From an uncultured bacterium (GTDB lineage: Bacteria > Myxococcota_A > UBA9042 > PHBI01): a DNA stretch of 64,000 nt. The notes beneath the pieces were generated by a model that saw only the letters and a list, made by a program, of their open reading frames with translations, did not search any database and had not been told where the DNA came from. Shown piece after piece: positions 1 to 64,000 of the stretch. Each line of letters starts with the position of its first letter. The stretch's first letter is position 1. The DNA lies in assembly GCA_938040325.1 (NCBI GenBank), contig CALHXW010000018.1:1540-65539 (forward strand), written 5' to 3'. Made by a program: the position numbers and the translations under genes.

Positions 1-2325
1 CGCAGCCGCTTGAGATATCGCACGGTGCGCAGTGGTCCGTGTCGGTGATAGCGACCGCCTCGCAGCTTCCCGGTGGCGCGATGACGTACTTGCCGAGACC
101 GAGCACACGACCACGAATGACGCCGTTGGGAGGGGGCTCCAGCTGGTCGCCGCCGCCGCCGCCATCCGCCGGTGGCGGCGGCACCGGGTTCTGACGAAGG
201 AAGATGGTCACGTTGCGCCCGTCGAAGTGAACGACGGAGTGGGCGGTGAAGCCCGCTTTCGACGCGGTCACCGTGACCGGGCCGACGAGATCAGGCTCAC
301 TGAGCGTGACCTGGCCGTTGTCATTGGTTAGCCCTGTCATCGATGACCCGCCGTCGCGCTCGAGGAGCACGAACGCCCCAGGCACCGCGCCGTAGCCCGA
401 GTATCCGCGGACCGTCACGTGGAGCGACTCATCGATCGGTCCACCCCAGACGCCGCCACGCGCGCCGCGTGGGTTGTAGACGGTGACGGCATCTTCGAGC
501 CGCACGGTCTTGCCGTCGCTCGACACGCTTGCGTCGTGCACATCCACCTCAAGCTGTGGACTTCGAACATGCAGCTCCGCAGGGGAGACGCGCTCGATCA
601 CGTCACAGGCAATCCCACCGATACGAACTTCTGTCTCTGGACCAAAGCCTGTTCCGAACACGCGGACATATGTGCCGCCGGGACTGGCAATGACGGCTGG
701 AGACACAAGCGCAAGCGAGAGGCCGTCTGATGCATAGTCGAAGGCCCCAGCAAGGGTCGCAACCGCGGGGCCAACGCGAACGCTGACGTCGACTCGGCCG
801 GGCGCACCGGGCGGAGACGTCGCGCGGATTTCTGTCGCACTGACCACGTCCACGGCGCTCGCCGGCAGCGCGCCGACCATGACAGACGCACCATCGACGA
901 AACCTGTACCTGTGAGCACGAGCTCGGTGCCCCCGCCCACAGGTCCAGCTTGTGGCTCGACTGCGGTCACCACGAGTTCAGGAGCTGCGTCGTAGCGGAA
1001 CGGAGCAGCCAGCGTGACCTCCGCAAAGGGGGAGGCCACCGTGATGTCGACGTCGCCGCTGCCAGGCGGACTCACGCCGTGGATGACGCCGTTGTCTGCG
1101 TCGACGAACACGTCGACCAGGCTTTCGTCGCCCAGCAGTACCTCCGCGCCGTACTCCAGTCCGTTGCAGCCAATGGTCAGCGCCGTACCGCCTGCGGCCG
1201 CACCGGAGCTCGGAACGGCGTGGGAGCAGCTCAGGATGAACGGGTCGACGTCCGTCGCGTCATAGCTGTAGGCATCATTAAGCGAGCTCGTGCCGAACGC
1301 GTTGCTTGCGACAACATCCACGAGCGTTCCGGCTGAGCCGGCAGGGAGAATAACATCGAGCCACCGCCCGACCGAGTCGCTGGCGATCACCGAAGCTGGC
1401 TTGTCGCCAATGCGTACTAGGCTGTCGCCGGTGAGGCCACGGCCGACGAGTCGCGCTGCTGTGCCTCCGGCAGCGGGGCCACGAACAGGCGTGAGCGAGG
1501 AAATGCTGGGGTTCTCGCGGTAGGTGAAGAGCCCGCTCGCCTCCGCGGTCCCGTTCGGCCCGACGACTTGAACGCGCGCCGGCCCGGGAGCGCCCGGGGG
1601 GACGATGCCGGTGATGCTCTGGTCGTCGATCCGCTCTTGCAGCAGCGCCGGGCGGCCGTCGAAGAATAGCGTCGTCCCAGGGCTAAACCCGCCGCCGCTC
1701 ACCGTGACGCCGATGCCTCCGCTGGTGCGGCTCTCAGCGGGTTGCACGAACGACACGAAGAGGTCAGCGACGTAGCGGAACGCCGAAGGCAGGATGCGCG
1801 GGGCACCATAGTCGATCTCGGGATGAAAGATCGAGACGTCGACCCGACCCGACGGCTGGGGCGGCAGCGTGACAATCGCAGTCGATGTGTTGATGACGAA
1901 CACATCGAGCGCTGGGGAGTCTCCAAACGCGACCTCGAGCCCTGGCGTGAAGCCGTTGCCGCGGATCAGCACGTCCAAGAACCCGGTCACGGGCCCTTCC
2001 GTTGGTTCGATGCTGTCGAGCCTCAGGGTTGGATCGATTGCGGAAGGCGGCGTCTCGTCTGGCTCGTCGGGCTCGTTGCCATCACCCACTGTGATGTCAG
2101 GCGGGGGCGTTGGCGAGCCGTCGCCGAAGGTCGGTCCGTCCCCACACGCTGCCCACGCGAGGCTCAGCGCGAAGACGAGTCGCAGCCCAAGCGATGGGCG
2201 GCTCGATCGCGGGCGCGGACGAACGGACGGCGCGGCGTCGAGCGGCGCAGCGCATCGGCACACGCCGGCCGGCGCAGCGCGAGACCAGCTGTAAGAATCG
2301 GCAGATGTTTGAGGTCTACGGGGCA
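1..2325 (-). CDS. IPT/TIG-repeat cell-surface lipoprotein, partial (runs off the window start)
   Basis: Reverse-complement translation from ATG at 2325-2323 stays open to position 1 (>770 codons). The N-terminus has a lipoprotein-type signal (..LRLVFALSLAWAAC GDG). At least five ~85-aa repeats match the IPT/TIG pattern (PxxGPxxGGTxLxLxGxGFxxGxxVxxGxxPAxxVxVVSxTEIxATxPPGxxGxVDVxV). Spot-checked against the plus strand at 841-960. It is absent from the ORF track because the stop lies outside the window. The start may instead be a downstream GTG. Confidence 0.55.
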
Positions 2326-2604
2326 TCCGGATTGTCCTCAGCAGGCGCCATCGTGTTTCGTTGCGCGCGTGTTTTTTACGTGGGCGGCTGCCTCAATGCG
2401 GACGGCCCGAGCCGCGCCAGCACCGACATCACACTGCCGATTCGCGCATCTCGATGTCAACGACGGGTAGCCGTTCGGAGACGTGCGGCCACCAAGTCGG
2501 TATAGTCCGACGCGAGGAACTGGACACGCGCATCAAAAAAATCTGATCCCCACAGGCTTCAGCGGCAACAGAGCCATATCGAAGCGACTGAGCTGGGAGA
2601 CGCA

Positions 2605-3219
2605 ATGTCCGCCATCGTCGAGCATATGGGCAAAGACACACTACGAACCGCATTCGCCACAGCCGATGCGGCACCCGCCACGAGCGCCACTGAGCAGGTC
2701 GACTTCGACACTGTCTACAGGGAGCAGCGGGGGCGTGTCTTAGCAACCGTCCGCGGTGTGATCGGTGCATCCGACGAGCTTGAGGATGTGGTCCAACAGG
2801 TCTTCATCGAGATTCATCGTTGCCTGCCACGGTTTGAGGGGCGCTCGCGCCTGTCGACCTGGGTCTACCGGATCTCTGTCAACGTGGCGCTCCAGCACTT
2901 GCGCAAGAAAAAGCGGAAGCGCTGGTTGATGCTCGGCTCCGCTGGCGACGAGGATGTCCGGATGGTGGGCGAAGCTGACCCAACCAGTCGGCTCGAAGGC
3001 CGAGCGCTGCTGCGCGAGGTCTATCGCTCCGTCAACAAGCTCCCGGACAAGAAGCGTGTTGTCTGGACGCTGCACGAGCTTCAGGGGCTAGCGCCGCAAC
3101 AGATTGCAGAAGTTCTTGAGATTCCGATGAACACGGTGCGTTCGCGCTTACTCTCAGCGAGAAACTCGCTGCAGCAGGATCTAAAACGACGAGGAATCGT
3201 CGGCGGAGGTCGCTCATGA
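2605..3219 (+). CDS. ECF (sigma-70 family group IV) RNA polymerase sigma factor
   Basis: Region 2 (VVQQVFIEIHRCLPRFEGRSRLSTWVYRISVNVALQHLRKK) and region 4 HTH (LPDKKRVVWTLHELQGLAPQQIAEVLEIPMNTVRSRL) are present, ~200 aa. Stop TGA overlaps the start of the next gene (ATGA). Confidence 0.9.
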   Translation: MSAIVEHMGKDTLRTAFATADAAPATSATEQVDFDTVYREQRGRVLATVRGVIGASDELEDVVQQVFIEIHRCLPRFEGRSRLSTWVYRISVNVALQHLRKKKRKRWLMLGSAGDEDVRMVGEADPTSRLEGRALLREVYRSVNKLPDKKRVVWTLHELQGLAPQQIAEVLEIPMNTVRSRLLSARNSLQQDLKRRGIVGGGRS

Positions 3220-4499
3220 AAGGACCCACGAACAACGAAGAGCAGCACCCGGCAGGTGCGTCGGCCGTCCCTGGTGATTCTTACGACGCACTGCTCGCGT
3301 CGCTGCGCGATGCGCTCGATCAAGAAGCTGGCCTGAGTCCGGAGCAATGGGTCGCCGTCAGGCAGGGCGTCGATGAGCACGCGTCGGTACGACCTGCCCG
3401 ACGTGGATGGGTCCTCGGTGGGCTCGTGGCGGTCGCAGCTGCGGTCGCGCTGGTCGTCGCATTCCAGCAGGCGCCCAAGACCCCCGCCATCGACGGCGGC
3501 GAGGCAGTGGCGACCACACTTGACTTGCCGCTGGCAGCACCTCAGCTCGTTCCAAGCCCTGCAACGATCGCAGGGGAACCCTTCGAGGTGGTGTCCGGAC
3601 AGACGTTGGTCGCAAAGGAGGCGCCGTTGTCACTGAGTGCCTTCGGTCGCCATGACGTTCGACTCTCGACGGGCGCCGTGCTCGACGTCGTGCGCTGGGA
3701 AGCCCAAGGCATGTCCCTGGCGCTGAAGTCAGGCGCGGTCACCTTTGATGTCAGCCGTGACAGCAACGAAGAGCCGTTTCAAGTGACGGCCGGTGGCGCC
3801 CGGGTGACGGTCCTCGGCACCATCTTTACGGTCGCATACCGAGGAGATAGTGCGGTCGAGGTGAGCGTGGCTCATGGCAGAGTGGAAGTCCAAGGCGCCG
3901 ATGGTTCCAAGCAGATCCTCACGCGGGGCAAGTCGGCGGTTGTGCCGACAAGCGTTGTGGTGATGGCGCCACCGACCGCGGCTCCAGCCTCCGATGTCGT
4001 GAGCCCGGTGGTTGCGGCCGTCGAGCCTGCACCGCGGCCGGTCGTGGTCGCCTCATCGAAGACCAAGACGACGTCGGTTCGAGCACCGGCGTCGCGCGCA
4101 CGGCGTTCAGCGAAGTCCAGCGCGAAGCGCACACGTCCGGCGGCGAAGCGTCGCGACACGGTCAAGGTCATCGAGATCGATGCGGGCGCCCAGCGAATGG
4201 AGCGAAACGCGGGTGGCGCGGCGATCGACCTCAAGCGCCACCTTGAGCCCATCGTTCATGCGATGCGCGGCAAGAAGTGTGGGCATGCGCTGCGCGAGCT
4301 GACCAAGGTGAAGCGGGCGCTGGCTCCGCGCACTTCCGCGGACATCACGTACCTGTCGGCCTGGTGCCATCGTCAGCTCGGCAACACCGCCAAGAGCAAG
4401 GCGCTCTTTGCGCGCTACGCGAAGCAGGGCGGTAAGAAATGGGCGATGCCAAAGGGCGACGACGACTTGCCCACGGCGCCGTCCGCATCCCGGCTCTGA
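3216..4499 (+). CDS. Anti-sigma factor with FecR-like periplasmic domain
   Basis: ATGA overlap with the ECF sigma gene. One TM helix (GWVLGGLVAVAAAVALVVAF). FecR-type beta domain (VSGQTLVAKEAPLSLSAFGRHDVRLSTGAVL..VTAGGARVTVLGTIFTV). Pro/Ala/Lys-rich linker and a C-terminal helical region. Confidence 0.75.
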   Translation: MKGPTNNEEQHPAGASAVPGDSYDALLASLRDALDQEAGLSPEQWVAVRQGVDEHASVRPARRGWVLGGLVAVAAAVALVVAFQQAPKTPAIDGGEAVATTLDLPLAAPQLVPSPATIAGEPFEVVSGQTLVAKEAPLSLSAFGRHDVRLSTGAVLDVVRWEAQGMSLALKSGAVTFDVSRDSNEEPFQVTAGGARVTVLGTIFTVAYRGDSAVEVSVAHGRVEVQGADGSKQILTRGKSAVVPTSVVVMAPPTAAPASDVVSPVVAAVEPAPRPVVVASSKTKTTSVRAPASRARRSAKSSAKRTRPAAKRRDTVKVIEIDAGAQRMERNAGGAAIDLKRHLEPIVHAMRGKKCGHALRELTKVKRALAPRTSADITYLSAWCHRQLGNTAKSKALFARYAKQGGKKWAMPKGDDDLPTAPSASRL

Positions 4500-4595
4500 G
4501 CCGGCCTCGGCACAGTGTTGAGCGATGATAGACGACCTTGGGTCGTCCATTTTCGTTTCCGCGAACGTCAGCCCCGGGCACTGTTGTCGTCGGCG

Positions 4596-5528
4596 CTACT
4601 CTTTCTCGGCGGGGATCACGTCCATCTTGTGGCGCTTCGCCCATGCTCGCCACTGCGTGATGTTGTGCATCGTGCGGATGCCCGTGATTCGCTGAAGCGT
4701 TGCGAGGGCTTGGCGTCGAATGCTTGGCAGCGGGTCGTCGAGCCGGTGGAGCGCGAACGGAACGCCACCGGTGTCCTGAAGCGCCGCAAGCGTCAGGAGC
4801 GCTTGTTCACGCACGAATCGGTTGGTGTGGAGCGCGGCCTGACGCACGCCGGGAAGGGCGTGTGGTAGCCGCGCGTCACGGACCAGCTCGATGAGAATGT
4901 CGAGGACGGGCGCAGGGATCGCACCGAGCGCCCCAGACGTTGCGGGGACGAGGTCGGCGAGTGCTTTGCGGTGTGTCCGCGGGTCAGGAGATACCTGGCT
5001 GAGTGCGTAGCGAGCAGCGCCAGAGAGCGCGACGTTTTTGTCCTTGTTGGCGCGCTCGAGGAGTGTGGTTAGCGCGCTGAGCGAGCCGCTGCTCTTACGG
5101 CGGCCGAGGCTTTGGGCCGCGCGAATGGGCACATCCCAGCGTTTGTCCGAGAGCATCCTCTCGAGCGGGGCGATGACAGCTGGCGACTCGATCTGGCCGA
5201 GCAGCTGGATGAGCTTGGTGACCCAGTAGCCATTGGCGCGCGGATTGGCTGCCAGTAGCTTCAAGATTGGCTCAACAGCGTCCGGGCCGTGAGAGAGCAC
5301 GCTTGTGGCCGGCGGGCACCCGGAGATGCGGTTGCATTTGTGGCGGTCTGTGAGCTCGCGGAGCGCGCTCATCAGCGCTGGGTCCACCTCGACGACCTGA
5401 GCTGCCTCGGGGCTGGGTTCGTTGGCGTCAGGTGTTCGTGGCGTGCAGGCTATCCACGACGCGACGACCAAGCTCACGACCACCCATCTGGCGAGCCGTC
5501 TGGCGAGAGCGGACGGAGGGCGACCGAC
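4596..5528 (-). CDS. HEAT-repeat (PBS-lyase-like) secreted/lipoprotein
   Basis: Repeated HEAT-like units (DPLPSIRRQALATLQRI, VRQAALHTNRFVREQALLTLAAL, WDVPIRAAQSLGRR, VALSGAARYALSQV). Signal/lipobox-like segment (RRLARWVVVSLVVASWIAC). The track ORF (to 5795) overlaps the upstream gene's 3' end, so the true start is placed near 5500-5530 (uncertain). Confidence 0.5.
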   Translation of the reverse strand, partial: VGRPPSALARRLARWVVVSLVVASWIACTPRTPDANEPSPEAAQVVEVDPALMSALRELTDRHKCNRISGCPPATSVLSHGPDAVEPILKLLAANPRANGYWVTKLIQLLGQIESPAVIAPLERMLSDKRWDVPIRAAQSLGRRKSSGSLSALTTLLERANKDKNVALSGAARYALSQVSPDPRTHRKALADLVPATSGALGAIPAPVLDILIELVRDARLPHALPGVRQAALHTNRFVREQALLTLAALQDTGGVPFALHRLDDPLPSIRRQALATLQRITGIRTMHNITQWRAWAKRHKMDVIPAEKE

Positions 5529-5547
5529 TGCAGCCGCAGTGGCATCG

Positions 5548-6378
5548 CTAGCCGTCGCAGTGACCTGCGTAGTGCAAGAGTCCAGCGGAGCCTGCGGCGC
5601 TTCCAGGCTCGAAGAGGCCCCAGACCCAGACCCGCCGACCGGCCTGCATCGGCGAGCATGAAAACCCGCAGTTTGTACCGTCGCAAGCGATCGTGTCGGT
5701 GCGAATGGGGAGGAGCACTCGCGAGCCGAGCTCGGAAGTGAGGTCGAGCCAGTACGCGCCGGAGCAGCGCTGGCAGCAGGGGTTGGATGCGTCACACTTG
5801 CGATCTTCGCAGATCATGTCGACGGACACGACCCCTTTCAGCTTCACCGGCGCAAGCCCCAGCATCGGAAGCACTTCTGGAGGCGTCATGGACAGCTCGT
5901 CGCACTGCTGAAGTGAGGCCGGGATGCTGAGATCTCCCAGGCGGCAGACGCCGCCGTCAGCCGGCACAAGCTGGCTTCGCGACTCGACGCAGGTGTAGCC
6001 GTTGGGGCAGGGCGAGCCCGGCTCGCAGACATCGCCCCACTCCTCGCAGCGCTCTGGTGTCAGCACGGGATCGCAGCACAGGTCGATGCGTATCCCGGCG
6101 TCGCACCGCCATGTGGCTGCGACGCACTCGGCCGTTGCGAGCGCCTCTGTCCGTTGGCCGCAGCTTGCGACGCACAGTGGAGCTTCCCCAGCGCACATCG
6201 TGTCGCTGTCAACGCGGGCTGGTGGTTCGTTGTCGCCCAAAGCGTCGCCGCACGCGGAGGTCGCCGTGACCATTAAGAGAGAAGCGAGCCAGCGCCCGAC
6301 GAGGCTTGACCCGCCGGTGACGGTCGTTTCCGGCGTCAGGGATCCGGTTCGATGGGGAAGCGAGGAAATGGCCACCAT
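5548..6378 (-). CDS. Cysteine-rich secreted protein (lipoprotein signal LMVTATSAC)
   Basis: More than 25 Cys in ~250 mature residues (CxxxC, CC, CxC spacings), so probably disulfide-rich and extracytoplasmic. The N-terminal part of the track ORF (to 6624) is Arg-rich junk; the start is trimmed to the Met before the hydrophobic segment (uncertain). Confidence 0.45.
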   Translation of the reverse strand: MVAISSLPHRTGSLTPETTVTGGSSLVGRWLASLLMVTATSACGDALGDNEPPARVDSDTMCAGEAPLCVASCGQRTEALATAECVAATWRCDAGIRIDLCCDPVLTPERCEEWGDVCEPGSPCPNGYTCVESRSQLVPADGGVCRLGDLSIPASLQQCDELSMTPPEVLPMLGLAPVKLKGVVSVDMICEDRKCDASNPCCQRCSGAYWLDLTSELGSRVLLPIRTDTIACDGTNCGFSCSPMQAGRRVWVWGLFEPGSAAGSAGLLHYAGHCDG

Positions 6379-6638
6379 ACCCAACACTGTAGCCTCGGTG
6401 GTGGGCGCTTGGCGACCCTCTCGTGGTCGCAGGCTAGAGATCGGAACCGGAGTTCCGACCGGCGGTCTCTGCGTGAGCCCTCGTCGCATATACCCTCGTC
6501 GCCAACGACACACTCGGCGGAGCGTGTCTCTAGGCAGTATCGACGGAATCCGGTCGGACCTTGAGTGTCGGCTGTGTGCGAGCCGCCTGACACACACGAG
6601 TCTGGGAACCGTCGGGCGGATCACCCACCACGCGGCCG

Positions 6639-7307
6639 TCAGCGAATGAGTCCTTCCATCACGAGCCGCACCAGTCCCTCGGCCGCGGCTGGAGCGTCTT
6701 CGAACCCGCTTCCACGCAGCTGAACTAAGAGGAGTCGCTCGATGGCGCCAATCACCGCTAGCGCGCTGAGCTTGGGCTCGATGTCGCGCAACAGCCCCCG
6801 GCGATGGGCCATCTCAGTGAGGTGGATGGTTTTTTGAGTCAGCGTGTCTGAGAACTCAACGAGCGGTGCGCGTGCACCGACCGCGGGTCCGCGACTCTCC
6901 TGCAGGTACAGCTGAACGACGCCTTCGAACTTGCGAAGCGTCACGACGAGCTCAAGCGCGAGCAGCTTATACGCGGCGGTGATCGCCTGCGCCTCGGTCG
7001 CGAGCGCTAGCTGCCCCTCGCAACGCGTCATCGCGGCTTCGATGGCTTCCGCAAGCGGTTCTAACAGCGCACGGACCAGGTCTTCTTTGTCTGCGAGATA
7101 ACGGTAGAAGTTGCCCTTGGCGGTGCCTGCGCGTTTCGCGATCTCGTCGATCGTCACAACTGCGACGCCGCGCTCAAGCATGATCTCGAGGCCTGCTTGG
7201 CAGAGCGCGTCAGTCCGCATTCGTCGGTTCGTGTCGCGCTTGCCGCCCGCAGGTCCTGGGCGTCGCTGGGGGACATTGCGCGGCGAGTGTCTTCGATCGT
7301 CGGTCAT
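6639..7307 (-). CDS. TetR/AcrR-family transcriptional regulator
   Basis: N-terminal TetR HTH (GVAVVTIDEIAKRAGTAKGNFYRYLADKEDLV), ~200 aa. Divergent from the SDR gene. The real start may be the internal Met (MRTDALCQ..., ~7220). Confidence 0.85.
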   Translation of the reverse strand: MTDDRRHSPRNVPQRRPGPAGGKRDTNRRMRTDALCQAGLEIMLERGVAVVTIDEIAKRAGTAKGNFYRYLADKEDLVRALLEPLAEAIEAAMTRCEGQLALATEAQAITAAYKLLALELVVTLRKFEGVVQLYLQESRGPAVGARAPLVEFSDTLTQKTIHLTEMAHRRGLLRDIEPKLSALAVIGAIERLLLVQLRGSGFEDAPAAAEGLVRLVMEGLIR

Positions 7308-7392
7308 GCGGCCTCATAACACGGAGCGGACCCACACGGGAGCGGCGACCAACCCTCTTTATGGTATGAGGGGCCTTCACCCGGAGGAAGCG

Positions 7393-8205
7393 ATGAGCCT
7401 ACGCGACAAGACCCTATTCATCACCGGCGCGAGCCGGGGTATCGGCAAAGAGATTGCGCTGAAAGCCGCCGCCGACGGAGCGAACGTCGTGATCGCAGCG
7501 AAAACGGCTGAGCCCCATCCGAAGCTGCCTGGCACCGTGTTTTCCTCGGCTGCTGACGTCGAGGAAGCAGGCGGCAAGGCACTGCCGCTCGTCGTCGACA
7601 TCCGAGACGAGGCGCGTGTCGAGAGTGCCGTCGCGGAGGCCGTCGAGCGTTTCGGCGGTATCGATATCCTCGTCAACAACGCGAGCGCGATCTTCCTTCA
7701 GGGCACGCTTCAGACGCCGGCCAAGCGCTTCGACCTCATGCATCAGGTCAACGTTCGCGGGACCTACATCTGTTCGCGCGCCTGCTTGCCCCACCTGCTC
7801 AAAGCGGAAAACCCCCACATCCTCAACATTTCCCCGCCGCTCTCACTCAAGCCCAAATGGTTCAAAAACCACGTGGCGTACACGATGGCGAAGTACGGCA
7901 TGAGCATGTGCGTGCTTGGCATGGCTGCCGAGTTCGATGGACGCGTTGGGGTCAATGCACTGTGGCCACGCACGGCGATCGCAACTGCAGCCGTGAGCAT
8001 GCTGGGAGGCAAGGCCATGATGGCGATGTCTCGAACGCCTGCGATCATGGCCGATGCCGCGTACGCGATCCTTACCCAGCCGAAGACCGAGACCGGCAAC
8101 TTCTACATCGACGACGACGTGCTCGCTGCCAATGGGATGACCGACTTCGACCACTATGCGGTCGACCCGACCAAGCAGCTTGCTCCTGACTTCTTCCTCG
8201 ACTGA
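7393..8205 (+). CDS. Short-chain dehydrogenase/reductase (SDR family, HSDL2-like)
   Basis: GGAGG Shine-Dalgarno 5 nt before ATG 7393. TGASRGIGKEIA NAD(P)-binding motif, NNAS, catalytic YxxxK (YTMAKYG). The track ORF from 7111 is an upstream extension. Confidence 0.9.
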   Translation: MSLRDKTLFITGASRGIGKEIALKAAADGANVVIAAKTAEPHPKLPGTVFSSAADVEEAGGKALPLVVDIRDEARVESAVAEAVERFGGIDILVNNASAIFLQGTLQTPAKRFDLMHQVNVRGTYICSRACLPHLLKAENPHILNISPPLSLKPKWFKNHVAYTMAKYGMSMCVLGMAAEFDGRVGVNALWPRTAIATAAVSMLGGKAMMAMSRTPAIMADAAYAILTQPKTETGNFYIDDDVLAANGMTDFDHYAVDPTKQLAPDFFLD

Positions 8206-8380
8206 GCGCTTCTCCGGGGCGGGCGGGATGAGCCCGAGAGCGACTCATGGTCGGTCTGCTCGTCCTTCATGGGGCCCAGAATCCCTGGGTTTTAGCGCGC
8301 CTGCTCGGATCGGCTTGGGCTTTCCGGACAGGGTTTTGCGCTCACGCGCACCCCACACACCGCGTTTCCCTGCGATGCTG

Positions 8381-9862
8381 TTAGCGCTTAAGCACCGCGT
8401 GGGCTGCGAGCCGGCCAGGCCCACCCGTGAGTCCACCACCAGGATGGGTTGACGAGCCTCCGAGGTAGAGTCCCTCAATCGGTGTGGCGTGGTGGCCGCA
8501 GTCGATGGACGGTCTCATGAACAAGAGCTGGTCGGGTGCGTGCTCACCGTGATGAATGTGGCCACCGTCCACGCCATACTGTGACTCGATGTCGGTGGGG
8601 ACGAGCAGCCGGTGGGCCTCGATCGTGTCTGACAGACCCGGCAGGCTCTCGTTGAGGACAGCGAGCGTGCGTGCGAGCAGCGTCTCACGTGCATCGTCGG
8701 TCCAGCCGCCGTCGATGGTGTAGGGGGCAGCGTGAATGAGGACGGATCCGGTGGCCTTGCCCTGGGGTGCGCTCTGCCCCGTGAAGAAGCGGGCGATGAC
8801 CGCGGGTCGGTCGGGCACACGGCGGTGCTTTGCGGCATCAAACGCTTTCTCAAGCTCAGCCAAAGACGTGCCGCTGCGGAGCTCTTCAACGGGTGCTCCT
8901 GCGCTGGTCGAAGGCGCGGTGGAGAGTGCGAGATCGAGCTTGGCAGTGGTTCCGCGGACTCGCCACGTCCGAGACGCCGCAACCAGCTTGTGGGGAGCTG
9001 CAACGTGGCCAACCAAGCCGACGATGGTCTGGCGAGGACTCAGCGTGGACACAACGGCACTGGCTTTTCGCTCTTCACCGCTGGCAAGGGTCACGCCTGT
9101 GACGCGGTCGCCCTCCACGTTGATCGTCGCGACGCGCTCGCCAAGACGGATGGTTGCCCCCTTGGCCTTGGCCGCAGCTATGAGCGCATCGACGACCGCG
9201 GCCGGTCCGCCTACAACCTCATCATTGGACAAGCACTCCCGCACGAGCAGGTTGGTCGCCGTGTGTGACGACCAGGGCCCTGTGAACAGGCCGTCGAGCG
9301 CGGGCTGAGCGATAGCAGCCATGACCGGCTCGGATGCGAACTCGTCGCGCATCCAGTCAGAGACAGCCTTGGGTGCGACCTGGAGCAGGTGGATCATCCG
9401 GTCTGCGCCGAGTCGCCGCACGGCCCAGCCCGTTCGGAACAGCGACCAAAGGCTTCCGCGAGGGTCGATGGCTGGGCTGTCCATGAGCTGTTCGATGACA
9501 CCCCGCACTTCGTTGACGAAGCGACGAAACGCAACAAGCCCGCTGGCATCTGTCGGGGTTGCGCCCTCGAGCGTGTCACCGATACGAAGCAGTCCGCCTG
9601 CACCATCGGGTGCGCAGACCGTCGGTCGGGGGCGGCGCTCAAGCGACAGCCCGAGTTCTTTGACGACCGATGGCCGCAGCCGTGACGCGTCGTGAAGCAG
9701 GCCGACGGTTGAAAATCCTTCCGCAAACGTCTCGCGAGCGGCAAGACCGCCGACAACGTCACGAGCTTCGATGATCTCGACCTGGCGACCGGCCGCTGCG
9801 AGCAGCGCGCCCGCGACCAAGCCGTTGTGCCCTGCGCCGACAATGATAACCCGCTGACTCAT
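8381..9862 (-). CDS. FAD-dependent oxidoreductase, phytoene-desaturase (CrtI/PYROXD2-like) family
   Basis: N-terminal Rossmann motif MSQRVIIVGAGHNGLVAGALLAAAGRQVEIIEARDVVGG, ~490 aa. Start ATG 9862 overlaps the stop of the upstream paralog (ATGA). Confidence 0.85.
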   Translation of the reverse strand: MSQRVIIVGAGHNGLVAGALLAAAGRQVEIIEARDVVGGLAARETFAEGFSTVGLLHDASRLRPSVVKELGLSLERRPRPTVCAPDGAGGLLRIGDTLEGATPTDASGLVAFRRFVNEVRGVIEQLMDSPAIDPRGSLWSLFRTGWAVRRLGADRMIHLLQVAPKAVSDWMRDEFASEPVMAAIAQPALDGLFTGPWSSHTATNLLVRECLSNDEVVGGPAAVVDALIAAAKAKGATIRLGERVATINVEGDRVTGVTLASGEERKASAVVSTLSPRQTIVGLVGHVAAPHKLVAASRTWRVRGTTAKLDLALSTAPSTSAGAPVEELRSGTSLAELEKAFDAAKHRRVPDRPAVIARFFTGQSAPQGKATGSVLIHAAPYTIDGGWTDDARETLLARTLAVLNESLPGLSDTIEAHRLLVPTDIESQYGVDGGHIHHGEHAPDQLLFMRPSIDCGHHATPIEGLYLGGSSTHPGGGLTGGPGRLAAHAVLKR

Positions 9863-11448
9863 AGCGCACGCTCCTTGAGCATTCGCTCTGCCGCGAGCGC
9901 ACCTGGCGCTCCCATGATGCCACCGCCTGGGTGCGTGGCGCTGCCGCACATCCAGAGGCCCTTCACGGGCGTCCGGTAGCGCGCCCAGCCTGGGGCGGGT
10001 CGAAGGAAGAAGAGCTGCTCAAGGGAGAGCTCGCCTTGAAAGATGTTGCCTTCGCTGAGGCCGAAGTCCTTCTCGAGGTCCCATGGCGTGAGGACTTGGC
10101 GATGGAGGATCGAGTCGGTCAGCCCGGGCATGTACTCCTCGAGGGTAGCAACCACTGTGTCGCCAAAGGCCTCACGCTGGTTCTCCCAGTCCGCAGGCCC
10201 CTCGCGAAGGTCATACGGTGCATACTGGACGAAGCAGCTCATGACGTGCTTACCAGGCGGCGCAACGCTCGGGTCGGTCAGCGAGGGGATCACCACGTTG
10301 ATGTAAGGACGGCGCGAGAACTGGCCGTACTTGGCCTCATCATAGGCCGTCTCGAGGTAGTCGATGCTCGGCGCGATCGCGATGTCGCCACGAATGTGCA
10401 GGCCATCGCCCGGTCGACAGGTGAACTGCGGCAAGCGATCGAGGGCGAGGTTTACCTTCCCGGAGCTGCCGCGGTACCGGTAGCGCTTGATGTGTCCGAG
10501 GAAGTCGTCGTCGAAGTGCTTCTCGCCACACATGTCGAGGAACGTGAGCTTGGGGTCGCATGAACTGATAACGTTTTTCGCGGTGAACTCGCGCCCATCT
10601 GTCAGCGCAACGCCGGTCGCGCGCCCTCCTGAGACCGTGATCTCTGCGACAGAAGCTTCAGTCAGGATCTCGGCACCGAATGCTTGCGCAGCTCGCGCGA
10701 TCGAGAGCGAAATCCCGCCTGTCCCGCCCTTGGAGAACCCCCAAGCACGGAAGGCGCCATCGATCTCGCCCATGTAATGGTGCAGCAGCACATAGGCAGT
10801 GCCGGGCGAGCGCACCCCCTGGAACGTCCCGATGATCCCACTGACCGCCATCGGTGCCTTGAGGATGTCGGACTCAAACCACTCGTCGAGGAAGTCAGCT
10901 GAGCTCATCGTCATCATCTTGACGAAGCGGGGGAGCTCCTCGTCGTCGAGCTTCCGAATGACGTCCCCAAGCGTGCGGAACTTCATGAGCTCGAACGGAT
11001 TGAGGGAGGTCGGGTCTGGCGGGACCATGTCGATGATGGGCTTGACGGCACGCGCCATGCGTCCCATCGCCTTGCCGAAGCGCGGGTAGACCTCGGCATC
11101 ACGCTTGGAGTAGCGCGAGATCTCGCGGCGCGTTTTGTCGGCGGACGGCCACCGACAGAGTCCCGGTCCGTCCAGGTGGGGCGTAAACGAGCACTCCAAT
11201 GGCAGGATCTGGAGTCCGTGCTTGGGCAAGCCAAGGTCGCGGATGATGTGGGGGCGCAGCAGGCTCACCACATAAGAGCAGACCGAGTAGTGAAAGCCTG
11301 GGTAAAGCTCCTCCGTCACGGCGGCGCCGCCCAGTACGTAGCGTCTCTCCAAGACGAGGACCTTACGCCCCTCCTTGGCAAGGTAGGCCGCGCAAACGAG
11401 GCCGTTGTGACCGCCGCCAATAATGATTGCGTCGTAGTGTGTCGCCAT
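9859..11448 (-). CDS. FAD-dependent oxidoreductase, phytoene-desaturase (CrtI/PYROXD2-like) family, tandem paralog
   Basis: MATHYDAIIIGGGHNGLVCAAYLAKEGRKVLVLERRYVLGGAA dinucleotide-binding motif, 529 aa. Same strand and translationally coupled to the downstream paralog. Confidence 0.85.
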   Translation of the reverse strand: MATHYDAIIIGGGHNGLVCAAYLAKEGRKVLVLERRYVLGGAAVTEELYPGFHYSVCSYVVSLLRPHIIRDLGLPKHGLQILPLECSFTPHLDGPGLCRWPSADKTRREISRYSKRDAEVYPRFGKAMGRMARAVKPIIDMVPPDPTSLNPFELMKFRTLGDVIRKLDDEELPRFVKMMTMSSADFLDEWFESDILKAPMAVSGIIGTFQGVRSPGTAYVLLHHYMGEIDGAFRAWGFSKGGTGGISLSIARAAQAFGAEILTEASVAEITVSGGRATGVALTDGREFTAKNVISSCDPKLTFLDMCGEKHFDDDFLGHIKRYRYRGSSGKVNLALDRLPQFTCRPGDGLHIRGDIAIAPSIDYLETAYDEAKYGQFSRRPYINVVIPSLTDPSVAPPGKHVMSCFVQYAPYDLREGPADWENQREAFGDTVVATLEEYMPGLTDSILHRQVLTPWDLEKDFGLSEGNIFQGELSLEQLFFLRPAPGWARYRTPVKGLWMCGSATHPGGGIMGAPGALAAERMLKERAL

Positions 11449-11462
11449 GTGTGGTGCCCCTT

Positions 11463-12653
11463 TTAGGCGCGCTTGCGCGGCGGGTCGAAGAAGGGCAGGG
11501 CAGACACCACCGCAGGCACTCGGCGGCGCTCGTATTCTGCTGTGATCTCAATGTCGAGCACGGTGCCCGGACTCGCGACGTCCGCACGGACCGTCGCGAG
11601 CGCGATGTTCTTCTTCAAGATTGGTGACCACGTGCCAGAGTACGCGCGTCCCACCTGACGCGTCCCGCGGTAGACCGGGCGCAGCGACCGCCATGCCGCG
11701 GCCGGCAGGGATGGTGGAAGGTCGTACTCCGCGAAGACCTTCTCCGTTGCGACCCAGTCGATGTCGAGTCCAACGAACGCGTACTCTGAACCACGCTCAG
11801 CCTCGGCTTTCAGGGCTCGCTGACCGATAAACGGTCCGCGATCGAGCTGCACGGTCTGGCCAAGGTTCAGCTCGAACGGGGTCGACTTCTCAGCCGGCGT
11901 CAACGCGCCGTGCGCGCTTGTGTAGTCAACACCCGCGAGAACGAATCCGGACTCGACCCGACAGATATCGAGCGCGTCTAGTCCGATCGGGTAGATGCCG
12001 AACGCCTTGCCCTCTGACATCAGCAGGTCCCACAGGGCGAGCGCGTGCTTGTTGCGCACCCAGAGCTCATAGCCGAGGTCTCCTGTGTAGCCGGTCCGGG
12101 TCACGTGGCCTTTGAACCCGCCCTTGAACGTCGTCTTTTTGACGCCAAAGAACTTCAGGGCGTCGACATCGATGTCGCAGACCTGACGCAAGATATCGCG
12201 AGACGTCGGGCCTTGGAGTGCGAGGCCAGCGACGGTGTCGGTGATGTCGGTGATGGCGACATCAAAGCCCTCGGCGTGTTCTTCGAACCAATACAGGGAG
12301 GGCTCGGCAGCCGTCACGCGGTACGACTCTTTGCCGAGGCGCCAGCACGTGCCGTCATCGAGGATGTTGCCGTCGTCGTCACACCAGCAAAGGTAGGTCA
12401 CTCGGCCTCGCTTGAGACGGGCGACGCTCTTGCTGCAGACGTACGAGAGGAAGCGGCCCGCGTCCGGACCAACCACGTCGTACTTAAAGAGTGGGGTCAC
12501 GTCGAGCAGGCCGGCGGCTTGGCGAATCGCGTTGTATTCGCGCTCTGGGCTCTCGTGAAAGTGGCAAACGGCGTAGTAGCCAGACCAGTGCTTCCAGGCG
12601 TAGCTCGTACAGAGAGCCTGGAGCCGGTCGTGAAATGGAGTTGGTCGGGGCAT
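11463..12653 (-). CDS. Aminomethyltransferase (GcvT/DmdA-like folate-binding) family protein
   Basis: GcvT-family architecture and motifs (..QAAGLLDVTPLFKYDVVGPDAGRFLSYVCSKSVARLKRGRVTYLCWCDDDGNILDDG..). 396 aa, 15 nt upstream of the FAD-oxidoreductase pair on the same strand. Confidence 0.8.
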   Translation of the reverse strand: MPRPTPFHDRLQALCTSYAWKHWSGYYAVCHFHESPEREYNAIRQAAGLLDVTPLFKYDVVGPDAGRFLSYVCSKSVARLKRGRVTYLCWCDDDGNILDDGTCWRLGKESYRVTAAEPSLYWFEEHAEGFDVAITDITDTVAGLALQGPTSRDILRQVCDIDVDALKFFGVKKTTFKGGFKGHVTRTGYTGDLGYELWVRNKHALALWDLLMSEGKAFGIYPIGLDALDICRVESGFVLAGVDYTSAHGALTPAEKSTPFELNLGQTVQLDRGPFIGQRALKAEAERGSEYAFVGLDIDWVATEKVFAEYDLPPSLPAAAWRSLRPVYRGTRQVGRAYSGTWSPILKKNIALATVRADVASPGTVLDIEITAEYERRRVPAVVSALPFFDPPRKRA

Positions 12654-12717
12654 CCAGCACGCATCTCAGACCAGGCGAACGCCGTCAATCGCGCAGCGCG
12701 CATGCAACCAAACGATC

Positions 12718-12748
12718 GCCTGTTTGCGCGACCCGTTGGTCGCGAAAA
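12718..12748. promoter_or_regulatory. Palindromic operator-like sites in the divergent promoter region (cgcgacc-cgtt-ggtcgcg; tcgcga-aaacgc-tcgcga)
   Basis: A perfect 7-bp inverted repeat with a 4-nt spacer, followed by two copies of the self-complementary hexamer TCGCGA. They lie in a 195-bp intergenic region with lower GC and TTGAC-like boxes, between the divergent GcvT-like operon (-) and the acyltransferase gene (+). Confidence 0.3.
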
Positions 12749-12848
12749 CGCTCGCGATTTCGATTTCTTGGCTCTGTTGACGAGCCTTGATTGACGACAG
12801 CGTGCGAGAGAACTATTCGCATCGGCACCAGATTGTTGGAGACGCCTT

Positions 12849-13667
12849 ATGAAGTACGAACCCCTCACAAAGATCTCAGCGTGGCGACGGCTCTCGGTGG
12901 GCGTCTGGGGCCCGCATAACAGTCCCATGGCACAAGGTCTGCGGGAGCTCGACCTGACCAAGACGCTGCCCTACTTGGAGCGTGTCAGTGCCGACCTCGG
13001 TACCAAGGTCACCATCACCCACTTGATGGTCGCCGCCGTGGGCCGGATGCTCAAGCATTACCCCGACTACAACATCATCTTGCGCCGCAACCGGCCCTTC
13101 AAGCGCGAGAGCATCGACGTCTTCGTCCAGGTCGCGGTCAAAGGCGACGACGGCAAAGCCGATCTCAGCGGCATCAAGATTCGCTCGTGCGACACGGCGA
13201 AACTCGGCGAGATCATGGCGCAGGTCCAAAAGCGAGCGGACGCCGTTCGTCGCGGGATGGACAAAGACATCGAGTCGGCCAAGTCTGCGTTGCGCGTCGT
13301 GCCACCAAGCGTCCTGCCCATGATGATCAAGACACTAACGTCGCTGAGCTACGACTTTGGGCTCAACCTCACAAAGCTCGGCATCAAGCCGGACCCCTTT
13401 GGCAGCGCCATGGTGACCAACGTGGGGTCGTTTGGGATTCCGCATGCGCTGGTGCCGCTGATGCCGACGAGCCGCGTGCCAATCCTGTTCTGTATGGGAC
13501 AGGTGCATGACCGGCCCCGCGTGATCAAGGGCAAGGTCAAGGTCGTCCCGAGCCTGTTGCTGACGGGGAGCTTCGATCACCGACTCTTCGACGGCTTTCA
13601 GATCGGTCGCATGACGACCATGGTCGACGAGATCACGACGAACCCTGACGACTACGACCTGTTCTAA
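12849..13667 (+). CDS. 2-oxoacid dehydrogenase acyltransferase (E2) catalytic-domain-only protein
   Basis: C-terminal catalytic motif SFDHRLFDG (DHRxxDG active-site His) and CAT-like fold length (272 aa). No lipoyl or E1/E3-binding domains. Confidence 0.7.
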   Translation: MKYEPLTKISAWRRLSVGVWGPHNSPMAQGLRELDLTKTLPYLERVSADLGTKVTITHLMVAAVGRMLKHYPDYNIILRRNRPFKRESIDVFVQVAVKGDDGKADLSGIKIRSCDTAKLGEIMAQVQKRADAVRRGMDKDIESAKSALRVVPPSVLPMMIKTLTSLSYDFGLNLTKLGIKPDPFGSAMVTNVGSFGIPHALVPLMPTSRVPILFCMGQVHDRPRVIKGKVKVVPSLLLTGSFDHRLFDGFQIGRMTTMVDEITTNPDDYDLF

Positions 13668-13727
13668 AGCACCGAACAGGTTAACCGCACGTTGCTAGCC
13701 CGGCGGCTCTCCCAAAGGAACTCGGCG

Positions 13728-14192
13728 CTACGCGTCGGTGGCCGTTTGCGCCGCGGTGTAGCTCGTTTCTGCGTGGCGCCGCCACTGCTTGAGCATGTTT
13801 GGCAGTGCAAGCTTTACGACGCCGTTGATGAACGTCTTCGGCAGAAAGAGCTTCGCGGCCAGCTCGTTCCAGTAGGTGACGCGTGTCGTCTGGGCGTCAA
13901 TCGCCTCAAGTCGCCAGCCACCATCGTTCTGCGCAAGGGTTGAGCTGTCGACAAGGGTCCAGCTGACCTCCGTGTCGCTCGCGAGCACGAACGCCAGCCG
14001 GTAGTCAAAGCGCCGTCGCAGCACTTTGACGGTGAAGAGCGCGGTGACGTTGTCTCCGTCGCGCTCTTCGATGACCGCCGTCTCCACATCTTTTGAGAAC
14101 GTTGGGTAAGCCTCGAAGTCGCAGATGATGTCGTAGAAGAACGCCAGCGGAACGTTCACATCGATGGTCTTTTCAGCTTGGGCCACATTCAC
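13728..14192 (-). CDS. SRPBCC (START/Bet v1-like, polyketide-cyclase-like) family protein
   Basis: 154 aa. The pattern of strands and a long C-terminal helix is typical of SRPBCC ligand-binding proteins. Weak assignment. Confidence 0.5.
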   Translation of the reverse strand: MNVAQAEKTIDVNVPLAFFYDIICDFEAYPTFSKDVETAVIEERDGDNVTALFTVKVLRRRFDYRLAFVLASDTEVSWTLVDSSTLAQNDGGWRLEAIDAQTTRVTYWNELAAKLFLPKTFINGVVKLALPNMLKQWRRHAETSYTAAQTATDA

Positions 14193-14466
14193 TCCTCAAC
14201 AATCGGGCGCACTATGGCCACGCCGGCGCTCGTCGGCAACTATCCCTCGCGCTGTTTGGAAGGGTTCGTTTGTATCCGAACCTCGGCCGCCGCCCACACG
14301 GAGAGGCTTTGTAGGCGACGGACGCGTCACGGTGCGGTTGACTTCCGAGCACGGGCGCGAGAGTCGTCGGTTATGTGGCGCGCGAGATCCATCCCTCAAC
14401 CCGGGGCCCATTGTAGTCGCTTCAACGTCGCGTACGGTGTGCGCTGCGCGCGGAGCGGAGCCTTGC

Positions 14467-17400
14467 ATGGGCGGTGATGCCCGTGCTGCGCTCTTAGACG
14501 CTGGTCGCAGGCTCTTGCTGCGGAGCCCGCGGGACGCGCAACTCGCGCTGGTCGATGCAGCCCGAGATGCTGATGTTGGCCCGGCGACCGCGTCGGCACT
14601 CGCCGAGCTCGACCGCGGACACTTTGCTGACACCCTTGGGCACTTCCTCGCCAGCGAAGCCCTCATCGACTGGCTGGTCACGAACGTCGGCGGCAACGAG
14701 GCTCGGCGCCTAGCAGCCTGGGTCGGCGGACTTGGGCGTGCATCTGATGCAGACCTCTACCCGCGGATGCCACGGCACGCACTACAGGCGTGGGCTGAGG
14801 CCCACGACGTCGCGACCTGGCTCAGCATCCCGGCGCGCGCGCTGCCCTCCGCCCGGACGAGCCTTGTGTCTGCCTACCGTCACACGATAGGCTCCGTCAT
14901 CGCGAGTGCCGGCAGTCACGAGCCGATCGCAGACGCAGTCGCCGAGGAGGCCATTGCGACGCTGCAGGCTCAAGCCGACGACGTCCGACAGGCGCTCGCT
15001 GAAGAGCGGCGGCGAGGGACTCGGCCCGATGCGACCGGACTGTTGGCGCTGCGCGACGAGCTCAGAGCCCATGCGCTGCCGCGGCGACTCACCGATCGCA
15101 GCCGTGCCGAAGCGAGCGTCTCAGGTGCTCCCGCGGTCTTCCGCTATCGCGAGCAGATGGTCGCGTGGTGTGGCGGTGGAAAGACCGCACCGGCGGTTGA
15201 GGTTCGGCTCGACAGCGGCATGCCAAGTGTCTCCTGCGACTGCGCGCGGCCTGCACCTGGCGGTTGCCGACTGCGATTGGCAGCGGTGGACCGCTGTCTG
15301 GATGCCCTCTCCGACGCTGACGACCCGTTCCACCAGCCACTCTCCAGTGCGCTCGAACGGACCCCGTGGGAGCGCTCGCTGAGCGCACTCGACACGGTCG
15401 TCGCGGGCCTGGCTCAGGTTGAGCTCCCTTGGGATCTCAGCCGTCAGAGCTTTGGCTGGCGACTTCGTCGGAGAAAGAAGGAAGGGCTGCTTCTTGAGCC
15501 TGTCGCGGTGGAGACTCGAGGCCGCCGCGTCGGCTTGACCCTGGTTCCTTGGCAGTCCCTTGCGCCCGTGGCAGATCGCCTCCCGCTGCCGGCAGACCGT
15601 CGCGTGTGGTGGTTGCTCAACGCCCAGGACAGCCGCGGATCGCTTGCACCAACCTTCGGTCTGTCGCGGGTGCACCGCGCCTTCGAGGCGCTGGTCGGGC
15701 ACCCCCACGTTTATCTGGCCGGTCGAGACGGCGGGTCACGGGTGGATGTCGTCGACAGCACGCTAGGGCTCGGCATCCGCCCAGGGGATGATGGGGCGCT
15801 GACACTCAGTATTGAAGACTCAGCGGGCGGCGTGGTCTTGTCGGCGGCTCACGCAGAGGCAAGGGTACGGCGTGACGCTCGCCATGGCCGCATCTTGCTC
15901 GTCGACGACGCTTCTCGCATCTGTACCCTTGCGACGGTCCCAGCTGCGCTGCCAAAGCTTATCGAGTGGATGCTGTCGCGTGGTGATGTGCTGCCAAGCG
16001 ATGCGCTCATTCCACTCGCTCAGCGGCTGAACGCGTTGACATCGGTGATGCCGGTCGCGCTCGACCCCGGATTCGTCTCCGAACGCCGGGCTGGAAACGT
16101 CACGCCGACACTCACGCTGTGGCTCTCAGGCGATGACCCTGCAACACCCCGGCTACACGCCGAGCTCCGCGTCAAGCCTGGCACGGGATTGTTGCAGTTT
16201 CGACCAGGAGTCGGTCCGCAAGAACTCTATGACGTCACCGACCGCATCGTTGTTGTCGAGCGTGCGCACATGAGAGAGCGGGCGGCAGCTGAGGCGATCC
16301 TGTCGCATCTTGGGCTTGCGCCAACCGACGCTTACAGCTGGCAGCTCGACGGCGTCGAGCCCGTGCTCGCGCTCGTCTCTGCGGTCGCCGACTTGGCCAG
16401 CTCGGGGGCCGAGCTCTCTGTGGCGTGGGGGTCGCCACGGCGTGCAACCCTTCGGCGTCCTGCCGCTGACCGCATGCGGCTTCAGGCCACCGGTGCGGGA
16501 CTGGCAGGCTGGCTCGGCGATGAAGGTCGCGTTCCACTGGAGCAGCTGCTCGGAGCCGTGTCGGATGGTCGCCGCTTTGTGCGGCTCGAAGGCGACGACT
16601 GGCTTGAGATTCCCGCCGCTCTTCAAGCGGCGCTGCACGCGCTCGCGCCCCTCTCTGCCGACGGCGTGCTGCCGGCGCATCCAGGCGTCGCGCAAGCATT
16701 CGTCGCTGCCGGCGCGTCCAGCGACGAGGCGTTCGCCAAGCTAGCCGAACAGGCCCGCCACGCCGTGCCGCACGCGGAGGCACCCAAGGCGCTAGCCGCC
16801 ACGCTTCGGCCCTATCAGGCTGCCGGCTTCAGCTGGTTGCTCGCACGCGCAAGCTGGTCAACAGGGGCGTGCCTTGCTGACGATATGGGGCTTGGTAAGA
16901 CACTGCAGGCGATCGCGCTTGTTGCGGCTCGCGGCGGGACCACGTTGGTGCTGTCGCCCAGCTCGGTGACCTTCAACTGGGAACGCGAAGTCAGCCGGTT
17001 TTTCCCGACGGCGCGCTGCTACCGCGCGGCTTCGGCGACGGAGCTTCGGCACGCACTGACCGCGATGGCCACCGCCGAGGGCGATCCGTCTGGCGGCGAG
17101 GACCCAGCGAGCAGCCAGCTCCTCATCACAAGCTACGGGCTTGCTGTCCGCCATCTGGCAGCCCTCGACGCGGGACTGCCGCTGAAGACCGTCGTGCTTG
17201 ATGAGGCCCATGTTCTCAAGAACGTGTCGACGAAGCGGTACCGGGCCGTTGCTGAGCTTGTCACGCGTGCACGCAAGCACCACGGCGCGTTTGTCTTGGC
17301 GCTCACCGGTACGCCTGTCGAAAACCGCGCGATGGAGCTCTTCAGTCTCTACTCGCTCATTTCCCCAGGCCTTCTTGGAGATCAGCCAGGATTCGAGCGT

Positions 17401-18225
17401 CGTTTCGCGCGCCCGATCGAGCGTGGAGACGATGCGAACGCGCGGGCCGCGCTCGCCATGTTGGTCAAGCCGCTCATGCTGCGCCGTACGAAGGGGGAGG
17501 TGTTGACCGACCTCCCGGACCGGATCGACTCGTGGGTCGAGGTCGATCTGGACCCACGCTCAGCCGACGTCTATCGCGCCGTCAGGGCTGCGGCTTTGAC
17601 GTCTGTCGATGACGCGTCGGGAGGGGCCATTGCCGTGTTGGCGGCCCTTACGCGTCTCCGCCTCGTCGCGATCGACGCATCGTTAGACCCGCTTGGTAGC
17701 GACATTGAGCCTGGTGCGTCGCCCAAGCTTGAGCGGCTCGCTGAGACGCTGGTGACGCTCTGCGAACGCGGCCATCGCGCTCTGGTCTTTAGCCAGTTCA
17801 CACGCGTGCTCGATCGGGTTGAGGGCCGCCTTGAGGACGAGGGACTCACAACCGTTCGCCTCGATGGCTCCACGGCAATGGCCGCCCGCAGTGATCGCGT
17901 CGACCGTTTCCAGCGTGGCGAGGCCGATGTGTTCTTGGTCTCGCTTCGGGCCGGTGGTGTGGGGCTGAACCTGACGGCGGCTGACTACGTGATCCACTTG
18001 GACCCATGGTGGAACCCAGCCGTGGAGGACCAGGCGACTGATCGGGCACACCGGATCGGCCAGACGCGTCCCGTCAACGTGCTGCGCTTCGTCGCTCGCG
18101 GCACGATCGAGGAGAAAATCTTCGAGCTGCACGAGCGCAAGAGAGCGCTTGCCGCCGAGCTCCTCAATGGCGAGGTCAGCGACGCGGTCGGCATCGAGAT
18201 GTTGCGAGCGTGGCTCCGCTCCTGA
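14467..18225 (+). CDS. SNF2-family helicase/ATPase with SWIM-type zinc finger and long N-terminal region
   Basis: SNF2_N motifs GACLADDMGLGKTLQAIALV (motif I), LDEAHVLKN (DEAH box), helicase-C block (LVFSQFT..GGVGLNLTAADYVIHLDPWWNP..QATDRAHRIGQTRPV). A Cys cluster VSCDCARPAPGGCRL is SWIM-like. Start set to ATG 14467, because the track start (14164) overlaps the upstream convergent gene. Confidence 0.85.
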   Translation: MGGDARAALLDAGRRLLLRSPRDAQLALVDAARDADVGPATASALAELDRGHFADTLGHFLASEALIDWLVTNVGGNEARRLAAWVGGLGRASDADLYPRMPRHALQAWAEAHDVATWLSIPARALPSARTSLVSAYRHTIGSVIASAGSHEPIADAVAEEAIATLQAQADDVRQALAEERRRGTRPDATGLLALRDELRAHALPRRLTDRSRAEASVSGAPAVFRYREQMVAWCGGGKTAPAVEVRLDSGMPSVSCDCARPAPGGCRLRLAAVDRCLDALSDADDPFHQPLSSALERTPWERSLSALDTVVAGLAQVELPWDLSRQSFGWRLRRRKKEGLLLEPVAVETRGRRVGLTLVPWQSLAPVADRLPLPADRRVWWLLNAQDSRGSLAPTFGLSRVHRAFEALVGHPHVYLAGRDGGSRVDVVDSTLGLGIRPGDDGALTLSIEDSAGGVVLSAAHAEARVRRDARHGRILLVDDASRICTLATVPAALPKLIEWMLSRGDVLPSDALIPLAQRLNALTSVMPVALDPGFVSERRAGNVTPTLTLWLSGDDPATPRLHAELRVKPGTGLLQFRPGVGPQELYDVTDRIVVVERAHMRERAAAEAILSHLGLAPTDAYSWQLDGVEPVLALVSAVADLASSGAELSVAWGSPRRATLRRPAADRMRLQATGAGLAGWLGDEGRVPLEQLLGAVSDGRRFVRLEGDDWLEIPAALQAALHALAPLSADGVLPAHPGVAQAFVAAGASSDEAFAKLAEQARHAVPHAEAPKALAATLRPYQAAGFSWLLARASWSTGACLADDMGLGKTLQAIALVAARGGTTLVLSPSSVTFNWEREVSRFFPTARCYRAASATELRHALTAMATAEGDPSGGEDPASSQLLITSYGLAVRHLAALDAGLPLKTVVLDEAHVLKNVSTKRYRAVAELVTRARKHHGAFVLALTGTPVENRAMELFSLYSLISPGLLGDQPGFERRFARPIERGDDANARAALAMLVKPLMLRRTKGEVLTDLPDRIDSWVEVDLDPRSADVYRAVRAAALTSVDDASGGAIAVLAALTRLRLVAIDASLDPLGSDIEPGASPKLERLAETLVTLCERGHRALVFSQFTRVLDRVEGRLEDEGLTTVRLDGSTAMAARSDRVDRFQRGEADVFLVSLRAGGVGLNLTAADYVIHLDPWWNPAVEDQATDRAHRIGQTRPVNVLRFVARGTIEEKIFELHERKRALAAELLNGEVSDAVGIEMLRAWLRS

Positions 18226-18307
18226 ACATCCGGCTTGCGCTCGTTCACGGCACACGGCGGCCCAGGCTCGCTTCCGTCGCGGCGGGGGACCGCGTATCGT
18301 AGACGCC

Positions 18308-19534
18308 ATGGCAACACACTCAACAACGTCTCTGATCGAGGGCTACATCGCCCCAGGGTTCGGTCCCGTCGCCGATGCGATGGTCGCCAACTTGAAGAAG
18401 CGCCGCGAGCTTGGCGCATCGCTTTGTGTCTACGAGCAAGGCGAGAAGGTCATTGACGCGTGGTGCGGGTTGGCCGACCGAGAGGCCAACAGACCTTGGG
18501 TCGAAGACACCCTCTGCGTGATGTTCTCAGCGACCAAGGGCCTTGCCGCCATGGTGGTGCTCGATCTCGCTCAGCAGGGCGTGGTCGACTACGACGCCCC
18601 GGTTGCCACCTACTGGCCCGAGTTCGCGCAGGCCGGTAAAGAAGGCATCACGGTGCGGATGCTAATGAACCACCAGGCGGGGCTGCATGGCTTGTCCGAG
18701 CCGCTCACGCTCGACGACATCGCGTCGGGCCGAGCCGCGGCCATCCTAGAGCGGCAGTCACCACTGTGGGAGCCTGGCGCGGAGCAGGGATACCACGCCG
18801 TGACCTATGGGCTCTACGTCGCAGAGCTGGTCGCGCGGGCGACCGGTGGCACAAGCGTCGGGCAATACTTCAAGACCATGTGGCCCGACGTTGACGCCTA
18901 TATCGGTGTGACCGCCGCGGCTGAGCCAAGGTTGGCGTCGCTCTACCCAGCGACCACCGCCGACAAGCTCCTGCGGATCGCTCCCCGGTTCTTTGGTCAC
19001 TTCGGTACCGAGGGCCGAGTCTATAGAGCCGCAGTCCGCAAGCGGAGCGCGACAGGCCGGGCGTTCGGCGTCCCCACTGACCTGCCACCCACGCAGGTCG
19101 CGCGCTACGGCTCTGTCGAGCTGCTCCGGATGGAGCTGCCATGGGGCAACGGTGTCGGGAACGGACGGGCTCTCGCAACGGTCTACGGTGACATGATCGG
19201 GGTCAGCGGGCGTGAGCGGCGGTTTTCGTCCGACGTGGTCGCACCCATCTATGACCGGCAGTCGTGGCAGGCGCGCGACAATGTGCTCCGCAAGCCGCTG
19301 GGGTGGTCCCAAGGGTTCCTCAAAGAGGAAACGCGTCTCTTCTGTCCGTCCCCGGCCTCTTTCGGCCACGCCGGTGCAGGCGGCTCGCTCGGCTGGGCCG
19401 ACCCGGACAATGGCATCGCCTTCGGCTACGTGATGAACCGGATGGACTTCCGCGTGCGCTCGCCGCGCGTCCTGGCGCTCTGCCATGCCCTCTATGGGGT
19501 GGTGAGCGGCCGAGGCCGCGCGACCGGGCCCTGA
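18308..19534 (+). CDS. Serine hydrolase, class C beta-lactamase/esterase family
   Basis: S-x-x-K active-site motif (FSATKGLAAMVV), YxN-like segment, ~408 aa. Start at ATG 18308; the upstream extension overlaps the SNF2 gene's 3' end. Confidence 0.85.
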   Translation: MATHSTTSLIEGYIAPGFGPVADAMVANLKKRRELGASLCVYEQGEKVIDAWCGLADREANRPWVEDTLCVMFSATKGLAAMVVLDLAQQGVVDYDAPVATYWPEFAQAGKEGITVRMLMNHQAGLHGLSEPLTLDDIASGRAAAILERQSPLWEPGAEQGYHAVTYGLYVAELVARATGGTSVGQYFKTMWPDVDAYIGVTAAAEPRLASLYPATTADKLLRIAPRFFGHFGTEGRVYRAAVRKRSATGRAFGVPTDLPPTQVARYGSVELLRMELPWGNGVGNGRALATVYGDMIGVSGRERRFSSDVVAPIYDRQSWQARDNVLRKPLGWSQGFLKEETRLFCPSPASFGHAGAGGSLGWADPDNGIAFGYVMNRMDFRVRSPRVLALCHALYGVVSGRGRATGP

Positions 19535-19545
19535 CTGAGCTCGCT

Positions 19546-19628
19546 CACCCGAACTCGACGATGCTCGCAGCACCTTCGTTCGGCCGACACCGCTGCGCAT
19601 CGCCTTCGCTTCGCTCGAAAAGAGCGAG

Positions 19629-19632
<4 letters not shown>
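19546..19632. repeat. ~90-nt intergenic repeat, copy A (second copy at 43069-43160)
   Basis: gctcgctcacccgaActcgacgatgctcgcag...ccttcgcTtcgctcgaaaaGagcg is ~85% identical to 43069-43160. It ends in a perfect hairpin (tcgctc gaaaa gagcga). It sits between convergent genes (beta-lactamase-family +, giant adhesin -). Confidence 0.6.
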
Positions 19633-27002
<7,370 letters not shown>

Positions 27003-27134
27003 GCGTCTGGTCTATCGCGAAGGTCGGGCCCTTTCCAGCAGCGCGAGAGGCGGACGGTCGGAGCCATTTGAATAGAGGGGTGTCGTCAGCGTCAGACCGC
27101 TGATCGACGCTTGCAACACGAAGATGAGGACACT

Positions 27135-27632
27135 ATGCGCACCATGATCTTAGCGGTAACGATCATGATCCTATCGAGCGGAGCTGCGCTCGCGGAGACC
27201 TCGCTCTTTGCCGGCGCAGGCGCACGCATGTCTGACAGCGGCACGTCAGCTGTTGGGGCCGTGAGGGCGTCGTTTGGGGTGGCACCGCTGGTGAGCTTGG
27301 CTGGCGAACTCCACGGTTACTTCGGCGGACCAAAGGATGCGCCTCAGGTGGATCTTGCGGGCGGCCACCTTGGACTCGTGGCCGACCTCCCAATCCCCGG
27401 ACCGATCGATATCGAGCTTGGGGGAAACCTTGGCTACCACGCGATGAGCGTGCTGCGTCATGGCATCGAGGACTCGGCGCTCACCCTCAACCTCGAGGTG
27501 GCGCTCGGCATGGGGCTTGGCCCGGCGGACCTTCGCGTCAGTTACAACCACGCGGTCTGGGCACTGAGCCCTGACACAGCGGCGCAGGCCATGACCGGTC
27601 AGCTCCTCGTGGCTATCGGGTTCAGCCTATAG
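27135..27632 (+). CDS. Small secreted Gly/Ala-rich protein, possible outer-membrane beta-strand protein
   Basis: Signal peptide MRTMILAVTIMILSSGAALA. Alternating hydrophobic pattern in ~145 mature residues. The start is ambiguous (three in-frame Met codons). Confidence 0.4.
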   Translation: MRTMILAVTIMILSSGAALAETSLFAGAGARMSDSGTSAVGAVRASFGVAPLVSLAGELHGYFGGPKDAPQVDLAGGHLGLVADLPIPGPIDIELGGNLGYHAMSVLRHGIEDSALTLNLEVALGMGLGPADLRVSYNHAVWALSPDTAAQAMTGQLLVAIGFSL

Positions 27633-27688
27633 CTGGCCGCCGTGTCACGTGCGTCCCACGGCCGAGCCCGCTTCGGACGAACGTTGCG

Positions 27689-28627
27689 CTAGCGAAAGAG
27701 CTCCGAGATCGACTCGCCATTGTGGATACGCTGGATGGCGCTGGCGAAGAGGTCAGCGACCGAGAGCACCGTAAACTTCTCCGACCACTTGCCCTGGAGT
27801 GGAATGGTGTCGGTGAAGACGCAGCGCTCGATGAGCGATGCGTCGAGGCGCGCGACAGCTTCTCCAGAGAGAACCGCGTGCGTGAACGCAGCCGTGACGC
27901 TTAGCGCGCCTTTTTCCTGCAAGAAGTTGGCAGCTTCGATCAGCGTGCCGCCGGTAGCGACCTCGTCATCGACAATGATGGCGTGCTTACCAGCTACGTC
28001 GCCAATGATATGAGCTGCCACGGCTCGCTCGTTGTCGTCGTAGCGGCGCTTGTCGATGATCGCCATTGGAAGGTTGGTCCGGTTCGCATAGCGGCCGACC
28101 TCTTTGGCTTCGCCTGCGTCGCCCGCGACCAAGACCGTGTTGGAGATGTCGGTCCGGTTCAGGAGGTCCACGATGATGGGAAACCCTTGAAGGTGGTCGA
28201 CGGGAATCCGGAAGAATCCCTGAATCTGCGGGGCATGGAGATCCATCGTGACGACGCGATCGGCACCTGCCGTCTCGAGCAGGTCGGCGATGAGCCGCGC
28301 CGTGATGGAGATGCGTGGCTTGTCCTTTTTATCTGACCGCACGTACGGCAGGTACGGAATGACCGCAGTGATCCGGCCCGCTGAGGCGCCCTTGAGCGCG
28401 TCGATGGTGACGAGCAGCTCGATCAGCCCTTCGTTTACGGGTGGCGCCGAGGTCTGGATGATGAAGACATCCGCTCCACGAACGTTCTCGTCGATCTGAA
28501 CCATCAGGTTTTCGTTCGAGAAACGAACGACGTGCGACTTACCGAGCGGTTGATCGAGGCGCTCGCAGATAGCCTTGGCCAGCTCTGGATGCGATCGGCC
28601 CGAGAAGATCTTTAGCGTCCCATTCAC
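27689..28627 (-). CDS. prs: Ribose-phosphate pyrophosphokinase (PRPP synthetase)
   Basis: Full-length Prs: MNGTLKIFSGRSHPELAKAI..., PRPP-binding loop DLHAPQIQGFF, divalent-cation/ribose-5-P motifs (AIIVDDEVATGGT). Confidence 0.95.
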   Translation of the reverse strand: MNGTLKIFSGRSHPELAKAICERLDQPLGKSHVVRFSNENLMVQIDENVRGADVFIIQTSAPPVNEGLIELLVTIDALKGASAGRITAVIPYLPYVRSDKKDKPRISITARLIADLLETAGADRVVTMDLHAPQIQGFFRIPVDHLQGFPIIVDLLNRTDISNTVLVAGDAGEAKEVGRYANRTNLPMAIIDKRRYDDNERAVAAHIIGDVAGKHAIIVDDEVATGGTLIEAANFLQEKGALSVTAAFTHAVLSGEAVARLDASLIERCVFTDTIPLQGKWSEKFTVLSVADLFASAIQRIHNGESISELFR

Positions 28628-29080
28628 ATCACACCTCCCGCCGCATCAGATACGAGCACGAGCTTGGGTGTGTCAATCGTCACCACGAGACGGGAGGTTG
28701 AGGACGTCGGGACATTGCCCGCTTGCCGAGCGACATGGTGCACGCCCGACGCAGGGTCGCCGGCCCGAGAGCTGTCGCCTGCCGCTAGCGCGCTCGACAG
28801 CGTCTTGGCGGGGTTGTGACCGGCCGAGCGAGGCGAGCCTAGCCGCCGGAGACTCGTCTGATCGGCGCTGGGACAGCCTTGCCTGCGCCGATCGCGAACC
28901 GACGCCGGATGAGAAAGCCGGCTGCAGCGTCGCGTCTTTGGCGGTTGTCGAGCAGCGGGGCGATTCAGATGCTTGACGCTTTGCGTCGCGACCACCTAAA
29001 GAATGCGGCGCGCGTGCGGGACGGCCTGCGAACGCGCCTGAATGGACGATTGGCAACTCAGCCGGAGGCGAACACGCCCG

Positions 29081-30253
29081 ATGAAGATTCACGAGCATCA
29101 AGGGAAAGACCTCTTTAAGCGTTTCGGCATTCCGGTGCCGCGCGGGCAGGTTGCGTTCAGCGTTGACGAGGCGGTCGCTGCGGCCGATGCACTCGGCGGC
29201 GACTTCTGGGTTGTGAAGGCCCAAATCCACGCCGGCGGGCGCGGTAAGGGCGGCGGCGTCAAGCTTGCTCGGTCCAAAGCCGAGGTTCGCGAGCTAGCGG
29301 GCGAGATCCTGGGGATGAACCTCATCACCCAGCAGACAGGACCTGAAGGCAAGATCGTCAAGCGCCTCTACATTGAGGAAGGCGCAGACATTCAGGACGA
29401 GCTGTACCTGGGCATGCTGGTGGACCGCGCCACGAACGCGGTCACGATCATGGTCAGCACGGAAGGCGGGACGGAGATCGAGGAGGTCGCCGAGCACAAC
29501 CCGTCAGCCATTCACAAGATCCACGTGAACGCCGCGACTGGCGTGCTTCCGTTCCAGGTGCGCAACGTCGCCAAGGCCATGGGGATGAGCGGCAAGCTCT
29601 CTCGGAGCCTGACGTCGTTTGTGCACAAGCTCTACACGTGCTTCACCGAGCTCGATTGCTCGATGGCTGAGATCAACCCGCTGATCGTGACTTCCGACCA
29701 GAAGGTTGTCGCGCTCGATGCCAAGCTCAGCTTCGACAGCAACGCGATGTTCCGTCACAAAGACCTCGCCGAGCTCCGTGACCTCTCCGAGGAGGAGCCG
29801 TCGGAGATCAAGGCTTCCGAGTTCGACCTCAGCTACATCAAGCTCGACGGCGACATCGGCTGCCTCGTTAACGGCGCCGGCTTGGCGATGGCCACCATGG
29901 ACATCCTCAAGCACTGCGGCGGCGAGCCCGCCAACTTCCTCGACGTCGGCGGCTCAGCCACGACCGAGCGGGTCACTGAGGCCTTCAAGATCCTCATCGG
30001 CGACAACGTCAACGCGATCTTCGTCAACATCTTTGGCGGGATCATGAAGTGCGACACGATCGCCAACGGCCTGATCGCAGCCCACAAGACGCTGGGGCTG
30101 AAGGTGCCGCTCATCGTGAGACTCGAAGGAACCAACGTCGAGCTCGGCAAGACCATCCTCCGCGAGAGTGGACTGACGATCTTGGCCGCGGACTCGATGG
30201 CGGATGGCGCCGTCAAGGCCGTCGACGCAGCACGTAAACACCGAGAGGGGTAG
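29081..30253 (+). CDS. sucC: Succinyl-CoA ligase (ADP-forming) beta subunit
   Basis: [22 protein letters not shown]... ATP-grasp N-domain and CoA-ligase C-domain. GGAGG SD upstream of ATG 29081. Followed by sucD. Confidence 0.95.
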
Positions 30254-30260
30254 GGCAGAC

Positions 30261-31130
30261 ATGGCGATCTTCGTAAACGAGCACACGCGCCTTGTTGTTC
30301 AAGGCATCACCGGCAGCGCCGGCGGTTTCCATACCCAGCAGATGGTGGCTTACGGCACCAAGGTTGTCGCGGGCGTCACGCCTGGGAAGGGCGGTCAGTC
30401 CTTCGAAGGCATCCCCGTCATGGACACGGTCGCGGAAGCCGTTGCCGAGCACGGTGCGAACGCAAGCGTCATCTACGTGCCACCGCCCTTCGCGGCCGAT
30501 GCCATCATGGAAGCGGCGGCCGCAGGCGTCGAGCTGATCGTGGCGATCACTGAGGGAATCCCAGTGCTCGACATGATGAAGGTGAAGGTCTTCCTGCGAG
30601 ACTACCCGAACGCACGCCTTGTTGGTCCGAACTGTCCAGGCGTCATCAGCCCGGGCAAGGCCAAGATCGGCATCATGCCTGGCCACATTCACCTCCCCGG
30701 CCGTGTCGGCGTGGTGAGTCGCTCCGGCACGCTCACGTACGAGGCGGTCGGACAGCTGTCGGCGCTCAACATCGGTCAGTCGACCTGCGTCGGCATCGGT
30801 GGCGACCCGATCAACGGCACCAACTTCATCGACACGCTCAGTGCGTTCCAGGCCGACGCTGACACCGACGCGGTCATCATGATTGGTGAGATCGGCGGCA
30901 GCGCCGAGGAAGAGGCGGCAGCGTGGATCGCCGAGAACTTCACCAAGCCGATCGTTGGCTTCATCGCAGGCAAGACGGCCCCTCCTGGCAAGCGAATGGG
31001 CCATGCAGGCGCCATCATCAGCGGTGGTAAGGGCACGGCGAGCGAGAAGGTCGCCGCGCTTGAGGCTGCTGGCGTGAAGGTTGCTCCGAACCCGTCCGAG
31101 ATGGGCACAACGCTCAAGACGCTGCTCTAG
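30261..31130 (+). CDS. sucD: Succinyl-CoA ligase alpha subunit
   Basis: [21 protein letters not shown]... with the phospho-His loop ([15 protein letters not shown]). Starts 8 nt after the sucC stop. Confidence 0.95.
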
Positions 31131-31141
31131 AGCGGTGTCTC

Positions 31142-31174
31142 CTGCCCGTCATTTCAGGCGGGCAGCTCGTTTCT
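31142..31174 (+). terminator. Rho-independent terminator after sucD
   Basis: ctgcccg-tcatttcag-cgggcag perfect 7-bp stem, followed by a T-rich run (ctcgtttct), 12 nt after the sucD stop. Confidence 0.55.
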
Positions 31175-31245
31175 ACGAGGGTCGCCACCACGAACGGTCG
31201 CGGCATCCTCACGTCCGATTGAACCCCGAGTCCTAGGAGAACACT

Positions 31246-31665
31246 ATGGCTGTCGAGCAGACTTTCGCCATCATCAAGCCGGACGCCGTTGGCGCCGGGA
31301 ACGCTGGCAACATCATCCAGATGATCGAAGACAATGGCTTCAACATCGTGTGCATGAAGAAGACCCGGCTGACCACCGCGCAAGCCCAAGGCTTCTACCA
31401 TGTCCACAGCGAGCGCCCCTTCTTCGGCGAGCTCGTCGAGTTCATGACGTCGGGACCCTGCGTCGTCCTGATGCTCGAGGCCGAAGGCGCGATCTCGAAG
31501 TGGCGTGACCTGATGGGGCCGACCGACGCGACGAAGGCCGGTCCGGACACCGTCCGCGGCCGCTACGGTACGGACATCGGTCGCAACGCATCCCATGGCT
31601 CGGACGCGCCAGAAACGGCTGCGTTTGAGACCCAATACTTCTTCAACTGCTTCGAGCGGCTGTAG
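31246..31665 (+). CDS. ndk: Nucleoside diphosphate kinase
   Basis: MAVEQTFAIIKPDAV...NIIHGSD-type active site (NASHGSDAPETAAFE), 139 aa. Confidence 0.95.
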   Translation: MAVEQTFAIIKPDAVGAGNAGNIIQMIEDNGFNIVCMKKTRLTTAQAQGFYHVHSERPFFGELVEFMTSGPCVVLMLEAEGAISKWRDLMGPTDATKAGPDTVRGRYGTDIGRNASHGSDAPETAAFETQYFFNCFERL

Positions 31666-31674
31666 AGTAGGGGC

Positions 31675-32775
31675 GTGAGTGAGCGTTTGCCGATCGCGCC
31701 GCGTGCCGGATCGGCAGCGCGCACCAAGATCGAGGCGGACCCACGCGTCGACTTGAAGTCGATGCCGCGGGAACGGCTCGGTCTTTGGTTTAAGGAAGAG
31801 CTGGGAGAGCCGCGCTATCGCGCCGACCAGGTGTTTAGCTGGCTCCACCAGAAGCGTGTCCGCTCGTTTTCGGACATGACGAACCTGTCGAAGGCCTTGC
31901 GCGGGCGCCTCGACGAGGTTGCACGTATCGGTGGCCTCACACTGGAAGAGGTCAAGGTCGCCAAGGACGGCACGCGGAAGCTGCTGCTGGCGACTGCGGC
32001 TGGGGACCTCATCGAGACGGTCATCATTCCCATGGAAGACCGCCTGACGCAGTGCATCTCGTCGCAGGTTGGCTGCAAGATCGGCTGTGACTTCTGCCTA
32101 ACGGCGCGCATGCCGCTGCGTCGGCATCTCGCGGCAAGCGAGATCGTCGACCAAGTGCTGTGGGCTCAGGAAGTCATCGGCGAGGGCAAGTCCATCAACA
32201 ACCTCGTGTACATGGGGATGGGCGAGCCACTCGACAACTACTCGAACGTGTTGGCGTCCCTCAAGACGCTGACCGATGAGCAGGGGCTCCACATGGGGAC
32301 CAAGCGCATCACGGTGTCCACAAGCGGCGTCGTGCCGAAGATCGCCAAGCTTGGTGCCGACATCAAAGTCAACCTCGCCGTGAGCCTGAACGCGACGACC
32401 GACGCGCAACGAACCGCTCTGATTCCAATCAACAAGGTCTGGAACATCGAGACCTTGATGGCGGCGCTGCGCGCCTTTCCGTTGCCACCGCGACGCCGGA
32501 TTACCGTCGAGTACGTGATGCTCGCGGGCTTCAACGACAGCCTTGAGGACGCAGTGCGCCTGACGCGCTTGCTGCGTGGGTTGCGCTGCAAGGTCAACCT
32601 CATTCCGTTCAACCCGTGGCCAGGCTCGGTCTACAAGCGGCCCGCTGCCGACCACGTCGACCGGTTCGCCGTGGTCCTGAGGGACGCTGACTACACGGTG
32701 ACGGTGCGTTACTCAAAGGGCGAGGACATCGGAGCCGCCTGCGGCCAGCTCGACGGCGCACCGCAAGCGGCGTAG
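31675..32775 (+). CDS. rlmN: 23S rRNA/tRNA (adenine-C2)-methyltransferase, radical SAM
   Basis: Radical-SAM CxxxCxxC (GCKIGCDFC). RlmN-specific C-terminal Cys and conserved blocks (MGMGEPLDN, ITVSTSG, EYVMLAGFNDS). GTG start. Confidence 0.9.
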   Translation: MSERLPIAPRAGSAARTKIEADPRVDLKSMPRERLGLWFKEELGEPRYRADQVFSWLHQKRVRSFSDMTNLSKALRGRLDEVARIGGLTLEEVKVAKDGTRKLLLATAAGDLIETVIIPMEDRLTQCISSQVGCKIGCDFCLTARMPLRRHLAASEIVDQVLWAQEVIGEGKSINNLVYMGMGEPLDNYSNVLASLKTLTDEQGLHMGTKRITVSTSGVVPKIAKLGADIKVNLAVSLNATTDAQRTALIPINKVWNIETLMAALRAFPLPPRRRITVEYVMLAGFNDSLEDAVRLTRLLRGLRCKVNLIPFNPWPGSVYKRPAADHVDRFAVVLRDADYTVTVRYSKGEDIGAACGQLDGAPQAA

Positions 32776-32856
32776 GCCAAAGAGACCGGTCGCTTCGTTC
32801 AGTGCGGCCGAACGGTTCCGCTTAAGCCACAGCGCGGAGCGACCTCCCAAGTCCTC

Positions 32857-33327
32857 TCAGCTGTTGCGGGAACCCTTGAGTTGGCGCCACTCGGACTCGA
32901 CGTCCGGACGCTCGCCCCGAAGCCAAGCGTCTGCCGCTTCGTCCAAGAAGCGGTTGCGGGCGTCGCCTCGCGCCACGACCTCGACGTCGCCAAACCGATG
33001 AGGCTGCCAGTCCAACGGGAGCAGGAGCTCGCGTCGGCTTCGGGTGTACTCGCCGAGGTACCAGTCGAGGAAGTCCAGACACAGCTCAAGCGCTTGGTCG
33101 AGCGACATCCCTTTGTACTTGGAGCGCTGCACGCCTGCCTGCATCTGGTACTCGAACGTCTGGTCGTGGCGCTTGAGCACCAGTGTTGCAGTGACCGCAT
33201 CTCCCGCGACAGCTGCCGTGACAGAGAGCGACTCGTCGTTGGGCGATATTCGATGCTTTTCGGTCAGTAGCGAGACGACCTTGTTGCGTTGGTCGACGTC
33301 GAAGTTCAGCGTATCCATATTCTCCAC
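32857..33327 (-). CDS. Hypothetical protein (156 aa)
   Basis: Protein-like composition and codon usage. No recognisable motif. Confidence 0.35.
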   Translation of the reverse strand: MENMDTLNFDVDQRNKVVSLLTEKHRISPNDESLSVTAAVAGDAVTATLVLKRHDQTFEYQMQAGVQRSKYKGMSLDQALELCLDFLDWYLGEYTRSRRELLLPLDWQPHRFGDVEVVARGDARNRFLDEAADAWLRGERPDVESEWRQLKGSRNS

Positions 33328-33399
33328 CGGGTCACTCGCGCGATCGTTGCACGCGAGCTAAAACATACCTACACGAGCCCGTCGCCGAAAAGCCCAAAG

Positions 33400-34536
33400 A
33401 TGTCGTCTCATCGCTGGCGCGACGTACCTCGCTCAGCGCGATGGTGGCGGGCAACTGACGTGTTCTCGCACCTCCTAGGAGTCAAAGTGAACTCAACTGT
33501 GTCGATGTGGCTCGGGATTACGTTTGTTGGCTTGGGACTGGTGGCGGTTGTCCTGCAGGCGTGGTTGTGGCGCTTCCCGATGGTGCCTGACCCGGGGGGA
33601 CCAGACCCAAACGGGAAGTCGACAGCACCGAGGCGGTGGGTTCAGGTCCATCGCGTCGTCGGACTCGCGTTCGTCGTGATCTACGTCATCATGATGATCG
33701 ACATGGTGCCGCGGCTCTGGCGCTATCAAGTGGAGCTCCCGGCCCGCACGATTGTTCATGCGTGCATGGGCATCACCATCGGCGTTTTGCTTGTGACCAA
33801 GATTGCGATCATTCGATGGTTTCAGCACTTCGGCAAGGCCCTGCCGAGCATCGGCTTCGGCATCATGCTCTGCACTGTGATCCTTGCGGTGCTCTCGATC
33901 CCGTATGCGCTGCGTGCTCACGACTTCGGGACGGCCACGACGCCTGAGGGACTTGCGCGGGTCGAGCGCTTGATGACCGGGCTTGAGCTCGACAAGCCGC
34001 CTGCCTCCTACGCGACAGCAGAAGCTCTAGCGCAAGGCCGCTCCGTGCTGACGCGCAAGTGCGTGGTCTGCCACGACCTCCGGACCATCCTTCGCAAGCC
34101 GTACACGCCCAAAGGGTGGCACCGGGTTGTCGACCGGATGCTGCTCAAGCCGCAGTTCGACAGTCCGCTCGTTGTTGAGGACGTCGGGCCTGTGACGGCC
34201 TACCTCGTCGCTATCACCCCGGACATCCGCGACAGCGTGAAGCAAAAGCGCGACGACACGATCAGCACCGCCGGACGCGTCGCCGCGGTGGAGGAAAAAC
34301 CGGCTGCCAAAGAGCCGAAAGCGTGGACCAAGGAAGAGCTCGTAGCTGCAAAAGAGATGTACGAGACTGAGTGCTCTCAGTGCCACGAGCTTGAGGACGT
34401 CGACCTAGCGGCGCCGCTGGACACGAAGGGTTGGCGCGAGGTCGTCGTCAGGATGGTGAGCGAGTACGACGCTGAGTTCGATCCGGAGACCATCGAGACC
34501 ATCTCGCGTTACCTCGGCGAGACGAAGGGCAAGTAG
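33400..34536 (+). CDS. Membrane-anchored di-haem c-type cytochrome domain protein
   Basis: Four to five N-terminal TM helices, then two CxxCH haem-c motifs (CVVCHDL, CSQCHEL), each in a ~100-aa unit with KGWxxVVxRM. The start is trimmed to ATG 33400 to avoid overlap with the upstream minus-strand gene. Confidence 0.6.
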   Translation: MSSHRWRDVPRSARWWRATDVFSHLLGVKVNSTVSMWLGITFVGLGLVAVVLQAWLWRFPMVPDPGGPDPNGKSTAPRRWVQVHRVVGLAFVVIYVIMMIDMVPRLWRYQVELPARTIVHACMGITIGVLLVTKIAIIRWFQHFGKALPSIGFGIMLCTVILAVLSIPYALRAHDFGTATTPEGLARVERLMTGLELDKPPASYATAEALAQGRSVLTRKCVVCHDLRTILRKPYTPKGWHRVVDRMLLKPQFDSPLVVEDVGPVTAYLVAITPDIRDSVKQKRDDTISTAGRVAAVEEKPAAKEPKAWTKEELVAAKEMYETECSQCHELEDVDLAAPLDTKGWREVVVRMVSEYDAEFDPETIETISRYLGETKGK

Positions 34537-34617
34537 GTCGAGGCCGACGACTCGGAGAGGTGCCGGTCGTTGCCGACAGCTCCGACGTTCCAGCTGGATG
34601 TGGCAGCCAGCGGCCCG

Positions 34618-37600
34618 TCACGCGCCGAGGCGGCCTTCGATGATGCGCAGTTCCTCGACCATCTCGCCGCGCGTAGCGATGTCCTGAGCACGCGCCAAGC
34701 TCTGCTGAGCGAACCCTGGCTGCCCGGAGCGTCGCTCGCACTCGCTGAGCGTCATCAAGATGTCGCACAGGTCTTTGTCGCTCACGCCCAAGCTGTCGTA
34801 CGTCGCGACCGCTTCACGCAAGAACGTGATGGCGTCATCAAGCCGCCCAAGGGCTGACTGCGCGCTGCCCATGGTCTTGAGCGTGCCTGCTGCTCCCAGG
34901 AAGTCGCCGCACGAGCCGAAGATGTCCCGAGCCCGAAACGCGAGCTCCACGGCTTGATCGGGTTGGTCCATGGCGAGGGCCACGCGCGCAAGCGCTGCGA
35001 CGCTCGACGCGATGCCGTGGCGGTCGCCAAGGTCCTCGCGGATGCGCAGTGCGCGTTCCAGGTACGGGCGGGCTTCGATGCGCCGTCCTTGCGCCATCAG
35101 CGCTTTGGCAATGGCTCCCAGGGCCTGGCTGACGCCCGTGCGATCATCGAAGCGGTCGAAGATCTCAAGCGCGTTGTTGGCCGAGTCGAGCGCGAACTTG
35201 TAGTCGGAGCGGGCGAGGGCGGCGACTGCCAGGTTGTACTGGCCTTTGGCGAGGGCTCGGCCTTCACCGAGCTTCTTGTAGAGATCGACCGCGCGGCGCA
35301 GCTGTCGTAGCGCCTCACCATGCTCTTTCTGAGCGAGAGCCAACATGCCGAGCCGGGTATAGGTCTCAGCAAGCCCAGCCCGATCGCGTTTCTGGGTGAA
35401 GGTGCGCCTGGCTGCTTGGTACCCAGCCAGCGCGTCGTCGATCGCACCGCGGCTCTCAAGGCTTGTCGCACGCTTCAGCTCGCACCAGGCCGCATGAACC
35501 TCCAAGCCGAGCCCGAGGAAGCGATCGCGCGCGACCCGGAACATCTCCGCAGCCGTGCCGTACTCGGCGAGTGCGTCCTGAACCTCGGCGAGACCGCGCT
35601 CGGCGTGGGCGACGCCTGCCTCGTCTTCGTCTTCGATGGCCCGCTGGAAGAGCGCCGCGTAGCTCTCCGCAGCCTGCTCGAAGAGTCCGAGGTCATAGTG
35701 CAGCTGGGCCAGCTGCGTGAGGATCTGTGGCTCGGCCTCTGCCGCCGTGTCGGCCTCGTCACCGGCGCCTGCGGCCGTCAGCGTACGGCTGAGGTCCAGG
35801 GCCTTGGTGAAGGCTTGCAGTGCGACCTCGGTGGCGTCGTTTTGAAGGGCCTCATTGCCCTGCAGCATCCGGTACTCGAGCGCAGCAGCGATGTTGTCGG
35901 AGGCCTCGAAGTGGACCGCGAGTGCTTCGGAGTGTTCAGCAGTTGAGGTTTCGTCGGCACGCGAAGCGATCTCGACGGCAATCACACCGTGGAGCTTCTT
36001 CAGCGCCCGTCGGCTACGAATCCGACCGATCACGATCTCGCGAAGCAAGCCGTTGTCGAACTGAAGGTTCCTACCGTCATTGGTCTCGTGCAGCATCGCC
36101 GCGTCGATAAGGTCATCGACGGTGTCCTCGAGCGCGTCGAGCATGTCGTCGCGGCCTTCACGTGCCAGACAACCTTCCACGAGGTCGAGGTCAAACGAGT
36201 AGCCGATGAGCGCAGCCCTCCGAAGGATCTCTCGGGAGAGCTTCGGGTTGGGCATCGCTTCGAGCGCGGTCGTCAGCGTTCGCTCTGTCTGGTCGACCAG
36301 CTCTCCGGGCAGCGCGCTCAGCTGCGCCCGTTCCGACAGCGGGTTCCAGAGGCGTGCCTCCCGGAACCTGTCCGGATCGGACTCCATCTGGCGGACGAGT
36401 CGCTCGGCAACGCTTGGGTTGCCGCCGCTGAGGTAGTGGAGATAGTCGGAGATCTGGGTGTAGACCTTGCCGAGCACTCGAAGGAACTTCTTAAACTCGC
36501 TCTTGCCGAGGCGACCGAGCGGCACCAGCTCGTGGGTGTCTCGCTCAGGCTCACCACGCCAGCCGACCTTCTGCAGGATACCCGCGAGCCCAGCGTGTTT
36601 CGCGATCCCGCGTGTCTCGATGGAGAGCATGACGCAAATGCGTGCCGGTGTGCTGGCTAAAGTACCGGCGAGATGCTCCAAGAACCGAATCGTGCGCTCG
36701 TCGGCGCCACTGGTGACGCCAAGATCGAGGACGACGGGCCGCTGCTTGCTAAACCGCACCAGCAGGCGCTGAAGCGCGGCGAAGAGCAGCGGGGTGGCGA
36801 CGGGCCTTCGTCCTGGATCGAGCGACGGCCGGAGGAAGTCGGTGAGCGCGTTGATGATGTCGGGCTCGACCTGCTCGGAGAACGCCGGATGTGCAGCGAG
36901 ATGTTCGCGGACCTGCGGCCGTTCCAGGATCGCCACCCCCAGCATGTGCTCGATGGCGCCACGGATGGCCGGCATCTCGCCGCCTGGCGAGTTGCTGCTA
37001 TAGCCCCTTGAAACCTGCGCTTTGTGGCTGCGCTGTGCGTGCCGCAAGAGCCACTTGACGAGCCGCCCCTTGCCAACGCCACGCTCACCAGCCACCCAGA
37101 TGAAGCGTCCTCGCTGCAGCGAGAACGCGCTGTCGATCACCTTCTGAGCGTTCGCTGCCTCGCGGGGGCGCGCGAGCATCTGAGGGAACTGCGTGCTGGC
37201 AGCTTCGTGAACCGTGCGAAGGCCCATGGGGGGAGTCGGGAAGGCCTCGGCTCGCTCACCTAGGGCCTGTTGCGTGTCTTGTTGCGGTCGCTCGGGAGCT
37301 GGACTGGGCGTCCCCGGCACGCGACGAAGGGTCGGATCGTCGGCCGACATCTGATCGAGGAGCTCTTCCAACGCTTCCCGCACGCTGATCGCGCTCTGGA
37401 AGCGATCTTCTTTCCGCTTCTCAAGCAGCCGGTCGATCAACGCGCTGAGCTTGGGATCGATCTCGACGCCGGTGTCGACCTCGGCGACCGGGGTCGGCGA
37501 CTCGTGGACTTGCTTGTAGAGAAGCTCGAGCGGGTTGTCGTCGTCGAATGGCACCTTACCGGTCAACATCTCGTAGAGCATGATGCCTAGTGCGTAGAGG

Positions 37601-38403
37601 TCGCTCCGCGGGTCGACGGGCTGGCTGTTGGCTTGCTCCGGACTCATGTAGCGGGGCGTGCCGAAGACGGTCCCTGTCTGCGTCAGCTGGCCGCCGGCGT
37701 CAGGGTCGAGGAACTTGGCGACGCCGAAGTCGAGGACTTTGACGAAGTCGCGCTGGCCGTTACGACTGACTAGGAAGATGTTTTCGGGTTTCAGGTCACG
37801 GTGAATGATGTTCTTTCCGTGCGCTTCTTCGAGGCTTCGGCACATCTGGACGCCGATCCGAAGGGCAAGGTGCGGCTGAACTCGCTGCTCAACGCCGAGC
37901 AGGTGGCCAAGGGTCGTGCCCTTGAGGAGCTCCATGACAAGGTAGAGGCTCCCACGCTCCGTTTGCCCGAAGTCGAACACAGTGATCGTGTGAGGGCTCT
38001 CGAGTCGCCGAGCTGCTCGCACCTCCCAAAAGAAGCGCTGCACCGACAGGTGGTTGCCGTCGGCTCGGTGGTGCATGATCTTGATGGCGACTTCGCGGTC
38101 CATCGAGTGCTGCCGCGCGACGTAGACCGACCCCATCCCTCCTTTGCCCAAGATGCGGCTGATGGTGTAGCGGTCATCGATCACCGTTCCGGGTGCCAAG
38201 CCAGCCCCAAGGTTGACCAGACGCGAGCCGTCGTAGGGGCAGCGGTCATAGTCTGGCCCGAACACGCGCTCGCATTCAGGGCACAGAAACTCTGGCGCTT
38301 GCTGTTGGGGGACTTCCAGTTCGCACGCTCCTGACGGGCTGGACGCCGAGGAGTATCGCGCAAGCAACGATCCGCTGCAACGCTCCCTGTGCCTGACCTC
38401 CAC
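34618..38403 (-). CDS. Hanks-type Ser/Thr protein kinase fused to a STAND/AAA-like ATPase region and C-terminal TPR repeats
   Basis: N-terminal Cys4 zinc-ribbon-like motif (CPECERVF..CPYDG). Kinase subdomains (VAIKIM, HRDLKPENIFL, DFGVAK, GTPRYMSPEQ). P-loop GERGVGKGRL. More than 8 TPR-like repeats at the C-terminus. 1261 aa. Confidence 0.85.
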   Translation of the reverse strand: MEVRHRERCSGSLLARYSSASSPSGACELEVPQQQAPEFLCPECERVFGPDYDRCPYDGSRLVNLGAGLAPGTVIDDRYTISRILGKGGMGSVYVARQHSMDREVAIKIMHHRADGNHLSVQRFFWEVRAARRLESPHTITVFDFGQTERGSLYLVMELLKGTTLGHLLGVEQRVQPHLALRIGVQMCRSLEEAHGKNIIHRDLKPENIFLVSRNGQRDFVKVLDFGVAKFLDPDAGGQLTQTGTVFGTPRYMSPEQANSQPVDPRSDLYALGIMLYEMLTGKVPFDDDNPLELLYKQVHESPTPVAEVDTGVEIDPKLSALIDRLLEKRKEDRFQSAISVREALEELLDQMSADDPTLRRVPGTPSPAPERPQQDTQQALGERAEAFPTPPMGLRTVHEAASTQFPQMLARPREAANAQKVIDSAFSLQRGRFIWVAGERGVGKGRLVKWLLRHAQRSHKAQVSRGYSSNSPGGEMPAIRGAIEHMLGVAILERPQVREHLAAHPAFSEQVEPDIINALTDFLRPSLDPGRRPVATPLLFAALQRLLVRFSKQRPVVLDLGVTSGADERTIRFLEHLAGTLASTPARICVMLSIETRGIAKHAGLAGILQKVGWRGEPERDTHELVPLGRLGKSEFKKFLRVLGKVYTQISDYLHYLSGGNPSVAERLVRQMESDPDRFREARLWNPLSERAQLSALPGELVDQTERTLTTALEAMPNPKLSREILRRAALIGYSFDLDLVEGCLAREGRDDMLDALEDTVDDLIDAAMLHETNDGRNLQFDNGLLREIVIGRIRSRRALKKLHGVIAVEIASRADETSTAEHSEALAVHFEASDNIAAALEYRMLQGNEALQNDATEVALQAFTKALDLSRTLTAAGAGDEADTAAEAEPQILTQLAQLHYDLGLFEQAAESYAALFQRAIEDEDEAGVAHAERGLAEVQDALAEYGTAAEMFRVARDRFLGLGLEVHAAWCELKRATSLESRGAIDDALAGYQAARRTFTQKRDRAGLAETYTRLGMLALAQKEHGEALRQLRRAVDLYKKLGEGRALAKGQYNLAVAALARSDYKFALDSANNALEIFDRFDDRTGVSQALGAIAKALMAQGRRIEARPYLERALRIREDLGDRHGIASSVAALARVALAMDQPDQAVELAFRARDIFGSCGDFLGAAGTLKTMGSAQSALGRLDDAITFLREAVATYDSLGVSDKDLCDILMTLSECERRSGQPGFAQQSLARAQDIATRGEMVEELRIIEGRLGA

Positions 38404-38622
38404 CAGACAGCCGCGATGGGCAGGTGTCAGGTCACGGCGGCGGGGTCGGAGCCCAACGCTCCGTGTCGGCGACGGACCTTAGGATGCGGGCGAGCCGCTC
38501 GTGGGCGCCGCAGTGTGTCCCGGCCAGCCGCAGAGCACCTTGACAATCTGACGAGACTGTCTCGATACTCCCGCCTCACCGCGGCATGCCTACTCGGCCG
38601 CGGATCAGGAGAGCACTCGCTG

Positions 38623-40383
38623 ATGATGCGCGCTTACCTTCACGTTGGGAACTTGGTCGCTCTGGCGGCTATCGGGACACTGTCCCTGGGCTGCGACTCG
38701 GGCCTGCAAGAAGACCTGAACACGAGCAAGGACACGCGGTTCGCCGCCGCAGCTGGCAACATCGCCGCTGTCGAGGCTGACCGTCTCAACAAGCTCAAAG
38801 CAGGCCTGCCCGCCCCGAACTTGGAAGGCGCGGCGTCGCTGAAGGCGCTGCTCGAGTGGCGCAAGTCCATCAAGGACCGTAACGACGACACGGCTCTAAA
38901 CTTCCTGGCGGTGCACACGCAGCCGGACAAGCAGCCGCAGCCGGACGAGACGCTCAAGGCGATCGAAGGCGTCGATATGGCTGTCGGAGGTCGAGGGACC
39001 CCCGCCGAGCTCCCCGCCGAGCGTGGCGCGGCCTTTGCGCTTGAGTCGAAAGAGTACTGGGACGGTAAGTCGAGCAACGCGCGCTACCTGACGTTCCTGG
39101 GGACCTACCTAAAAGACGCTGAGCGGGACAAGGCTGAGGCACTCGCCAAGGATCCGAACGCGAAGCTCGTCCCAACCCCCTTCATCGACGAGGCGAAGTT
39201 CGATCTCGTGTTCGCCCATGCGATTCGCTACCTGCTGATTCGCGCATCGCAGGACGGCGACAAGGTCACAAGCGCCGTTCAGCCCTACTGGGAGACAGCG
39301 TTCGACTTCCCCGCGAAGTCGTCGGAGAGCTTCAGCGACTACATCTCCCGGGTCTGCTTCGCGCACCCGAAGCTTCAGGAGAAGTGCAAAGGGGTTCCGC
39401 ATGAGTACCGCGCCCAGGTCGTCAACACGCCTTATGTGCGCGAGCTGAAGACGAAGGTCGAGGAGTACGTGAAGGGGCGTACGGACAAGAACGCGATGTT
39501 CGCCGACATCCTCGGGCGCTTCGGTACGGCCTTTGACTCGGCGCTCGGCAAGGTTCACGTCCACACGGAAGACCCCGTCCTACCGTCGACCTTCGCTCCG
39601 GTGGAAGGCATCAGCGGCATCAAGACGTCGTTTAGCAAAAAGACCGGCTTTAAGATTGAGGGCCAGTCGATCTCGCCGAGCTTCACGGGCGCTGTCCCCA
39701 TGGAGCTGACCATGCGGATGACGACGCTGACCGACACGCTTAAAGCGACCCCTGGCAACCGGATCAACATCGCCAATGTCGTTGTCGAGCTGGACGGCGA
39801 CTCGCCCATGACGACGATTGCCGACATCATCCGCGCGTTCCCGCCGGTGGTGAAGAAGACGCTGCTCGTCGGACGGCGCCGTGTCGACGGCAGCATGCGG
39901 CGCGCCCCGATCAGCATCAAGCGGCCGAAGAAGTCGGCGTCGCCGACCATCTCGTTCAAGTTCGCAGAGGACGCGGCCCCTGCGTCGTGTGACATGGTCG
40001 GCTTCACGGGCCGCCCGTTGCTCGGCAAGGACAAGAAGTCCTTCTTCCTGCACATCACGCCCAGCAAGATCCGCGCGGCAGAGACCACCTACCAGAAAGA
40101 ACTGCGGCAGTTCGACGCTGGCGCTACGGTCAACCTTGGCTCGCCGGCCGACATGACTCAGCTGCTGGCGTGGCTCGAGAAGAACGAGGGCGAGATCCAG
40201 CTCTTCCTCGGGGGCGGGTTCACCTACGACGATGCGATGAAGCACCTCAGCCGAGTCCTCTACAAGTGCATCGACCAAGAGATGGTCTTCGATGCGGGAA
40301 CTCCGAAAGAGCGAACCGTCACGCGTCCCTGCGGAAAGACCGAGCCCTTCGAGTCGACGGTTGTCGTTGCGATGTGTCGATAG
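38623..40383 (+). CDS. Lys-rich lipoprotein of unknown function
   Basis: AGGAG, then ATGATG at 38623. Lipoprotein signal MMRAYLHVGNLVALAAIGTLSLGC. 586 aa, unusually Lys-rich for this genome. The track ORF start (38389) is an upstream extension. Confidence 0.55.
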   Translation: MMRAYLHVGNLVALAAIGTLSLGCDSGLQEDLNTSKDTRFAAAAGNIAAVEADRLNKLKAGLPAPNLEGAASLKALLEWRKSIKDRNDDTALNFLAVHTQPDKQPQPDETLKAIEGVDMAVGGRGTPAELPAERGAAFALESKEYWDGKSSNARYLTFLGTYLKDAERDKAEALAKDPNAKLVPTPFIDEAKFDLVFAHAIRYLLIRASQDGDKVTSAVQPYWETAFDFPAKSSESFSDYISRVCFAHPKLQEKCKGVPHEYRAQVVNTPYVRELKTKVEEYVKGRTDKNAMFADILGRFGTAFDSALGKVHVHTEDPVLPSTFAPVEGISGIKTSFSKKTGFKIEGQSISPSFTGAVPMELTMRMTTLTDTLKATPGNRINIANVVVELDGDSPMTTIADIIRAFPPVVKKTLLVGRRRVDGSMRRAPISIKRPKKSASPTISFKFAEDAAPASCDMVGFTGRPLLGKDKKSFFLHITPSKIRAAETTYQKELRQFDAGATVNLGSPADMTQLLAWLEKNEGEIQLFLGGGFTYDDAMKHLSRVLYKCIDQEMVFDAGTPKERTVTRPCGKTEPFESTVVVAMCR

Positions 40384-40533
40384 CGTGATGTAGGCCGGTT
40401 GCGGCCTCGCGCGCCTACCTTGAGGGGTGCAGTGAGATGACGGTGTTGCGCACGTGCGGTGTCGTTGACGGTTTGTCGGACCCATCGCTGCGTCGTGGCC
40501 CACAGCTCACCGAGCACCTCAAGGTGACTGTCG

Positions 40534-42840
40534 ATGCCTGAGTTCGACCAACACGGCTACCAAGGGTATTGGTTACCGGCTCGACGCCTGGATGGCGACC
40601 ACGGCATCGTCGTTGTCATCAAGCGTCGGTTTGCGGTCGATGTTCCGAGCGCGACGTGCGGTCCGGCTGACGACACTGCGCCGGTTCGGTTCGCGTGCGA
40701 GTACCACGACGATGACGACCCGCCGAACGTGTCGGTCAAAGCGGCGGCCGAGGTCGCCATCGAAAAGACTAACGTCGACATCATCATCCACGGCACTGCG
40801 TACGCGCCCAACGGGAAGCCGGTGCCGTCGTTTGACTGTGGTGTGCGGATTCCAAACGTTATCGAGCGCCGTCTGCGAATCTTCGGCGAGCGCACGTGCG
40901 AGTGGTTTCCGCCGCTCAAGGAGCTGACCTACAAAGACCTTGCCGAGGGCGAGGAGTGGGAGTGGTTGGACCCAGATTTCTCCGACCCGCAGCCGATCGC
41001 CAAGCTTCCGCTCCGCTACGAGTTCGCCTACGGCGGCTGGGGCGTCTTGGTGCTGACTGAAGACGAGCAGGAGATGGCCGAGGAGAGCCAGGCCGTCAAC
41101 GAGATGCTCGAGGAACGTCGTGCCCGCAAAAAGGAGATTGAGCAGGAGCTCATCGCCGAGGAGGAGGCCAAGGAGGCTGCTGCCAAGGAAGCGAAGGCGC
41201 CGAAGAAGGGCGGAATCACTGACGAGAAAGCCCAGGAGCTCGCAGACAAAGCGTTCGCTGACGACGGCGCCGAGCGTGGTCATGACGGTGTGACCCGGGT
41301 CATCGACGCATCCATCATTGCGCGACTGGCAGCCGAAGAGGGCGACGACCTCGACATCGCGAGCCCGCTTCGGCTCGGGCAGAACCTGCCCGATGTCCCG
41401 GAAGACACGGCCGTAGCCGACGATGAGGAGCAGGCCGCGGAAGAAGCCGACGGCGCAGAGGAAGAGGAGCCGGAGGAAGAAGACGAGCGCTTCACGGGCA
41501 ACAAGACGCAGATGCTCGACATCTCTAAGCTCAACCTCGAGGACGAGCTCAGCCAGGACCTCCATGAGGCCTCGGTCGAGCGGCAGGCGGCGCTCAAGGA
41601 TGAAGAGGGGACGCTGAGGGACCGCGACGCCCGCTTCGGCGACATCAAGCTCTACGGCGACGACTGGGCAGCTCAGTACGTCGGCAAGCGTAAGAAAACG
41701 AAGAAGAAGCGCGAGGAGAGCGAGTTCCCTGAGCTCCCGTGCCCGAGCAACCCCTCAGGCATGGGGTTTGCGGTCTCTTATCGGCAGCAGGCCCTTGAGG
41801 GCCTCAAGCTCCCGCACATTGAGGACCCTGACAACCTCATCACGCCCGAAGAGCTCGTGGTCGACCTTGCAGAGATGGAGCTGATGGCGCTGCGGGCGCC
41901 AGCAGGCTTTGCCCCTTACGCGCCAGGTTGGTTCCCCCGGGCCGGATACTGGGGCATCTATCCCTGGGACGAGGAGGCTGCTGCCGCGGCCGTGGAGAAG
42001 GCAAAAGAAGAGTTCGACCCGGAAGACCATGACGACCTGCCCATCCTTGAGCAGCTTGAGAAGCTTGAGATTCCCGTCATGCGCACGCCAGCGTTCCAAG
42101 AAGCTCACCCAAAGATGCAGGTTGCCGATGTTCGCGGTGACGAAGACGTCTACCTAGAAAACCTGACGCCTGACGGGATGCTCTTCTTTCGGTTGCCCGG
42201 TCTGCATCCCACAGCGACCATCGACATGAGCGAGGGCCCAGTCCCGCTTCGGCTGAGGCTCGACACCCTTGTGTTCGACCTCGACGATGTCGAAGCACCC
42301 GCCGTCGAGCTGGCGTGGCGTGCGTGGCATCCCATTGCCGACTTCGATCAGCTCTCGGAGACACCTTTCCGCAAGATCAACATCATCGAGGTCGACCAAG
42401 AGGGTTGGCTGGACGTCAAGCGAGACGAGCAGCGGGCTGACAAGGGCGGTTCGAGCGATGGCGTCACGCAGTTCATTGCTGCCATCACCGATGAGGAGCT
42501 TGAAGAACTCGATGACGCTGAGGGCAAGTACAAGGCGCAGTTCAAGAAGCTCCGAAAGGACCAGGACCCCGGGGTCGGCGTCAGGATCGACGACAAGGGA
42601 GACGCTGTAGTCTTCGACCAAGACGAGGGCCGCCGTCTCTCGGACGATGTCTGGGACGACAACATCCGAGACGCCAAAGACGACGTCGAAGAGATGGCGC
42701 GCAGGATCAAGGAAGAGAAAGACAAGGCTCGACTCAAAGATGTCCGAGCGCTTGCCCGTGCCAAGGCCGACGAGGAGTTCGGCATCATCCGTGATGACGA
42801 CGGCGAGATCCTCGTGAGCGACTTGGACGAGCTCGAGTAG
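40534..42840 (+). CDS. Large (768 aa) highly acidic protein of unknown function
   Basis: Cys-containing N-terminal domain (~170 aa). Long Glu/Lys-rich low-complexity linker (EEEEPEEEDE...). Aromatic-rich central segment (PAGFAPYAPGWFPRAGYWGIYPWDEE) and an acidic C-terminus. No signal peptide. Confidence 0.55.
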   Translation: MPEFDQHGYQGYWLPARRLDGDHGIVVVIKRRFAVDVPSATCGPADDTAPVRFACEYHDDDDPPNVSVKAAAEVAIEKTNVDIIIHGTAYAPNGKPVPSFDCGVRIPNVIERRLRIFGERTCEWFPPLKELTYKDLAEGEEWEWLDPDFSDPQPIAKLPLRYEFAYGGWGVLVLTEDEQEMAEESQAVNEMLEERRARKKEIEQELIAEEEAKEAAAKEAKAPKKGGITDEKAQELADKAFADDGAERGHDGVTRVIDASIIARLAAEEGDDLDIASPLRLGQNLPDVPEDTAVADDEEQAAEEADGAEEEEPEEEDERFTGNKTQMLDISKLNLEDELSQDLHEASVERQAALKDEEGTLRDRDARFGDIKLYGDDWAAQYVGKRKKTKKKREESEFPELPCPSNPSGMGFAVSYRQQALEGLKLPHIEDPDNLITPEELVVDLAEMELMALRAPAGFAPYAPGWFPRAGYWGIYPWDEEAAAAAVEKAKEEFDPEDHDDLPILEQLEKLEIPVMRTPAFQEAHPKMQVADVRGDEDVYLENLTPDGMLFFRLPGLHPTATIDMSEGPVPLRLRLDTLVFDLDDVEAPAVELAWRAWHPIADFDQLSETPFRKINIIEVDQEGWLDVKRDEQRADKGGSSDGVTQFIAAITDEELEELDDAEGKYKAQFKKLRKDQDPGVGVRIDDKGDAVVFDQDEGRRLSDDVWDDNIRDAKDDVEEMARRIKEEKDKARLKDVRALARAKADEEFGIIRDDDGEILVSDLDELE

Positions 42841-42875
42841 CGGGAGCCTGAGCTGGCGGCTCTCAAGTGCAGCCT

Positions 42876-43520
42876 GCTAGCAGCGTTGCCGGGAAACGCG
42901 AAATCTGGTGACTTCGCGATGCGCTCGACGCGGATCCCAGGGGCGCAGCTCCTGTTGAGCTTGAGACCATTCAAGAGCTGCGCCCCTGAAACGGTGCTCT
43001 AGTCCCAAAACAAGCGCTCTTTCCGGCTGCGGCTTTGGCGATGCCCTCGCCAGCGACTTCGTTTCGCTCGCTGCGCTCACCCGAGCTCGACGATGCTCGC
43101 AGGGCCTTCACTCGGCCGACGCCGCTGGCAAGCGCAGCGCCTTCGCCTCGCTCGAAAATAGCGCTTGTTTTGGGTCTAGTTGTAGATGCCGGAAGTTCGT
43201 TCCTAGCAGCGTTCGGGGAAATGCAATTCCCGATGACTTTGCGATGCGCACCACTGGAGTGATGACCTCGAGATCACTCAGGAGCTGCGCCCCTGCAACC
43301 CGCGTTGTGGTTTCCTCTCGTTCATCACCCCAGCGGCACACCTCGCTGCGTCCCAGAATCCGCATTTCCCCGAACGCTGCTAGGTCCAAACAGGCCGTCG
43401 TCGAGGTCGAGATCCGACGACGCCGACGTGTCGGGACCCTTCAAGAAGTCGGACCGAAGAGGTCGGCGATGGACCGTCGAGGAGATAGGAACGAACTTCC
43501 GATCTCTACAACTAGGTCGC
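42876..43520. mobile_element. Nested MITE-like inverted-repeat elements bounded by CTAG
   Basis: TIR pair a: ctagtcccaaaacaagcgct (42996-43016) with agcgcttgttttgggtctag (43160-43179), enclosing repeat copy B. TIR pair b: ctagttgtagatgccggaagttcgttcc (43176-43203) with ggaacgaacttccgatctctacaactag (43489-43516). Three copies of a ~55-90-nt unit beginning ctagcagcgtt(c/g)(c/g)gggaaa(c/t)gc (42876, 43204, and inverted at 43385-43331), each with internal caggggcgcagctc...gagctgcgcccctg hairpins. Confidence 0.45.
43069..43160. repeat. ~90-nt intergenic repeat, copy B (see 19546-19632)
   Basis: gctgcgctcacccgaGctcgacgatgctcgcagGgccttcActcggccgacGccgctg..ccttcgcCtcgctcgaaaaTagcg. It is framed by the CTAG-terminated inverted repeat pair a. 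Confidence 0.55.
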
Positions 43521-44378
43521 CAAGTGGCCTGGGATCGGGAGGTTGTCGCCGCCGACAACGGGTCCGACAGGCACGTAGGGCGGCGCGTAGGTCGGCACAG
43601 GGCCCTTGCCCATCACCATCATCACCTGCTGGCTCAAGAGCCAGAGCGGAAACTGGAGGCCGACCGCGAAGGCGATCGTGTCGAAGATGGCGACATGCTG
43701 CTTGTCGGAGTCTTCGTCTTTGACGCCCCCGTCGAGGGCGTCAACCATGGCGCTCTTCAGCTGGGGTTGCGTCATCTTCGCCATCATTGCCGACGGCCAC
43801 AGCATGAGAGGGAAGGGCACGTTCGGCATCGGCGGCGCCATCGCGAGCGGGAACGCTGCGAACGCCGGCCACATGGGCAGACCCGGGCACGTGACCTTGC
43901 CCTGCCACTCTTTCCAGCACTTGCTCACACCCTCGGCCACAGCCTTGACGTAGGCTTTGGCATTCGACTCGGTCTCGATCCACGTCTTGAACGGGACCAT
44001 GTCCTTGAGTTCCGGCCCATCGAGGCAGCCTGGGGCACCGATGCCCGAGACCGCCATGATCTTCAGGTCCTTGATCTTGGCCTGCAGCCGCCACATGTCG
44101 ACCGCTTGTTTGATCGTCGACAACGCCTTGTGGACGAAGTCCTTCACCTTGCCGCCAATGTCTTTGCAGGTCTCGACGTGGTACTTGTTGACCGTCGCAG
44201 ACCAGAAGTAGCAGAGGGGCTCAGGCACACCGGCCAGCTCGCTGGGCTCGAACGAGTCTGGGTACTGGCTCTTCTCCGGCTCCGCTTGTGGCTGCTTCCA
44301 GTCCACAGGCAACTTCTTCATCAACGCCGGGAAGTAGACGTCAGCAAGCGTTTCGAGTGGCAGCGTAAATCCAGGCAT
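43512..44378 (-). CDS. Hypothetical Lys/Pro/Met-rich protein (288 aa)
   Basis: Complete ORF whose composition (K, M, W-rich; apparently lower GC) is atypical for the surrounding genome. Its 3' end overlaps the right TIR of the MITE pile. No recognisable domain. Confidence 0.45.
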   Translation of the reverse strand: MPGFTLPLETLADVYFPALMKKLPVDWKQPQAEPEKSQYPDSFEPSELAGVPEPLCYFWSATVNKYHVETCKDIGGKVKDFVHKALSTIKQAVDMWRLQAKIKDLKIMAVSGIGAPGCLDGPELKDMVPFKTWIETESNAKAYVKAVAEGVSKCWKEWQGKVTCPGLPMWPAFAAFPLAMAPPMPNVPFPLMLWPSAMMAKMTQPQLKSAMVDALDGGVKDEDSDKQHVAIFDTIAFAVGLQFPLWLLSQQVMMVMGKGPVPTYAPPYVPVGPVVGGDNLPIPGHLAT

Positions 44379-44532
44379 CGGGCGCTCCGTTCAGAGACCA
44401 TGCACCGTCAAGCGGGTGCGCAGAGATGAATAAGGACCGTGAAAAGGGCGACCAGCACATGGTGGCGACCGCCTACCCCGAAGACAAGAGTTAGCCTATC
44501 ATCTCAGCCGAATTGCCCGCAAGGTCGTAGCC

Positions 44533-47277
44533 ATGATGCACCATCCCTTGAGTTTGGCCGACGTGACACGGGGCCTCACTGGCGAGCATGTCCGGGACGC
44601 GGCAGTTGCTGTCGAACAGTCACGGCGGCTGTCGCCCGAACAAGAAGCAAGCTGGCTCGCGGCCGAACACCAGTGGGCCGTCGCAAGTATCGCCACCACA
44701 CCTCTTGCCTGGCGTGTGGCGAGGCTCGCGTGGCGAGACGGCCGGGTGGCGCATGAGCGGCTAGAGCGCCCTGAGCTGGCGGTTCCGTCGAGCTGGATCC
44801 ACCCGGAGCTCGATGGATCGCGCTACACGTCTCATGCCATGACCGCGATCGGTGCAGGACCGAGCGTCTGGCCCTTTCGATTCGATGGCGTTACCGGCGT
44901 GTTCAGCGCTGGCGACGCGTTTGGTTGGTGGAGCCACGGACTCGTGCACGCGCTTATCGGCGGTGCCTGGTGGCCAGGCATGACCGAGTGGGAGCTGATG
45001 CACGTCTCCCGTCTGAGCGAAGCTGTTGCAGCGCTGCACTGGTACTGGCTCGCTGAGATCGGGCGGCAGCATGACGATGCGCCGGAGTTCGACCTCACGC
45101 GGCCGAACCCTGACGCGGACGCAGCCTATGCTGACCTCGAGAGCCGTGCTCGCAACCCGATCTCGCGTCTCAAGAACCTACGCTCCGACAGGTCGGTTCG
45201 CATCGGACAGAACGCGCTCGAGATCATGAACTACGAAGCGTTTGCGTATCGACGCGGAATGTTCGCCGGCGAGATGGTCGAGCCCAAAGGCCGCTACCTC
45301 AACCTTGGTGAAGCCTGTGAGTACGCGCGCTTTCACCTGCGACGCCTTAGCTCATCGGCTGCCAGTCGTTGGCGAGACACCTGCATGAACGGCGACTTCG
45401 CCACGAGCGCAAGCGAGTTCGAGTCGCGCGCAGCCAGCGTGCTCGCCGCGATCTTATCGCCAGCGGAGTTAGAGCTATCCGAGAGCCCTCCCCACGGCCT
45501 CCGTGTCCTGCAGGACCTCGGGTGGCGGCTGGCCCACGCGAGCGAGCTTGACGTCGACAAACAGGCGATCGAGCGCTCGCTCCAGGCCTGTGGCGACGCG
45601 TGTGTAGCGGTACGCGACGGAAGCAACGCAGATGACGCAATCCGGGCGCTGATGGGCGCGCTGGTCGTGGACGCACCCAGCATCGGCGCTGACATTGTGA
45701 AGCTCGGCTATCGTCCGTTGAGAGATGGGGTCGACCCAAGCAGGGAACCGCGCACAGACGCCTTGATTGCGCGGAGCTGGAGAACGCACCGTGTCGTCGG
45801 CACCGCTTGCGAGGGCGTCCGTGCCGCCGCTGCGCTCGCAGTGGACGCCCCACGCAACGCAAGTGTCATCGAGGACTTGATCCCCGCCGCCGAGGTTGCC
45901 GCCGCAGCTGGCGCGATCGCCTATCTCGACGAAGCCTACCTCGGCTGGCTGGCGGTGGCGCAGCAGTTCTGGGGGCCGTTTTCAGCGAGTCCCGAGCAGG
46001 GCAACCGCTACCGCTATCGACTTGCGCGGCGCGAGCTGCCGCCGCAGGACGAGTGGTCACGCTATGAGGTGCAGATCAACCCTTACGTCGACAGGCAGCC
46101 CATGCCATTCGACGCACGTTGGAATGCCGACCTCCTCGAGAGGCCAGCCGGTGCGGTGGGCGCGTACGAAGCGAAAGCGGCGACGGCGGTCTGGCACTGT
46201 CTGCTCGGCAGCAGCCCCGAGGGGCCGCTGTACATTCCGCTGACCCCCACGATGCTATCGGTCGTGTCGAAGCTCCGAAGCCCGATGCGACTCGGTGACC
46301 TTGCCGACGAGGCCGGTTCGAACCTCGCAGCCCTGAACGCAGCGGTCGCTAGCAGGGCTGTGCTGCTCTTCGACAAGCCGGTCGGCCCGACGCGTTCGCG
46401 CCAGCCTGCGATCTCAGGACCGTTTGGGTTCGAGATGGAGGCTGTTATCGAGCCCGTAGGACCATGGAGCGACCAAGAGCAAGTCGACGCCTACCTCAAC
46501 TTCCAGGCGCGCAGCACCCTCTACACCGAGAGCTCTGGCGCCCTCGTTGCGCATGCGCAGGTGGAGCACGTCAGGCGCGTCGCTGACCTCGCCGCGGGGA
46601 CGGGCACGACCACAAGAGCACTGCTGTCGGTCGTCGGGCCGGCGGCTGAAGTCGTAGCCGTGGAGCCATCCATCAAGATGGCGGAGCACCACAGCAACCT
46701 CGTGGGGGACTCGCGGGTCGAGCTCGTCAAGGGCGGCCTGCGAGCGCTCTTCGGCCAGGTCGCGTGGGGCGGCCCCTTCGACGCGGTCGTGTGCAACTCC
46801 GGGCTCTGGCTGTGTGGCCCTCTGCCCACGACTCTCGGTTGGTTGCGTTACAGCCTCGGGCCGCGTGGCACGCTGGGCTTCAACATCCCGCTTGAGTATC
46901 TCGGCGAACACCAGATGCTTGGCGACGGCGTTGGCGTAGAGGTTGCGTCCGCTCTTCACGCGATTCAGTCCGAGCGGTTCGGCGCGCCTGTGACCCGAGA
47001 CACGACCAGCGACCTGGGGCTCGGGTCGCGGCAAACGGTCAACGACGCGCTCCGTGATGCCGGGTTCGAAGAGGTCGAGTGGAAGAACTGGTCGTACGAT
47101 TGGACCGTCGGTGACTACCTCGCCTGGCTCAGTATGCCTGCTGTTGTGGTGTCGCTAGCGCCCGCGGACACCCCAGAGCAAGCCGTCGCTGTGCTTGACG
47201 AGCTTCAACGCCGCGTTGACCTGAACGCACCCCTGACGTGGACTTGGGCGATGGTTCGCGCGCGGACGCCCGCTTAG
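44533..47277 (+). CDS. Large protein (914 aa) with C-terminal class-I SAM-dependent methyltransferase domain and unknown ~650-aa N-terminal region
   Basis: Motif I VADLAAGTGTTTRALL, and a post-I acidic residue (VVAVEPS) and motif-IV-like DAVVCNSGLW in the last ~250 aa. Nothing recognisable in the N-terminal region. First gene of a same-strand cluster. Confidence 0.6.
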   Translation: MMHHPLSLADVTRGLTGEHVRDAAVAVEQSRRLSPEQEASWLAAEHQWAVASIATTPLAWRVARLAWRDGRVAHERLERPELAVPSSWIHPELDGSRYTSHAMTAIGAGPSVWPFRFDGVTGVFSAGDAFGWWSHGLVHALIGGAWWPGMTEWELMHVSRLSEAVAALHWYWLAEIGRQHDDAPEFDLTRPNPDADAAYADLESRARNPISRLKNLRSDRSVRIGQNALEIMNYEAFAYRRGMFAGEMVEPKGRYLNLGEACEYARFHLRRLSSSAASRWRDTCMNGDFATSASEFESRAASVLAAILSPAELELSESPPHGLRVLQDLGWRLAHASELDVDKQAIERSLQACGDACVAVRDGSNADDAIRALMGALVVDAPSIGADIVKLGYRPLRDGVDPSREPRTDALIARSWRTHRVVGTACEGVRAAAALAVDAPRNASVIEDLIPAAEVAAAAGAIAYLDEAYLGWLAVAQQFWGPFSASPEQGNRYRYRLARRELPPQDEWSRYEVQINPYVDRQPMPFDARWNADLLERPAGAVGAYEAKAATAVWHCLLGSSPEGPLYIPLTPTMLSVVSKLRSPMRLGDLADEAGSNLAALNAAVASRAVLLFDKPVGPTRSRQPAISGPFGFEMEAVIEPVGPWSDQEQVDAYLNFQARSTLYTESSGALVAHAQVEHVRRVADLAAGTGTTTRALLSVVGPAAEVVAVEPSIKMAEHHSNLVGDSRVELVKGGLRALFGQVAWGGPFDAVVCNSGLWLCGPLPTTLGWLRYSLGPRGTLGFNIPLEYLGEHQMLGDGVGVEVASALHAIQSERFGAPVTRDTTSDLGLGSRQTVNDALRDAGFEEVEWKNWSYDWTVGDYLAWLSMPAVVVSLAPADTPEQAVAVLDELQRRVDLNAPLTWTWAMVRARTPA

Positions 47278-56640: not shown

Positions 56641-57699
56641 ATGATGACAAAGACATCCATCGCGTTCATAGCGCTGCTCCTCGCTTGGCCTGCGCCCGTG
56701 TTCGCTGGCTGGGATGACCAGTTCGAGCAAGGTAAGAGCGCGCTTAAGGCCAAAGACTACACGACCGCCGAGGACAAGTTCATCGGCGCGCTCAACACGA
56801 TCGACGACCTTGCCGACACCGACAATCGCAAGCTACGCACTCTCATCTCCCTGGCCGAGACCTATCGGCGCACCCGTCAGTGGGCTGCAGCGGCTCCGCT
56901 CATCGAGCGTGTTCTTTCGGCCTATCGCAAGGAAGGGACGGACAAGTCGACCGATGCTGCGTCGTCGATGAGTCGACTCGCGATCATCTATCACCGGATG
57001 AAGAAGTTCGAGGACGCCGAAAAGAACTACCTCGGAAGCCTTGAGATCATGCGGAAGCGTTACCGGCAAAACCGAGTCAACATCGCGCGCGTCGTCACAA
57101 ACCTGGCGGAGCTCTATCGGCAGCAAGGCAAGACCGATGACTCGATCAAGCTCCTCAAGCGCGCGCTCAAGGACAAGGAGCGCGAGCTTGGGCCAGAGCA
57201 TCCGGCCCTTGTGCCAAGCCTTGTGGATCTCGGTCTCGTTCACGCCAACAAAGGGGCATACGCCGTTGCGAAGCCACTCATCGAGCGTGGGCTGAAGCTG
57301 GCTCGCAGCATGAAGCCGGGCGAGCAGCGTGGGAAGTACCTCGGGAGCGCGCTCCACAACCTGGGCATCGTTCAAGCCGGCGCTGGCGACGCGGCTGCGG
57401 CAGAGAAGTCGTACCTCGAAGCCATCAAGGTGCGACGGGCCGAGCTCGGAAAGGCGCATCCAGACGTGGCGAACTCGCTCAACAACTTGGCCAACATCTA
57501 TGCGGGATCACAGCGAGAAGAGCTCGCCATCTCTCACTTCGAAGAGGCGCTCAAGATTCGGGTTGAGGAATACGGACCGCGGAACTCTCGGGTCGCCCGA
57601 ACACTCACCAACATGATTCCTCTGCTTAAGCGCATGGGCAAAGACGCCAAGCTCAAAGAGGCAGAAGCCAAGCTCAAGAAGGCTCAGGGCGGGAAGTAG
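56641..57699 (+). CDS. Secreted tetratricopeptide-repeat (TPR_12/kinesin-light-chain-like) protein
   Basis: Signal peptide MMTKTSIAFIALLLAWPAPVFA. About seven TPR units (ALxNLAxIYxxQGKxxEAxxLxxRALxIxE pattern). Confidence 0.8.
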   Translation: MMTKTSIAFIALLLAWPAPVFAGWDDQFEQGKSALKAKDYTTAEDKFIGALNTIDDLADTDNRKLRTLISLAETYRRTRQWAAAAPLIERVLSAYRKEGTDKSTDAASSMSRLAIIYHRMKKFEDAEKNYLGSLEIMRKRYRQNRVNIARVVTNLAELYRQQGKTDDSIKLLKRALKDKERELGPEHPALVPSLVDLGLVHANKGAYAVAKPLIERGLKLARSMKPGEQRGKYLGSALHNLGIVQAGAGDAAAAEKSYLEAIKVRRAELGKAHPDVANSLNNLANIYAGSQREELAISHFEEALKIRVEEYGPRNSRVARTLTNMIPLLKRMGKDAKLKEAEAKLKKAQGGK

Positions 57700-57755
57700 C
57701 CGTCTCACCGACGAGGGGACTGGCCAAGTCGGCTAGCTACGGAGACCATGTCGCC

Positions 57756-58298
57756 ATGATGATGCGACTCTTTTTAGCGATTCAAGTCCCCGACGAGGTG
57801 ATCGACGAGGCCGTTCCGCTTCAGATGGGCCTTCCTGGGGCGCGCTGGACGGAGCCAGACCAGATGCACCTCACGCTGCGCTTTGTCGGTGACGCCGATG
57901 GTGTTCAATACCAAGACATCGGCCACGCGATGCGGCGGATCCGCCACGAGCCGTTCGACGTCGAGCTCACCGGTCTTGGGGTCTTTCCGCCGAAAGGCGC
58001 TGCCCGCACGCTCTGGCTCGGGGTCGCCCAGAGCGAGCGTCTGGCGGCGCTTCAACGAAAGGTCGACATGGCGGTCACACGTCTTGGGTTCAAGAGCACC
58101 CGGAAGCGCTGGATTCCCCACGTCACGCTCGCGCGCCTTGGTGGCACGCCATCGAGCCGGCTTGGGAACTACATCGCCGGCAACGCGATGGTCAGGCTGC
58201 CGGCGTTCGAAGCGACCGGCTTCTCACTCTACACGAGCACACTCCATCCAAGCGGCTCGATCTATGAGGTCGAGGAGACCTTCGAGCTTGGACTCTGA
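57756..58298 (+). CDS. thpR: RNA 2',3'-cyclic phosphodiesterase (2H family, LigT/ThpR)
   Basis: Two HxT/Sx motifs (HLTLRFVG and HVTLARL), ~180 aa, typical 2H phosphoesterase. Confidence 0.85.
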   Translation: MMMRLFLAIQVPDEVIDEAVPLQMGLPGARWTEPDQMHLTLRFVGDADGVQYQDIGHAMRRIRHEPFDVELTGLGVFPPKGAARTLWLGVAQSERLAALQRKVDMAVTRLGFKSTRKRWIPHVTLARLGGTPSSRLGNYIAGNAMVRLPAFEATGFSLYTSTLHPSGSIYEVEETFELGL

Positions 58299-58363
58299 GC
58301 GGCTCGAGCTCGTGTGTTGCGAGGTCTGCCGCGCGTTCGCGGCGGCCAGGCCGAGTCCGCTGT

Positions 58364-59293
58364 TCAACGGCTCGCCGTCGAGGCGGGCGCCTCTGGCACA
58401 CACCAGATGAGCGTGGCGATGCCCTTCATCTCTGCACGGGGTCTTCCTTGGTCGCAGGTTGAGGCGCGAATCGTGACGACTGGGCCCGTGGACAGGCGGG
58501 CAGGGATCCCGTGGCCAAAGTCGGTGTGCCCAATCCCGGCGAACACGATGATGATGGTGTTCTCTCCTAAGCTACGACGCAGCCGGTTGACCTCGTACGC
58601 CATGGTCTCATCCCAAACGAGCTGAGCGCGGTAGAGCCGACGGAGTGAGCTCTCATCGAGGCCATGGTGGTGTCCGTGGCCTGCTGCGCGCATCAACCCG
58701 GCGAAGTAGTTGAAGTGAGCTTCCGTGCCTGAGGTCAGCGGCGGCACAGCGTGGCGCCACTTCCCATCGACTGGCTTGCCGCCGCTGCGCGCGACCAAAC
58801 GTGAGATGCCGGGTGGCGCGTTCACCGGTCTTAGCTCCACGGCGTTCTGCCGCGTGGTCTCAAGCAGTCGGCGGTACGCGTCTAGGTTGTGTCCCCAGAT
58901 CGCTTTCCAGCCAACCGCCTGTGCAAGCTCGTCCACGGTCTTTGCAGGCGTGCGCATCCAGGCATCCACTACTTGGCCGGCCGTGTGAGGAAGCCACTCG
59001 ACGGCGACTGCGACCTTGGGTCGGTGGCGTCTTGCGTGCAACACCACCTGGCGTTGAACTTCATGGAACATCGGGTCGCCGTGTCGCTCGCCCACCACAA
59101 CGATGGCGGCGTCCGCGAGAGCGTCGCGCAGTGCAGCCGGGCCTGCCTCGGTGAGCGTGTGTCCGTGAAAGAGTGCAGGGCGGGTGCTCCCGCCGCTCTT
59201 GTCATCATCGCTCGGGGTTGCGGTCGCACAGCCCTGAGCGGCGAGGGCCGCAATCACACCCAAGAACGCCACGCTTTTTCCCTGCCGCCTCAT
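58364..59293 (-). CDS. ChaN-family (haem-binding/iron-regulated, Tiki superfamily) lipoprotein
   Basis: Lipoprotein signal (FLGVIAALAAQGCATA). N-terminal VVVGERHGDPMFH motif and conserved C-terminal His cluster (IIIVFAGIGHTDFGHGIP), characteristic of ChaN/Cofac_haem_bdg proteins. Confidence 0.6.
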   Translation of the reverse strand: MRRQGKSVAFLGVIAALAAQGCATATPSDDDKSGGSTRPALFHGHTLTEAGPAALRDALADAAIVVVGERHGDPMFHEVQRQVVLHARRHRPKVAVAVEWLPHTAGQVVDAWMRTPAKTVDELAQAVGWKAIWGHNLDAYRRLLETTRQNAVELRPVNAPPGISRLVARSGGKPVDGKWRHAVPPLTSGTEAHFNYFAGLMRAAGHGHHHGLDESSLRRLYRAQLVWDETMAYEVNRLRRSLGENTIIIVFAGIGHTDFGHGIPARLSTGPVVTIRASTCDQGRPRAEMKGIATLIWCVPEAPASTASR

Positions 59294-59420
59294 GGAGCTC
59301 CTCTCTCTGGTTAGACCCAGGGCAGCCGCCTCTGGATTGTTTCGCATAAAGCGCGTCTGTTTGAACGTTGTCGCGCCAGTAGGTGTTGACTTTGGCAGAG
59401 CGATTGCTGACTAAGGAAGC

Positions 59421-59551
59421 ATGTTGATCAAACTCATACGCGCGTCAGCGGTCCTCGCTGCGGTCATCTTGAGCGCACTTTGGAGTCCGCCTGCGGCCAC
59501 TCAGTGAAGTGGTTGAAGCGCACCTAGCCTTCCGGTCGGAGGGTCCAGCAT
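59421..59551 (+). other. Orphan signal-peptide ORF joined in frame to the downstream gene through two TGA codons, plus a SECIS-like hairpin
   Basis: AGGAAG SD before ATG 59421. MLIKLIRASAVLAAVILSALWSPPAATQ, then TGA-AGT-GGT-TGA, then an open frame that continues directly into the 59652 ORF (..SAPSLPVGGSSIDFAIEQSAEAPENITWVRAGFRYGYLASKRRGS-VSID..). Hairpin ccttcc-GGTC-ggaggg at 59528-59543, whose loop sits 21-24 nt after the second TGA. Confidence 0.5.
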
Positions 59552-59651
59552 TGACTTCGCCATCGAGCAATCGGCCGAGGCCCCAGAGAACATCACGTGG
59601 GTCCGTGCGGGGTTTCGTTACGGCTACCTTGCGTCGAAGCGCCGTGGGTCG

Positions 59652-60770
59652 GTGTCCATCGATAGCGATGGTGCCGCGGTCGAGAGCGCCAGGCTTGAGC
59701 TCCGCGTCGATCACTTCTTCGGTGACGGCTGGTCGGCGTCCGCGAGCGTCCCAACCGGGCAGATAAGCGTCACGCCCGAGGGTGGCGGATTGCCTGTTCG
59801 AACGTCCGGGTTCGGCGACGCGTCCCTGGAGGTCCGCTACGACCTCGCCGAGCTCTGGGGCCGCACGGGCGGGGTCGGGCTCACGCTCAGCGGCGGCCTT
59901 GCACTGCCAACGGGGGACATTGCCAAGACGACCCCCGTGGACGCGGCACCGGTCGTGGTCTCACTCGGCACGGGCGTCTTCAACGCCTTCGCGGGCGGGG
60001 TTCTCACTTACGTTGTTGCCCATGACTGGATCCTGGTCGCTCCGATCAGCGCCCGCTTCGCCCTCGGGACCTCCTCAAGCGGCATGTTCGTCGGCCCACG
60101 CCTCAGTCTTGGGCTTGGGATGGTCTACGTGGCCTCACCCACAGTCCAGCTCGGCCTCAGCGCCAACAGCGCATGGTCGGCCCAGACGGAAAACGAAATC
60201 GAAGGCGTCCTCATCAACTCTGGCGGCACGACCATCGGCGCGCAGGCGTCGGTGAACTTCGCGCTGACCGAGCGCGTGCGTCTGCGGGTCTCAGCTGACG
60301 TGCCGTTCTTTGCAGACATGAACGGCGAGCAGCTGACAACGACCGTTGGCGTGTCCGCGGGCCTCAGCGTGCGCTTTGGCGGTGACGCTGACGACGACGA
60401 ACCAGAGGCGACTTCAGGACCGTCAACGATCGGAACGAACGATATCAGCGTCGGCGGTCAGCGCTTCGACTTGGCCGACGCCCTCGTGCCTGGCAAGTAC
60501 ACCATCGTCGACTTCTGGGCGGATTGGTGTGCGCCCTGCAAGGTGATCAGCGCACGACTAAAGGCTATCACCGACGACGATGAGCGCTTCGTCCTTCGCA
60601 AGGCAGAGGTGCCAGACTTTGAGTCGCCCGTGGCCCTGCAGCACTTGCCAGGCGGTGACCGACTGCCGGTCGTTCGTGTCTACGGCCCCACCGGAGAAAA
60701 GCTCGCCGATATTGTCGGCGGCGAGCCGAATGAGGTCCTCGCAGCCGTCATTGCCGTGCTGCCTGACTAA
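59652..60770 (+). CDS. Outer-membrane-like beta-rich domain fused to a C-terminal thioredoxin-fold domain (WCAPC). The annotated GTG start is probably not the true N-terminus.
   Basis: C-terminal thioredoxin motif FWADWCAPCKV. N-terminal ~250 aa Gly/Ser/Thr-rich with amphipathic strands. The reading frame is open and protein-like for 40 codons upstream of the GTG, back to the TGA pair (see 59421-59551). Confidence 0.65.
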   Translation: MSIDSDGAAVESARLELRVDHFFGDGWSASASVPTGQISVTPEGGGLPVRTSGFGDASLEVRYDLAELWGRTGGVGLTLSGGLALPTGDIAKTTPVDAAPVVVSLGTGVFNAFAGGVLTYVVAHDWILVAPISARFALGTSSSGMFVGPRLSLGLGMVYVASPTVQLGLSANSAWSAQTENEIEGVLINSGGTTIGAQASVNFALTERVRLRVSADVPFFADMNGEQLTTTVGVSAGLSVRFGGDADDDEPEATSGPSTIGTNDISVGGQRFDLADALVPGKYTIVDFWADWCAPCKVISARLKAITDDDERFVLRKAEVPDFESPVALQHLPGGDRLPVVRVYGPTGEKLADIVGGEPNEVLAAVIAVLPD

Positions 60771-60776
60771 CAGCTC

Positions 60777-61355
60777 TTAGCCGAAGTAGGGTGGGGCGTT
60801 GCCAGGCTTCCACTTGATGTTGCAGCCGATGCTCGGCACCTGCTCGGAGTTCACGGGTGAGTCGCTGAGCAGGGCGCTGACGGCCGCGGTTAGGTCGGCG
60901 CCTGTCACGTCAACATCGTTGCCTGGGCGTGAGGCATCAAACTGCCCCCGGTAGCAGAGCTGCCCATTGCCATCGTAGAGGAAGAAGTCGGGAGTGCACG
61001 CCGCACCGTACGCCTTCGCCACCTCTTGCGACTCGTCGAAGAGGTAGGGGAACGCGTAGCCGGCGGCCCGTCGCTCGACCGCCATCTCGGCTGGTCCGTC
61101 CTGCGGGTAGCGGTCGACGTCGTTTGAGCTGACAGCGACCACGCCGAGCCCTTGCTCCATATAGGATCGGGTCACTGCGGCGAGGACTTCCCTCAGGTGG
61201 ATAACGAACGGGCAGTGGTTGCAGATGAACGCGACCAGCAATCCGGGACGGTCGCTGTAGTCTGAAAGCGAGACCAGCGCGCCGGTCGTATCAGGCAAGG
61301 CGAAGTTTGGCGCCTGGGTGCCAAGCGCCCGCATCGTTGAAGGAGTTCGTGCCAT
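60777..61355 (-). CDS. Thioredoxin-fold thiol-disulfide oxidoreductase (AhpC/TSA-redoxin-like)
   Basis: CxxC active site in a redoxin context (LVAFICNHCPFVIHL), ~190 aa. Convergent with the Trx-fusion gene. Confidence 0.75.
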   Translation of the reverse strand: MARTPSTMRALGTQAPNFALPDTTGALVSLSDYSDRPGLLVAFICNHCPFVIHLREVLAAVTRSYMEQGLGVVAVSSNDVDRYPQDGPAEMAVERRAAGYAFPYLFDESQEVAKAYGAACTPDFFLYDGNGQLCYRGQFDASRPGNDVDVTGADLTAAVSALLSDSPVNSEQVPSIGCNIKWKPGNAPPYFG

Positions 61356-61416
61356 GTCGCCTCAGATAGGTGGTGTGGGCCCGCGCACCGCCAACGACGG
61401 CGGGCGATGGCGATGC

Positions 61417-62181
61417 CTACTCGCGACCGAACGACATCAGCAGGTTGAGGATGTAGATGAAGAGCAGCACGAAGTCGACGAAGAGCGTGAGGCCAGCCGC
61501 CACGTGCTCATTGTCGGGGAAGGTGCGGAGAATCTTCTGCGTGTCATAGAGCGTGTAGCCGGCGAAGAGCAACACGCCGAAGGCGCTCAGCGCCATGTGC
61601 AGCGCCGAGCTTTCGGTGAACAGGCTCAACACGATCAGCCCCAAGAGCACAAAGATGCCGACCTGGAGCATCCCGCGCATAAACGAGAAGTCGCGCTTTG
61701 TCGTGAGCGCGTAGATCGACAGCCCGCCGAACGTGAACACCGTCAGGCCGAAGGCTTGGAGGATGTACGCGTTGGCGCCGTAGCCATTGTTGGTGGCAAG
61801 AATTGTGGCCACCAGCAGCGTGCTGCTGAAGATGATGCCGGTGAAGATGCCGTACGCAAAGAAGGCAACGACGTTGAGGGTCTCGCGGTGACGCACGCGC
61901 TGGACCAAGGTCGCGCCAAAGACCCACGCGATGATGAGCCCGATCTGAGCGAACACTCCAGCGCCGAGCAGGGAGCTGGCAATGCCGGTCTCGAGCGCAA
62001 GGGCCGCACCAGCCGCGGTGGCAACGACACCGCCAAACATCCAGCCGTACACGCGCTTGAGAAACGCAATGCGCTGTTCAGCGGTGCGGGCAACGCCTGC
62101 GGTGTGTGATGACGCAATGCTATCGCCGCCCACCGTCTGGGTGCCGCTGTGGCCGAACGTTTGCTGTTGATGGTCGCTCAT
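61417..62181 (-). CDS. Bax-inhibitor-1/YccA-family integral membrane protein
   Basis: Seven predicted TM helices. Conserved family segments (..FFAYGIFTGII.., ..AFGLTVFTFGGLSIYALTTKRDFSFM.., C-terminal charged tail). Confidence 0.7.
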   Translation of the reverse strand: MSDHQQQTFGHSGTQTVGGDSIASSHTAGVARTAEQRIAFLKRVYGWMFGGVVATAAGAALALETGIASSLLGAGVFAQIGLIIAWVFGATLVQRVRHRETLNVVAFFAYGIFTGIIFSSTLLVATILATNNGYGANAYILQAFGLTVFTFGGLSIYALTTKRDFSFMRGMLQVGIFVLLGLIVLSLFTESSALHMALSAFGVLLFAGYTLYDTQKILRTFPDNEHVAAGLTLFVDFVLLFIYILNLLMSFGRE

Positions 62182-62253
62182 TGGGTACCTCCTGTGCTGT
62201 CTCGAACCTATATCACAACATGAAGCGAGGAAGGCAATGACCGTCAGGAGTGC

Positions 62254-63645
62254 CTACGGCTGCTCGTCGAACACCGCCACCTGGACTCTGAACATGCCGT
62301 CTCCGAGGGACTCCGACCACGCGAGCGCCAACCGTCCGTCTGCGTAGCTCAGTGCCGGCCGGTACGCGCTTGGAAAGCGCCCGGTGGCGACCGTGACTGG
62401 CTGCCCTTCGAAGCCCGAAGCGTTGAGGTAGCCCAATCGGAGGTCGACATCGGCCCCGGTCCCACGAAGGTACGCAAGGGCGAACCGTCCGTCACCCACG
62501 GGCACGACAGCTGACGATGTGGTGATCGTTCCTGCGAGTTCAGGCATCGTGATGGGCTGACCAGCACCGCCATCGCTTGGCCAGGTCCTCAGTCGTAAGT
62601 TCGCGCCAACGACGGCCCCGACCACGGCGGCCTGCGACTCCGGGTCGGTCGCGACGATCGGAGCCTGAACGGCCAGCCCCTCAGCTGGCCCAGCAACCTC
62701 AAAGAGCTCGCCTACAGCACCATCTGCGCCGATCCGGGCCCCGTACGCGACGTCGACGGCTGCGTCCGGAGTGCCCAACGCGTCCTCCCAGACCACCAGC
62801 AGCTCGCCGGCGATAGCGCTGATCGACGGAAAGAGCTGCCCAACGGTCGCGTCGCTCCGTGGCACGACCGGCGTGCCGATGGGCTCGCCGAGTGTGCTGT
62901 AGCGCTGGGCAAACGCCTCGAATCCTGGCGACGTGCCCCCAGCCCGCACACCAGCGATGGCGAACCCTCCGCCCGGCGTGCAAGCGACCTTCGCCAGCCA
63001 GTGGTTGCCGTCGCGGTCGGTCTCGACGACGTTGTCGTCAGCGTCCGCTGGCGTCCCATCGGCCCCGACCCGACGAAAGCGAACGCTTAGGTTGTCTGGG
63101 AACTCGCCGTTGTCTGTGGACCAGGCGACGACAAACGAGCCGTCGTCTTGTTGGCACATCGTTGGCTCGTTGTGTCCTGCCTCCAGCACCGACAAGAGGA
63201 AGTCATCGACGGCTGGCCGCAGCGTGGTGGGCTCATAGAGGCCGAAGAAGATGCCCAGCTCGTCGCCAGCCTTTCCGGTCCACGCAATGGCAAGGTGTCC
63301 ATCAGCTCCGTAGGCAATCGCAGGCTGTACCTTGATGTCACCAAGCTGGGGTGCCGGCCCAATGATGAGCGGGCTGCCTGACAACAACGGCGGAACGAGC
63401 GGTTCGGCAGGTACAGTGTCAACCGAAGCGCTCGTGTCTTCGAGCATCGAAGTGTCATCAGCGACATCGGGGTCGGAGGTCGTGTCGGCTTCACTCGTGT
63501 CGGCTTCAATGTCTGGGGCCGCGTTCGTGTCGGCGGTCTCAGCAGGGGCGTCATCGCCGCAGGCAACAGCGGTCCACGAAAGCAAAGCAGCGACCAAGAG
63601 TCGCCGAGATCTTGCAAAACAGAACGGATGAAGATGCATGACCAC
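62254..63645 (-). CDS. Secreted lipoprotein of unknown function (463 aa)
   Basis: Signal/lipobox LLSWTAVACGDD. Asp/Thr-rich linker. Repetitive beta-rich body with several ~60-aa segments. No catalytic motif recognised. Confidence 0.45.
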   Translation of the reverse strand: MVMHLHPFCFARSRRLLVAALLSWTAVACGDDAPAETADTNAAPDIEADTSEADTTSDPDVADDTSMLEDTSASVDTVPAEPLVPPLLSGSPLIIGPAPQLGDIKVQPAIAYGADGHLAIAWTGKAGDELGIFFGLYEPTTLRPAVDDFLLSVLEAGHNEPTMCQQDDGSFVVAWSTDNGEFPDNLSVRFRRVGADGTPADADDNVVETDRDGNHWLAKVACTPGGGFAIAGVRAGGTSPGFEAFAQRYSTLGEPIGTPVVPRSDATVGQLFPSISAIAGELLVVWEDALGTPDAAVDVAYGARIGADGAVGELFEVAGPAEGLAVQAPIVATDPESQAAVVGAVVGANLRLRTWPSDGGAGQPITMPELAGTITTSSAVVPVGDGRFALAYLRGTGADVDLRLGYLNASGFEGQPVTVATGRFPSAYRPALSYADGRLALAWSESLGDGMFRVQVAVFDEQP

Positions 63646-63779
63646 ACGGCCCTCCTGAGCGAGGGGGGCTGTTTACAGCAGTCCAAGGGCACGGCGCCAG
63701 AACTAGCCCCCTAAGCAACCGCTGTTTTCGAGCGAGGCGAACGCGATGTGCTCGGCCGCGGCGTCGACCGGCCTCCCGT

Positions 63780-64000
63780 CTATGGCGCCAGCAGCGCGTT
63801 GATAGCGCTCGCAGCACCGCTGGCACCGCTCGCGTACTTGGCCTTGTGGACGACGTCTCCGTCAGCATTGAGGACAACGTGCCAGTCGTTGACTGAGGAC
63901 TCGCCGATGTGGGCCGGCAGCGTCCGACTCGTGTCGAGCAGGACCGGCATCGTCAGCCCAAAGTTGTCTCGGACCGTCCGGCAGTACTCGGCCGTCATGC
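63780..64000 (-). CDS. 3' end of a probable redoxin/TlpA-like gene that continues beyond the window end
   Basis: The C-terminal ~70 aa (..MPVLLDTSRTLPAHIGESSVNDWHVVLNADGDVVHKAKY..) resemble the C-terminal strand-helix of thioredoxin-fold TlpA/ResA-like proteins. The frame is open to position 64000. Confidence 0.3.
   Translation of the reverse strand, partial: MTAEYCRTVRDNFGLTMPVLLDTSRTLPAHIGESSVNDWHVVLNADGDVVHKAKYASGASGAASAINALLAP

What the first reader, a model, noticed from the sequence alone, without database searches (positions are those of the whole stretch)
42876..43520. Pile of nested inverted-repeat (MITE-like) elements bounded by CTAG in a convergent intergenic region
In the 670-bp gap between convergent genes there are two terminal-inverted-repeat pairs, 20 and 28 nt long, and both begin or end with CTAG. 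The first encloses the ~90-nt repeat copy B. A ~55-90-nt unit starting ctagcagcgtt.gggaaa occurs three times (once inverted), each with internal long hairpins. CTAG-flanked TIR elements are the hallmark of IS630/Tc1-mariner-type insertions (target CTAG/TA). No transposase is present, so these look like non-autonomous MITEs stacked at a hotspot that also abuts compositionally atypical ORFs.
Basis: seen in the sequence. Interest (0 to 1): 0.58.

Follow-up and report, generated by a model that had tools for sequence, protein, structure and literature searches.

The report
Stack of miniature transposons at CTAG
The gap between two convergent genes of an uncultured myxobacterium-like genome is almost wholly filled by four small transposase-less inverted-repeat transposons joined end to end or nested at CTAG sites, which is an ordinary though tidy case of a known kind of mobile DNA.

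Summary
Positions 42877-43515 hold four CTAG-bounded units from three unrelated families.
- X1: 42877-43002, 126 bp, decayed ends.
- Y: 42999-43179, 181 bp, 20-nt terminal inverted repeats (TIRs).
- Z: 43176-43515, 340 bp, 30-nt TIRs.
- X2: 43203-43383, 181 bp, perfect 22-nt TIRs, nested at a CTAG inside Z's left arm.

Y/Z share one CTAG; X1/Y nearly do (2 extra nt). The last CTAG contains the TAG stop of the minus-strand gene. Six of the window's 51 CTAGs lie in these 639 bp (P about 8e-6).

Relatives with the same five-gene order have a 129-155 bp gap there, with plain hairpin terminators and no such elements. A 99.7%-identical strain diverges exactly after the first CTAG.

The X TIR recurs, CTAG-flanked, around different interiors in other Myxococcota-like assemblies, often at contig ends and often on a TAG stop codon. 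Y has two partial copies elsewhere in the window. Z is single-copy in everything searched.

I found no transposase and no Rfam match. I read this as a MITE pile that grew because each insertion regenerates its CTAG target. IS630 parentage is plausible but unproven: an IS5-type 4-bp CTAG duplication gives identical junctions. The neighbouring ORFs are conserved syntenic genes, not atypical ones. Verdict: a new member of a known kind, of modest interest.

The parts
42877..43002 (.). X1: a 126-bp decayed member of the X family. Its left end is CTAGCAGCGTTGCCGGGAAACGC. Its right end is degenerate (GAAACGGTGCTCTAG, with 2 extra nt before the CTAG it shares with Y). It has an internal 17-bp GC-rich hairpin.
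   Evidence: Aligns to X2 over about 97 nt (nhmmer E 1e-8). Folds at -37.5 kcal/mol, z -5.8.
42999..43179 (.). Y: a 181-bp element with 20-nt TIRs CTAGTCCCAAAACAAGCGCT (1 mismatch). The whole unit is an imperfect palindrome (63-nt arms, 76% complementary). Its right half is the dispersed ~90-nt repeat.
43176..43515 (.). Z: a 340-bp element, 163 bp once X2 is removed. TIRs are 43176-43205 and 43486-43515 (27/30). It is single-copy in all data searched. Its last CTAG (43512-43515) contains the TAG stop of the minus-strand gene.
43203..43383 (.). X2: a 181-bp element with perfect 22-nt TIRs CTAGCAGCGTTCGGGGAAATGC. It is inserted at a CTAG inside Z's left arm. Removing it together with one CTAG restores Z's 30-nt TIR.
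   Evidence: The same TIR occurs in other genomes.
40534..42840 (+). Upstream flanking gene, DUF2169 family (768 aa). Its stop codon lies 36 nt before the pile.
   Evidence: Pfam PF09937, E 5e-49. Syntenic in relatives.
43512..44378 (-). Downstream convergent gene: a 288-aa conserved hypothetical protein with more than 1200 homologues, several named Myxococcota or Myxococcales by their sources. Its TAG stop is the reverse complement of 43512-43514, inside the pile's last CTAG.
19541..19628 (+). Partial Y-family copy (right arm, lacking the terminal 15 nt). It fills the whole 93-nt gap between a beta-lactamase-family gene and a 2460-aa FG-GAP/TSP3 gene, which are convergent.
63703..63770 (-). 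Partial Y-family copy (about 68 nt) that keeps a CTAG terminus. It lies between two minus-strand genes.

Best explanation
[quoted passage not shown] None encodes a transposase.

They were most likely moved by DDE cut-and-paste transposases supplied in trans. These enzymes insert at the palindrome CTAG and duplicate it, either the central TA (IS630/Tc1-mariner style) or the whole tetranucleotide (IS5 style).

Each insertion leaves a CTAG at both ends of the element. CTAG is otherwise about four-fold depleted in this 64% GC genome. Each insertion therefore creates a fresh target next to the old one, and the site grows into a stack in which neighbours share one CTAG (Y with Z exactly; X1 with Y with 2 extra nt).

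The seeding target was probably the C-TAG formed by the stop codon of the minus-strand gene. The duplication rebuilds that stop codon, so the insertions cost the gene nothing.

The only part of the order that can be read is that Z preceded X2. X2, with perfect TIRs, is probably the youngest copy, and X1, with decayed ends, is probably old.

- **Shown:** the anatomy, the nesting, absence from syntenic relatives, divergence between strains at the boundary, recurrence of X and Y elsewhere, and the lack of a transposase in the window.
- **Inferred:** the transposition mechanism, the parent family, the seeding site, and any terminator role.
For: **Anatomy.** There are three CTAG-started TIR pairs, and they are the only such pairs in the window. 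Y and Z share a single CTAG; X1 and Y nearly do. X2 sits at a CTAG within Z's left TIR, and excising X2 plus one CTAG restores a contiguous 30-nt Z TIR.

**CTAG statistics.** Six of 51 CTAGs lie in 639 bp, P 8e-6. Overall CTAG count is 51, against 83 expected from dinucleotide shuffles and 211 from base composition.

**Insertion rather than ancestral sequence.** Relatives at 56% amino-acid identity keep the order kinase / 568-aa gene / DUF2169 / 294-aa gene / methyltransferase. Their convergent gap is only 129-155 bp, with GC hairpin terminators and no such repeats.

**Polymorphism.** A Logan contig from ERR9287624 is 99.7% identical over 3449 bp. It departs from the window exactly after CTAG 42877-42880 (CTAG|TGGT against CTAG|CAGC) and then ends.

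**Mobility of X.**
- The same 22-nt TIR bounds a 163-bp MITE with a different interior in a Myxococcales MAG (L008, identical to L017).
- It bounds a 570-bp non-coding element in MAG CAZLEO01 (L003).
- In that MAG, three contigs and one JGI contig break off inside the element (L002, L006, L007, L036).
- A second pile, joined by CTAGs, occurs in L022.

**Mobility of Y.** Two further partial copies lie in the window.

**Non-autonomy.** There is no transposase among about 40 Pfam-scanned ORFs of the window. The 570-bp element has no significant Pfam match, the best being E 0.09.

**Not a known RNA.** There is no Rfam match.

**Target on stop codons.** The window's outer CTAG and the X insertions in L002, L006 and L007 coincide with the TAG stop of long ORFs with GC3 0.82-0.96. 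These ORFs are 292, 399, 500 and 335 codons. L004 does so too, but its ORF looks spurious.
Against: - No autonomous parent with matching TIRs was found in any collection searched.
- The source genome was not in the species-representative collection, so genome-wide copy numbers are unknown.
- Z is single-copy in all the data, so its mobility rests on anatomy alone.
- X1's right end is degenerate and has 2 extra nt before the shared CTAG, so the 'one shared CTAG' rule is not exact there.
- Removing all four units leaves only 36 nt between the two stop codons. That is shorter than in relatives and has no terminator hairpin, so some ancestral sequence must have been lost or overwritten.
- The strain polymorphism rests on only 4 divergent nt before the contig ends.
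- The window comes from a metagenome-assembled contig, and no read-level check was possible.
Confidence: 0.8

Rival explanations
1. This is the same MITE pile, but the parents are IS5-family elements that duplicate the whole 4-bp CTAG, not IS630-family elements that duplicate TA. It is a rival to the reader's family assignment, not to the MITE reading.
For: The IS5 group makes 4-base CTAG direct repeats (PMC9241763). MITEPsy1, an IS5-derived 100-nt MITE, duplicates CTAG or YTAA (PMC3189936). Every junction here reads equally well as CTAG[element]CTAG.
Against: On this reading the element termini would be CAG.., TCC.. and TTG... They share nothing with each other or with the GG/GA starts I recall for IS5-family ends; that recollection is from memory and was not tested. 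On the TA reading, all three families begin with G and end with C. No parent was found either way.
Confidence: 0.3
2. These are REP/REPIN-like palindromic units spread by a RAYT (IS200/IS605-type Y1) transposase. On this view the CTAG is the conserved tetranucleotide head of the repeat, not a target duplication.
For: The units are long hairpins in intergenic DNA, often just 3' of genes, and all begin with the same tetranucleotide.
Against: The three families share only the CTAG, whereas REPs of one RAYT share the whole palindrome. The TIRs are not themselves palindromic. X2 is inserted exactly at a CTAG that was already present in Z, and the CTAG now stands on both sides, which is how a target duplication behaves. 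The same TIR encloses interiors of 124 to 570 bp that differ entirely. No RAYT was seen in the window.
Confidence: 0.05
3. The region is a locally evolved functional structure, such as a bidirectional terminator or a structured or antisense RNA, and not mobile DNA.
For: The region folds very strongly (RNA z = -8.3). It replaces the hairpin terminators seen at this position in relatives.
Against: There is no Rfam match. The region is not conserved in syntenic relatives. The same TIRs occur at unrelated loci in other genomes. The consensus scan found no promoter-like site and only one terminator-like site, which is no more than shuffled sequence gives. A terminator role as a by-product of the MITE hairpins remains possible.
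Confidence: 0.04
4. The stack is an assembly artefact: repeats from different loci were chained together in a metagenome-assembled contig.
For: The window comes from a MAG contig. Other assemblies break at these repeats. A near-identical strain differs after the first CTAG.
Against: Adjacent units share only 4 nt (CTAG). X1 and X2 share at most about 12 exact nt. Both are too short to mis-join k-mer assemblies. X2 is flanked on both sides by the two halves of a matching Z TIR, which a chimera would not produce.
Confidence: 0.03

Closest known systems
IS630-family-derived bacterial MITEs. IS630 itself inserts at TA within 5'-CTAG-3' with a 2-bp duplication (Tenzen & Ohtsubo 1991, cited in PMC2577343 table 1). 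From my own knowledge, not tested here: RUP of Streptococcus pneumoniae and Nezha of cyanobacteria.
   Same: Small size, TIRs, no coding capacity, every copy bounded by CTAG (and so by TA), hairpin-forming, intergenic, and mobilised in trans.
   Different: No IS630-type parent with these TIRs was found. The three TIR families share only the terminal G after the TA. The host is an uncultured high-GC Myxococcota-like lineage.
IS5-group MITEs such as MITEPsy1 of Pseudomonas syringae (100 nt, 18-nt TIRs, 4-nt CTAG/YTAA duplication; PMC3189936)
   Same: CTAG on both sides, about 100-200 nt long, non-coding, TIR-bounded.
   Different: The TIR sequences are unrelated to MITEPsy1's GGAAGGTCTGAAAAAGCC. 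No ISPsy2-like parent was found. Here several families are stacked.
Correia elements (CREE/NEMIS) of Neisseria (from my own knowledge, not tested here)
   Same: TA-flanked, 100-150-bp, TIR-bounded hairpin elements that sit close to gene ends and can act on transcript ends.
   Different: No sequence similarity. No evidence here of promoter, IHF-site or RNase III function. Piles of different families are not their usual form.
Nested or stacked MITE insertions as described in plant genomes (review PMC5172404)
   Same: MITEs inserted into other MITEs at their preferred target, giving composite repeats.
   Different: This case is bacterial. The stacking is driven by a rare 4-bp palindrome that each insertion regenerates.

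Membership tests
MITE (non-autonomous TIR transposon) | Small size (tens to a few hundred bp) with no transposase coding capacity | tested here: met
   The units are 126, 181, 181 and 340 bp (163 bp without the nested copy). There is no room for a transposase-sized ORF. The 570-bp relative in L003 has no significant Pfam match.
MITE (non-autonomous TIR transposon) | Terminal inverted repeats | tested here: met
   TIRs match at 22/22 (X2), 19/20 (Y) and 27/30 (Z). X1 is degenerate, about 11/15 with a 2-nt offset.
MITE (non-autonomous TIR transposon) | Target-site duplication at both ends | tested here: met
   Every unit is bounded by CTAG on both sides. X2 interrupts Z at a CTAG that now stands on both sides of X2, and removing X2 plus one copy restores Z's TIR. 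The length of the duplication (2 or 4 bp) cannot be told.
MITE (non-autonomous TIR transposon) | Multiple dispersed copies in the genome | tested here: inconclusive
   X has 2 copies in the window plus copies in at least 4 other assemblies. Y has 3 copies in the 64 kb. Z has 1 copy only. The rest of the source genome was not available.
MITE (non-autonomous TIR transposon) | Presence/absence polymorphism at the insertion site | tested here: inconclusive
   The elements are absent from the syntenic gap of relatives at 56% identity. A 99.7%-identical strain diverges right after the first CTAG, but only 4 nt are visible before the contig ends. No clean empty site was recovered.
IS630 / Tc1-mariner-derived element | TA duplication, with a preference for CTAG | tested here: inconclusive
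   All junctions are consistent with C-TA-[G...C]-TA-G. They are equally consistent with a 4-bp CTAG duplication (PMC2577343, PMC9241763).
IS630 / Tc1-mariner-derived element | An autonomous parent with the same TIRs that encodes an IS630-type DDE transposase | tested here: not met
   None was found in the window. None was found in the hits from genome contigs, metagenome contigs, viral contigs or plasmids. The search was limited to exact TIR words and did not include the source genome, so the parent may exist unseen.
IS5-family-derived element | 4-bp CTAG (YTAR) duplication and IS5-like termini, with a DDE_Tnp_1 parent | tested here: inconclusive
   The duplication is compatible. The termini under this reading (CAG / TCC / TTG) are unlike each other. 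No parent was found.
REP / REPIN (RAYT-mobilised) | One conserved palindromic repeat per RAYT, no target duplication, and a RAYT gene in the genome | tested here: not met
   The three TIR families are unrelated and share only CTAG. The nested insertion behaves as a target duplication. No RAYT is in the window, and the rest of the genome could not be tested.
Known structured RNA family (Rfam) | A match to a covariance model at or above the gathering score | tested here: not met
   There are no matches above gathering score in the whole window. Around the region there is only a chance-level SorX hit: E 0.33, 18.5 bits against a threshold of 46.6, and it lies inside the DUF2169 coding sequence.

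The most novel reading that the evidence does not exclude
High-GC Myxococcota may carry a guild of unrelated MITE families that all use the rare palindrome CTAG. Their favoured landing site would be the C-TAG of a gene's stop codon. The duplication rebuilds the stop, so the insertion is neutral, and it also makes a new target, so 3' ends of TAG-terminated genes grow self-extending stacks. These stacks may then replace the ancestral intrinsic terminator between convergent genes. If one CTAG-specific transposase mobilises TIRs as different as X, Y and Z, recognition would rest on little more than the terminal TA-G, which would be unusual.
Probability: 0.15. Interest if true: 0.5.

Novelty: new member of a known kind. 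Interest (0 to 1): 0.27.

Why it matters
It shows cleanly how a rare palindromic target turns one insertion into a growing hotspot. It adds three undescribed MITE families from an uncultured Myxococcota-like lineage. It also explains why short-read assemblies of these organisms break at gene 3' ends.

Practical uses follow. The X terminal repeat (CTAGCAGCGTTCGGGGAAATGC) is a search handle for the still-unknown parent transposase. Occupancy of the stack can serve as a strain marker.

It does not change what is known about transposition.

Tried and rejected
**Looking for a parent insertion sequence**
- Exact-word scan of genome contigs with the X TIR. This gave 8 loci. About 6 are real and all are non-autonomous. 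L005 and L009 look like chance matches.
- Scan of metagenome contigs with the 18-mer lacking CTAG. This gave 18 loci, about 15 of them chance matches, including a eukaryote-like contig, L015.
- Scans of viral contigs with X, Y, Z and Y-internal words. These gave nothing, or chance 16-mer matches.
- blastn of the whole pile against plasmids: only chance-level short hits.
- A scan of all fetched loci for CTAG...CTAG TIR pairs up to 3 kb apart: MITE-sized pairs only.

**Looking for coding remnants.** Six-frame fragments of the 570-bp element in L003 gave no significant Pfam match.

**Looking for an empty site**
- Exact-protein look-ups of the 288-aa and 914-aa window proteins found nothing on record.
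- The nearest homologues of both flanking genes are only 56-64% identical.
- For the MttB gene of the CAZLEO01 MAG, the longer JGI contig also ends inside the element.

**Other checks**
- Source organism name: the cluster look-up gave no names.
- Structured RNA: Rfam gave nothing.
- Promoter and terminator consensus scan: nothing above shuffled sequence.
- Literature: I found no paper in the searched library describing CTAG-targeting MITEs in myxobacteria. The CTAG occurrences in the Halobacterium paper concern methylation, not transposon targets.

**Idea rejected.** I dropped the idea that the flanking ORFs are foreign or atypical.

Full report
**What is in the sequence**

The window has 64% GC. 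Two convergent genes flank the finding. The first is a DUF2169 gene at 40534-42840 on the plus strand (Pfam E 5e-49). The second is a 288-aa ORF at 43512-44378 on the minus strand. The 671-bp gap between them begins with 36 nt of unique sequence. The remaining 639 bp, 42877-43515, resolve into four units, each starting and ending with CTAG.

| Unit | Coordinates | Length | Ends |
|---|---|---|---|
| X1 | 42877-43002 | 126 bp | Left end CTAGCAGCGTTGCCGGGAAACGC; right end decayed |
| Y | 42999-43179 | 181 bp | TIR CTAGTCCCAAAACAAGCGCT, 19/20 |
| Z | 43176-43515 | 340 bp | TIR 27/30 |
| X2 | 43203-43383 | 181 bp | TIR CTAGCAGCGTTCGGGGAAATGC, 22/22 |

- Y and Z share a single CTAG at 43176-43179. 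X1 and Y meet at 42999-43002, but X1's decayed end sits 2 nt out of register there.
- X2 lies inside Z. Its left CTAG (43203-43206) overlaps the last three bases of Z's left TIR.
- Deleting X2 together with one CTAG gives a 163-bp Z with an uninterrupted 30-nt TIR.
- X1 and X2 are related over about 97 nt.
- The TIRs of X, Y and Z have nothing in common beyond CTAG.

**Is it more than chance?**

I tested all 110 pairs of CTAGs lying within 3 kb of each other in the window. Only the three pairs above have complementary ends, at 20-23 of 26 positions. The next best pair scores 13. Random position pairs average 7.0, sd 2.4.

CTAG itself is depleted. There are 51 copies, against 83 expected from dinucleotide shuffles and 211 from base composition. 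Six of the 51 lie in these 639 bp, where 0.45 are expected (P 8e-6).

Each unit folds as a long hairpin with z between -5.6 and -6.9.

There are three TIR pairs rather than two. The "unit occurring three times" is X1's left end plus both arms of X2.

**Is it inserted DNA?**

The closest homologues of the DUF2169 protein are only 56% identical. Their contigs nevertheless keep the same five genes in the same order and orientation: Ser/Thr kinase with TPR repeats (-), a 568-aa gene (+), DUF2169 (+), a 294-aa gene (-), and a 940-aa methyltransferase (+). In those contigs the convergent gap is 129 and 155 bp. It holds ordinary GC-rich hairpin terminators and has no CTAG-bounded repeats. The window thus carries roughly 520 extra bp.

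A Logan contig from run ERR9287624 matches the window at 99.7% over 3449 bp. It follows the window up to and including the first CTAG (42877-42880). It then reads TGGT where the window reads CAGC, and it ends there. That is what a strain with a different occupant of the hotspot would look like. Only four bases are visible, so I treat this as suggestive.

**Do the families occur elsewhere?**

*Y.* Its right arm recurs at two places in the window.
- At 19541-19628 it fills the gap between a beta-lactamase-family gene and a 2460-aa FG-GAP/TSP3 gene, which are convergent.
- At 63703-63770 on the minus strand the copy still starts with CTAG.

*X.* A scan of one genome per species found the TIR in several high-GC assemblies.
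- A Myxococcales MAG holds a 163-bp MITE with the same 22-nt ends, CTAG on both sides and a wholly different interior (L008). The same element is in metagenome contig L017.
- MAG CAZLEO01 is labelled Rickettsiales but has 70% GC. It holds a 570-bp non-coding element with these ends (L003). Three of its contigs stop 55 nt into the element (L002, L006, L007).
- A JGI contig carrying the identical MttB gene stops 118 nt into the element (L036). Assemblies breaking inside a repeat is what a multi-copy element produces.
- A metagenome scan with the TIR stripped of its CTAG returned mostly chance 18-mers. Its three real hits are preceded by CTAG (L017, L022) or by TAG (the decayed L023).
- L022 shows another small pile. 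A solo X left end (109-207) abuts a 124-bp X-type MITE (204-327), and the two are joined by a CTAG.

*Z.* It was found nowhere else.

**What is absent**

- No Rfam family matches the region or the window.
- The consensus scan gives no promoter-like site and one terminator-like site, which is the number expected from shuffles.
- About 40 ORFs of the window were scanned against Pfam. They are chromosomal genes: sucCD, ndk, rlmN, prs, gcvT, an ECF sigma factor with FecR, an SNF2 helicase, an HtrA-like protease and others. None is a transposase.
- The flanking ORFs have normal GC3 (0.77 and 0.86) and are syntenic in relatives. The "compositionally atypical" remark does not hold.

**Mechanism**

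The anatomy is that of cut-and-paste TIR elements mobilised in trans. They are small, TIR-bounded and non-coding. The same short sequence stands on both sides of each, and one element interrupts another exactly at that sequence.

The stack has a simple explanation, which is inference on my part. An insertion at CTAG leaves a CTAG at each end of the new element. In a genome where CTAG is scarce, these new sites are the nearest targets, so later insertions land beside or inside earlier ones.

The outermost CTAG at 43512-43515 is the C-TAG of the minus-strand gene's stop codon, which closes a 292-codon open frame with GC3 0.86. That gene's C-terminus is about the same length as in relatives. The stop codon was therefore probably the seed, and the duplication rebuilt it.

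The same pattern holds for X insertions in other genomes. In L002, L006 and L007 the flanking CTAG closes ORFs of 399, 500 and 335 codons with GC3 0.82-0.96. These ORFs are a membrane protein, an MttB-family protein by precomputed Pfam PF06253, and a likely secreted or lipoprotein-type protein. L004 also qualifies formally, but its ORF looks spurious. In the window only 7 of 51 CTAGs coincide with such stops. This enrichment may simply reflect selection against insertions inside genes.

As for order, Z preceded X2. X2's perfect TIRs suggest it is the youngest copy, and X1's decayed ends suggest it is old. Beyond that the order of X1, Y and Z cannot be read.

Whether the hairpins now serve as the terminator that relatives have at this position is untested.

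**Which transposase?**

IS630 does duplicate TA within CTAG (PMC2577343, table 1). But IS5-group elements and their MITEs duplicate the whole CTAG (PMC9241763; MITEPsy1, PMC3189936). C-TA-[G...C]-TA-G and CTAG-[...]-CTAG are the same string, so the junctions cannot decide between them.

One weak point favours the TA reading. Under it, all three families begin with G and end with C. Under the 4-bp reading, their termini (CAG, TCC, TTG) share nothing.

I put IS630-type parentage at roughly one half, IS5-type at about 0.3, and other families at the remainder.

**Rivals**

- A REP/REPIN origin fits the hairpins and the intergenic sites. It does not fit three unrelated repeat families, the duplication-like behaviour at the nested site, or one TIR enclosing interiors of 124-570 bp.
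- A locally evolved structured RNA is contradicted by the lack of conservation at the syntenic site and by the same ends occurring at unrelated loci.
- An assembly chimera is unlikely. Adjacent units share only 4 nt, and X2 is flanked by the two matching halves of Z. Only reads can settle this.

**Caveats**

- The source genome outside the window could not be searched, so copy numbers are unknown.
- Z's mobility is inferred from its form alone.
- X1's right end carries 2 extra nt before the shared CTAG.
- The reconstructed empty site (36 nt plus CTAG) is shorter than the gap in relatives and lacks their terminator, so some ancestral sequence was lost.

**Verdict**

The family assignment remains open, and the comment about atypical neighbours is wrong. 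This is a new member of a known kind. The families appear undescribed and the host lineage is uncultured, but the biology is textbook. Interest is modest, at 0.27.

Noticed in passing
window 19541-19628 and 63703-63770: There are two partial copies of the Y family. The first exactly fills the 93-nt gap between a beta-lactamase-family gene (ending at 19535) and a 2460-aa FG-GAP/TSP3 gene (ending at 19629), which are convergent. The second keeps a CTAG terminus and lies between two minus-strand genes. Three Y copies in 64 kb hint at a high genome-wide copy number.
   Followed up: partly
L002 (34-55), L006 (6799-6820), L007 (6472-6493), L004 (2798-2819); window 43512-43515: X-family insertions repeatedly sit on a CTAG whose TAG is the stop codon of a long high-GC3 ORF (399, 500, 335 and 292 codons; L004's 208-codon ORF looks spurious). 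The duplication rebuilds the stop. In the window only 7 of 51 CTAGs coincide with such stops. This could be a target preference, or simply selection against insertions inside genes.
   Followed up: partly
L022 51-327 (metagenome contig Ga0224499_10090113): This is a second, independent small pile. A solo X-type left end (109-207) abuts a 124-bp X-type MITE (204-327, TIR CTAGCAGTGTTTGGGGAAGTTACCCGT), joined by a CTAG. A further CTAG lies 55 nt upstream.
   Followed up: partly
L003 859-1428; L002, L006, L007, L036 contig ends: MAG CAZLEO01 is labelled 'uncultured Rickettsiales' but has 70% GC, so the label is probably wrong. It carries a 570-bp non-coding element with X-type ends and an internal CTAG. 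Three of its contigs and one JGI contig break off inside it. A fork after 55 nt implies at least one further variant, which might be the full-length parent.
   Followed up: partly
window 34618-47277; L032-L035: A five-gene block is conserved across distant Myxococcota-like genomes: Ser/Thr kinase with AAA_16 and TPR, a 568-664-aa protein with no Pfam match, DUF2169, a 288-294-aa protein with no Pfam match (more than 1200 homologues), and a 914-940-aa methyltransferase-domain protein. It is followed by an AAA_17 kinase-like gene and a pre-ATP-grasp gene. I know DUF2169 mainly from type VI secretion contexts, but no T6SS gene is nearby. The function of the block is unknown.
   Followed up: no
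L032 8400-8445: In a relative, the syntenic convergent gap holds a short inverted repeat, CAGCGTCCG...CGAACGCTCG. It resembles the X TIR core, and TGACGAACGCT equals the right end of the L003 element. It could be a footprint of an old X insertion at the same site, or coincidence.
   Followed up: no
L001 3400-3449 vs window 42835-42884: The 99.7%-identical Logan strain has 3 substitutions in the 36-nt spacer, one of which creates an extra CTAG (GGCTCTAGAGTG). It then differs from the window immediately after the shared CTAG.
   Followed up: partly
window, whole; L032-L035: CTAG is strongly avoided. The window has 51 copies in 64 kb, against 211 expected from base composition. There are 0 in 14.3 kb of L032 and 1 in 10.5 kb of L034. 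This scarcity is what makes regenerated CTAGs attractive targets.
   Followed up: partly

Follow-up and report, generated by a model that had tools for sequence, protein, structure and literature searches.

A conserved UGA-x-x-UGA motif ahead of an outer-membrane barrel and thioredoxin gene suggests an apparently unrecognised double-selenocysteine protein family in Myxococcota and soil metagenomes

Recoding of UGA as selenocysteine (Sec) with the help of a SECIS hairpin is a classical mechanism. In Escherichia coli fdhF the GGUC-type apical loop of the SECIS starts about 17-18 nt after the UGA and its G and U bases are recognised by SelB, and the corresponding hairpin of Moorella thermoacetica fdhA has been used in SelB structures. 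The E. coli SelB/SECIS pair tolerates altered spacing only partially, and the range of UGA-to-loop distances allowed by bSECISearch is 16-37 nt. Channels of the COG4313 / Phenol_MetA_deg group (Pput2725, which is PDB 4RL8, as well as SphA and TcpY) have been described as uptake channels for hydrophobic molecules, and we know of none among them with a Sec or CxxC N-terminus, a thioredoxin partner or metal-binding linkers. In the solved channel, a stretch of ~14 residues at the N-terminus is tucked into the lumen of the 12-stranded barrel from its periplasmic end (PMC4493636). Closely spaced Sec pairs of the UxxU type are known in a Prx-like thiol:disulfide oxidoreductase, in an HMA-type metal-binding protein (NF041115) and in an FmdB-family protein (PMC13188914, Table 1), and the outer-membrane barrels listed as selenoproteins are a TonB-dependent receptor of the FCYXU type (NF049945) and a GSU2204 protein of the MtrB/PioB type (NF041027) (PMC13188914).

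Here, we describe a gene at positions 59421-60770 of a 64,000-nt stretch of DNA from an uncultured member of the Myxococcota_A (contig CALHXW010000018.1; the whole stretch is called the window below), in which a signal peptide is joined in frame to a barrel-thioredoxin protein across two TGA codons. We put the probability that this interval is a single intact gene for a secreted selenoprotein at roughly 0.86, and on comparative evidence both TGAs are almost certainly read as Sec. With the known UxxU families the predicted product would share the replacement of CxxC by UxxU, two close UGAs and a likely link to redox or metal chemistry, but its motif lies on the N-terminal tail of a barrel instead of within a fold of the HMA, Prx or zinc-ribbon kind. 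Like NF049945 and NF041027, it is a candidate Sec-containing outer-membrane beta-barrel recognised by comparative genomics; those two proteins, however, belong to other barrel families, carry a single Sec according to the review table and lack thioredoxin coupling.

A Shine-Dalgarno-like AAGGAAG, read directly from the sequence (59413-59419, plus strand, as are all features of this gene), precedes an ATG at 59421, from which the full selenoprotein gene would run for 449 codons, including two Sec, to a TAA stop at 60768-60770. Its translation begins with the signal peptide MLIKLIRASAVLAAVILSALWSPPAATQ (59421-59504), directly followed by the first TGA (59505-59507), the U of the putative UxxU; the codons AGT GGT separate this TGA from the second one (59514-59516), and past the latter the frame (SAPSLPVGGSSIDF...) stays open through a GTG at 59652 to the TAA. 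The public gene call, P0001, is 372 aa long and begins only at that GTG. The ribosome-binding site, the ATG, the signal peptide and the two TGAs all lie where a preliminary description of this DNA had put them; the stretch it reported as open between the second TGA and the GTG is indeed open, but spans 45 codons rather than 40. In the frame of the gene, GC3 is raised on either side of the TGAs (0.68, 0.73 and 0.78), and the combined 41-nt motif, searched with up to two mismatches, occurs once in the window vs 0 occurrences in 100 shuffles.

Cleavage of the signal peptide probably takes place immediately ahead of the first Sec. More than 80 relatives likewise have a signal peptide in front of the first TGA, in many cases ending in A-x-A. 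A lipoprotein with Sec or Cys as the lipobox residue was considered and rejected, as the residues at -3 to -1 (ATQ, YGQ, AEA, EAG, GWT) do not, by eye, fit L-[AS]-[GA]-C. Translation by genetic code 4 or 25 can also be ruled out, because TGA is an ordinary stop in the window, where it ends 7 of the 27 long high-GC3 open reading frames (TAG ends 15 and TAA 5). TGA stops seem under-used given the 64% GC content of the window.

Downstream of the second TGA, the segment SAPSLPVGGS (59517-59546) aligns with the family consensus SNPNLPVGGS. The remainder of the product comprises a 12-stranded outer-membrane beta-barrel of the COG4313 / Phenol_MetA_deg-like type (59592-60380), an acidic disordered linker (GDADDDEPEATSG..., 60387-60437; residues 291-307, pLDDT <50) and a thioredoxin-fold domain (60438-60767) with WCAPC at 60525-60539. 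In Pfam searches, Phenol_MetA_deg (PF13557) matched residues 98-284 with 24.0 bits (cut-off 22; E = 4.8e-5), and Thioredoxin (PF00085) matched residues 359-444; PF13557 was matched by three of the four thioredoxin-fused members, with no match among the short-form relatives. AlphaFold2 was run either on the protein after the second UGA together with 9 relatives or on a Cys homologue. The post-UGA model (mean pLDDT 76) divides into a barrel at residues 26-288, the disordered acidic linker at 291-307 and a thioredoxin fold at 308-417, the barrel being 12-stranded and resembling PDB 4RL8 and the thioredoxin fold carrying a CxxC active site (WCAPC). Domain matches and fold models thus bear out the earlier view of an outer-membrane/thioredoxin fusion in need of an upstream signal peptide. 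In both models the N-terminal segment has a pLDDT of 30-40 and is not assigned a position. If cleavage precedes the first Sec, the consensus U-x-x-U-S-N-P-N-L-P-V-G-G-S would make up the first 14 mature residues; since AlphaFold2 leaves this segment unplaced, its position as a barrel "plug" is drawn by analogy with the solved channel.

The two TGAs recur at the same place in relatives. A first protein search returned only three other proteins, 32-33% identical and all called without a signal peptide. Reading upstream of the called starts gave ...AKPAYGQ-(TGA)-GG-(TGA)-ANPNLPVGGSAFDI in locus L001, ...TASGA-(TGA)-GT-(TGA)-TSPNLPVGGSAFDI in L002 and ...PASGA-(TGA)-GT-(TGA)-TSPNLPVGGSAFDI in L003/L004. 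A profile built from the barrel only (A2) added P0005-P0010, several of which had been called from the codon after the second TGA ("MNPNLPVGGS"); here L086 reads ...APAT-(TGA)-PG-(TGA)-VNPNLPVGGS and L087 ...AHAT-(TGA)-TA-(TGA)-VNPNLPVGGS. These five loci (L001, L002, L003/L004, L086 and L087) are 32-35% identical to the window protein and carry both TGA-x-x-TGA and the hairpin described below. Polyangium aurulentum, a myxobacterium in culture, encodes a short-form member at locus L209 of its complete genome (CP079217.1), MRFLALGIVALAIGWPTVSYAEA-(TGA)-GA-(TGA)-SNPNLPVGGS, in which the hairpin is also present and for which a mature N-terminal peptide of U-G-A-U-SNPNLPVGGSEVR is predicted when both TGAs are read as Sec. 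All seven loci retrieved through their proteins (the window, L001, L002, L003/L004, L086, L087 and L209) have TGA-N6-TGA at this site.

JGI metagenomes were scanned with the pattern TGH-N6-TGH-N6-CCNNNNCTNCCGGTCGGNGGNTC, in which H admits TGA, TGC or TGT at either site. At least 120 matches were obtained, 80 of which were read. Every one of the 80 loci has a signal peptide, the motif, and then [STAV]NPNLPVGGS followed by the barrel; 79 are UxxU and one is CxxU, so that in these pattern-retrieved loci the first UGA is kept in 79 of 80 and the second in 80 of 80. Counting matching sites, the second TGA is present at all 87 in the 86 loci scanned, window included, and NPNLP is conserved at the protein level across the family. 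The sole CxxU variant, L158 (620-631, minus strand), reads TGC CCT GCC TGA; it shares the hairpin and may link the Cys form to the Sec form as an intermediate.

Homologues with cysteine at both sites also exist. Two were found by profile search, P0012 (...THA|CAGCSNPNLPVARNES) and P0011 (...AEA|CSVCGCGDP, the bar following the signal peptide in each). A phmmer search with the Cys form P0012 against 1.84 billion representatives (clusters at 50% identity) yielded 482 clusters at E <= 0.001, 332 of them at E <= 1e-10. When 149 of the best 150 of these 482 clusters were sorted by start site, 12 proved to be full-length and to have CxxC-xNP(N/T/S)(L/M)P behind a signal peptide, 2 began at NPNLP, and 135 began further downstream, resembling truncated calls of UGA-containing genes. 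Similarly, the best 120 matches of the short-form profile all begin downstream of NPNLP. The Sec form is much commoner than the Cys form (about 90% of clusters), and Cys homologues are rare. P0012, P0011 and the 12 further clusters share CxxC or CxxCxC right after the signal peptide, with NPNLP behind it. Cys aligned to both UGAs is the classical Sec/Cys signature. Comparison of orthologues thus gives Sec (TGA) or Cys at both positions, as would be expected of a selenoprotein, and the candidate status first proposed for this gene is now strongly supported, both TGAs being found at the same position in all relatives next to a hairpin with compensatory changes. Two members known from protein only, P0250 ("MNPNLPVGGV") and P0256 ("MNPSLPGGGS"), would, if they are UGA forms, have a hairpin that differs at the loop or at the stem base.

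The hairpin lies at 59527-59544 and consists of a 5' arm GCCUUCC (59527-59533), a GGUC loop (59534-59537) and a 3' arm GGAGGGU (59538-59544), the first and fourth pairs of the stem being G.U. Its presence and its GGUC loop had been noted before, with a stem of 6 bp that we find to be 7 bp; the loop does occupy nucleotides +21 to +24 as first described, taking the U of the second UGA as +1, which amounts to a spacing of 17 nt from the second UGA and 26 nt from the first. Folding of a 71-nt region gave z = -0.26, and the 24-nt hairpin has an energy of -10.3 kcal/mol with z = -2.1; because folding energy is weak evidence by itself, the significance of the hairpin comes from comparison with relatives. 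An Rfam search of window positions 59300-59800, run at an E-value threshold that admits sub-gathering scores, gave chance matches only and no family.

For this comparison, 72 distinct sequences were aligned (alignment A5). The metagenome search pattern imposed four of the seven stem pairs, so the sample is conditioned on the hairpin core, but two pairs left free by the pattern are complementary in 72 of 72 sequences and occur in three Watson-Crick types. Pair 36:45 is GC in 48 sequences, UA in 12, CG in 10 and GU in 2; pair 33:48 is CG in 67 and UA in 5; neither is ever unpaired. The changes fall on third codon positions, those of the Leu and the first Gly codon for 36:45 and those of the Asn and the second Gly codon for 33:48. 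Across A5, 99.8% of cells are paired, as against at most 55% with the partners slid, and the covariation score of 0.183 (0.045 in shuffles) was reached by 0 of 500 shuffles. RNAalifold, applied to the same 72 sequences, returned exactly the 59527-59544 helix and found no second hairpin for the first UGA.

Evidence free of the search bias is provided by the seven protein-retrieved loci and by a contrast at the protein level. The residues after NPNLP are variable in Cys forms (NVRS, GARG, TARS, VTRN, VARN and others), whereas UGA forms have V-G-G-S; in the one Cys locus that was read, L088, the corresponding codons are CTT CCC GTG GCT CGA and no hairpin is found (-0.5 kcal/mol). V-G-G-S is kept only in Sec forms because its codons build the loop and the 3' arm of the hairpin. 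These codons are thus held by RNA structure only where UGAs occur, as in bacterial SECIS elements within coding regions. Conversely, the near-invariance of the hairpin sequence across the family reflects the fact that it also encodes L-P-V-G-G-S.

Compared with the fdhF and fdhA elements, the hairpin of this family is similar in being a coding-region stem-loop just 3' of a UGA, in its GGUC-type loop and in its spacing. It differs in having a short, perfect 7-bp helix in which a U.G wobble never varies and no U is bulged out, and in serving two UGAs 9 nt apart. Decoding very probably proceeds by the standard bacterial route, in which SelB carrying Sec-tRNA(Sec) would dock on the 7-bp GGUC-loop hairpin at 59527-59544 and Sec would be inserted at the UGAs at 59505 and 59514, the single hairpin acting on both from a loop 17 nt from the second and 26 nt from the first. 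One hairpin for two UGAs 9 nt apart would imply tolerance to spacing.

Sec decoding is documented in the phylum: many Myxococcota are Sec users, among them Anaeromyxobacter, Myxococcus, Corallococcus, Cystobacter, Stigmatella, Haliangium and Plesiocystis (PMC5029168 supplement; PMC1794560), which provides phylum-level support. ARAGORN found no tRNA genes in the window, and no tRNA-Sec in the window or any family locus (window plus 209 records). Its tRNA-SeC predictions were confined to five unrelated Dehalococcoidia/Chloroflexota loci, in each case ~400 nt downstream of a thioredoxin-like gene (L034 10401-10498; L037 10399-10496; L047 10397-10494; L054 10399-10496; L068 10407-10504). A scan of the window for further TGA-interrupted open reading frames gave 37 noisy candidates, none convincing as a second selenoprotein.

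These observations bear on several other ways of reading the locus. The preliminary description had offered a fresh pseudogene as its alternative, a signal-peptide-bearing outer-membrane/thioredoxin gene inactivated by two nonsense mutations, and it is true that public gene callers halt at the TGAs to give a truncated gene and that no Sec machinery is seen in the window. Both TGAs are nevertheless conserved in relatives of 32-35% identity, in the complete genome of a cultured organism and in at least 79 metagenome copies; the frame and its GC3 bias are intact on either side, the hairpin covaries, and independent assemblies exclude an assembly artefact in the relatives. Two nonsense mutations could not be conserved so widely, and the pseudogene is therefore refuted and keeps virtually no weight. 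Very improbable, too, is a division into two units, in which a short upstream open reading frame would encode a leader peptide and the hairpin would regulate or attenuate a downstream gene whose start lies behind the TGAs. Database calls often do begin at a GTG or ATG behind the second TGA, but a separate downstream barrel would then have no signal peptide, the Cys homologues are single continuous open reading frames with the same signal-CxxC-NPNLP order, and amino-acid conservation runs on across the TGAs.

The UGAs might instead be translated but not as Sec, through hairpin-stimulated near-cognate read-through with Trp or Cys or through another recoding route, given that Sec at these codons is deduced from comparative evidence. 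Against this stand the cysteines found in homologues at exactly both positions, a hairpin whose size, G-containing GGUC loop and distance from the UGA match those of bacterial SECIS elements, the existence of other UxxU selenoprotein families (PMC13188914) and the frequency of Sec decoding in Myxococcota, and we consider such read-through quite unlikely. The window copy also departs slightly from the family consensus, with SAPS in place of SNPN and a G.U instead of an A-U pair at the base of the stem, as might be seen in a relic of a genuine selenoprotein family whose host has lost Sec decoding and no longer expresses the full-length protein. A decaying gene should soon have lost one or more of its features, yet the open reading frame with its signal peptide and GC3 bias, both TGAs, the barrel, WCAPC and the hairpin (-10.3 kcal/mol) are all intact; a relic is hence unlikely, and an intact gene for a secreted double-Sec protein is the reading that we retain.

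Members of the family come in two architectures, thioredoxin-fused as in the window and short forms that extend for ~295-350 aa after UxxU. Among the 12 of 13 thioredoxin-fused genes with at least 750 nt of upstream sequence, none (0/12) has a separate thioredoxin gene upstream, whereas 49 of the 59 unfused genes with enough upstream sequence are preceded by a gene for a secreted thioredoxin protein, which ends about 60-90 nt before the first TGA of the short form. This pattern of fusion or adjacency argues that the thioredoxin works with the UxxU barrel. The Cys-form locus L088 shows the same order of thioredoxin gene and then barrel gene. Of the 49 upstream proteins, 35 combine the thioredoxin with an HMA-like GxDCxxC domain and 7 combine it with CxxCHP motifs; a representative partner matches HMA at 5.8e-10 and Thioredoxin at 1e-7, and the HMA part of a partner weakly resembles NF041115 (E = 6e-7, below cut-off). 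The repeated motif C-x2-H-x-V-P-x3-C-x2-C-H-P-[ED]-L, which replaces HMA in the partners of L088 (4998-5648), L091, L103, L107, L124 and L147, looks like a metal-binding or zinc-ribbon module.

Further upstream, about 18 loci have a MacB-type permease (FtsX + MacB_PCD) together with an ABC ATPase, and MacB-type ABC genes also lie near the UxxU gene in L002/L003. The linkers of fused forms are mostly long His/Asp-rich runs, to which L126 adds CGPDCNKPCC repeats; taking most relatives together, linkers are long and His-rich or Cys-rich, and that of the window is short, acidic and without His. Two His clusters, HHRNETL and HEHIQFGTGT, do not vary among the short forms. The window gene has unrelated neighbours, namely ChaN-like, LigT and TPR genes upstream and, downstream, a Bax1-I gene and an AhpC/TSA-like gene in convergent orientation, with no HMA, ABC or FtsX gene beside it. 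The convergent gene at 60777-61355 (minus strand) encodes an AhpC/TSA-Redoxin protein with a CNHC motif, and at 62254-63645 (minus strand) lies a gene for a 463-aa secreted protein with no Pfam match.

None of the 119 prokaryotic selenoprotein families inventoried in May 2026 (PMC13188914) corresponds to the family of the window gene, and our literature search found neither a description of it nor a published link between selenoproteins and COG4313. For the window protein and 9 family members there was no NCBIfam match to the NF041115, Prx-like or FmdB (TIGR02605) models. In NCBIfam release 20, the fused forms and the thioredoxin-fused L130 gave generic thioredoxin matches only, far below cut-offs, and four unfused short forms, P0011 and P0012 gave none; Pfam likewise returned no significant match for the short forms, P0011 and P0012, with one sub-threshold match to OMP_b-brl. 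Public names of members include "hypothetical protein [Polyangium aurulentum]", "thioredoxin domain-containing protein" and "TlpA family protein disulfide reductase, partial", and all public gene calls of UGA-form members that we saw are N-terminally truncated. While the mechanism of recoding is thus the classical one, the protein family appears unrecognised: it has the look of a new and large family, most members of which contain Sec, that occurs in Myxococcota and is common in soil metagenomes but absent from Pfam, NCBIfam and the 119-family list. Its recognition would correct many annotations, enlarge the selenoproteomes of aerobic soil Myxococcota and add a rare example of a Sec-dominant, double-Sec, secreted outer-membrane protein. 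Polyangium aurulentum offers a cultured carrier in which both function and the decoding of two UGAs by one hairpin can be studied.

As to function, the mature product would carry U-S-G-U at or near its N-terminus, then the NPNLP-type segment, the COG4313-like barrel, the acidic linker and a periplasmic thioredoxin domain with WCAPC. UxxU may act as a redox-active or soft-metal-binding diselenol on this short N-terminal segment, the counterpart of which lies folded inside the periplasmic opening of the barrel in the COG4313 structure, and the tethered or co-encoded thioredoxin would keep or cycle the pair in its reduced state. Metal handling by the family can reasonably be inferred, being favoured by the HMA domains of partner proteins, by the His- or Cys-rich linkers and by the MacB-type ABC genes in the operons of short forms; as the window copy lacks such neighbours and its linker contains no His, the suggestion derives from its relatives. 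More tentatively, and with the odds rather against it, the family could represent an envelope system of a new kind, in which the diselenol at the extreme N-terminus of a 12-stranded outer-membrane channel serves as a mobile selenol "plug" recharged by thioredoxin. Such a plug would capture or reduce soft metals or metalloids, or else hand reducing equivalents across the outer membrane, together with a periplasmic HMA-thioredoxin partner and a MacB-type ABC transporter.

Two further loci have unusual surroundings. On the minus strand of L126, a lower-GC metagenome contig, tandem thioredoxin-fused UxxU paralogues (UTMU and UGFU, with sites at 3209-3220 and 1302-1313) have linkers that mix His-rich runs and Cys-rich repeats (CGPDCNKPCCNKDKPE), and a small Cys-rich open reading frame (CCCSN...CPCC) lies just upstream of them. 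In L001 (6411-8322, minus strand) the UxxU gene adjoins a methyltransferase gene and a radical SAM/DUF3641 gene of the TIGR04167 type, for which Sec-containing members have been listed.
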